This document shows, in pieces, positions 1-35,497 of a stretch of 35,497 nucleotides of DNA. The stretch covers positions 1-35,497 of the IMG/VR virus record IMGVR_UViG_3300008020_000017; one strand, given 5' to 3'. The position numbers were made by a program, and so were the translations under genes. Source of the stretch: a virus (Duplodnaviria; Caudoviricetes). Each line of letters starts with the position of its first letter. Position 1 is the stretch's first letter. The notes below the pieces were generated by a model. It searched no databases. It was given only the letters and a program-made list of their open reading frames with translations, and was not told where the DNA came from.

Positions 1-1422
1 CCATGGGTTCAGCTCGATCCCCAGAAACTGGTGTGGGTCCACCGTGTGCCCGGCCAGCGACAGCGCGCCCTGCTCCTCACCCAGTTCGGCCAGAAGGGCA
101 GTCACTTCTCCCTCAAGCCGCTTCATCAGCTCCAGCGCGACATACAGGAAATTGCCCGAGCCACAGGCCGGGTCCAGCACGCGGATTTCGCAAAGCTGGG
201 CATGAAAGGCGCGCACAGTATCACGGGCCTGCTCCATCTGCCCCCCGTTCGCCAGGGTCATCGCCGCAGCCTGCACAATGCGCCAGTCGGCGCGCAGCGG
301 GTCCATGATGGTGGGTACCACCAACCGTTCGACATAGGCGCGGGGCGTGTAATGCGCGCCCAGCTTGTGGCGCTGCCGCTTATCCAGCGCGCGTTCCAGC
401 AAGGTGCCGAAAATGGCGGGTTCGACTTCGCGCCAGTCGCGGCTGGCGGCGTCGATCAGCAGCGAAAGCTGGATCTCCGACAGGGGCAAGGCGTCGGCCT
501 CTTTGAACAGCCCGCCGTTGAACCGTTTCAGGTCGGTCATCAGGACGGGGGAAAAGCCCCCGGTGTTCATCGTTTCCCACAGAGCCTTGAGCGAAGGCGC
601 GGCGTGTGCCGGTTGCCCGCGCAGGCGTTTGAGCATGTCGGAAAAGCTGTGATGCGGGATAAGGTCCACATCTTCGGCAAACATGGTGAACAGGCACCGC
701 ATCAGGAATCGAGCCACCACCTCGGGTTCATGGCCCTGCCCTTCGAAGGATTTGCCAAGCGCTGCCAGCCGGTCTGCGACTTCGCGCGTCACCTGTGCCG
801 TGATTTTCGATGGGTCCAGCGCGTGCGGATCGGTCCATATCTGGCGCAGGCGGTCGCGGGTCTTGTCGTCGCGCAGGTCATCCATGGTGATGCGATAGCG
901 GTTGCCGTCGGGGTATTGCGTGTAACCCTGCCCCTGCCCCGAGAAATCGGCATAGACTTCGATGACGTGCCCCACATCCACCACCAGCAGGAAGGGCGGC
1001 CAGCCATCGGTGCGCGACACGGCGCGAGCGTAGCCATCGGCCTGACTGCGGGCGCGCAGCATGGTGTCATCCCAGCCCCGCGTGCCGCGCGTGCCGTGCC
1101 CCTTGCGGGTGGCGCTTGGCAGGTCAGGCAAAAGGGCGGCTTGCCGGTCATCCTCGGGCTTGTCGGCCCCCACGCCCTGTTTCGCCTCCATCACGAAATG
1201 GCCGGCTCGGTACAGGTCGATGAAGCCGCGCGTCTTGCTGCCGGTGTGAATGAAGGTCACGGGGTGTTCGAAGCAATAGGAATTCGCACGTGTCGCCTCG
1301 GTCGCCGGGGCGGGTTTGGGCAGGTCCAGCACCTCGCACAGTTCGTTCGCAAAGGTCTGAAAGTTCGCACGTTCGCTGCCGCCCGAGCGTTCCCATCTTT
1401 CGATGAAGGCTTCAATTTCCAC
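1..1422 (-). CDS. MmeI-like (Type IIL/IIG) fused restriction endonuclease-N6-adenine DNA methyltransferase; 3' part runs off the left edge
   Basis: Not in the ORF track (no stop inside the window). Manual minus-strand translation from GTG 1422 (alternative in-frame ATG 1458): MEIEAFIERWERSGGSERANFQTFANELCEVL...RGFIDLYRAGHFVMEAKQG (PD-ExK-type N-terminus), FNGGLF, LGAHYTP, VLDPACGSGNFLYV (SAM-binding motif I), QFLGIELNPW. These motifs are typical of MmeI/YeeA-like enzymes. Confidence 0.9.
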   Translation of the reverse strand, partial: MEIEAFIERWERSGGSERANFQTFANELCEVLDLPKPAPATEATRANSYCFEHPVTFIHTGSKTRGFIDLYRAGHFVMEAKQGVGADKPEDDRQAALLPDLPSATRKGHGTRGTRGWDDTMLRARSQADGYARAVSRTDGWPPFLLVVDVGHVIEVYADFSGQGQGYTQYPDGNRYRITMDDLRDDKTRDRLRQIWTDPHALDPSKITAQVTREVADRLAALGKSFEGQGHEPEVVARFLMRCLFTMFAEDVDLIPHHSFSDMLKRLRGQPAHAAPSLKALWETMNTGGFSPVLMTDLKRFNGGLFKEADALPLSEIQLSLLIDAASRDWREVEPAIFGTLLERALDKRQRHKLGAHYTPRAYVERLVVPTIMDPLRADWRIVQAAAMTLANGGQMEQARDTVRAFHAQLCEIRVLDPACGSGNFLYVALELMKRLEGEVTALLAELGEEQGALSLAGHTVDPHQFLGIELNPW

Positions 1423-1552
1423 TGGAGACGCCCATTCTGATGTCAAGCAACCCCTCATCGATAGCGACAACAGGCGGACAAGTACAAATAATCATTGAGA
1501 ATAGTGTCTTTTTTGAGGTCGGGTCTTGCCTCTCGGGTCAGGTACGGCTGAC

Positions 1553-1643
1553 TTGGGCGGAAGTGAAGTGCCGGGAGCGGGTTTTGCAAAGTCGGGGCTG
1601 ACCATCATGCCTCTGGGGCGCGACCCGGCCCGCAGCCGACCTT
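1553..1643. repeat. Partial copies of the degenerate accessory-gene-flanking repeat
   Basis: GGCCCGCAGCCGACCTT at 1627-1643 matches GGCCCGCATGCCGACACTT on the minus strand at about 9984-9966. TTGGGCGGAAGTG at 1553-1565, reverse-complemented, resembles CGCTTCCCGCCC at about 3259-3270. Confidence 0.4.
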
Positions 1644-1729
1644 GCGTAAAGGTCCATTTCAAGGACTGATATTGCCAGTGGCAGGCATTGAAGGTGTCAC
1701 TTGCGTAACAAAAAAGGGAGTGTTGCGTT

Positions 1730-3022
1730 GTGAAAACAGTGGAAAACGAAAAATGTTCATCTAGTGTGATCGAAGAGCCCAAGAGGGCGCCAGAAGAGTC
1801 GCTCCATTACCTTATAGCGACCGTCTATGGTGAACAGAACAAATCTCATAGCTTTGAAGGTAAATTCGAACCCGGCAACCGCCGAATCTGGAACGGACTG
1901 ATGGGGCAAATCCTCTCCGATGAAGGTAAAAAAAATGTTGCGGAAGCTTTAGGCGTCGACGCTGAAGAACTGAATCCACTAAATCCTGATGAACGTCTCA
2001 GAGTAAAAACAAGGCTAGAGGGAACAAAATTTTCTATCGATGACATCCCCGGGAAAGAAAATACTGGTATGTTTTCAAGTATTAACTTTGGAAATATTAA
2101 ATTTCAGAGGCCTCTACTTTTAAGCAAAAGATTCTTCCCGTCACATGCAATATTTTCCGGTACGATATTCTCCGACAACTTTTCAATCGAAAGTTCAGTG
2201 CTTCAATCCGGCCATTTTAATAAAACAGTATTCCTAAGAAACGCATATTTTCGAGGAACCAAGATGGGATCCATTGGAAACATATCAAACGCGTGTGAAT
2301 TCATTAATTGTGAGTTTCGGCAACACGCAGAGTTCTCAGAAGCCACGTTGCGAAATGCAGATTTTACAAAGTCAATATTTCACACCTCTGCTCATTTTGA
2401 GAATACAATGTTTGTCTTAGGCTGCCCAAAGTTTTTTGAGGCAGAGCTTCCTGAAAATACGCTTTTTCCACTGAAATTGAGGAACTGGGGACTTCCGTTC
2501 ACAAACTTCGACAGACAGGGAAACGCAACGGAATATGAGGAAAATGGCATCAATCGCGAGACAACCAAGTACTCGGCATTGAGGAAGCGCATGGAAGCGA
2601 TCCAACGACCCGTGGAAGCCGGATTCTTTCTGCGAAGGGAGCTCAGCCTTCGATCAGAGCTTAAAGGTTGGGATGCCCTGCTGATAAAAACATATGGTAT
2701 TCTCTCAGACTATGGCTATTCCGTTTGCAGGCCTGCTGCAGCACTCATTTTCACCATCTTAGTAGGGTCGGCAATATACGGAGGCTTTTTCGCGCAAGGT
2801 AGTGCAACTGATGCTAGACTGGAGAACTATTTCCTGTCAGGGATCGGGATGTCAGTCTCTGGCACATTTAGTTTCCTGGGGCTTGGACGCTTATTCTACA
2901 GCGAAACTCTTCAAAGCGCTCCATCGCCAGTTGCCTTCGTATATGGATTGCAGACGCTATCCGGTTTCTTATTCTCTTTCCTCCTCGGTCTGGGAGTAAG
3001 AAATCGTCTGCGGCTGAAGTAA
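1730..3022 (+). CDS. Pentapeptide-repeat protein with C-terminal transmembrane helices; AT-rich accessory gene
   Basis: 430-aa ORF with F-x4 periodic segments (AIFSGTIFSDNFS, AYFRGTKM, CEFINCEFRQHAEFSEATLRNADFTKSIFHTSAHFENTMF), then YGILSDYGYSVCRP and about 3 hydrophobic segments. Visibly much lower GC than its neighbours. Start uncertain. Confidence 0.8.
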   Translation: MKTVENEKCSSSVIEEPKRAPEESLHYLIATVYGEQNKSHSFEGKFEPGNRRIWNGLMGQILSDEGKKNVAEALGVDAEELNPLNPDERLRVKTRLEGTKFSIDDIPGKENTGMFSSINFGNIKFQRPLLLSKRFFPSHAIFSGTIFSDNFSIESSVLQSGHFNKTVFLRNAYFRGTKMGSIGNISNACEFINCEFRQHAEFSEATLRNADFTKSIFHTSAHFENTMFVLGCPKFFEAELPENTLFPLKLRNWGLPFTNFDRQGNATEYEENGINRETTKYSALRKRMEAIQRPVEAGFFLRRELSLRSELKGWDALLIKTYGILSDYGYSVCRPAAALIFTILVGSAIYGGFFAQGSATDARLENYFLSGIGMSVSGTFSFLGLGRLFYSETLQSAPSPVAFVYGLQTLSGFLFSFLLGLGVRNRLRLK

Positions 3023-3202
3023 ATTTGCTGGCAGCCATTATAGCCTCAGTTGAACTTCCATCAGGTCGCTCGAACGTCAACTACTATCAATTTTGATATA
3101 ATCAGAAATGGCTTACTATCCACTAATCTTGGCGAATAAATTCCTTATATTGAGGAAGAATGTCGACCTTGAGGTTACAAAACGACCGTGTCAGCTAAAT
3201 CT

Positions 3203-3273
3203 GCAGCCAATGTCTGCCTCCGGCCCTCCCGGACCTTGAACCTGACGCGGCGAACGAACGCTTCCCGCCCTTG
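3203..3273 (+). repeat. Two tandem degenerate units (44-nt period) of the accessory-flanking repeat
   Basis: GCAGCCAATGTCTGCCTCCGGCCCTCCCGGACCTT (3203-3237) followed by GCGGCGAACGAACGCTTCCCGCCCTTG (3247-3273). Confidence 0.5.
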
Positions 3274-3505
3274 CTTAAGCCGTGTTTCTCACCGTTTGCA
3301 GCGCCGTGCATGAGCTTCTTGGAAGGGCTGAATGTGGCCCGCCACTGGACAGCTAGAAAGCAGCTACAGCCGGGGTCGGTCACATCTGGCTCCCGGTCGT
3401 GTTCAGGTTGAACATTGTTGAGGCGAGCGCGAAGTCACGGCAACCAATTCGACCTTGTGAACCGCCCGCACAGATAGCTATCCATGCCCACATCAACACC
3501 ACATA

Positions 3506-3535
3506 TTGAGTCACACCCGTCGCATATGGTACATC
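3506..3535 (+). promoter_or_regulatory. Candidate promoter for the terminase operon
   Basis: TTGAGT (3506-3511), 17-18 nt spacer, then TGGTACATC. Contains the 10-mer GCATATGGTA (3522-3531), which also occurs upstream of the capsid gene (13210-13219). Confidence 0.45.
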
Positions 3536-3559
3536 AACCACATCGTCGTGGATTATCAT

Positions 3560-4339
3560 ATGCCCCTCATCCCCAAGCACGAAGCATTCTGCCGCCAGTA
3601 CCTCGTTGATTTCAACGGTACTCAGGCCGCTATCCGTGCAGGATACTCCCGCAAGACGGCATATTCCATCGCCTCGGCACTGCTGAAGCGGCCCGACATC
3701 CAGGACCGCCTCAACGTCCTCAAGGCCGAAACCGCCGCCCGCTTCGAGGCTGACGCAGACGATGTGATCCGCATGTGGTGGGAGACGGCCACCGCCGATC
3801 CGAACGAGCTGGTCCAGCACCGCATTGGTGCCTGCCGGTACTGTCACGGCTACATGCACCAGCACCAGTGGAAGACCGACCGCGAATTTCTGGACGCCCA
3901 GGCCGAATACGATGCGCGGCACCCACTCGCAAAGGAGGGTGAGGCCGAGCGCCTGCGCCCCTCCGAAGAGGTCAACCACGGCGGCTATGGATACCGGCAC
4001 AACGCCCCGCCAAACCGCGAATGCCCCGAGTGCGCGGGCGAGGGCATCGGCTACGTCGTGATGCTGGACACCACCACGCTCTCGCCACAGGCGCGCTTGC
4101 TTTACAACGGGGTGAAGGAGACCCGTCAGGGCCGCGAGATGCTGATGGCAGACCGCCAGCGCGCCATCGAGCATGTCGCCCGTCGCCTCGGGCTGATGAA
4201 GGAGCAGGTCGAGGTCGAAGCCTCGTCCAGCTTCGCCATCCTGCTGCAACACATCCTGACCAGCGGCAGCGCAGCACCGATCGCCACCGCCCGCTCCATC
4301 CTGATCCCGCCCCCTGACAATGGAGAGGGCAAGGGATGA
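3560..4339 (+). CDS. terS: Terminase small subunit (Terminase_2-type N-terminal HTH, Cys-rich insert)
   Basis: KHEAFCRQYLVDFNGTQAAIRAGYSRKTAYSIASALLKRPDI is the classic TerS N-terminus. CRYCHG and CPECAGEG motifs follow. Overlaps the terL start (ATGA). ATG 3560 preferred over TTG 3506. Confidence 0.9.
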   Translation: MPLIPKHEAFCRQYLVDFNGTQAAIRAGYSRKTAYSIASALLKRPDIQDRLNVLKAETAARFEADADDVIRMWWETATADPNELVQHRIGACRYCHGYMHQHQWKTDREFLDAQAEYDARHPLAKEGEAERLRPSEEVNHGGYGYRHNAPPNRECPECAGEGIGYVVMLDTTTLSPQARLLYNGVKETRQGREMLMADRQRAIEHVARRLGLMKEQVEVEASSSFAILLQHILTSGSAAPIATARSILIPPPDNGEGKG

Positions 4340-5952
4340 CCATGGCGACCGCGATCCCGGTGTCGATGCCCACGCCCATCCGCATCACGCCCGCGCTCAT
4401 CCCCCGGACGGAAGCGGAGCTGCTGATCTGCCTGACGTCCTGGGAATGGCGCATCTTCTCGGGCCAGCTCTACAAGATCATCATCAAGGGGGACGACGAG
4501 ACCGACGATACCGTCATGCCGTTCATCCCCAACGGCGCCCAGCGCGATTTTCTCGGTGCGATCCACTATCGCAACGTGATCCTCAAGGCCCGTCAGTTGG
4601 GGTTCACCACGCTCATCGCGATCCTCTGGCTCGACCACGCGCTGTTCAACGCCAACCAGCGGTGCGGCATCATCGCCCAGACCCTAGATGACGCCACCGC
4701 GATCTTCGTGGACAAGGTGGTGTTCGCCTATGAGAACCTGCCGCCGTCGCTGCGCCACCGCTTCCCGCTCTCCCGGAAGAACACCAAGGAAATCCGATTC
4801 GGCCACAACAACAGCGCGGTGCGGGTTGCCGTCTCCATGCGTTCGGGCACCATCCACCGGCTCCACGTCTCGGAAATGGGCAAGATCGCCGCCAAGAGCC
4901 CCGACAAGGCGCTTGAGATCAAGACCGGCTCGCTCCCTGCCGTTCCGAAGACCGGCGTCGCCATCGTGGAATCGACCGCCGAGGGGATGGAAGGCGAGTT
5001 CTTCGACATGGCAACCCGGGCCGAGGCCCGCAGCCAGATACCGGCGCCCCTGACTATCGGCGAATTCGCGTTCCATTTCTTCCCCTGGCACACCAACCCC
5101 GAGTACGTCCTCGATCCCACCGGCGTCATCATCACCGAGGCGGACCACAGGTATTTCGCCAGGGTGGAGGTCGAGACCTGCCGCAAGCTCTCCTTGCCAC
5201 AGCGCGCATGGTACGTCTCGCAGCGCGAGAACGGCTTTGCCGGCGACACCGAGACCATGTGGCGCGAGTTCCCTTCGACGTCGGACGAGTGCTGGCGCCG
5301 GTCTACCGAGGGCACCTACTTCGCCAAGCAACTGGCCCGTGCGCGCACCGAGGGCCGCATCACCATCGTGCCCCACATCGAACACCTGCCGGTCAACACC
5401 TTCTGGGACATCGGTGCAGGCGACGGCACGGCGATCTGGCTGCACCAGTATGTCGGCACCCAGCACCGCTTCATCGGCTTTCTTGAGGGCTGGGGCGAAG
5501 GCTATGCCCACTACATTCGCGATCTGCGCGCCACCAGGTACGTCTTCGGCGGCATGTTCTTGCCCCATGATGCCGAACAGGAGCGCCAGATGGCCGACAA
5601 GGTCGGCTCGCCCCTCTCTATCCTGACCGAGCTTGCCCCCGACTGGTCCTGGCACATCGTCCCCCGCGTCCAGACCCTGCAACACGGCATCGACATGACC
5701 CGGGCCGTCTTCGCCCAGCTCTGGTTCGATGAGACCGCGACGAAGGCCGGGCTCGACCACATCGCGCTATACAAGAAGAAATGGAACCGCTCGCAGGCCG
5801 CATGGTCCGACGAGCCGGAAAAGCTGACCGGCCACTCCGAGGCCGCCGACGCGCTGCGCCAGTTCGCCCAGGGGTTCGACCCGGCCCTGATCCACGCCCA
5901 GACCCGACCATCCCGCAAGCACCACCGTCATTTAGGAGGGGTCGTCCTATGA
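4336..5952 (+). CDS. terL: Terminase large subunit
   Basis: ILKARQLGFTT (Walker A variant), LHVSE (Walker B), VESTA (coupling motif), FWDIGAGD and HSEAADALR (RNase H-like nuclease). Confidence 0.95.
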   Translation: MTMATAIPVSMPTPIRITPALIPRTEAELLICLTSWEWRIFSGQLYKIIIKGDDETDDTVMPFIPNGAQRDFLGAIHYRNVILKARQLGFTTLIAILWLDHALFNANQRCGIIAQTLDDATAIFVDKVVFAYENLPPSLRHRFPLSRKNTKEIRFGHNNSAVRVAVSMRSGTIHRLHVSEMGKIAAKSPDKALEIKTGSLPAVPKTGVAIVESTAEGMEGEFFDMATRAEARSQIPAPLTIGEFAFHFFPWHTNPEYVLDPTGVIITEADHRYFARVEVETCRKLSLPQRAWYVSQRENGFAGDTETMWREFPSTSDECWRRSTEGTYFAKQLARARTEGRITIVPHIEHLPVNTFWDIGAGDGTAIWLHQYVGTQHRFIGFLEGWGEGYAHYIRDLRATRYVFGGMFLPHDAEQERQMADKVGSPLSILTELAPDWSWHIVPRVQTLQHGIDMTRAVFAQLWFDETATKAGLDHIALYKKKWNRSQAAWSDEPEKLTGHSEAADALRQFAQGFDPALIHAQTRPSRKHHRHLGGVVL

Positions 5953-6401
5953 CGTCCGACACCAAGACGACTCCGAAGCTCATGCTCGACCTGTCCCGGC
6001 GCATCGAGACGTTCCCCCACGGCGACATCACCGCAATCCTGACATGGACGCTGCACAACGCCCGCCCGGCGCTGGTGCTGATCCCGGCGCTCGCAATCCT
6101 GCACTTCGACCGCGTGACGCCCTGTATCGTGCCCCTTGAGTCGGCATGGGCATGGGACGAGGCCACCGGCGACGGCGCCCACTGCGCCGAGGTGTCCTTC
6201 TCGTTCGCCTGCGCGCTGGGGTTCGAGCCATCGCCCGGGATGCTGCTGCGCATCACCGGCATCATCCGCGACCATCTGGGCGACCTGATCCTAGCCCCTT
6301 CCATGCCCCGGCTCTACGATGACCGCATCGTCGCCGATGTGGTCATGCTCAACACTGAAACGGGCAAGATCACCGAAGCCGAGGTGATCGAGAATGTATG
6401 A
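5949..6401 (+). CDS. Hypothetical phage protein between terL and portal (150 aa)
   Basis: ATG 5949 with an AGGAGG RBS, overlapping the terL stop; its own stop overlaps the portal start. Confidence 0.8.
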   Translation: MTSDTKTTPKLMLDLSRRIETFPHGDITAILTWTLHNARPALVLIPALAILHFDRVTPCIVPLESAWAWDEATGDGAHCAEVSFSFACALGFEPSPGMLLRITGIIRDHLGDLILAPSMPRLYDDRIVADVVMLNTETGKITEAEVIENV

Positions 6402-8739
6402 TCGCCCCGACGAAGCAAACACCACCGGCATCATGGACGGCGAGACCCGGCGAGACGATCCCCGCGACCGTGTCGGCGCGTCCAGCGCCCCCGCCGTGCT
6501 GGCCCGCAAGCCCGACCGCCTCGACACCGAGACCTTCCTTGACCTCCACCGCAACCTGCTGGGTCACTATGTCCGCGAGATCGACCGGCAGGGCGACAAC
6601 CGCCGCCAGATGGCCCGCGACGAGGACTTCTACGACAACGACCCCTATACCGCCGAGGAAAAGGCGATCCTGGCAGCGCGCGGGCAGCTTGCCACCAACT
6701 TCAACGTCATCGCCACCACGCTGAACTGGGTGATCGGCACCGAGCGGCGCGGCCGCACGGATTACAAGATCCTGCCGCGCCGCAAGGAAGGCTCCCGGCA
6801 GGCCGAGCGCAAGTCTCAGCTCATGAAATACCTCTCGGACGCCAACCGCTCCGGGTTCGCCATCTCCAAGGCGTTCGAGGAACAGGTGAAGGCGGGACTG
6901 GGCTGGCTTGAGTCGGGATGGCAGGCCGACGACGAGGGCGAGCCGGTCTATGACCGCGCGGAGCCTTGGCGCAACATCCTGCACGACAGCATGGCGCAGG
7001 AGAACGACCTTTCGGACGCGCGCTATGTCTTCCGCTCCAAATGGATGGACCGCGACCTCGCCCAGGCATACTTCCCCGGCCGTGCCGCCGTGATCCGCCG
7101 CGCCACCTCCGCGACCTACGACTTCGGGGGCGTGTTTGACAGCTACGGCGACGACGCCATGGACAGCGCCGAACAGGAGGCGACGATGCTGGCCTCCCGG
7201 TCCTCCCCCGAGGCGTTCGGCGGCGAGCGCGAACGTGTCCGCATGATCGAGGCGTGGTTCCGCAAGCCCGCGCTGACCCGGATCATGGGGGGCGGCGACT
7301 TCTCCGGCGAAATCTTCGATGAATGGTCCGATGGCCACATGGCCGAGCTGGACAGTGGCCGCGCCGAAATGATCGAGCGCGTCAAGATGCGGACCTATGT
7401 GGGCATCATGACCACCTCCGGGCTCGTGACGGTGATGGAGTCGCCCTACCGACACAACCGCTTCCCGTTCACCCCGCTCTGGTGCTACCGCCGCGGCCGC
7501 GACGGGATGCCCTACGGGATGATCCGCGGCTTGCGCGACCTGCAGACCCACATCAACCGCTCCGCCGCCAAGGCCCAATACATCCTATCGACCAACAAGA
7601 CGATCATGGACAAGGGCGCCGTGGACGATCTCGACCAGTACGAGGAAGAGGCCGCCCGTCCCGACGCCATCATCGTCGTCAATCCGGGCAAGCGGCTCGA
7701 CATGAACGTCGACCGCGACCTTGCCCCTGCGCACCTCGACCTGATGTCGCGCATGATCCAGATGGTGCAGACCCAATCGGGCGTGACCGACGAAAACCTC
7801 GGGCGCAGCACCAACGCGACATCGGGCAAGGCCATCATCGCCCGGCAGGAGCAAGGTTCTCTCGCCACCGCCGCGATCTTCGACAACCTCAAGTTCGCCA
7901 TGCAGGTCCACGGCGAAAAGATGCTCTCGCTGATGGAGCAGTTCTTCAATGAGCGTAAGCAGTTCCGCATCACCAACAGCCGGGGCACCCCCGAGTTCAT
8001 CGACATCAACGACGGCATGCCGGAGAACACGATCACGCTCTCGAAGGCAGACTATGTGATTTCCGAGGACGACTGGAACGCGACCCACCGTCAGGCCCAG
8101 GTCGAAAGCCTGATGAACCTCGTGCGCGAGATCGCCCCCGGTGCCCCGCAAATCCTGATGCTCGTTCTCGACCTGCTGGTGGAAATGATGGACATCCCGT
8201 CCAAGGACGAGGTTGTGCGCCGCATCCGGCAGGCTACGGGGATGAAAGACCCCGACGCCGACCCGAATGAGCCGCCGTCCCCGGAAGAACAGGCGCAGAT
8301 GCAGGCCAAGGCCGAAGAGGCCGCGATGGCGAAGCGCGGCGCCATGGCACAGATCGACAAGACCGAGGCCGAGGCCGCAGAGAAGCGGTCCCGCGCCGCC
8401 AAGGCCGACATCGATGCCGAGAAGCTGATCCAGTCCCTCGCCGGGCAGAACCTCGACACCCAGATCAAGGCGTTCGAAGCCGCGATCCATCTTCTGTCCG
8501 CGCCGCAGGTGGCCGAGGTGGGCGATGCCCTGCTGATCGGCGCCGGATATTCCGCAGCAGCCGCGAACGAGGCGATCATCTTGCAGGACATGGTCGCGCG
8601 CAGCACCAACGAGGCCGTGGCGCAGGCCATTGCCCCGCCGCCACCCCCGGAAGGCCAAATGCCCGGGCCGGAACAAGCGGGGCCCACACCCCCGCAGCAG
8701 CCTATGCCGCCTATGCCGCTCGAAGGGCAGATGCCATGA
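6394..8739 (+). CDS. Portal protein (P22-like)
   Basis: 781 aa, after the terminase. Motifs DEDFYD, FNVIATTLNWVIGTERRGR, SPYRHNRFPFTP, YGMIRGLRDLQTHIN, SGVTDENLG..NATSGKAIIARQEQG; coiled-coil and Pro/Gln-rich C-terminus. Confidence 0.92.
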   Translation: MYDRPDEANTTGIMDGETRRDDPRDRVGASSAPAVLARKPDRLDTETFLDLHRNLLGHYVREIDRQGDNRRQMARDEDFYDNDPYTAEEKAILAARGQLATNFNVIATTLNWVIGTERRGRTDYKILPRRKEGSRQAERKSQLMKYLSDANRSGFAISKAFEEQVKAGLGWLESGWQADDEGEPVYDRAEPWRNILHDSMAQENDLSDARYVFRSKWMDRDLAQAYFPGRAAVIRRATSATYDFGGVFDSYGDDAMDSAEQEATMLASRSSPEAFGGERERVRMIEAWFRKPALTRIMGGGDFSGEIFDEWSDGHMAELDSGRAEMIERVKMRTYVGIMTTSGLVTVMESPYRHNRFPFTPLWCYRRGRDGMPYGMIRGLRDLQTHINRSAAKAQYILSTNKTIMDKGAVDDLDQYEEEAARPDAIIVVNPGKRLDMNVDRDLAPAHLDLMSRMIQMVQTQSGVTDENLGRSTNATSGKAIIARQEQGSLATAAIFDNLKFAMQVHGEKMLSLMEQFFNERKQFRITNSRGTPEFIDINDGMPENTITLSKADYVISEDDWNATHRQAQVESLMNLVREIAPGAPQILMLVLDLLVEMMDIPSKDEVVRRIRQATGMKDPDADPNEPPSPEEQAQMQAKAEEAAMAKRGAMAQIDKTEAEAAEKRSRAAKADIDAEKLIQSLAGQNLDTQIKAFEAAIHLLSAPQVAEVGDALLIGAGYSAAAANEAIILQDMVARSTNEAVAQAIAPPPPPEGQMPGPEQAGPTPPQQPMPPMPLEGQMP

Positions 8740-8795
8740 GCGATCCCGCGACCCATCCCGCACGCCCCATCCACCAAACAACAAGGACCGCTCAG

Positions 8796-9689
8796 ATGAA
8801 CGCGACCCCCCAGACCGAAGCCGATCCCGACGCCATCGAGGCGGCGACCATCCCGCTTGATGACGTCCCGACCGCCGTTGACGACGAGCTTCTGACCGAC
8901 GACGAGCGCGCCGCGATGGCGGAAGGTGACGATACCGCCGACATGGTGGATGACAACGCCCCCGGTGATGTACCCGACGACGCCCCCGACTCGCCCGACC
9001 TTGCCGCCACGCCTGCCGCCGCAGCACAGCCTTTCGTCATGCAGGACTTCGATGCCCGTCTGACCGAGATCAAGTCCCAGGCCGACGCGCTGCAAGACGC
9101 CTGGGACAACGGTGACGTCTCCGACACGGACTACCGCACCCAGCTGGCGGCCAACGCCAAGGCCGAAGCCCTCGCGGAGGTGGAGCGCGACCAGTACGAG
9201 AAGATGAAGGCAGCGGACGACAAGCGCTGGAACGACAGCGTCACCGCCTACAAGGGGGCCAACCCCGACCTGTGGTCCGACGACAAGACCCGCGCCGCCT
9301 TCAACCAGATCGTCGGCGACGTCACCTCCAACCCGCTCTATGCCAAGCTGACCTATGCCCAGCAGATCGAGCGGGCGCATGCGCGGCTGATGGAGGACGC
9401 CCCGCTGATGGGTCTGACCAACGTGCCGCCCATGCGGCGCCCGGGAACCCCGGGCGCCCTCGCAGCCCAGCAAAAGCAGGAGGTCGAGGCCAGTACCCGC
9501 GCCCGTCCGACACCCCCCGCGACCCTGGCGCGGCTCCCCGCCTCCGACATGACATCCCCCAACGATGGCCGCTTTGCGCAACTGGACCGCGTCGTCAACG
9601 AAGGCCGTGACGCCCTGCAGTCCGAGCGCATCCTTTCGCGCATGTCCCCCGAAGAGCTGGAAGCCTATGGCGCCGGCGTAGACCTGTAA
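8796..9689 (+). CDS. Putative capsid scaffolding protein
   Basis: Acidic, helical protein between portal and capsid genes, with C-terminal PPATLARLP and LSRMSPEELEAY. AAGGA RBS before ATG 8796 (alternative start 8736). Confidence 0.7.
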   Translation: MNATPQTEADPDAIEAATIPLDDVPTAVDDELLTDDERAAMAEGDDTADMVDDNAPGDVPDDAPDSPDLAATPAAAAQPFVMQDFDARLTEIKSQADALQDAWDNGDVSDTDYRTQLAANAKAEALAEVERDQYEKMKAADDKRWNDSVTAYKGANPDLWSDDKTRAAFNQIVGDVTSNPLYAKLTYAQQIERAHARLMEDAPLMGLTNVPPMRRPGTPGALAAQQKQEVEASTRARPTPPATLARLPASDMTSPNDGRFAQLDRVVNEGRDALQSERILSRMSPEELEAYGAGVDL

Positions 9690-9707
9690 CCGAAGGCGAC
9701 CCGCACC

Positions 9708-9890
9708 ATGCTCCTGCGCAACCTCAAGGCGGGCGACCGTCTCATCATCGGAGCGGTCATCATTGAGGTGAAATCCGCAGGCGCCAGCACGTTGCGTGTC
9801 GCCATCGAGGCCCCCCTCGACCTCGGCATCACGCACGAAAAGGGAGGTTGTGGACACCCAAGCCCGCTACCAGATGTGATGAATACCTAA
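9708..9890 (+). CDS. CsrA (carbon storage regulator)-like small RNA-binding protein
   Basis: MLLRNLKAGDRLIIGAVIIEVKSAGASTLRVAIEAPLDLGITHE aligns by eye with CsrA [46 protein letters not shown]. GAAGG RBS. Confidence 0.7.
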   Translation: MLLRNLKAGDRLIIGAVIIEVKSAGASTLRVAIEAPLDLGITHEKGGCGHPSPLPDVMNT

Positions 9891-9954
9891 GGCAAACATA
9901 CGAAACATATAACTCCTAAGTGGCTGAATGCTCTCATAAAGATCTGCGAGAGCG

Positions 9955-10002
9955 CGCCGCGTCTAAAGTGTCGGCATGCGGGCCTACGTGGCCATTCGCT
10001 GC
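9955..10002 (-). repeat. Accessory-flanking repeat unit just downstream of the mcrC stop
   Basis: Minus strand reads GCAGCGAATGGCCACGTAGGCCCGCATGCCGACACTTTAGACGCGGCG, colinear with 3203-3252 GCAGCCAATG...GGCCC...GAC...GACGCGGCG. Confidence 0.5.
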
Positions 10003-10006
10003 GAGT

Positions 10007-11068
10007 TCATCGCAGTACAGCCCCCCGCAGGCCCATCTCAAACGTCGCCACATCTCCCATAAGATTAATCGTCTTGAAGCGCATCTGGTGGCCTTGAATG
10101 GTCATCTCTTCATCAACGGCACCACCGGTTTGGGGGTGCAGAAGCATTCCTTCTGCCGTGAGGCTTACTGGATCATCGGGCCTCTCCTGACTTCGCAGGT
10201 AGGTGTAGAGCTGATAGAGATACCCGCTTTTCAGGATATGATCTCGGTAATTTGATGAGGTAAAAATAGTGGTGAATTTTGTGTCAATCACGATCCGTCG
10301 CCTTGAGGCGGGGTGGTTCAATTCGATATCGGTCTGCATCCCCGGCAGGATCGCGGCCATCCCCGGAGACGAGCTGTCGACAGGCCATGACAGGCGCTTG
10401 CCCTGCGCAACGCTCCAGCCATTGGGCTGCAATTCAAGGCGTAGGGCATTGCCCACGGCACGTTCAAACAAACGGCGGACGAGGTGATCGTTGACGTTGG
10501 GTAGAGTACCGGTGACGTCGCCCATTTCTTCAGTCGGAATGCTCGTGTCAAACACCATCCCGGAAAGAGCCACCATGAATCGATCAGCGCTTTCATTCCG
10601 GGCAATCTGGTCGCTGGCCAGTTCCGTCCATGACGGTCGCGGGCCAATTACTCCCATACGGTTAAAATCCCCAGACAATTGTCGACATCGATGAGCAACC
10701 AGATCGTCCGACACCCTATTGGCCAGACGGTCCAAGGCTGCCCGCACGAGTCGGTTTCGCGGCGTGTCCATCGTATGTTCTTCGAAACGGCAGGCGATAC
10801 GACCCCGATCCATCAAGCGCCGCGTCGTCGTTTCCAGCATATCTATTCGACCCCGCACCCGCGACAGGGTTGCGGCCTTTGGACGATACCCGCGAGAGAG
10901 GTTTCGGCGCAGACGTTCTTCAACAACATGGGTCAACAATCGCGCTAACAGATCAGGAACATCCCGGGCAGTTTCTACCTGATGTTCAAACCGGTCGCGG
11001 AACTGAACCAAATCAGCCGCGTAAAGGAACAGCAGCCAGATATTTCGAAGGGGTATCGGTTCCGCCAT
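10007..11068 (-). CDS. mcrC: McrC-family nuclease subunit of a Type IV (modification-dependent) restriction system
   Basis: Start MAEPIPLRNIWLLFLYA (cf. E. coli McrC IPVRNIYYMLTYA), coupled to the mcrB stop by TAATG. TDIEL...IVIDTKF (PD-(D/E)xK) and YLYQLYTYL. 353 aa. Confidence 0.9.
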   Translation of the reverse strand: MAEPIPLRNIWLLFLYAADLVQFRDRFEHQVETARDVPDLLARLLTHVVEERLRRNLSRGYRPKAATLSRVRGRIDMLETTTRRLMDRGRIACRFEEHTMDTPRNRLVRAALDRLANRVSDDLVAHRCRQLSGDFNRMGVIGPRPSWTELASDQIARNESADRFMVALSGMVFDTSIPTEEMGDVTGTLPNVNDHLVRRLFERAVGNALRLELQPNGWSVAQGKRLSWPVDSSSPGMAAILPGMQTDIELNHPASRRRIVIDTKFTTIFTSSNYRDHILKSGYLYQLYTYLRSQERPDDPVSLTAEGMLLHPQTGGAVDEEMTIQGHQMRFKTINLMGDVATFEMGLRGAVLR

Positions 11069-12876
11069 TATAAACCTATGCGCAGAGCCTGTGCCGCTTC
11101 CCGGGCACGGTCGGAAGCATCGAACCAGTATTCCTCCAGCAAAGGTGCGATTTCGGTTTCGATCACCTCGGCAAACCATGCGCGTGAATCTAAAATGTCA
11201 TCATCCCCCGGTGTAACGTAAGAATGACCCACCCGAAATTGCGGCCCCAGCGCCCGATCCTGCGCAATTGTGTCATTCAAAGCGGTCATCCGGTCTCGGA
11301 TCAGGGTGATCGAATCTTCTGGAAAATCCCTATCACGGCACCAGTCAGCCCATGCATCATTAAAAAGGGGTTCCAGCGTGACAAAGGCAAACCTGCGGCG
11401 CAGGGCCAGGTCGACCAGCGCAAGTGAGCGGTCGGCGATATTCATCGTGCCAATAATGTAAAGGTTGTCCGGAACATGGACTTTTTCGCCTGGAATTTTC
11501 CGATAAGCGAGTTCCATCGCATCCGCGCGGCTACGTTTGGTGTTTTCCAGCAAGGTCAACATTTCACCAAAGACCTGTGCGGGGTTACCCCGATTGATTT
11601 CTTCGATGATCAGGACATGGGCCAGGTCGGGATGGGCTCGGGCTGCCTCGACAACCTGAAGGAAAATCCCGTCGGTAAGGGTCAACCCATTGCTGGATGG
11701 ACGATAGCCGCGGACGAAATCTTCATAGGACAGCGAGGGATGGAATTGGACCGAGCGGAGTTGATCCGGCAGGTGCGACCGGCGGCCGATCAAGGCCTTT
11801 GCCAGGCGCTTCGCAAGCCATGTTTTCCCTGTGCCAGGTGGACCTTGTAGAATCAAATTCTTCTTGGACGTCAGGCGATCAACAAGGCCCGACAGTGCAT
11901 TACGTTCCAGAAAGCCGCCTTCCGCGATGATATCGTCCACCGTGTAGGGTAGAATTTCCGTCACTGCGGCGTTATCATTTTCTTCCGCATCCTCTGCCTC
12001 GATTATGCTCAGAGGGTCAACCTCGGGGGCGAAACGCTCGGCCCAATATGAATGGCCGAGGAAATATCCGTAGTCCTGATCCGTCCCGTCAAAGGCAAAG
12101 GCCACCAACCGGCGCGCCATGTCATCTTCCTCGACGCGGGCCCGAGCAACGGTTGTCCGGTAGGTGTAGAAGTACCACTCTTTTGGCGGGTCGAGTTCGT
12201 GCCAGTCCACCTCAACAGTCAGACCGTCGCCCCGATTTGCGGTGATCGTCCCTGTGGCCTTGATTCGCATAACACTCGCAGCACGACCCTGATTTTCGAA
12301 GGGGACATCATTCTTTCGGGTGAAGGACGCCTTGATCGCAATACGATCTCCAGGTTTCATCTGCCTGACAAGCTTTGAGAATTTGTCTTCATAACCGTTT
12401 TGCCAGACACCTTCCCGCAAGAACCTTTCAGTCTGGTCGTCCGCTGACCATGATGCGCCGACGAACCAGTAATTGATGCCTTCCGGAACGTTGTCGTCCT
12501 TTGGGGCTTCTTGTTCGTCTTCGTCCCCTGAGAAGTTGATCCGTGCTGTCCGAAAGATTTCGGCAGCCCATTTCGTATTGAGATCAGCTTTCCAGCCTTG
12601 CTCGGTCAGCCCCCAGACACCGCGGCTGGGGGATGTCATCACTCCTGCCTTGAAAAGATAGGACCGAGCAAAATGAACCCGGTTTTCAAATTTTGACCCA
12701 CCATTTTTGTTTGTGAGAGAAAGAAAGCTGTCGGGAATATCATGACGCTTGACCAGTTCGTCAAAAATCTGCCGAGGTCGAGCCTGCCCCCCAAGGTCGC
12801 GCATGATCTCGATGACCGGAGCGAAATAGCTGACGAACTGCGGAACACCGTCAATTTTCTGATCGTGTAGACTCAT
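11068..12876 (-). CDS. mcrB: McrB-family AAA+ GTPase with N-terminal Mrr_N-like winged helix and a second putative DNA-reading domain
   Basis: QGPPGTGKT (Walker A), QFHPSLSYEDFV, IIEEINRGN (Walker B), GTMNIADRS (McrB NxxD signature), ALRRRF. N-terminus PVIEIMRDLGG...FENRVHFARSYLFKAG...RGVWGLTEQG is Mrr_N-like. Start ATG 12876 (MSLHDQ) preferred. Confidence 0.9.
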   Translation of the reverse strand: MSLHDQKIDGVPQFVSYFAPVIEIMRDLGGQARPRQIFDELVKRHDIPDSFLSLTNKNGGSKFENRVHFARSYLFKAGVMTSPSRGVWGLTEQGWKADLNTKWAAEIFRTARINFSGDEDEQEAPKDDNVPEGINYWFVGASWSADDQTERFLREGVWQNGYEDKFSKLVRQMKPGDRIAIKASFTRKNDVPFENQGRAASVMRIKATGTITANRGDGLTVEVDWHELDPPKEWYFYTYRTTVARARVEEDDMARRLVAFAFDGTDQDYGYFLGHSYWAERFAPEVDPLSIIEAEDAEENDNAAVTEILPYTVDDIIAEGGFLERNALSGLVDRLTSKKNLILQGPPGTGKTWLAKRLAKALIGRRSHLPDQLRSVQFHPSLSYEDFVRGYRPSSNGLTLTDGIFLQVVEAARAHPDLAHVLIIEEINRGNPAQVFGEMLTLLENTKRSRADAMELAYRKIPGEKVHVPDNLYIIGTMNIADRSLALVDLALRRRFAFVTLEPLFNDAWADWCRDRDFPEDSITLIRDRMTALNDTIAQDRALGPQFRVGHSYVTPGDDDILDSRAWFAEVIETEIAPLLEEYWFDASDRAREAAQALRIGL

Positions 12877-12904
12877 CACCACTTCCTGCTCCATCTGACC
12901 AAAT

Positions 12905-13067
12905 GAGAATGGCAGCATTGTGGGTGACCGCCAAGGGCGGCAGGTTTGAAGATAGCACCATCGATTGAATTTGCAGCAGCGCCAACTCTGCCTGACCGTT
13001 GTCGGATCGGCGCCTCCATGCGGCCGCACAGCGGCCACTGCGAAGGACGGCTGGGGCACTCGAAGAC
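12905..13067 (+). repeat. Degenerate accessory-flanking repeat copies upstream of mcrB
   Basis: ACTGCGAAGGACGGCTGGGGCACTCGAAGAC (13037-13067) fits the GCAGCGAA.G...GGC.C...GAC pattern. CAAGGGCGG (12932-12940) is the reverse complement of CCGCCCTTG (3265-3273). Confidence 0.4.
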
Positions 13068-13194
13068 TGGCGTCGGCTGAGGTCGGCTCCACCCGCCGCT
13101 GCCCTCAACGCATCTGTAAGGGCTTGGCCGACATCATCCAGTGAGTCCATGGCTTTCCTCGCCAACCTCTAAAACGCAGGATGTAGCCACGCCC

Positions 13195-13223
13195 TTCCCA
13201 GACGCCGCAGCATATGGTATCTT
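13195..13223 (+). promoter_or_regulatory. Candidate sigma70-type promoter for the capsid operon
   Basis: TTCCCA (13195-13200), 17 nt, TATCTT (13218-13223), with an extended TG. Contains GCATATGGTA shared with the terS upstream region. Confidence 0.5.
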
Positions 13224-13234
13224 AAAGATGCGAC

Positions 13235-13249
13235 GGCGCATGACGTGCC
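13235..13249 (+). promoter_or_regulatory. 5'-leader hairpin GGCGC-ATGAC-GTGCC (candidate translational operator)
   Basis: 5-bp stem with one G-U pair and an AUGAC loop, about 33 nt before the capsid ATG. Near-identical copy at 24141-24157. Confidence 0.55.
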
Positions 13250-13281
13250 TCAGCAGGTTCAAACCCGCATGAGGAAACATC

Positions 13282-14379
13282 ATGACCCAGACCGTCATCC
13301 CATTTGGCGATCCGCGCGCTCAGAAGCGGTGGAGCCAGCTTCTCGCCGTCGACACGCTGTCCAAGAGCTACTTCAACAAGAAGTTCATCGGCACGGGCGA
13401 CAACTCCGTCATCCACCAGAAGACCGAGCTTGAATCGGACGCGGGCGACCTCGTCTCGTTCGACCTGTCCGTGCAGCTCCGCGGTAAGCCCACCGCTGGC
13501 GACAACCGCGTCAAGGGTCGCGAGGAAAATTTGCGCTTCTACACCGATGAGGTGAAGATCGACCAGCTCCGGCACAGCGTCTCCGCCGGTGGCCGCATGA
13601 CCCGCAAGCGCACCGCCCACGACCTGCGCAAGATCGCCAAGGACCGCCTCGGGGATTACTGGGCCGAGTACATGGATCAGGTCACGTTCATCTACCTGTC
13701 CGGTGCGCGCGGCATCAACCAGGACTTCTACGAGGACTCCGACTATTCGGGCCATGCGGGCAACGCCCTGCAGAACCCCGACGCCCAGCACCTCTTCTAC
13801 GCTGGCGCGGCCACCTCCAAGGCGACCGTCACCGCCGCCGACACCATGTCGCGCAACCTCATCGAGAAAACCGTCACCAACGTCGGCATGATGCGCGCCC
13901 TCGACCCCGAGTCCGCGAATATGATGCCGGTAATGATGGAGGGCGAACAGCGGTACGTCCTCCTGATGTCGCTGTTCCAGGAGTATCAGCTCCGCACCGA
14001 GGCCGGTGTGGGCGGCTGGATGGAGTTGCAGAAAGCGGCTGCCGCCGCCGAGGGCAACAAGAACAAGCTGTTTCTCGGCTCCTTGGGGATGATCAACAAC
14101 GTCGTCCTGCACAGCCACAAGAACGTGATCCGATTCTCGGACTATGGCGCCGGTACGAACCTGCCCGCAGCCCGAGCCCTGTTCATGGGCCGTCAGGCCG
14201 GCGTTGTCTCCTACGGCACACCGGGCGGCCAGCGCATGATGTGGCAGGAAGAGGTCGACGACTACGGCAACGAGCCCACCGTCGTCGCAGGCTGCATCTT
14301 CGGGATGAAGAAGACCCGGTTCAACAACCGCGACTTCGGCATCACCGCCATCGACACCCACGCCGCACCCCCGGCCTGA
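13282..14379 (+). CDS. Major capsid protein, N4-gp56/DUF4043-type
   Basis: 365 aa. MTQTVIPFGDPRAQKRWS, ELESDAGDLVSFDLSVQLRGKPT.GD.RVKG.EE.L.FYTDEVKIDQLRH, GMKKTRFNNRDFG. GAGGA RBS. Confidence 0.93.
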   Translation: MTQTVIPFGDPRAQKRWSQLLAVDTLSKSYFNKKFIGTGDNSVIHQKTELESDAGDLVSFDLSVQLRGKPTAGDNRVKGREENLRFYTDEVKIDQLRHSVSAGGRMTRKRTAHDLRKIAKDRLGDYWAEYMDQVTFIYLSGARGINQDFYEDSDYSGHAGNALQNPDAQHLFYAGAATSKATVTAADTMSRNLIEKTVTNVGMMRALDPESANMMPVMMEGEQRYVLLMSLFQEYQLRTEAGVGGWMELQKAAAAAEGNKNKLFLGSLGMINNVVLHSHKNVIRFSDYGAGTNLPAARALFMGRQAGVVSYGTPGGQRMMWQEEVDDYGNEPTVVAGCIFGMKKTRFNNRDFGITAIDTHAAPPA

Positions 14380-14447
14380 GCCTGAATGGTGAGTCGGCGC
14401 CGACCGGCTCCCCCCTCTCCACGCACGTCAGCCAAAGGACATAGATC

Positions 14448-14888
14448 ATGGCTCTGTTCCAATCCTCCATCGCAAAGCGGCTCATCACGCCGACCCGCCC
14501 GCTCTCTGCCGGGGCCGTGCATTGCTCCCGTGCCGATTTCACCTTCGCCGCGGCATTCACCTTCGCCACCGACCAGCTTGAGCTTGCGGTTCTGCCCGCG
14601 TTCTCGACCATCGTTGACGCCATCCTGATCGGTGCCGTCACCGGCACCGTCGTCGCCGATGTCGGCCTGATGAGCGGCGAGGTCGGCGATGCCATCAACG
14701 CGCGCACCGTCGGCAACGAGCTGTTCGACAACACCGACGTCGCCGCCGCCGTCACCCGGATGACCCTCGCCACGGGCTTCAACATCGCTCCCGTCGGCTA
14801 TGACCGGGCCATCGGCGTCACACTCTCGGCGAACGTCACCGCTGGCGCCGCAAAGAAGATCAGCCTGCTGCTGTTCTACCAGATGTAA
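14448..14888 (+). CDS. Putative capsid-associated (decoration-like) protein
   Basis: 146-aa beta-rich protein directly after the MCP, with an AAGGA RBS. Function inferred from position only. Confidence 0.7.
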   Translation: MALFQSSIAKRLITPTRPLSAGAVHCSRADFTFAAAFTFATDQLELAVLPAFSTIVDAILIGAVTGTVVADVGLMSGEVGDAINARTVGNELFDNTDVAAAVTRMTLATGFNIAPVGYDRAIGVTLSANVTAGAAKKISLLLFYQM

Positions 14889-14895
14889 TCGACAT

Positions 14896-14979
14896 CCGAC
14901 CGGGGGCGGGGGTTCCCGGTCGGTGCTACCGGCTCGCCCCTTGTCGATCCCTTGGCTGGGGGCGGGCCAACCCCCAGCC
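14896..14979 (+). terminator. Two GC-rich stem-loops after the capsid/decoration genes (attenuator or mRNA-stabilising)
   Basis: CCGACCGGG(14896-14904)/CCCGGTCGG(14915-14923) and GGCTGGGGG(14954-14962)/CCCCCAGCC(14971-14979), both perfect 9-bp stems. No U-tract, so not canonical intrinsic terminators. Confidence 0.45.
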
Positions 14980-15003
14980 CCTGCCCCGCCGAAGGACAAC
15001 GCC

Positions 15004-15648
15004 ATGAAGATCGTCTCCCTGATCCGCCGCAAAGCCGGGACGCCCGTGCTTCTGGGCACAACCACCTACCTGTTCCTCCCCAAGAATGCGGGCAAGCCCG
15101 ACTCGCCCCATGTCGCGCAGGTGGATGACCCGCTCCACATCAACACCCTTCTCGCCATCACCGAGGGCTTCGCTCCCGCCGACGTCACGCCCATCGTCGC
15201 CCTGGCGCCCGTCCAGCCGACCGCCGGAGAATCGGAAGCCGTCACCGCCGCCATCGCGGCCCTCCCCAAGCGCATCATCGAAGTGCCCGAGTCCGCGGGC
15301 GCCATGCCCGTTGCTGCGGCTGCGAGCGACACGCCGGAGGCCGAAGCGCCCCCGAGCGCCAAGCAGAAGCTGCTGGCCGCCACCGCAGCCGCGAAAGCGA
15401 AGGCCAAGGCCGGGCGTGAGGCCCAGGAGGCCGAGAAGCAGGCCGCTGCCGAAGCGCCCCCGGCACCCGTGGACTCGCTGTCGAACGAAGAGATCGCGCG
15501 CATCAGCGCCGAGCTGGACGAGTTGAACGACGACGACCTTGCCGAGGAACACAAGCGCGTCTTTGGCCGCCTGCCCGCGCCCAACTGGCCCCGTGCGACC
15601 ATCATCAAGCGCATCGCCAAGGCGCCCACCCCCGTCGACGTGGAATAA
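15004..15648 (+). CDS. Hypothetical phage protein (Ala/Pro-rich linker, small C-terminal helical domain)
   Basis: ATG 15004 with GAAGGA RBS (MKIVSLIRRKAGT). C-terminal LNDDDLAEEHKRVFGRLPAPNWPRATIIKRI resembles a Rho_N/HeH-like module. Confidence 0.75.
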   Translation: MKIVSLIRRKAGTPVLLGTTTYLFLPKNAGKPDSPHVAQVDDPLHINTLLAITEGFAPADVTPIVALAPVQPTAGESEAVTAAIAALPKRIIEVPESAGAMPVAAAASDTPEAEAPPSAKQKLLAATAAAKAKAKAGREAQEAEKQAAAEAPPAPVDSLSNEEIARISAELDELNDDDLAEEHKRVFGRLPAPNWPRATIIKRIAKAPTPVDVE

Positions 15649-15654
15649 AAGCCA

Positions 15655-16353
15655 ATGTCCATCATCGCCCGCGACATTCTCCAGCGCGCCCGCACCCTCC
15701 TGCAAGACGCCAGTTCGACCCGCTGGCCCCTGCCGGAGCTGACGCGCTGGCTGAATGACGGGCTGCGCGAGCTTCCCATGCGCTCGCCTTCGGTCACGAC
15801 CGTTACGACGGTCCTGGCCCTCATGGCCGGGACGCGGCAGGCCGTGCCGCCCGCCTATGCCTCCCTGATCCGGGCCGTGCGCAACGTGACGCCCATGGGG
15901 CTCACCTACATCGGCGGAATCGCCGTGACCGCCGTGGCGCGCGAGTTGCTGGATGCCCAGAACCCCGACTGGCACAACCCGCAGTCGAGCCCGCACCTCG
16001 TCGTCGTGCGCCACATCATCATGGACCCCTTCGATCAGGCCACCTTCTACGTCTATCCCGGCAACACCGGGACCGGCCACATCGAGTGCATGGTGTCGGC
16101 GATCCTCGAACCGATTGCTCTGGCCGCAGGGGCCGACGCCGCCGACATCGATGCCTACGACCACGTCATCGCGATCCCCTCGATCTTCCAGTCCACGATG
16201 GTCGATTACGTCATGTACCGCGCGCTCTCGAAGGACATGCAGCTTGCAGGCGCAGCCGAGCGCGCCGCTGCCCATTTCGCACAGTTTTCCCAGGCCCTCG
16301 AAACACGGCGGGGGCTTGAGACCGTCTACACGCCGAACAGCACCAACTCCTGA
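15655..16353 (+). CDS. Putative head-tail adaptor protein (DUF6682-like)
   Basis: DILQRARTLLQD..STRWPLPELTRWLNDG, FYVYP and MVDYVMYRALSKD are typical of podovirus adaptors; position fits. Confidence 0.75.
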   Translation: MSIIARDILQRARTLLQDASSTRWPLPELTRWLNDGLRELPMRSPSVTTVTTVLALMAGTRQAVPPAYASLIRAVRNVTPMGLTYIGGIAVTAVARELLDAQNPDWHNPQSSPHLVVVRHIIMDPFDQATFYVYPGNTGTGHIECMVSAILEPIALAAGADAADIDAYDHVIAIPSIFQSTMVDYVMYRALSKDMQLAGAAERAAAHFAQFSQALETRRGLETVYTPNSTNS

Positions 16354-16370
16354 AACCGCAAGGCCGCGCC

Positions 16371-17039
16371 ATGAACAAGCAGACCCGACCCCTTGCGGAT
16401 TTCATGCCGCTCCTGATGCCGAACGCCCCCGCATGCCCGTGGCCGGTGGCGGAACAGGCCCTCCGCCTGTCTGCGGCGGAGTTCTGCGAGCGCACCCGCT
16501 GCTGGCGTCACATGACCGAGCGCCGCATCCGCCGCCGGGAGTCCTGCATCGTCGCCCCGGAGTATTCGGCCATCCACGAGATCGAGTCCGCGTCCTTCGA
16601 CGGCGAACGCCTCGCCCCGATCCAGTTCAGCGACATCGACCCCGGCGAAGACGACGACGCCACCACCGGGCCCCCGCGCTGGATCGCCCAGGCAGGCCCG
16701 AACAGCGTCATCGTGATCCCGGTGGCCGAGGGCCGCCTGACGCTCTCCATGTTCCTCAAGCCCCGTGTGGGCGCGGACGGCGTCACCCGCGACACCTACG
16801 ACGGAGACAGCGACGAGCCCGCCAACAACGTGCCCGAGTTCCTGTTCGTCCAGCATGCCGAGGCCATCGTCGCGGGCGCCCTGAACCGCGTCCTGAACCT
16901 GCCCGGTCAGGTGTTCTCCAACCCGGCCCGGGCAGCTCAGTACCTTATGGCCTTCGAGCGCAACGTCGACACCCATTTCGCCCTCAATGTGAGAGGACAG
17001 CACCGTGCCCCTGCCAGAGTTCGCGCTCAGTATATCTGA
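16371..17039 (+). CDS. Putative second adaptor / virion structural protein
   Basis: 222 aa: LADFMPLLMPNAPACPWPVAEQALRLSAAEFCERTRCW...HAEAIVAGAL.RVL.LPG. Function inferred from position. Confidence 0.7.
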   Translation: MNKQTRPLADFMPLLMPNAPACPWPVAEQALRLSAAEFCERTRCWRHMTERRIRRRESCIVAPEYSAIHEIESASFDGERLAPIQFSDIDPGEDDDATTGPPRWIAQAGPNSVIVIPVAEGRLTLSMFLKPRVGADGVTRDTYDGDSDEPANNVPEFLFVQHAEAIVAGALNRVLNLPGQVFSNPARAAQYLMAFERNVDTHFALNVRGQHRAPARVRAQYI

Positions 17040-17595
17040 GGTCGCCATCGAGGGCGATCCGATCCAGGAGCGTTTCTTCCCGCGCCATCGTGTGCGTCGC
17101 ATCCCCGCGCGTCAGGGATCGACCGAGGACGAGTGTTTCGGGAAGCGGGCCGCCGCGCACCTCGACTATTCCATCGACATGACCGCCGTGCTTGAGAGCT
17201 ACGAGATCATCATCGGCGCCTATGCGTGGACGTCCGTGCCGACCCAGCTCATCGTGTCGTGGGTCTTCTTCGCCAACAAGGGCGTCACCGCCTTCGTCTA
17301 TGGCGGGATCGACAACGAGGTCTACGAGCTGGTCATCCATGCCAAGACGTCGTCGGGCCGCGTGTTCCAATACATCGCCGAGATCGAGATCGACCGCGAT
17401 GCCGCCGAGTCGCTGCCGAGTTATCTGCCGCCGATCCTCGGCACCGAGGACGACGAAGACTGGATTTTCCTGACCGACGTTCTGGGCTATCCGATCACGC
17501 CGCCCCTTACCGACCTCGGGCTCTGGTATTGCCCGAACCCGCTGGGGCTCACGGCGGCGACCGACCCCAACCCCGAACCGGACCCCGCCCCATGA
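17005..17595 (+). CDS. Hypothetical structural protein, possibly a fibre-tail adaptor
   Basis: GTG 17005 with GAGAGGA RBS. FGKRAAAHLDYSID...VYGG...YELVIHAKTSSGR pattern. Stop overlaps the next ATG. Confidence 0.65.
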   Translation: MPLPEFALSISEVAIEGDPIQERFFPRHRVRRIPARQGSTEDECFGKRAAAHLDYSIDMTAVLESYEIIIGAYAWTSVPTQLIVSWVFFANKGVTAFVYGGIDNEVYELVIHAKTSSGRVFQYIAEIEIDRDAAESLPSYLPPILGTEDDEDWIFLTDVLGYPITPPLTDLGLWYCPNPLGLTAATDPNPEPDPAP

Positions 17596-19184
17596 TCCGG
17601 CTCGCCGGCTTCAAGGGTGAGCTGCCGCGCATCCATCCCCGCCTGCTGCCGGAGGACGCCGCCCAGGTGGCCGAGAACACGCGCCTCGAAGACGGGACGC
17701 TGGTGCCGCTCAACGCCGCGCGGCTCGCCTACACCTTCACCACCGACACGGTGAGCTTCTTCCGCCGCCCCGATGGGGAGTGGCTGGGCTGGGGCGCTGT
17801 GGTCGATGCCGTGCCCGGCCCCGTCGCGGAGCTGCGCACCTATGTGACCGGCGACGGCCCCCCGCGCGTCATCGCCGACATCGCCTCCGCTCAGAATTTC
17901 CCGCTCCGGCTGGACCCGCCCGACACCGCTATCGTCGCGACCATCGGCCCGGAGGTTGTGGACGTCACCACGGCGGAGGCGACGTTCTTCACCTGCACCT
18001 TCGTCACCGTGCTGGACGAGGAAAGCCAGCCCGCGCTGCTGTCCAACGAGCTTATTCTGTCCAGCAACGTAACCGTGACGCTGACCATCGGCGCCACCCC
18101 GCCGCCAGGGCGCGGGATCAACCGTGTCCGCATCTACCGCAGCCAGACGAATGCGCTGGGCACCACCAACCTCTATTTCGTGGCCGAGCTGACCGTGGAG
18201 GCCGCCGCGGCGCCGTGGGTCCACGACCTTGAGGCCAACCCGCTGCAAGAGGGCGTCGTCACCGCGGATTACACCCCGCCGGTGGATGACCTGAAAGGCA
18301 TCGTCGCCTGCGCCAACGGCATCATGGCCGCCTTCTCCGGGCGCGATCTCTACTTCTCGGAACCATACCGCCCCCATGCGTGGCCGCAAAAATACAGCCT
18401 GACCATGGATTTCCCCATCGTCGGTCTGGCCGCGCTGGGCTCGTCCGTCGTCATCATGACCGAGGGCACCCCGTATATCGCCCAAGGCTCGACCCCCGAC
18501 GCCATGGTCAACACCCGCATTGAGCAGAACCTTCCCTGCGTCGCGGCGCGGGGCATCGTGGATCTCGGATATTCGGTCGCCTATCCCTCGACCGAGGGGC
18601 TTGTCGTCGTCTCCCCCGATCAGGGCGCGCGGATGATGAGCCGGGGCCTGTTCACGCGGAAACAGTGGGACGACATGGCCGCTGCCACCTTCATCGCGGG
18701 CCAGCATGTCGGGCGCTATATCTTCTCGCACCTGCCGGAGGGCGCGACAGAGCGGTCCATCAAGGTCATCGACCTGTCGGGCGAGCAACCGTACCTGATC
18801 CGCGCGACCGAGGTGGCCGAGGCCATGTTCTTCGAGATCGGCACCGGCAAGCTCTACCTGCGCGTCGGCGCCCGGCAGATTTTCGAGTGGGACGACATCG
18901 ACGGCGCCCCGAAGCCGCAAGTCTGGCGTTCCCGCCTCTACAACCTGCCGGGCCTGACCAACTTCGGCGCGGTCCTGGTGGAAGCGGACGGCGACACGAC
19001 GGACTCCGAGCTGCGCGTCTATGCCGACGGCGTCCTGCGCGACACCATCACCCGGTTCAACGAGGTGGATCGCCTGTCGGGAGACTTCCTCGCGATCCGC
19101 TGGGAGTTCGAGGTACGCGGCACCGCCGTCGTCACCGCCATCACGGTCGGCGGATCGGCAACCGAGATCGGGGGAGGGACATGA
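17592..19184 (+). CDS. Tail tubular/nozzle protein (P22 gp10 / T7 gp12 positional equivalent)
   Basis: ATG 17592 (MIRLAGFKGELPRIHPRLLPEDAAQVAEN). Beta-rich, with RIYRS, NGIMAAFSG.DLYFSEPYRPHAWP and YPSTEGLV. 530 aa. Confidence 0.8.
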   Translation: MIRLAGFKGELPRIHPRLLPEDAAQVAENTRLEDGTLVPLNAARLAYTFTTDTVSFFRRPDGEWLGWGAVVDAVPGPVAELRTYVTGDGPPRVIADIASAQNFPLRLDPPDTAIVATIGPEVVDVTTAEATFFTCTFVTVLDEESQPALLSNELILSSNVTVTLTIGATPPPGRGINRVRIYRSQTNALGTTNLYFVAELTVEAAAAPWVHDLEANPLQEGVVTADYTPPVDDLKGIVACANGIMAAFSGRDLYFSEPYRPHAWPQKYSLTMDFPIVGLAALGSSVVIMTEGTPYIAQGSTPDAMVNTRIEQNLPCVAARGIVDLGYSVAYPSTEGLVVVSPDQGARMMSRGLFTRKQWDDMAAATFIAGQHVGRYIFSHLPEGATERSIKVIDLSGEQPYLIRATEVAEAMFFEIGTGKLYLRVGARQIFEWDDIDGAPKPQVWRSRLYNLPGLTNFGAVLVEADGDTTDSELRVYADGVLRDTITRFNEVDRLSGDFLAIRWEFEVRGTAVVTAITVGGSATEIGGGT

Positions 19185-19705
19185 CCAGCCGCATCCGCAA
19201 AGACCCGCTGGAGCTGATCGCGGAACAGAAGCTCCTTGTCCTGGCGGGCGAGCGCGGCGACCCGCTCGATCACGCCCTGCGCCGCCGCCAGCTTGAGGAT
19301 GTGCAGCTCCTGATCGCCTCCGTTCGGAAGCAGGCCGTCATCATCGTCGCCCAGCTCCTCACGGCGCAGGGCGACATCGACCAGATCAATGGCGAGATCA
19401 CCGACATCGGAGTCGCCATCGCCGGTCTGTCTGCGGGCATCGCCACCGTGGCCGACAACCTCTCGGGGGTCGCGGGCGACCTGACCACCGTGGCGGGCGA
19501 CCTCGCCATCGCCGAAGACAGCCTTGCGGCACTCAACGCCGCCATTCCCGACGTCATCGCATCCGTTGCCGCCAAGCGGGCCGTTGCCGTCGCCGCGATG
19601 GAATCGAGCGACGTCTCGGGCGCCCCCGATGCGGGTGATTTCAACGACCTGCACGCCGACGTTGCGGCGATCCGTGCCGCCATCATCGCCATCAGGAACG
19701 CCTGA
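19181..19705 (+). CDS. Coiled-coil structural protein, possibly a tail needle
   Basis: ATG 19181 with GGAGG RBS. Heptad repeats IATVADNLSGVAGDLTTVAGDLAIAEDSLAALN. Lies between the nozzle and GNAT genes, like P22 gp26. Confidence 0.65.
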   Translation: MTSRIRKDPLELIAEQKLLVLAGERGDPLDHALRRRQLEDVQLLIASVRKQAVIIVAQLLTAQGDIDQINGEITDIGVAIAGLSAGIATVADNLSGVAGDLTTVAGDLAIAEDSLAALNAAIPDVIASVAAKRAVAVAAMESSDVSGAPDAGDFNDLHADVAAIRAAIIAIRNA

Positions 19706-19707
19706 CC

Positions 19708-20163
19708 ATGACACTGATCCTCTCCGTCTCCGACCCCGAAGCACTTCTCGAATGGGCTGCGGCACGCGTGGGCGGGACGCCCGACATCTGGGGGCCGACG
19801 GCCGAGCCCCTGGGCATCCTCGACGCCGAAACCGGCAGGGTGCGCGCCGTCATGGTGGTCAACGGCTTCTTCTCGGACGCAGCCATGGTGCATTTCGCAT
19901 CGGACGGCACCAAATCCTGGGCCACGAGGAATATCCTCGGCGGCCTGTTCGGCTATATGTTCGTCTTCAAGCGCCTCGCCCGCGTCATTGGTCTTACCCC
20001 CGCGACCAATGTACCCGCCCTCAAGATGGTCCTGATGATGGGCTTTCGGATCGAGGGCACGGTGCGCCGCAGCGCCGACAGCGCAGATGTGGACGTGATG
20101 ACAACGATGTTCGCGGCGCAATGCCCGTGGATCGTACCGGCGGAGGGGGAAGACAATGGGTAA
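19708..20163 (+). CDS. GNAT-family acetyltransferase-like protein
   Basis: YMFVFKRLARVIGLTPATNVPALKMVLMMGFRIEGTVRR is a RimJ/RimL-like GNAT motif. Position matches P22 gp14. Confidence 0.8.
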   Translation: MTLILSVSDPEALLEWAAARVGGTPDIWGPTAEPLGILDAETGRVRAVMVVNGFFSDAAMVHFASDGTKSWATRNILGGLFGYMFVFKRLARVIGLTPATNVPALKMVLMMGFRIEGTVRRSADSADVDVMTTMFAAQCPWIVPAEGEDNG

Positions 20164-21148
20164 GAAAAAGGCGCCTTCGGCTGATCCGCGCATCGGCGAG
20201 GCCGCGATGCTCTCGGCCCAGACCGGGCAGGACTATCTCGCCTACATGAAGGATCAGGCGGCCATCACGAACGAATGGGCCGCCGATGACCGCGCACGGC
20301 AGCAGGAGGTGTTCATCCCGCTGCAAGACAAGTTCATCGAGCAGGCCCAGACCTGGGACTCGCCCGAACGCATGGGCGCGCGTGTCAATCAGGCCCGGAC
20401 CGGCGTTCAGGACCAGATCGGCGCCGCCCAGCAGCAGCGCCAGCGGACCAATGCCGCGATGGGGGTGCGGCCGGACTCGGGACGCGCCGTGGCCGGGGAC
20501 AACACCGCGGCGATCCAGAGCGGCCTTGCCACGGCAAACGCAGGCAATCTTGAACGCCGCGCCGTCACAGGCGAGGCGGAGGCCATGCGCGCCAACGCCA
20601 TCAACCTCGGCTCCGGCCTTGCCGTGAACCCGGCGACGTCGATGGGGCTGTCCAACGGCGCCGCATCCTCGGGGTTCGGGGGCGCCATGAACGGCTACAA
20701 CCAGCAGGGCCAGCTTCTGAACACGCAGTTCCAGCAGCAGATGCAGAGCCACAACGCCAACGCGAAAGCTTCGAGCGATCTCTGGGGCGGGATCGGCAAC
20801 ATCGTCGGCATGGCCTTCGGCTCCGACGAGAACATCAAGGAGAACAGGAAGCCGCCCCGCCGCAGCCTTCTGGACGCGGTCGACAACATGCGAGTCGAGG
20901 AATGGGACTACAAGGACGGCGCGGGCGATGAGGCCCGCCACGTCGGCACTTATGCCCAGGACTTCAGGAAGAACACCGGCATGGGCGACGGCAAGACGAT
21001 CAACGTCATCGACGCCATCGGCACGACCATGGGCGCCATCAAGGAGCTTTCGGCCAAGGTCGACGCGATGGGAAGCGGCGACAGGACCGTGATGACCCCC
21101 ATGGGCAAGGCCCCGCCTGACCGCACCCGCCGCAGGGAGATCGCCTGA
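20156..21148 (+). CDS. Putative internal virion/ejection protein with C-terminal Peptidase_S74-like intramolecular chaperone domain
   Basis: Gln/Gly/Ala/Asn-rich body, then FGSDENIKEN...VEEWDYK...HVGTYAQDF...MGAIKELSAKV, the S74 signature (SDxxxK, W.Y, G..AQ, C-terminal coiled coil). Confidence 0.75.
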   Translation: MGKKKAPSADPRIGEAAMLSAQTGQDYLAYMKDQAAITNEWAADDRARQQEVFIPLQDKFIEQAQTWDSPERMGARVNQARTGVQDQIGAAQQQRQRTNAAMGVRPDSGRAVAGDNTAAIQSGLATANAGNLERRAVTGEAEAMRANAINLGSGLAVNPATSMGLSNGAASSGFGGAMNGYNQQGQLLNTQFQQQMQSHNANAKASSDLWGGIGNIVGMAFGSDENIKENRKPPRRSLLDAVDNMRVEEWDYKDGAGDEARHVGTYAQDFRKNTGMGDGKTINVIDAIGTTMGAIKELSAKVDAMGSGDRTVMTPMGKAPPDRTRRREIA

Positions 21149-22002
21149 TGTCCAGCGCCGCCGGATCGTTCATGACCAGTTTTGCCGGTTCCTATCAGGA
21201 CCGGAAGAATCGCAAGGCCGACGACGCCCGGCGCGAGGAAGACCGCGCGCGCACCATCGAGGACCGCGCGTACAGCCGCGGCGCCCGGAGCGCTGACCAG
21301 CAGTACCCGGCCGACGAGCTGCAATATCGCCGCGACGATCTCAGCTATCGCAGGGAGATCGGCAACCGCGGCAATGCCGCACCCTTCGCCGCCTCGGACC
21401 CGGTCAACACCGATCTTGAGGCCCATCAGCGCGCCCTTTTGAACGCCATCGCGGGCGGCGAAAGCGATGGCAGGTACAATGTCCGCTACAGCCCCGACGG
21501 CGGCCAGAATTTCGACCTCGCAGGCGGCCACCCCAGAGTGTTCGAGCCCGGCCCGCACGGCAAATCCTCGGCGGCAGGCCGGTATCAGCACACATGGACG
21601 ACATGGAAGGACATTGCGGGTGCCGACACGCCGTTCACACCCAAGAACCAGGACCTCTATGCCTGGAAGCTGGCCGAGCGCGATTACCGCGCCCGCACCG
21701 GGGGCGATCTCAACGAGGTGCTGCGCAGCGACGGTCTGAGTGACAGTGTGATGGAAACGCTCACCCCGACGTGGCAGGCGTTCAAGGACAGGGGCAAGCG
21801 CGCCCGTTGGGCCGCGACCTATTCCGACAGCCTCGGGCGCTACAGCCAGCCAGCCCATGCGCCAGCCGCCCCGGCCCCCCGCGAAATCGAGGGCACCTAC
21901 CCCGAGCGCCCCCGGTTCCAGTTCCCGACCTTCGGCATCACCAGCACCGCGCCGTTCATCCCGCAGCAAGGCTTCACCCCGACACCCCGTCGCGGCATCT
22001 GA
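21148..22002 (+). CDS. Virion-associated lambda-type lysozyme / lytic transglycosylase (GH104-like)
   Basis: ALLNAIAGGES (catalytic Glu), SSAAGRYQ and FTPKNQD match lambda R motifs. Has an ejection-protein-like N-terminal extension and no adjacent holin. Confidence 0.85.
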   Translation: MSSAAGSFMTSFAGSYQDRKNRKADDARREEDRARTIEDRAYSRGARSADQQYPADELQYRRDDLSYRREIGNRGNAAPFAASDPVNTDLEAHQRALLNAIAGGESDGRYNVRYSPDGGQNFDLAGGHPRVFEPGPHGKSSAAGRYQHTWTTWKDIAGADTPFTPKNQDLYAWKLAERDYRARTGGDLNEVLRSDGLSDSVMETLTPTWQAFKDRGKRARWAATYSDSLGRYSQPAHAPAAPAPREIEGTYPERPRFQFPTFGITSTAPFIPQQGFTPTPRRGI

Positions 22003-22013
22003 GGAGATACACC

Positions 22014-23996
22014 ATGGCCGGTCTTGGCTCTTTCGTCGGCGGCTTCACAAGCGGTGTGGACACGCGCCACAAGTGGGATGACCGCAAGCGCAACCAGAAG
22101 TTCGAGGACGAGGATCGCGCCTGGGCCGACGAGAACCGCGACTGGTCGCGCGAAGACCGCGGCTGGACCGAAGAGCTGCGCGATTGGGACCGCGAGGACC
22201 GGGACCATACCCTCTCGCAACGGGATCGCGCCCGCAAGGAACAGCAGCGCCTGGACGATCTGGCCGCTGCCGAGCGTCAGGCATATGCCGATGCCTTCGA
22301 CAGCGCGAAGGGCGCCGCAGCCGCCCCGCCGCCGCGCCGCACCATCGATCACGACACGTTCGGGCAAGTGAACCATAACCTCTCGTTCGGCCCGACCGTA
22401 GGCGCCCCGCAGCCGCCCGCGCCCGCGCTCGCGGCTCCCGGCCAGCCGATGCAGCCCAACCAGACCGACGTGCCCCCGGTGGCTCCCGGCGGTGAAGGCC
22501 CCATGGTCGCGCCCCGCCGTGGACTGCCTGGCGAGGTGGGAAGCCCCGACCATTCCCATTTGACAGTGCCCCGCGCCGAAGACCCCGCCGGGGGCGGCGG
22601 CGAAACCCCGCAAATCACCATCGGCGACTGGCGGCAGATGAGCCGCAGCGAACGCGAGGCGGCAGGCCTTCCGACGTCGGAGATCGGCGCTCAGATCTTC
22701 TTCAAGCGGTTTCAGGAGGGCATCCTCCCAGGATCGCACCCGAGCGTCGACATGCCCCCGAAGGGCGTTCGCGCCAATGACGGAGGCATCCCTTCCGATC
22801 CCGGCATGCCGCCACCTCTCGAAAACCCGCCTGTTCGCCCCGCGCCCCGCAGCATCGACGGCAGCAGCGGCCCGGCGATGACGACGCCGACCGCGCCCGG
22901 CACGCCGATGCCCAGCACCCCGCAGCAAGACCCGGGCGTCAACCGGATGCCGCAGCCCCAGATGCCCGTCCCGGCGCCGCTCGGCCCGACCGACGGCACC
23001 TCTCCCCGCCAGCCCGGCCAGCCGGTGCCGACCGACGCCCCGAACCGGCCCGGTCCCGAACAGGCCGCGCCCGCCGGAACCGAGATCGCCGCCACCCTCG
23101 GTGCTCCGGCAGGCCAGGACCCGGCCCCGGAAATCCCGGTGGAGGCCGCGCCGTCGGTGAAGGCCGCCGAGTCGATGATCCCGGCCATCGCTCCGAACCG
23201 GCGCAGCGTCGACGGGTCCACCCTGACGTTCGGCGACACCGCCCAGACGAGGGCCCCCACCAAGGCCGAGAAGGGCCGCGCCAGCGCCGCCGTCAAGACG
23301 TTCATGGACCAATACATCGAGACGTCGGTGCCGCAGCTTGTGGAATTTTACCTGCGAAACGGTCTGGTCGAAAAGGCCCAGGCGTTCGACAAATGGGCGA
23401 AGGACAGCGAGACCCAGAAGAACATCGCCCACTGGTCGAAGGGCGTGTTCGCGGCGTCCATCGGCGACGAAAAGGGCATGCTCTCGTCGTTCATGACCTA
23501 TTACAACGGCATCAACGACGGCGTGACCGTCGTGGAGGACGAGTCGGGGTTCACCAAGGACGCCGAGGGCAACAACAACGGCATCGACTTCACGTTCAGC
23601 AACGACAAGACGGGCGAGACGTGGAAGCAGCACATCGAGGGCACCGAGGGGCTGCTGCAGCAGGGCATCTACGGCCTTGCCCCAGAGCGCATGTTCGAGG
23701 TGCTTTACACCCAGATGGAGGCCGCCCAGAAGATCGAAGCCAAGGGTATCGAGGGCGATCAGCGGATTGTCGAGGCGGTGCTGAAGGCCATGGGCACCAC
23801 CGGCGATGACAAGGTCAGCAAGCGCGTTGCCGAGATCGCCGAGGACATCAACGGCGACTTCACCCTCGGCGACATGACCCCGGACGGGAAGGTGGCTGCG
23901 ATCCTGCAACAGATGGAGATCGAGGCCCGTGCCTCCGGCGCCGTGCGCCAGGGCCGCTACAGTGATGACATCCCGATGATGATCCCGCCCACCTGA
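22014..23996 (+). CDS. Putative internal virion/ejection protein with a long Pro-rich region
   Basis: ATG 22014 with GAGGAG RBS (MAGLGSFVGGFTSG). 7-aa charged Trp repeats, Pro-rich middle, globular C-terminus. 660 aa. Confidence 0.8.
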   Translation: MAGLGSFVGGFTSGVDTRHKWDDRKRNQKFEDEDRAWADENRDWSREDRGWTEELRDWDREDRDHTLSQRDRARKEQQRLDDLAAAERQAYADAFDSAKGAAAAPPPRRTIDHDTFGQVNHNLSFGPTVGAPQPPAPALAAPGQPMQPNQTDVPPVAPGGEGPMVAPRRGLPGEVGSPDHSHLTVPRAEDPAGGGGETPQITIGDWRQMSRSEREAAGLPTSEIGAQIFFKRFQEGILPGSHPSVDMPPKGVRANDGGIPSDPGMPPPLENPPVRPAPRSIDGSSGPAMTTPTAPGTPMPSTPQQDPGVNRMPQPQMPVPAPLGPTDGTSPRQPGQPVPTDAPNRPGPEQAAPAGTEIAATLGAPAGQDPAPEIPVEAAPSVKAAESMIPAIAPNRRSVDGSTLTFGDTAQTRAPTKAEKGRASAAVKTFMDQYIETSVPQLVEFYLRNGLVEKAQAFDKWAKDSETQKNIAHWSKGVFAASIGDEKGMLSSFMTYYNGINDGVTVVEDESGFTKDAEGNNNGIDFTFSNDKTGETWKQHIEGTEGLLQQGIYGLAPERMFEVLYTQMEAAQKIEAKGIEGDQRIVEAVLKAMGTTGDDKVSKRVAEIAEDINGDFTLGDMTPDGKVAAILQQMEIEARASGAVRQGRYSDDIPMMIPPT

Positions 23997-24028
23997 GGCC
24001 CACCAACCGCCCACCAAGTTCCCACCAA
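23988..24028 (+). repeat. Four CCCACC(AA) direct repeats at exact 11-bp spacing
   Basis: Starts at 23988, 23999, 24010 and 24021. Inverted copy TTTGGTGG at 24083-24090. Confidence 0.75.
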
Positions 24029-24140
24029 ATTTCCAGCAGCCGACGCCGCGACCCTACCGGTTCGTGGCAATTCGGTAGCCTGTTTGGTGGAATATAGGTT
24101 ACTTACAGAGGGAATATACGATACATCCAAGCCTCATACA

Positions 24141-24157
24141 CCGCGCATGATGTGCGG
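24141..24157 (+). promoter_or_regulatory. 5'-leader hairpin CCGCGC-ATGAT-GTGCGG (candidate translational operator)
   Basis: Core GCGCATGATGTGC differs by one loop base from the capsid-leader copy and sits about 30 nt before the GTG of the giant gene. Confidence 0.55.
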
Positions 24158-24186
24158 CCACATTCGGACCGGAAAGGATACCGCCA

Positions 24187-27100
24187 GTGGCCACTACTTT
24201 TGGACGCAATCTCGTCTCCGAAGCTCTCGACCGCGAACGCCAGCGGATCGCCCTTCGCGCCCGGGGCATCCTGCCCGGCGAAAAACCGGCACCGGCCCCC
24301 ACACCCCCACCATCCCCTTCCGGCGCATCGACCGCACCATCGGCCCCCGGCGCGCCGACCGAGGCTCCCGCCACGTCGACCGCCGATCCACGGTCCATGA
24401 TGGAGGACATCGCGCGCACCACCCGCGTCCCGGCGAACCTGCTGGCGTCCATCATCGAGGCAACAGGGTCGACCGACGCCGAGACCGCACAACGCACCGC
24501 AACCGCCGCCGCCCAGCGCATCGCGCCCCTGCTGGCGAGCGGCGTGTCGCCCGAAGACGCCGTGCGGCAGATTTTGGGCGACCGGGCCGACCCCGTCATC
24601 CAGCGCGCCTACGACATAGGCAGCGAATGGACCGGGGGCGCATCAAAGCCCGTCGAGAAGGACGGCACCGTCGCGGGCGATCTGGCGGCGAAGGCCGCGC
24701 AGGGCATAGTCGGCTCCGGTGTCGGCGTCACGCTGCGTGGCGCGGGTGAGCTGGCGGCGGTCACCGCCGACGCCGTCAACGCCCCGCTCAACGCAATTTC
24801 GCGCGCGGTCCTCGGTGAGGATGTGTTCTCCCGCGCCCCGGTGCTGGGCGTCCAGACATCGAAGACCGTGAAGGATTGGGCTGACGAGACCTTTGGCCCG
24901 ATGGTGTCGAAGGGCGGGCAGGACGCGATCAGGAACACCCGGATCAGCGGCAACGCCATCGACCCGTCCACCTGGGACTTCGGCACGGACCCGAGCGCCT
25001 ACGGCATCATCCTGCAAGGTGTCGAGGTGTTCGGCGGCATGCTCCCCGTCGTCGCCGCCGCTCTCCTTACAGGTGGCGCGGGCGCCATCGCTGTCGGCGC
25101 CTCGCAATCGGCGGGCGATCAGGCCATGGCCTCCGACGAAACCCTGACCCGAATGTTCGAGACGAAGGGCAAGGACGGCAAATCCGTGCTTGAAGCCGAG
25201 TCCAGGACGTTCCGCGACTATCTGGCCCGGGGCATGTCCGAGAAGGACGCCTTCGAGCGCACCCGCGCCGACGGCGCCCGCATGGCCGCGATCATCGCCG
25301 CCCCTATCGGCGCCCTGGGCGGCAAGATCACCCAGACCCTCGTTTCCCCCGGCACCAAGATCCTCGCTGGTCGCGGAATCGGCGCCCGCATCGCTGGCCG
25401 CGCCGGGCTGGGCGCCGCCGAAGAGGGCGTTCAGGAGGTGGCGGAGGTGGCCGGTGGCCGGTTCGGCACCAACACCGCGACCGGGACCGACATCGACCTG
25501 ATGGAAAACACCCTTGCCGACTTCGTCCTCGGGGCCTTCGCCGGTGGAGCCATAGGCGCAGGCGGCGGGGCGTTCTCGCGTCGTGAGCAGCCCACTCCCC
25601 TGCCCGCCCCCGCGCCACCCCTCGGTCTGCCCGCCCCAGCGCCGCAACCACCTGCCGGTCCTGACACCGGACCTGTCCCCGCGCCTGCCCCAATGGGTGC
25701 CGCGCCCACACCCCCGGCACCGCCTGCCCCCGCACCGCCGCCCGCCGGTCCCCTCGCTTCCGCCCTTGGATCGGCGCCGGAACCGCTGATGCCTGAGATG
25801 CCCGTCGGCACCCGCATCAGGGTGGACCTTGATCGCGGGGGCTCCATAGACGCGACTTACGAGGGTGAGAACGCCCTCGGGGTTCAAATCCGCGAGCCCG
25901 GCGCCACCGAAACCCTGACGATCCCGCGCGAAGAGATCGAGCTGGGCCTGTCCAGGATCTCGCCCGTCAACACCGATCGGGGTGTAATGACGGGCGACCA
26001 GCTCCGGGCGTATGCAGAGCAGCGCCTTGCCGAGTTCGATGAAAAGCCTGACGTGACGCCCCGAGATGAGGCGTTTGCGCAGTTCATCTTCGACAATATC
26101 GACAATCCCGACGAATTGGCAAAGGCGCTTGGCGTCACGATCAGGGATGAAGGTGATGGCACAGACAGTGGCGGTATGGGACCGGGCGGCCCGGGAAATG
26201 CTGGACAAGGGCCTGCTGACCCCGGCGCAGCACCGGCAGGTGTTCAAGTTCCTGAACCAGCCGGGCCAAACGTCGGTGCCGTCGAGGACACCCCTCACCC
26301 AGGCGCTGAACAAGGTCCACCTGTACGCCCTGCGACCCCTGAACAGCCGGTCGCTGTAACCCCGCCGCCCGCGAAACCGCAGGCGCCCGCCCCCGTCGTC
26401 ACGCCCGAGCCTCTCGATGGAAGCCCGGACCCGGAAATCGTGGAGTTCAAGCGCAAGGGCGCGCGCATGGGCCGCCTCATCGTGGTCGATCACGGCAAGG
26501 ATGGGTTCGAGGTCCGTTCCGATCACAATATCCCGGGCTATTCCAGCGCGTCAGGCAGCATCAATGGGCGGTTCCCGACCCGTGACGCCGCGGTGTCGGC
26601 TGGGATCGCGGACATCCGCGCCCAGGTGGCGGACATCGCCACCGGCAAGAGCGGCAGTACGTCGAACACGACGCGCGCCGACGCCAGACGCATCCTCGCA
26701 TGGCTGGACAGCATCGAGCCGAAGGCCGTCGAGCCTGTCGCGCCTCCCGTCAAGCCTGTGCCGCCGAAGGGCGGAATGAAGCCGCTCACACCCGAGGAAG
26801 GCGAGAAGCTGTTTCTGGACGCGCTGAACGAGGACGAGGCCGCCGACAAGCCTGCTGATGCGCCTGCAAAACCCCAGGAGGCTTCCGTCACCGGCGCCAC
26901 GGACGGCGCCCATGCCCGCTGGGCGCGCGACGTCGCTGCGAACCTGCCCGATGGCTGGACCGTCACTGTCGAGAAAGGCCCGGTCCCCTACGAGCGCATC
27001 GAGTTTTCCACCTTCACGGCGCCGAACGGGTACACGACCCAGCACAACGAGACATCCTACGCAACGACCTATGGCAAGGACCGTGTTGCCGCCGCCGCAG

Positions 27101-30100
27101 ACATGGTGAAGCGTTCCGAGGCGCCGACGCCACCGGCCAAGCCGCGCGTCACTCCGCCGCCGAAGCCCGCCGACAAACCCGCCGCGCCGGTGCGGCGGGC
27201 CGAAGAGGTGGACGAGTTCAAGCGCAAGGGCAAGACTCTGGTGCGCATCGTCACCTTCGAGTCCGACGACGGAAGGTTCGGCGCGGACCACGATTATGAA
27301 ATTCCGGGCTTTGCCGGCGGCGCTGGCCCGGTCTCCGGTCAAACGACCCGCGAGGCCGCAAAGCTGGCCGCAGCGCGGCGGGTCCGCACCAGCGTCCAGG
27401 ACATCGCGGACGGAAAATCCGGCTCCGCCGCCTCCCCCGCCAATATCGCCGATGCCAGGCGCATCCTTGCGTGGCTGGATCAGGCCGTTCCGGCATCGAA
27501 ACCCGCCGATCCCGCCCCTGCGCCCGCACCGGAGCCGACCCGCGCCCCGATCTCCACCTTTGAAATGGCCAAACTGGCGCGTCCGGTCCCGCTGGAACGC
27601 TACGACGAACTGATCGCGGAGGTTGCCGGCGAACCGGAGGCCCGGTATTCCAAGCTGACCGACACCCGGAAGATCGCTTTCGAGGATGCAATTCGCGCCG
27701 AGCTGGCAAAACCGGCCGTCGCGCCGGAACCGGAGCCGGTCAAGCCTGCCGACACATCTTTCGATGCCTTCGAGTTCACCCGCGAGCTGACCCTTGCAGC
27801 CGGAAAGACCACCTACCAGGGCACCACCTACCTCATCGAAGGCGGCTCTCAGGCCCGAGGGTTTTTCGTGTCGGTCTCTCGCCCCGGCGAACAGACGCGC
27901 GTGCTGATTGCGGGCAACAGAACGCGGTGGCGCCGCGAAGACGCCATAGAAAACGCCCTGCGGGACGCTTTTCCCGACACCCGGCCCGATGGCGGCCCCG
28001 ATGCCGGGGCGAATGTTGACACGGCGGCCGCCGAGGCTGACCCCGATCCGACCCCGGGACAGGCCGAGGCGGGCAATTACAAGCACGGCCACGTCACCGT
28101 TCAGGGCATGGACATCGCCATCGAGACGGCGAAAGACGCAATGCGCAAGGGCACCGATGCCGACGGCAAGGAATGGTCGACCAGGATGCCCGCCCACTAT
28201 GGCCGGTTCAAGGGCACCGTGGGCGCCGACGGCGATCAGGTGGACGTCTACATCGGCGGAGAGCCGGAGTCCGATTTCGCCATGGTCGTGGACCAGATCG
28301 ACCTCAAGACCGGCAAGTTCGATGAACACAAGGTCATCATCGGCGCGAAGGACAAGGCCGAGGCCATCCGCGTCTACAAGAAGAGCTTTTCGGACGGCAA
28401 GGGCGGCGCCCGCATCGGCGGTACTACCGAAATGACCATCGCCAAGCTCAAGGAACTGCTGGTCCTGCCGATGGACAAGCCGCTTGTCCAAGCGCCTATC
28501 GACCAGGACGGCGGCAAACCGGGTGACAAGCCGGGAGCCAGGATCGACGACTTCGGCGCCAGGATCGGCCGCACCCGAAAGGAAGCGGCCAGGAAGCTCG
28601 CGGCGTCGCTCGCCACCGAGATCGACCCGAACGGGATGACCCTCTCCGAAGCCTTCCCGATCCCTGACTACGTCGCTCTGGCTGCGGATGGTGTCTCGAC
28701 GGAGGCCATGACCCTCATCGCCATGATCCGCGCCGCGGTCCCGCGCAAGGCCGGTGCCCGGCGCTGGGGATGGAACGACAAGGTGCAGGACGCCCGCAGC
28801 TTGGTGCGTGACGTTCTGGACGGCGGCATGAGCCGCAATGATTACCTCGCCGACCTGTCGACATACCGGGGCTCCGACACGATCCGCCTGGGCAACAACC
28901 CCGGCGACAATTTCCGCGTCCTGATGCAGATGGAGCCGGGCGACCTTCACACCGCGTCCAGTGAGTTCGAGGTCGCGTCGATCACCACCCTCAAGACGGA
29001 CCTCGGCGAAGTCCTGTTCGACGGCGAGTCCAAGTGGCGTGAACGCTTTACCATCCAGAAAGCCGGGAAGTACCGTGGCCGATCCGGCCTGACCACCACC
29101 AACAGCGCCGACACCGCCACCGAAGAGGCCGACGTCGCCACCCTGGCCGCCGAAATGAAGCGCATGGTCAACGCCCTGCGGGAGTACCGCAGCGGGCGCA
29201 AGAGCGGCGACGGCGAGATAAAGTTCCAACTGCGCACATGGAAGGGCGGTGGCGCGGCGATCTTCGTTGTGAAACCGCGCATCCTGCAACTGACGCCCAG
29301 GTTCCCGACGTCGACAACGGCCCGGGCTTATCTGGAAGAGAACCGCGAAGAGCTGGAAGACAAGGCCCGCCTTCTGCGATCCGGCCCGAAGGAACGCCGC
29401 GAGTCCAACAGCCCCCGCAAGGGTCCGTCGTGGCGCACCGGCAATGCCACAGAGGCCATGTTCATCGACGGCCTGGGGTTCCGGGGCGTGACGTTCGGCA
29501 AATCGCTCACCCAGAAAGAGCGTCAGGCCCGGATGAACGACACCTATGACGCCATGATGGACCTTGCGGGCATCCTCGGTGTGCCGGTGAAGACCCTCTC
29601 GCTCAACGGCGCGCTCGGGATCGGCTTCGGCACCCACGGCACCGGCGGCAAGGGCCATTGGGCCGCCGTCTACATGCAATCGTCGGACAGCACACAGGAT
29701 CAGGTCATCGCCCTGACCCGCGCCGGTGGCGCCGGCACTCTCGCACATGAGTGGTGGCATGCCGTCGACAACTTCCTTGCCCGCAAGGACGCCGCGGCTG
29801 GCGGCGCCCCCGCCACGATTTCCGGCGACAAGGCGTCCCGGCGCACCGAGTTCATGAGCGATCGCTTGCAGGGCGCGTCCAGGCTCGCGCCCGAAACCGC
29901 CAAGGCGTTCGAGAGCCTGCGCACCGCGCTCGAAAAGAGCGACTGGAAGAAGCGGATGGATCGCTTTGACCACTTCAAGGGCAAACCCTATTACGGCACG
30001 GTCATCGAGCTTGCGGCGCGCGGCTTCGAGCGCATGGTCATCGACCAGCTCGCATATCGCGGCATGTCCAGCGACTTCCTTTCCAACATCAACGAGGTCG

Positions 30101-33100
30101 ACGGTGCGTACCTCACGCCCGTCGAGTTCAGCCGCACCGGCATCGGCGCCGCCTACGAAGCCGCGCTGGCCGCCATTTCCGCCGAGCTGAACGTCAAGGG
30201 CGAGACCGGGCCGGTCCTGCCCGACATCATTGCGGACCGTGTCCCGGGCGAACCCGCCGTGGGCGACACATGGGACAGCCCCGCAGGGCAGCGGGAAATC
30301 ATCGGCTATCTTCACGACATCAAGCCCCACCTCCAACAGTTCACCGTCACCGACCCCGCGACGGGTCGCACGGTCGACATGAACCCCGTCGAGCTTTTCC
30401 AGGCGCAGATCGCAGACGCCTACGGCATGACGCCCCTCGGGCAGTTGGAGCAGGCTGAGAAGGTCGCGGCTGTGGAAGCCGGCGAGACCGCGAAGAAGGC
30501 GCAGGAAGTGCGCGATGCGGCGCTTGCAGAGAAGCGCGCCGGTCATCAGGCCCAGAAGGCGCGCGCCATTGCCGCGATTGACGACTGGATCAACAAGACA
30601 GGCAAGAACCCCGGCGTGGTCAAGGATCGCCTCGGCAAGGAGTTCAGCAAAACCGAGGTTGGCAGGTTCACGGTCGGGCAGTTCATCGTGGTGTTGGTCG
30701 AGCGGGGCGATGTCGTCCGGACCGGCACGGTCGACGGCAAGAAATCCATGGGCGGGTTCAGCGAGGGTCAGCTCACCAAGCTGGGCCTTGAGTTCGCCAC
30801 CTTCTACGAGGCCCGCTGGAAGGCCGCAGAAGCCCAGGCCGAGGCCACGAAAGCGGCGTCGGACAAGGCCCGCGACGAGTTCGGCTTCCGCGCCGACAAC
30901 CCGGGTGGCGACTGGCTGATCGAAAAGCTGCTGTCCGCTGACACCTATATGAAAGACCCATCTTTTGCAGACACCGCCACCGGCAACGGCCTGAGCGGCG
31001 CGACCACGGGCTTTTTCAGCAAGACCCTGTTCCTTCCGTCATCCATCCTTGCGACCCTGCCGGGCGCCAATGGCGAGAGCCCCGCGCCGGGCCAGCCGAA
31101 GTTTGACGGACTCATGGCCGATGTCGAGCGCGACGGAGCGTTCAAGGCTGACCAGAGCGGCAACGCCGTGGTTATCGGCGTGAACCACACGGGCGCGGCG
31201 TTCGTTCTGGAGGGCAACAACCGGATCGCCGTCGCGCGCAAGCTGGGCGTGAAGACCCTGCGGGCAGAGGTGCGGTACTGGAACGGGGGCGAGGCCAACA
31301 CGGGGCCGATGACCCCCGCCAAGGTCGCGGCCATGGCGAGCCTCGAAAGCCCGGGCGACATGCCCGTCGCGCCAGCCGAACCGAATGCCCCCGACGGCGG
31401 CATGAAGCCGATGAGCGCCGAGGACGGCGAGAAGCTGTTCCTCGACATGCTGGATCAGGACGAGGCGGGCGCCACCCCTGTCGACACCCCCGGCCCGGTC
31501 GCGGGAGAGCCACGCCAGATCACCGACGCCTTCCTCGCGGAGTTCCGCACGGGCCGTTCGTTCCGCACCATCGGCCAGGCCCGCAAGCTCGCGGGCGAGA
31601 CGCTGGGCCGCGGCATCGGCGAGGGCGAATACTTCATGGTCGAAGAGGCCGTGGAGCTTGCCGTCGTGCTGCGCGCCCGCGAAATCGTCGCCGAGGATCG
31701 CGCCCGCGACGGAGGGCCGGACCCGGTCGCCGTCTATGCCGAGTTGATGGAGCTTTACAACGCACAGCCGATCCTTGGGGAGCGGACCCCCGACAAGCTG
31801 CGGTTCCAGGCATTCTCGACCCCGGCGCCGCTGGCCTATCTGGTGTCGCGCCTCGCGGGCATCGGCCCCGGCACCCGCGTCCTTGAGCCGACCGCGGGCA
31901 ACGGCATGCTGGCCCTTGATGCGACCCCGGCCAACGTGCAGGCCAATGAGCTGCAAGATAGCCGCACCGCCCAGATCGCCACCTCCCTGCCGGGCGCACA
32001 GCAGACGCAGATGGATGCCCTGGACCTGAGCCCGGAACCCTTCGACGTCCTCATCACCAACCCGCCCTTCGGCAAGCTCACCGATCAGGCGACACAGAAG
32101 CGTAAGACCTGGGACATGGGCGTGACATCCACCAAGGAAATCGACCATGCAATCGCATGGAAGATGCTCGGGCACATGCCGGATGACGGGCGCGCGGTCC
32201 TGATCCTTGGTGGCATCAAGAAGCAACTGATCGGGGATGCGCGCAAGAAGGCGTATCAGGAGCGCGCGAAGACCACATTCTTCAAGCAGCTCTACGACAC
32301 CTACAATGTCGTCGACCATTTCACGGTCGCGGGCGACCTCTATTCCCGGCAGGGCGCGGCGTGGCCGGTGGACGTTATCGTCATCGACGGTCGCAGTCGG
32401 TCATCTCGGGAATATCCGATGAAGACCCCACCGGATGTGCTATCGTCGTGGGTAGATTTGGGAAGGAAACTTGACGATGCGCCTGATGTGGACACCACCG
32501 AGCGTGGACCCTCTGTTGGGGACGGTCTTCTCAACGGAACGGACCTTGATGTCCGAGGCGCAGTACCTGGGGCGGCTGGAAGCCCGGCTGGAACGAATGG
32601 TGGAGAAGGCGACGCGGGCGGAAGTCCGGGAGCTGGAAGAAAAGCTGTGGGGCGAGGGCCTGATGGCGATGGACGTGTCTCCGTCACGGGCGGCCGAAAT
32701 GCTGGTTCAGGAGTGCGAGGCTCTGACGCTGGCGCTGGCGTCGCTGGACAAGGTGGCGTGGCCGGTGCCGGAGAAGGCTTGGATAAAGACGGACCCGGAA
32801 ATGGCGGAGGTGAGTCTGGAGGACTTCGTGATGCACCTGTAAGCCCGCCGCCGACACCCGGCGACAAGGCTGCCGACGGCATGGGCGACATCCTCAAGGG
32901 GATTCGCGCCGCGCTGAACTCCATCGATCCCAACAAGCTGAACTCCGGCCCGGCGTTCCTCGAAGACGTCTACAAGGCGCTGAAACCCCACTTCATCGCT
33001 GGCATCCGCAAGTTCGCCGACGCGGCCATTGACATCGTCGGCATGGTCAAGGCCATGATCGCGGGGCTCAAAGCTGCCGGGATGACGGCGGATGAACAGC

Positions 33101-35497
33101 GCACCATAGCGCCCTATGCGGGCCGGTTCATCGCCGATGTGACCGAGGGCAGGATCGACCCGTTCTCGGACGCCGCGCCAGAACAGGCCCCCGCCCCGGC
33201 ACGCCGCATCAACACCGAGACCGAAACCGAATATCAGGTTTATTACGAGCCGAAATCGAAGGCGCTGTTCCAGGTCGGAACCCTCGTTCCGCGCGCCATG
33301 CAGCAGGCCATGGGCCGGGCGCTCGACAGGATCGAGGCCCAGCACGGCGACATCGACAGTTACGTGGCCCGCGAGCTTGGGTACACCTATGATGAGGTCG
33401 TCGGGACACCTGAAAAGGAAGGCTATTTCTCCGCCGAGCAGGTCGACGCTCTGGCCATGGCGATCCTGAACGTCAGCCAGGGCAAGGGCTTCATCATCGG
33501 CGACCAGACCGGCGTGGGCAAGGGCCGCTTCGTCGCCGCCATGCTGCGCTACGGCGCCAGATTGGGGCGCATCCCGGTATTCGTGACCCAGAAACCAGGC
33601 CTTTACGCTGACATGATCCGCGATCTGCGCGACATCGGCATGCCCGAGGCGCAGGCACAGGTGATTGCGACGAACGCAGGGCTCGATCCGGTGCCGATCA
33701 ACGACGCCGATGACCTGTTCACCGGCGCCAAGCCGAAGGCGCTCAGGGAGCTGTTCACGGCCCTGCGCAACGGCAAGATGCCCGAAGGCAAGACCTATCT
33801 GTTTACAACCTACGACCAGATGGTGACGCAGAAAGGCGAATGGCCCGAACGTGCCAACGCGCTGATGGCCGCCGCCCCAAACGCCATGCTCATCATGGAC
33901 GAAAGCCACACGGCCGGCGGGCTCGCAAGCGGTCGGACTCAGGTGCGTGAAAAGGGCGCGCCCCCGGAGAACCGGGCGCAGTTTTTCCGCGATCTCGTCG
34001 GTCTGGCCTCCGGCACCGTCTTTTCGTCGGCCACCTATGCCAAGAACCCGAGCGTGATGTCGCTTTATGCCTCGACCAACCTCAACCTTGCGGTCGACGA
34101 CATCGAGAACCTGGCCTCAGCGATCACCAAGGGCGGTGTGCCCCTGTTGCAGGTGGTGGCAAACCAGCTCGTCGCCGACGGTCAGTATGTGCGCCGCGAA
34201 AAATCCTTCGACGGCATAGACTTCCTGCCCGCCGAACTGACCGCCCAGCGCGAGCATGCCATCGAGGTCGCCGCCATGGTCGGCGAAATGGCCCGGTTCG
34301 ACCGCGACACCATGGAGCCAATCCGTGAGGCCGTGAAGGACAGGCTGGGCGAGGAAGGGTTCATCGGCGTGGGCGACAGCGCCGTCGGGGTCAAGTCCAC
34401 CGCCAGCGCCGAGTTTTCCTCCACCGTCCACAACCTCGTGAGCCAGTTCCTTCTGGCGGTGAAGCTGGATGGTGCAGCAGACCTTGCCATCGAAGCCTGG
34501 AAGCGCGGCGAAAAACCCGTCCTGACCCTGATGAACGTGAACACGTCCATCATCGCCGAATACCTCTCGGCCAATGGCATCACCGAAGGCGACGATGTCT
34601 CCATCCCGTTTGCGGCCATCATGGACCGCTACCTTGAGCGCCTGCGGCAAATCACCGTCGAGACCACATCCGGCCAAAAGATCAAGCACCGGCTGTCCGA
34701 CGCCGATCTCGGAACCGCCGCCGTGACCGAGTTCGCCGCGCTGAGCGCCCGCATCGTCAACATGCCCCTCAAGGGGCTGACCGGATCGCCCGTGGACGCC
34801 ATTCTCGACAAGCTCCGCGACGTCGGCATGAAGGTTGACGAGATCACCGGGCGTCAGTCCGTGATCGACCACGGCACGGTGGCGCGGCGCATCAGCAGCC
34901 CTTCCGACAACAAGCGCCGCATGAACGAGTTCAACAATGGCGACCTTGACGCGCTGATCCTCTCCGCCTCCGGCTCCACCGGCTTCTCGCTCCATGCCAC
35001 CGGCAAGGGGCGGAACGACGGCAGGAAGCGCCGGATGATCGTCTTGCAGCCGCATGCCGACATCAACGTGTTCATGCAGACCCTCGGGCGCATCAACCGC
35101 ACCGGCCAGATTGTGCTGCCCGCCTACAGCCTCGCCTTCTCCGACCTTGCGATCGAGCGTCGTGCCGCCGCGATCCTGATGAAGAAGCTTGCCTCCCTCA
35201 ACGCCAACACCACCGCGAGCAAGAAGGGCGCCACGACCCTGACGGAGGTTGTCGATTTCGTGAACGAGGTGGGCGACGAGGTTGTTGCGGCCTACCTGCG
35301 CGAAGATCCGTTCCTCGTCATGCGCCTCGGGCTGACGGTGCCCGGTACGTCGAACGACCCAGAAAAGCGCGCGCCCGGCCTTGAGGACTTCGCCAAGAAG
35401 GCCACGGGCCGCTTCGTGTATCTGCACCCCGACGAGGTGACGCAGCATTTCGAGTCCATCGAGGCGGCCTATATCGACAGGATCGCCCAGCTCGAAC
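24187..35497 (+). CDS. Giant DarB-like polyvalent virion protein (>3770 aa, 3' end outside the window): InPase, LPD1, ParB-like, N6-adenine MTase, strawberry-notch SF2 helicase
   Basis: Absent from the ORF track because it has no stop. GTG 24187 follows an AAAGGA RBS and an in-frame TGA at 24148. Motifs: AEAGNYKHGH..HYGRFKGTVGADGDQVDVYIG..FDEHKV (about 28048-28460); RIDDFG, GFRGVTFG, LAHEWWH (29746), ELAARGFE; VLEGNNRIAVARKLG (31210); AFSTP, VLEPTAGNG (31879), NPPF (32059); GDQTGVGKG (33499), DESH (33898), STGFSLHA, QTLGRINRTGQ (35077). Confidence 0.92.
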   Translation, partial: MATTFGRNLVSEALDRERQRIALRARGILPGEKPAPAPTPPPSPSGASTAPSAPGAPTEAPATSTADPRSMMEDIARTTRVPANLLASIIEATGSTDAETAQRTATAAAQRIAPLLASGVSPEDAVRQILGDRADPVIQRAYDIGSEWTGGASKPVEKDGTVAGDLAAKAAQGIVGSGVGVTLRGAGELAAVTADAVNAPLNAISRAVLGEDVFSRAPVLGVQTSKTVKDWADETFGPMVSKGGQDAIRNTRISGNAIDPSTWDFGTDPSAYGIILQGVEVFGGMLPVVAAALLTGGAGAIAVGASQSAGDQAMASDETLTRMFETKGKDGKSVLEAESRTFRDYLARGMSEKDAFERTRADGARMAAIIAAPIGALGGKITQTLVSPGTKILAGRGIGARIAGRAGLGAAEEGVQEVAEVAGGRFGTNTATGTDIDLMENTLADFVLGAFAGGAIGAGGGAFSRREQPTPLPAPAPPLGLPAPAPQPPAGPDTGPVPAPAPMGAAPTPPAPPAPAPPPAGPLASALGSAPEPLMPEMPVGTRIRVDLDRGGSIDATYEGENALGVQIREPGATETLTIPREEIELGLSRISPVNTDRGVMTGDQLRAYAEQRLAEFDEKPDVTPRDEAFAQFIFDNIDNPDELAKALGVTIRDEGDGTDSGGMGPGGPGNAGQGPADPGAAPAGVQVPEPAGPNVGAVEDTPHPGAEQGPPVRPATPEQPVAVTPPPAKPQAPAPVVTPEPLDGSPDPEIVEFKRKGARMGRLIVVDHGKDGFEVRSDHNIPGYSSASGSINGRFPTRDAAVSAGIADIRAQVADIATGKSGSTSNTTRADARRILAWLDSIEPKAVEPVAPPVKPVPPKGGMKPLTPEEGEKLFLDALNEDEAADKPADAPAKPQEASVTGATDGAHARWARDVAANLPDGWTVTVEKGPVPYERIEFSTFTAPNGYTTQHNETSYATTYGKDRVAAAADMVKRSEAPTPPAKPRVTPPPKPADKPAAPVRRAEEVDEFKRKGKTLVRIVTFESDDGRFGADHDYEIPGFAGGAGPVSGQTTREAAKLAAARRVRTSVQDIADGKSGSAASPANIADARRILAWLDQAVPASKPADPAPAPAPEPTRAPISTFEMAKLARPVPLERYDELIAEVAGEPEARYSKLTDTRKIAFEDAIRAELAKPAVAPEPEPVKPADTSFDAFEFTRELTLAAGKTTYQGTTYLIEGGSQARGFFVSVSRPGEQTRVLIAGNRTRWRREDAIENALRDAFPDTRPDGGPDAGANVDTAAAEADPDPTPGQAEAGNYKHGHVTVQGMDIAIETAKDAMRKGTDADGKEWSTRMPAHYGRFKGTVGADGDQVDVYIGGEPESDFAMVVDQIDLKTGKFDEHKVIIGAKDKAEAIRVYKKSFSDGKGGARIGGTTEMTIAKLKELLVLPMDKPLVQAPIDQDGGKPGDKPGARIDDFGARIGRTRKEAARKLAASLATEIDPNGMTLSEAFPIPDYVALAADGVSTEAMTLIAMIRAAVPRKAGARRWGWNDKVQDARSLVRDVLDGGMSRNDYLADLSTYRGSDTIRLGNNPGDNFRVLMQMEPGDLHTASSEFEVASITTLKTDLGEVLFDGESKWRERFTIQKAGKYRGRSGLTTTNSADTATEEADVATLAAEMKRMVNALREYRSGRKSGDGEIKFQLRTWKGGGAAIFVVKPRILQLTPRFPTSTTARAYLEENREELEDKARLLRSGPKERRESNSPRKGPSWRTGNATEAMFIDGLGFRGVTFGKSLTQKERQARMNDTYDAMMDLAGILGVPVKTLSLNGALGIGFGTHGTGGKGHWAAVYMQSSDSTQDQVIALTRAGGAGTLAHEWWHAVDNFLARKDAAAGGAPATISGDKASRRTEFMSDRLQGASRLAPETAKAFESLRTALEKSDWKKRMDRFDHFKGKPYYGTVIELAARGFERMVIDQLAYRGMSSDFLSNINEVDGAYLTPVEFSRTGIGAAYEAALAAISAELNVKGETGPVLPDIIADRVPGEPAVGDTWDSPAGQREIIGYLHDIKPHLQQFTVTDPATGRTVDMNPVELFQAQIADAYGMTPLGQLEQAEKVAAVEAGETAKKAQEVRDAALAEKRAGHQAQKARAIAAIDDWINKTGKNPGVVKDRLGKEFSKTEVGRFTVGQFIVVLVERGDVVRTGTVDGKKSMGGFSEGQLTKLGLEFATFYEARWKAAEAQAEATKAASDKARDEFGFRADNPGGDWLIEKLLSADTYMKDPSFADTATGNGLSGATTGFFSKTLFLPSSILATLPGANGESPAPGQPKFDGLMADVERDGAFKADQSGNAVVIGVNHTGAAFVLEGNNRIAVARKLGVKTLRAEVRYWNGGEANTGPMTPAKVAAMASLESPGDMPVAPAEPNAPDGGMKPMSAEDGEKLFLDMLDQDEAGATPVDTPGPVAGEPRQITDAFLAEFRTGRSFRTIGQARKLAGETLGRGIGEGEYFMVEEAVELAVVLRAREIVAEDRARDGGPDPVAVYAELMELYNAQPILGERTPDKLRFQAFSTPAPLAYLVSRLAGIGPGTRVLEPTAGNGMLALDATPANVQANELQDSRTAQIATSLPGAQQTQMDALDLSPEPFDVLITNPPFGKLTDQATQKRKTWDMGVTSTKEIDHAIAWKMLGHMPDDGRAVLILGGIKKQLIGDARKKAYQERAKTTFFKQLYDTYNVVDHFTVAGDLYSRQGAAWPVDVIVIDGRSRSSREYPMKTPPDVLSSWVDLGRKLDDAPDVDTTERGPSVGDGLLNGTDLDVRGAVPGAAGSPAGTNGGEGDAGGSPGAGRKAVGRGPDGDGRVSVTGGRNAGSGVRGSDAGAGVAGQGGVAGAGEGLDKDGPGNGGGESGGLRDAPVSPPPTPGDKAADGMGDILKGIRAALNSIDPNKLNSGPAFLEDVYKALKPHFIAGIRKFADAAIDIVGMVKAMIAGLKAAGMTADEQRTIAPYAGRFIADVTEGRIDPFSDAAPEQAPAPARRINTETETEYQVYYEPKSKALFQVGTLVPRAMQQAMGRALDRIEAQHGDIDSYVARELGYTYDEVVGTPEKEGYFSAEQVDALAMAILNVSQGKGFIIGDQTGVGKGRFVAAMLRYGARLGRIPVFVTQKPGLYADMIRDLRDIGMPEAQAQVIATNAGLDPVPINDADDLFTGAKPKALRELFTALRNGKMPEGKTYLFTTYDQMVTQKGEWPERANALMAAAPNAMLIMDESHTAGGLASGRTQVREKGAPPENRAQFFRDLVGLASGTVFSSATYAKNPSVMSLYASTNLNLAVDDIENLASAITKGGVPLLQVVANQLVADGQYVRREKSFDGIDFLPAELTAQREHAIEVAAMVGEMARFDRDTMEPIREAVKDRLGEEGFIGVGDSAVGVKSTASAEFSSTVHNLVSQFLLAVKLDGAADLAIEAWKRGEKPVLTLMNVNTSIIAEYLSANGITEGDDVSIPFAAIMDRYLERLRQITVETTSGQKIKHRLSDADLGTAAVTEFAALSARIVNMPLKGLTGSPVDAILDKLRDVGMKVDEITGRQSVIDHGTVARRISSPSDNKRRMNEFNNGDLDALILSASGSTGFSLHATGKGRNDGRKRRMIVLQPHADINVFMQTLGRINRTGQIVLPAYSLAFSDLAIERRAAAILMKKLASLNANTTASKKGATTLTEVVDFVNEVGDEVVAAYLREDPFLVMRLGLTVPGTSNDPEKRAPGLEDFAKKATGRFVYLHPDEVTQHFESIEAAYIDRIAQLE
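26156..26359 (+). CDS. Putative nested gene (+1 frame) inside the giant protein, 67 aa, unknown function
   Basis: MAQTVAVWDRAAREMLDKGLLTPAQHRQVFKFLNQPG...LTQALNKVHLYALRPLNSRSL has protein-like composition and a purine-rich upstream region (AGGGATGAAGGTG). Host-frame codon bias collapses over this interval. Alternative ATG 26147. Confidence 0.55.
   Translation: MAQTVAVWDRAAREMLDKGLLTPAQHRQVFKFLNQPGQTSVPSRTPLTQALNKVHLYALRPLNSRSL
26443..27480 (+). repeat. Internal duplication of an 89-aa domain in the giant protein
   Basis: 26443-26709 and 27214-27480 both read EFKRKG...IPG(Y/F)...TR(D/E)AA...V.DIA.GKSGS...ADARRILAWLD. Confidence 0.85.
32477..32842 (+). CDS. Putative nested gene (+1 frame) in the MTase-helicase linker of the giant protein, 121 aa, unknown function
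   Basis: GGAAGGA RBS 9 nt before ATG 32477. MRLMWTPPSVDPLLGTVFSTERTLMSEAQYLGRLEARLERMVEKATRAEVRELEEKLWGEG...EVSLEDFVMHL is amphipathic-helical. The host frame here is low-complexity Gly-rich with many A/T-ending codons. Confidence 0.65.
   Translation: MRLMWTPPSVDPLLGTVFSTERTLMSEAQYLGRLEARLERMVEKATRAEVRELEEKLWGEGLMAMDVSPSRAAEMLVQECEALTLALASLDKVAWPVPEKAWIKTDPEMAEVSLEDFVMHL

Follow-up and report, generated by a model that had tools for sequence, protein, structure and literature searches.

A giant gene at the end of a phage contig raises the question of whether the linker of a large virion protein can also encode a second, smaller protein. The analyzed DNA (the window; 35,497 nucleotides) is a 35.5-kb podophage contig that encodes a terminase, a P22-like portal, a capsid protein, and internal virion genes. 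Its giant gene harbors a 67-codon open reading frame (ORF) in the +1 frame. The principal features are as follows.

24187..35497, plus strand: host gene, encoding a DarB-like polyvalent protein of more than 3770 aa; last gene of the virion operon, cut by the contig end.
24364..25581, plus strand: N-terminal module of the host protein, common, at least in part, to the hosts of all eight members of the family described below.
26146..26358, plus strand: linker as read in the host frame; Gly/Pro/Ala/Asp-rich, unconserved in sequence, with fewer Arg, His, and Cys than recoded controls.
26156..26359, plus strand: putative nested gene (67 aa and a TAA stop), shifted +1 against the giant gene; pI 11.4, with predicted helices at approximately residues 2–18, 23–33, and 46–59.
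32477..32842, plus strand: second nested +1 gene (121 aa) in the methylase–helicase linker, belonging to a different family that is nearly universal in relatives.

The host protein carries the Pfam domains InPase, LPD5, LPD1, methylase, AAA_34, and Helicase_C_4. It thus shares with the virion-borne polyvalent or DarB-like proteins, as laid out in the relevant part of PMC5512222, a methylase–helicase dyad combined with LPD and InPase domains and a location among virion genes. From this context and that description, the giant protein is predicted to travel in the virion and to protect the injected DNA. The gene has internal duplications, including an 85-nt segment present at 26770–26854 and 31396–31480 (78% identity) and a domain of approximately 90 aa repeated at 26448–26708 and 27219–27479. 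Elsewhere in the window, a restriction-type cassette of a McrB-like gene (Mrr_N and AAA_5) and a McrC gene (PF10117) occupies 10007–13092 on the minus strand; it is oppositely oriented and flanked by the gene that follows the portal and by the major capsid gene. A 60-aa ORF at 9708–9890 has a weak match to CsrA (E 0.004, under the cut-off).

The giant host frame is intact around the nested ORF in all eight family members, as is characteristic of an embedded gene. An open +1 frame alone is no evidence for a gene, since it is expected by chance: recodings of the linker leave this frame open in 89% of cases (range among the members, 66–97%). Codon usage is more telling. The original prediction had counted by hand 34 A/T-ending codons among the 60 host codons at 26161–26340; the count is exact, and elsewhere in the gene the share is 16.8% (binomial p 3e-12). 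When the linker residues are recoded with the codon usage of the gene, A/T ends average 10 over 5000 trials and never exceed 20. Past the nested TAA, G/C ends return as described, with A/T in 5 of the next 30 host codons. The accompanying caveat, that Pro-rich linkers also relax codon bias, holds in kind and falls short in degree: A/T ends are raised at 25583–25789 (24 of 69), but the peak there, which is the highest count outside both nested ORFs, reaches 23 of 60 (at 25615). In 40-codon windows of the giant gene, GC3 drops below 0.6 at the two nested ORFs only. Likewise, of the ATG frames of at least 35 aa within the gene, codon log-odds identify as coding 2 of 15 in the +1 frame and 0 of 6 in the +2 frame, and these two are the nested ORFs.

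A contig from another run covers 25735–26938 with zero differences, which excludes an assembly frameshift; contigs of other runs have no indels in the region, and the phage occurs in other samples with no variants in the ORF. Both nested ORFs had also been said to begin just after a globular domain. This is true of the second, which follows the methylase; the segment upstream of the first has no Pfam hit and differs among relatives.

Direct searches with the 67-aa protein are empty, as expected if gene callers skip such nested genes. They give zero matches in viral contigs and in 5.8 billion proteins of 36–118 aa, a single match at E 6 in GenBank phages, and no hit in Pfam or PHROGs. The host family was therefore gathered first (120 proteins, 235 loci), and six-frame translations were then searched. 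Seven relatives emerge in phages and prophages, all found in six-frame searches, and each is nested in the +1 frame. The first (L085) scores E 4.5e-4 among 73,534 six-frame peptides; in a BLASTP comparison with the window, its nested frame aligns at 30% identity (E 3e-8), while the host frame is not significant (E 0.22). A second (G395) is the sole match in 401 genomes (E 4.9e-4), two others (G536 and G677) score E 8.8e-10 and 1.3e-4, and the Paracoccus onchidii Z330 relative (L013; NZ_JAQBIE010000024.1) is found at E 4.7e-8 with a larger profile. The ORF of L174, which matches a Roseobacter sp. AzwK-3b entry, was first added by eye (E 0.26 with two seeds only) and later confirmed by leave-one-out (E 4.6e-5). 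The seventh, L170, is a weak member (E 0.056–0.24 among the 73,534 peptides). In the reverse direction, a profile of five other members recovers the window ORF at E 1.1e-5.

Further searches delimit the family. A three-member profile finds 1 protein among 17 candidates, namely the C-terminal 39 aa of the L174 ORF itself (annotated as RAZWK3B_16635), and 0 of 72 pattern matches in viral contigs. The host-frame flanks used as a query return no relative in viral contigs and one match of unrelated context among representatives. A search of 5 genomes gives 0 members. At a threshold of E 0.05, 401 genomes give 10 matches, of which 3 are members (one a seed) and 4 that were inspected lie outside giant genes; the 401 class-level and 381 family-level genomes, which are overlapping samples, contain no new member. 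Scored with the eight-member profile, all of the weak matches are at E 0.0075 or worse. A free-standing homologue is found in none of the protein, contig, or genome searches, and a relation to the second nested family is undetectable (best E 0.085).

All eight members lie in the +1 frame of a giant host frame, in an N-terminal linker at host codons 635–832, and host GC3 is 0.28–0.51 inside the nested ORF compared with 0.67–0.85 outside. At the nucleotide level, the conservation z at nested codon positions 1, 2, and 3 is 10.0, 18.3, and 3.0, respectively, such that the peak falls on the host wobble position. By frame, z is 33.6 for the nested frame, 11.9 for the third frame, and 8.9 for the host frame; this comparison is partly circular in that members were picked and aligned in the nested frame, while the place where the hits landed was unselected. 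These patterns argue strongly that the conserved protein is that of the nested frame, with the host frame required only to stay open and flexible. With comparable firmness, and on sequence grounds, the ORF may be regarded as a real nested gene under protein-level selection.

The family is rare and patchy; thus, the giant protein works without the 67-aa product. A back-inference search places it in 4 of 120 related giant proteins, all 4 already members, and it is present in 4 of the 20 loci that share the N-terminal module. The host domains flanking the nested ORF vary among members. The G536 and G677 hosts match the N-terminal module and InPase of the window but not its methylase or helicase, which, together with the patchiness, marks an accessory gene. 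These two hosts (G536:C32 and G677:C2) comprise 4628 and 5119 codons, respectively, with N-terminal, InPase, and C-terminal parts as in relatives.

The linker itself is constrained in both frames. Relative to the nested protein recoded with ordinary codon usage, its host-frame reading contains 2 rather than the expected 8.3 Arg, His, and Cys residues and 33 rather than 22.9 Gly, Asp, Ala, and Glu residues. The wobble positions of the nested frame are thus biased such that the host linker stays rich in the latter and poor in the former. Accordingly, the linker is shaped by the nested gene and yet selected as a flexible spacer. A linker that is purely a by-product was considered and rejected, as its composition correlates at 0.46 with the same frame of ordinary genes, in which Arg makes up 22% rather than 3%.

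AlphaFold2 predictions with 3 and 8 sequences give the same three helices (pLDDT 76 and 77, pTM 0.55–0.58). With mean pairwise identity at approximately 23%, the features conserved in the members are the Gly separating helices 1 and 2, which is invariant, the hydrophobic character of the last helix, and a Pro close to the end. Seven of the eight are basic and one is acidic (pI 4.1), and therefore no common nucleic-acid-binding charge is kept. The protein contains no catalytic motif. Searches of solved folds with the models reach at best Z 5.1, with no Foldseek hit at E 0.001; there is thus no clear match, a result that speaks for neither a new nor a known fold. Several assignments were tried and rejected. 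The SHOCT domain (PF09851, PF20612) shares the turn helix-G-[LI]-[ST]-x-x-[EQ]-helix, but its match is confined to the first half of a protein that in this case stands alone and has a further, conserved third helix; it scores 12.5 bits against a curated cut-off of 24 and is weak in two of the eight members (E 0.17 and 0.098). A RelE/ParE-type toxin, of the BECR alpha/beta fold, is incompatible with models that have no strands; the Atlas lead to it (scores 0.82–0.86, approximately 80–100 shared features) was unrepeated with a second member, and all Atlas leads for the protein are below 0.9 and were dropped. An Rz1-type outer-membrane spanin does not fit a window protein that has no Cys and a host that is a DarB-like gene, nor does a ShiLan-type HNH homing insertion fit a product of 67 aa that is all helical, with no HNH family hit in the eight members.

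Nesting had been predicted to be a repeated design feature of this gene, and it proves to be one of the whole family. The second nested ORF has a counterpart in 125 of 130 distinct loci: a +1 ATG ORF of at least 60 aa beginning 25–49 codons after the methylase motif, at codon 37–38 in 105 loci and never in the +2 frame; the 130 include one fragment of this phage, and the anchor motif is present in 148 of 223 loci. Another, upstream nested +1 candidate occurs in 27 of 94 distinct hosts of at least 3000 codons compared with 1 of 94 in the +2 frame, the former being a lower bound, as the L085 and L013 members escaped detection. The 67-aa gene is an accessory member of this pattern, rarer than the nearly universal methylase–helicase nested gene.

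Forty further nested +1 ORFs (e.g., L034:9045-9266, L184:9309-9521, L086:9429-9728, L176:7593-7865, and L137:5872-6063) lie in the N-terminal halves of relatives. They represent further families, are small and mostly basic, have strong ribosome-binding sites, and in several cases cluster together. Two such ORFs are located downstream of the helicase (L209 and L211). The DarB-like gene of Ralstonia phage GP4 (MH638294.1, L003) contains three unannotated +1 ORFs with GC3 dips: L003:15758-15937 (59 aa), 16472-17026 (184 aa), and 17741-18109 (122 aa). The 184-aa ORF is HNH-like by eye and similar to L184:8343-8801, with no Pfam hit. The 59-aa ORF was tried as a member of the 67-aa family and is not counted, since its E of 8e-6 alone becomes 0.45–0.77 at database scale and a further search did not recover it.

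Among cultured phages (Heva, UAM5, BcepIL02, and Bcep22, loci L261–L264, in addition to GP4), the comparable site holds the 59-aa ORF in GP4 and Heva, none in UAM5, and a different 54-aa ORF in Bcep22 and BcepIL02. The GP4 and Heva copies differ at approximately 12 of 59 residues. For Heva, DNA similarity to GP4 breaks off at the stop codon of the nested ORF; for UAM5 and the Bcep phages, it does so at the start of that ORF. The 54-aa +1 ORF follows a strong ribosome-binding site. In the cultured-phage records examined, only the giant gene is annotated over the nested sites.

To account for these observations, the ORF is taken to be very likely a real small gene, located in the +1 frame where a giant virion gene has its first long linker. 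Its translation likely starts at a ribosome-binding site of its own on the late transcript, and its predicted three-helix product may bind the giant protein or the assembling head as an optional partner. Taken as a whole, this explanation is rated somewhat short of even, although it is the one preferred. A partner role is suggested by the lack of a catalytic motif, by the conservation of a hydrophobic pattern rather than of charge, and by inheritance with the N-terminal part rather than the methylase–helicase. That the target would be the co-transcribed giant protein or the virion, in analogy to Ulx and the DarB of phage P1, is weakly indicated; the sole tie of the product to the giant protein is position.

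The most serious competitor, a credible minority reading, holds that the ORF is independent cargo: a small late protein directed at a bacterial target (anti-defense, transcription, or superinfection control), for which the linker is free coding space. Cargo accounts for the patchy, exchangeable pattern nearly as well as a partner does. In its favor are the patchy presence, the unrelated neighbors, the unrelated nested ORFs at similar sites in other relatives, two of them HNH-like by eye (no Pfam hit), the single site that is filled in GP4 and Heva, empty in UAM5, and refilled in the Bcep phages, and the basic charge of most members. However, cargo of this kind would not be expected never to occur outside giant genes in any search, nor to keep to host codons 635–832 in every member, and the acidic member departs from a common nucleic-acid-binding charge.

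The preferred reading also requires a start site, for which the window offers one modest candidate.

26143..26149, plus strand: Shine-Dalgarno-like site (−4.9 kcal/mol) before the ATG at 26156; overlaps the alternative ATG at 26147.

A site of this strength is equaled by 17% of the +1 ATGs in the giant gene. Additional in-frame ATGs lie at 26066, 26147, and 26198. The last scores −5.8 but would lose most of the conserved first helix, which begins upstream of it; thus, the alignment favors 26156 or 26147. The nested start is an ATG in all eight members, and the ribosome-binding site is strong in five and moderate in the window. At those five starts, anti-Shine-Dalgarno pairing is −6.7 kcal/mol or stronger, a value that no more than 4% of the giant gene's 69 +1 ATGs attain. 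There is no promoter or terminator consensus near the ORF on the coding strand. Judged from these sites, separate initiation is likely, in preference to frameshifting.

Programmed frameshifting from the giant frame would instead yield a short form of approximately 730 aa, consisting of the N-terminal module and a three-helix tail. As a short injection protein, such a product would make sense, the window site is only moderate, and the +1 frame is open for 16–53 codons upstream of the ATG in seven of the eight members. Nonetheless, this route is very unlikely: the L085 frame is closed one codon before its ATG, which has a very strong site (−11.8 kcal/mol), strong sites mark the ATG in most members, and the coding score drops steadily upstream of 26147. 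Equally improbable is that the act of translation is what matters, with +1 ribosomes slowing or dosing translation of the giant protein and the peptide being secondary. Both nested starts do lie at module borders, but a regulatory ORF would not need the Gly, the hydrophobic last helix, and the Pro that are kept at such low identity. The least probable alternative is that there is no gene, only a linker rich in Gly and Pro in which codon bias is relaxed and chance has left the +1 frame open, as the high probability of openness, the A/T-ending codons of the other Pro-rich linker, and the absence of Pfam or PHROGs hits would permit; it is countered by +1-frame homology where the host frame shows none, by independent six-frame matches that all land nested, and by the conservation peak at the host wobble position.

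If the nested gene is accepted, its origin may be considered. By a slight preference, it would once have been a separate small gene that became enclosed when the giant frame read through it. The original prediction had suggested capture with the host frame kept open, and this part is plausible: 143 of 360 67-codon windows in the ordinary genes of the phage are already open in the needed frame, so read-through capture is feasible, and in cultured phages a comparable nested ORF is present, absent, or replaced, with borders at its start and stop. The free-standing homologue that capture would call for did not appear in the searches.

The two nested ORFs end in nearly the same sequence.

26354..26369, plus strand: 16-nt end context, first copy; contains the nested stop and encodes host Val-Thr-Pro-Pro-Pro.
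32837..32852, plus strand: 16-nt end context, second copy; contains the stop of the second nested gene and encodes host Val-Ser-Pro-Pro-Pro.

The identity of 15 of 16 positions is as originally described, and the window has 2 matches compared with 0.08 expected. The significance attached to it does not survive comparison, as the 16-nt end is absent from all seven relatives (0/7). The best of 124 other second-ORF ends has 5 mismatches to it. Of 5505 cross-genome end pairs, 0 match with 2 mismatches or fewer, and each of the 31 remaining within-genome pairs has at least 5 differing positions. The resemblance is thus above chance and private to this genome, and not a conserved signal. GTA-A in the host frame is what a +1 TAA requires. 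The shared end is probably the result of Val-Thr/Ser-Pro-Pro-Pro coding and local duplication; because the gene has other internal duplications, a copied linker end would be the simplest reading. No deletion joint between the two 16-mers is seen in the contigs.

Among the closest known systems is Rz1 of phage lambda. Rz1 is nested in the +1 frame of Rz, and the two products are partners; an Rz1-type spanin is a lipoprotein with a lipobox Cys, nested in Rz within the lysis cassette. The 67-aa gene resembles Rz1 as a small separate gene wholly inside another phage gene on the same strand in a shifted frame. It differs in that the host is a multi-domain virion protein of 4000–6000 aa with two or three nested genes in its linkers, and in that the gene is optional, with no lipoprotein signal by inspection and no lysis context.

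The pertinent part of PMC8785237 describes embedded genes as rare in Caudoviricetes and names the lambda lysis cassette as their best example. The ShiLan domain, as portrayed in the section of PMC11855218 devoted to it, is an HNH endonuclease lying out of frame, inserted in a phage methylase. Like the 67-aa ORF, it is a gene in another frame inside a phage gene, with a stop-free host frame read as a loop and a patchy distribution. ShiLan, however, encodes a homing nuclease, which accounts for how it spreads, and no ribosome-binding site is detectable for it (PMC11855218, same section), whereas the 67-aa product has no nuclease motif and usually a Shine-Dalgarno site. Small helpers of a giant virion protein are known from phage P1, where Ulx and DdrA are small Dar accessory proteins and Ulx “aids DarB localization” in the words of the Dar portion of PMC9024508. 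Unlike the nested gene described here, these helpers are listed as separate ORFs (PMC9024508, same portion), and Pfam and PHROGs do not connect the 67-aa ORF to any family. A term search of PMC5512222, covering its main text, turned up no nested gene and neither “overlap” nor “linker”. The literature searched, which included few subscription papers and no supplements, yielded no description of genes nested in DarB-like or polyvalent genes.

As a broader and rather doubtful generalization, the disordered linkers of giant polyvalent proteins might serve as interchangeable sites that hold a second layer of small, unannotated genes. The shifted reading of each cassette would be the linker, cassettes would be gained, lost, and swapped with borders at their starts and stops, and their products would chaperone, load, or switch the giant protein; the 67-aa family would then be a cassette of this type that goes with the N-terminal injection module. 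Because the nested frame can receive stop codons that are silent in the host frame, culturable lysogens of Rhodobacterales would allow a direct test of the role of the small proteins.

The findings mean that giant virion genes of a widespread class routinely carry embedded genes, though such genes are held to be rare in tailed phages, and that gene callers drop them. Deletions or domain swaps in DarB-like genes would remove nested small genes unnoticed. What is described as a “low-complexity linker” in a giant protein may in part be the other reading of a gene, and the nested small proteins are candidate helpers for packaging and ejecting a protein of 400–600 kDa.

Follow-up and report, generated by a model that had tools for sequence, protein, structure and literature searches.

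An open reading frame of 121 codons, situated in the +1 frame of the linker that joins the MTase and helicase domains of a giant phage gene, is almost certainly a real protein-coding gene. It lies wholly inside the host gene, whose frame stays open throughout, and belongs to the window, by which we mean the whole stretch of 35,497 nucleotides that was analysed (Table 1). The case for this nested gene rests on a conserved start, a conserved ribosome site and a conserved protein, together with selection that is specific to the nested frame, all of these being read from sequences.

Table 1. Features of the giant gene and of its nested reading frames, in window coordinates.
Feature	Position	Strand	Description
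Giant polyvalent protein (host gene)	24187..35496	+	3770 aa, runs off the window; InPase, LPD5, LPD1, N6-adenine MTase, Strawberry-notch-type SF2 helicase
Second +1 nested ORF	26156..26359	+	67 aa; AGGGA at 26143-26147 with 8 nt spacing; alternative starts 26147, 26153
Host MTase module	31519..32481	+	aa 2445-2765; STP and NPPF motifs (alignment); last helix overlaps the nested ribosome site and start
TAG stop, +1 frame	32453..32455	+	8 codons upstream of the nested ATG; from sequence
Shine-Dalgarno-like GGAAGGA	32461..32467	+	ends 9 nt before the nested ATG at 32477
Host linker	32476..33204	+	aa 2764-3006; Gly/Ala/Asp-rich along the whole nested gene; beyond it a ~120-aa insert
Nested +1 gene	32477..32842	+	121 aa, acidic (net -9), predicted mostly helical; motif W5-x-P7 ... 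L34-x-x-R37
Host Strawberry-notch-type SF2 helicase/translocase	33205..35496	+	AAA_34, Helicase_C_4; candidate partner of the nested protein

The window is a podophage-like genome. In this 35.5-kb virus record the genes for a terminase, a P22-like portal, a capsid and an SU10 adaptor lie upstream of the giant ORF, which makes up the 3' end and is still open there. Matches of the giant ORF to InPase, LPD5, LPD1, AAA_34 and Helicase_C_4 are above the Pfam cut-offs and the match to N6_Mtase is weak. The MTase module is predicted to fold on its own (AF2, pLDDT 96), and its best Foldseek matches are type I HsdM and M.TaqI-like MTases, over their whole catalytic domains. The host gene thus presents a gamma-class N6 MTase that bears TP and NPP(Y/F) motifs and has an SF2 helicase after it, the arrangement of the methylase-helicase dyad, and it carries InPase and LPDs amid virion genes, as do polyvalent proteins. 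Judged by its domains, it is a polyvalent methylase-helicase dyad in a Strawberry-notch variant. The closest named homologues of the host protein come from Roseovarius, Rhodovulum and related genera, and the ~120-aa insert of its linker is present in a subset of homologues only. The archetype of the dyad among polyvalent proteins is P1 DarB, which is described as packaged in the virion, delivered with the DNA and active in antirestriction (PMC5512222). By analogy, packaging in the virion, delivery with the DNA and antirestriction may be expected of the giant protein in the window.

The earlier note on this DNA had reported a 121-aa ORF in the +1 frame, a GGAAGGA motif with 9-nt spacing to its ATG, and a low-complexity host stretch with anomalous codon endings, and each of these was reproduced. 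The recount of host codons ending in A or T was exact, with 57 of 100 at 32521-32820 against 2 of 20 at 32881-32940; in the other 100-codon windows of the host gene outside both nested spans the maximum is 32 and the mean 16. Over the nested span the host protein is 32% Gly and contains zero aromatic residues. Codons ending in G or C number 101 of 121 in the nested frame and 51 of 121 in the host frame. The contigs of three public runs have zero differences over the parts of the ORF that they cover, and the nested ORF is therefore not an assembly error. Given the host amino acids and codon usage, the chance of an open +1 frame is P=0.19 in the window, with a median of 0.29 in 96 related loci, so that the open frame by itself is weak evidence.

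Three checks that the earlier note had proposed, namely an alignment of homologous linkers, frame-specific dN/dS and a homology search with the 121-aa product, were carried out and bear the gene out. Single-sequence searches for related loci found nothing; the loci compared here were fetched with a profile of the host helicase and comprise the best 80 of 450 viral loci and the best 80 of 475 genome loci. Including the window there were 161 loci, of which 136 have an in-frame upstream MTase; dereplication reduced these to 107, and 99 have a linker of at least 90 aa. Thus 25 of the 161 loci were left out before the counts for want of an in-frame MTase and a further 29 as near-duplicates. An ORF was counted if it was in the +1 frame, was at least 80 aa long, started near the last aromatic anchor of the MTase and ended before the helicase. 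Among the 99 long-linker loci drawn from these best 80 and 80, such an ORF is present in 96, and the +2 frame has one in 2 of 99. The start is ATG in 86 of these long-linker loci, in 78 of which it is accompanied by a Shine-Dalgarno-like motif, and its position is fixed, falling at codon +8 or +9 from the anchor in 80 of the 99. The nested ORF ends before the helicase, within the host ORF, in 96 of 96 loci. When the anchor was slid through the conserved domains of these 96, the expectation was 4.0 ORFs, and 0.2 with both ATG and Shine-Dalgarno motif. The start, the ribosome site and the open +1 frame are therefore conserved in homologous linkers. In 76 loci, selected for an ATG at +8/+9, 13 kinds of host dipeptide lie over the nested ATG, all of which spell ATG in the +1 frame, and a Shine-Dalgarno-like motif is found in 69 of these selected loci versus 31.7 expected from the host amino acids. 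The nested stop is no more than 15 codons from the helicase in 66 of 96 loci, so that the nested gene takes up practically all of the Gly-rich linker.

Among the genome loci (best 80 of 475) the nested gene occurs in seven named phyla, and it is found in phages as well as on conjugative elements; plasmid pAQ6 of the laboratory strain Synechococcus PCC 7002 carries it. It is present in 0 of 11 dereplicated loci from Bacteroidota (3 with long and 8 with short linkers), which are all of the loci without it among the 107, and in some genome loci of this phylum the MTase and helicase are separate genes. Five distant proteobacterial homologues (L162, L167-L170) likewise have no nested gene, which together with the Bacteroidota shows that the enzyme family can exist without it. 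A linker ORF in Bacteroides phage BS-TP4 was considered as a homologue and rejected; with an HMM E value of 0.06 and an hhalign probability of 3%, it is equivalent in position only.

The selection on the two frames was compared through nucleotide alignments of 24 locus pairs, two of which duplicate each other and many of which come from one clade. Position 1 of a host codon coincides with nested position 3. In the overlap, differences at host positions 1, 2 and 3 number 956, 578 and 487, versus 324, 221 and 1047 in the MTase, and position-1 differences exceed those at position 3 in 24 of 24 overlaps and in 0 of 24 MTases. Pooled over these 24 pairs, dN/dS is 0.38 for the nested frame; the host frame reaches 1.41 within the overlap, as against 0.13 for the adjacent MTase. 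These patterns indicate that purifying selection acts on the nested frame, and that the value of 1.41 in the host frame reflects released constraint rather than positive selection. In the overlap it is the nested frame that is constrained. Together with the excess of Shine-Dalgarno-like motifs, this comparison upholds the proposal in the earlier note that the linker is shaped by selection on a second gene.

A phmmer search with the nested protein returned 14 homologues of 30-44% identity, itself excluded, after a 1426-aa repeat match (row P0134) had been dropped. In the 96 loci of the best 80 and 80 sets the protein has a median length of 131 aa (range 88-233), is net acidic in 92 of 96 and has a median net charge of -0.06 per residue. 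The long forms, 74 in number, hardly vary at W5, P7, L34 and R37. The 24 short forms, of 88-112 aa and without the WxP segment, are homologous to the long ones (probability 93%). A change in the host protein that matches the short form was sought, and 2 of 307 conserved columns co-vary. The alignments of nested proteins are too variable for pattern scans. The AF2 model of the nested protein from the window is confident (pLDDT 92, pTM 0.85) and mostly helical, in line with the helical, protein-like sequence first noticed.

Database searches gave no relative for this fold. At E 0.01, 0 of 74 members match any Pfam family, TnpV (PF14198) included; PHROG, NCBIfam and PADLOC yielded single marginal rows only, with no PADLOC family matching more than 1 of 74 members at that E value; the best E value in a PDB sequence search was 0.68, and Foldseek of the model against PDB and BFVD gave nothing at E 0.001. 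Two structural matches were rejected: the best VIA Z score, 3.8 to pyrin domains (rmsd 2.8, 59 residues), was read as a common helical arrangement, and the DinB-like matches of 0.81-0.83 in ESM Atlas are in a range that shuffles also reach. The nested products therefore appear to be a protein family without a match in the families and folds searched, and the fold may still be a known one.

When 802 genomes were searched with nothing but the nested profile, there were 12 matches. Ten of them lie inside an intact MTase-helicase ORF, two of these ten being in the centre genomes known beforehand; the remaining two are marginal and were dismissed as chance matches to PspA and G6PD. A stand-alone copy of the nested gene was found in none of the 802 genomes, which weakens the suggestion, made in the earlier note, of a separately injected anti-defence factor. 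Within the searches run, the gene appears to be confined to the MTase-helicase linker. Among pairs of loci in which MTase and helicase identities are discordant, mostly from one clade and so not independent, the nested protein is closer to the helicase in 13 of 14 (5 of 5 for disjoint pairs). MTases that are only ~69% identical are paired with nested proteins that are 93-99% identical; in L064/L066, for example, the MTases share 69% identity, the nested proteins 99% and the helicases 100%. The partial correlations of the nested protein are 0.59 and 0.36 with two parts of the helicase versus 0.25 with the MTase, over 525 pairs that are not independent. Smaller counter-trends to the helicase linkage are seen in L062/L072, L053/L060 and L116/L119. 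Frequent MTase swapping, as in a change of specificity, or a hotspot for crossovers where the conserved MTase ends could mimic co-inheritance with the helicase without any binding. Cyanobacterial host proteins are ~2000 aa long, and one of those scanned has a Prim-Pol fusion; a scan of 6 cyanobacterial loci, which covered 38 of 68 flanking ORFs, showed type IV coupling proteins beside 3 of them. Since the nested gene is kept on conjugative elements, its role is not virion-specific, and a purely late, virion-related role, as first proposed, is too narrow.

We regard the chances as evenly balanced that the nested protein is a partner of the helicase half. That it is a separately translated chaperone or brake, staying in the producing cell, is our tentative reading of the sequence comparisons and falls somewhat short of an even chance. 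In this mechanism the producing cell would make the giant protein and the nested protein from one message. The nested protein would bind the helicase half, so that an ATP-driven DNA translocase is kept folded or switched off, and this restraint would last until the giant protein is loaded for delivery, by virion ejection in phages or by conjugation in plasmids. In the recipient, the enzyme would go on to act on the entering DNA. Because the gene is nested, recombination would leave the partner and its target together. Against this reading stand the homologues that have no nested gene and the near absence of host changes to match the short forms. Translation, helicase binding and role are what we infer, and the evidence fits a chaperone, an inhibitor and an activating subunit alike. 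No internal sigma-70-like promoter and no terminator were found in the search for them, and the nested gene is therefore likely translated from the mRNA of the giant gene. RNA structure over the nested start gave a z of 0.06.

Some alternatives deny that the nested frame is translated as a free protein. It is hardly credible that there is no second gene, the open frame being a by-product of a Gly-rich disordered linker; the +1 frame is indeed open by chance in 19% of resamplings for the window, yet this account is contradicted by the dN/dS of 0.38 versus 1.41, and it leaves aside the conserved ATG and Shine-Dalgarno motif, the conserved W, P, L and R residues and the confident predicted fold. 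Programmed frameshifting might instead cut the giant protein short, with the nested domain at its end, or a restart might make free helicase. An upstream Shine-Dalgarno-like run is able to stimulate frameshifting, and one stands just upstream here. However, 29 of 96 loci have a +1 stop immediately ahead of the nested start and 75 of 96 have one 1-8 codons ahead of it, a pattern that favours independent initiation over a frameshift fusion. As for a restart, the nested stop overlaps a host-frame ATG in Gloeobacter pGMOR1, whereas a host-frame ATG near the nested stop is found in 3 of 96 loci only and coupled restart is not conserved. We consider frameshifting or restart very improbable.

The other alternatives accept a free protein and differ in what it does. 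It could be an obligatory or activating subunit that travels with the methylase-helicase, supplying for instance a missing specificity or coupling domain. There is a precedent in the beta chain of M.EcoHK31I, which is encoded wholly in another frame of the alpha chain and is described as needed for activity (PMC2836561). The nested gene begins exactly at the end of the MTase fold, and none was found outside the linker in our searches. The points against such a subunit are that the MTase has a confident predicted fold of its own, comparable to entire HsdM/TaqI-like catalytic domains, that MTases of ~69% identity are found with nested proteins of 93-99% identity, that fused homologues without the nested gene exist, and that 92 of 96 loci encode a nested protein with net negative charge. 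Net acidity is unusual in DNA-recognition domains. A subunit of this kind seems to us unlikely, though deserving of serious weight. A restraint that the nested protein puts on the methylase instead of the helicase might be read from the overlap of the nested start with the last helix of the MTase and from the partial correlation of 0.25; recombination, however, often parts the MTase from the nested gene and rarely the nested gene from the helicase (13 of 14), and we find this quite improbable. Finally, an independent anti-defence or host-modulating factor, such as a DNA mimic, might use a permissive spacer for coding space and co-expression. The nested protein is small and acidic with a distinct predicted fold, and several other unrelated nested ORFs in giant genes, described below, imply that the spacers are permissive. 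DNA mimics of the Ocr/ArdA type have a very high negative charge and the Ocr/ArdA fold; here the proteins are moderately acidic, with a median of -0.06 per residue, and the absence of Ocr/ArdA among the rows of the fold search is still compatible with such a fold. This interpretation has to contend with that low charge, with a position fixed across seven phyla and two element types, with the failure to find a stand-alone copy, with the PADLOC result and with co-segregation with the helicase, all of which make an independent factor decidedly unlikely.

Consistent with the expectation that gene callers mostly discard such an ORF, 46 of 46 database homologues come from contigs of no more than 10.4 kb and are without a name or called 'hypothetical'. 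This is consistent with the notion that callers see the nested gene mainly on fragments of the host gene. RefSeq annotates it in Gloeobacter pGMOR1 as WP_230844304.1 and lets the helicase begin downstream of it, even though no stop interrupts the host frame; the nested gene explains at least this one RefSeq truncation. The gene is unannotated in Synechococcus PCC 7002 pAQ6 and in a Thalassospira plasmid, according to the PLSDB gene table, which is itself incomplete.

Several known systems bear comparison with the chaperone or brake proposed here. The Rz and Rz1 products act together and are membrane lysis proteins, with a short host gene. Like the present case, these spanins offer a phage gene wholly embedded in another (PMC9144972); in contrast, the protein described here is predicted to be soluble and acidic, and its host gene exceeds 11 kb. 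M.EcoHK31I alpha/beta resembles our case in that a DNA-MTase gene contains a second polypeptide wholly in another frame, and it is described as a C5 MTase whose nested chain supplies motif IX (PMC2836561). Here, unlike in M.EcoHK31I, the N6 MTase fold is predicted to be complete, and the nested gene is in the linker that follows and tracks the helicase. A split-MTase reading was accordingly set aside, since the host MTase folds alone (pLDDT 96) with STP and NPPF present; the nested protein may yet act as a separate specificity domain. GndA, in gnd of E. coli, is also an out-of-frame internal ORF and is reported to act on the product of its host ORF; it is a membrane microprotein within a conserved enzyme domain (bioRxiv 10.64898/2026.10.22.760973), whereas here the proteins are of 88-233 aa and predicted to be globular, and constraint is displaced from the host frame. 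A functional parallel may be P1 DarB and Ulx, which like our system combine a giant delivered N6-MTase/SF2-helicase (delivery being presumed by analogy here) with a small helper, of 17 kDa in P1, that 'aids DarB localization' (PMC9024508; PMC5512222). In P1, however, ulx is a neighbouring gene and not nested, and the helicase here is of the Strawberry-notch type. Ulx did not match any of three nested-family profiles. In the literature searched, a nested gene in polyvalent methylase-helicases is not described, and the words 'overlap' and 'linker' are absent from the main text of PMC5512222. Nested partner genes and a small DarB helper are already known; the nested gene in the methylase-helicase linker and its protein family appear to be new.

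The word 'overprinted', which the earlier note had used for the nested gene, implies a direction of origin that may not hold, since it is the nested frame that is under constraint and it may predate the host frame there. In a helicase tree the rows that bear the nested gene group together on one side of a branch whose support is weak (61). A single origin is possible on this tree. The nested gene may have been overprinted on an old linker, or a small gene may have been captured by read-through; either course would fit.

The giant gene of the window contains a second nested ORF in the +1 frame (Table 1), with 60 of 67 codons ending in G or C in the nested frame and 30 of 67 in the host frame. 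Similar ORFs are present at comparable places in L006, L032 and L085; leave-one-out profiles did not bring out homology to those of L006 and L032. A scan by codon usage of dereplicated hosts of at least 1500 aa found 36 nested ORFs led by a Shine-Dalgarno motif, namely this one and 35 in relatives, all in +1 and none in +2, the empty +2 frame being the sole gauge of false positives. These lend added, if partial, support to the idea of a giant effector with 'built-in nested partner genes'. The gene for gp75 of the cultured phage Bcep22, DarB-like and of SNF2 type, has an unannotated 107-aa +1 ORF with AAGGAGG upstream of its MTase. This ORF is matched in 41 phage records, and the 30 listed all lie under the giant gene or an unnamed CDS; it has a faint match to TnpV (E 0.045, below the cut-off) and is unrelated to the family nested in the MTase-helicase linker. 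In P1 darB no nested ORF passed the scan in the 2177 codons examined. It is conceivable, although we incline somewhat against it, that DarB-like giant genes are cryptic polycistrons, in which many low-complexity linkers are read-through by-products of +1 genes, each for a small chaperone or brake of the module next to it.

Long, conserved and fully nested genes have rarely been documented in bacteria and phages, and the one described here spans seven phyla, with its own frame under clearer selection than that of its host. It means that the 'disordered linkers' of polyvalent proteins are to be read differently. It also offers a testable answer to the question of how DarB-like methylase-helicases might stay folded or silent in the producing cell before delivery. 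If the giant genes are indeed cryptic polycistrons, a layer of cognate regulators of delivered anti-restriction enzymes would be absent from current annotation.

Nested reading frames in the +1 phase are not confined to the MTase-helicase linker of the window's giant gene (Table). A second one lies beneath that gene's other low-GC3 dip. Look-alike ORFs at a comparable position were noticed in L006, L032 and L085, three of the 16 loci checked, the likeness being one of appearance and place. A codon-usage scan of related giant genes (loci L003-L126) found 35 additional +1 ORFs of 50-124 aa, each led by a Shine-Dalgarno-like (SD) motif, and the same scan of those genes found no SD-led nested ORF in the +2 frame. 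Some of the 35 recur, for example the Lys/Ala-rich ORFs of L014 and L097.

Cultured phages also carry such ORFs. That of Bacteroides phage BS-TP4, a gut phage, occupies the entire MTase-helicase linker, the one in which the window's nested gene lies, but its homology to the family of that 121-aa product is weak. In gp75, the DarB-like gene of Bcep22, the longer of two nested ORFs has an AAGGAGG motif and is matched by 41 Burkholderia/Ralstonia phage records; its faint match to TnpV (E 0.045) falls below the cut-off. In Gloeobacter morelensis pGMOR1, RefSeq gives a truncated host gene, although no stop interrupts that gene's frame from 1417 onward.

Nested ORFs and other genes in the window and in compared loci (L numbers)
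Feature	Location	Strand	Details
Second +1 nested ORF	window 26156-26359	+	67 aa; AGGGA ribosome site
McrBC-like pair	window 10007-13092	-	Mrr_N plus AAA_5; McrC
Pentapeptide-repeat protein gene	window 1730-3022	+	
Nested +1 ORF, Bcep22 gp75 (NC_005262.3)	L172 8338-8661		107 aa; unannotated
Nested +1 ORF, Bcep22 gp75 (NC_005262.3)	L172 6559-6723		unannotated
Nested gene, Gloeobacter morelensis pGMOR1	L163 2432-2881		RefSeq-annotated
+1 ORF, Bacteroides phage BS-TP4 gp3	L161 3743-4102		119 aa; unannotated

Elsewhere in the window, the McrBC-like pair, of lower GC and on the opposite strand, has the portal region on one side and the capsid gene on the other, and the pentapeptide-repeat gene precedes the terminase genes within a low-GC patch (39% at 2001-2500). 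Regularly spaced repeats visible in translation at L118 20067-21434, adjoining the element, are probably a CRISPR-like array.

In several of the Bacteroidota loci L135-L159, MTase and Strawberry-notch helicase are encoded by separate genes. What lies between the two varies, and includes one C5-methylase-like and one DnaJ-like gene. Within the L046-L077 clade the MTase domain is frequently swapped: MTases of about 69% identity stand beside helicases that are 88-100% identical, a pattern that suggests exchange of specificity.
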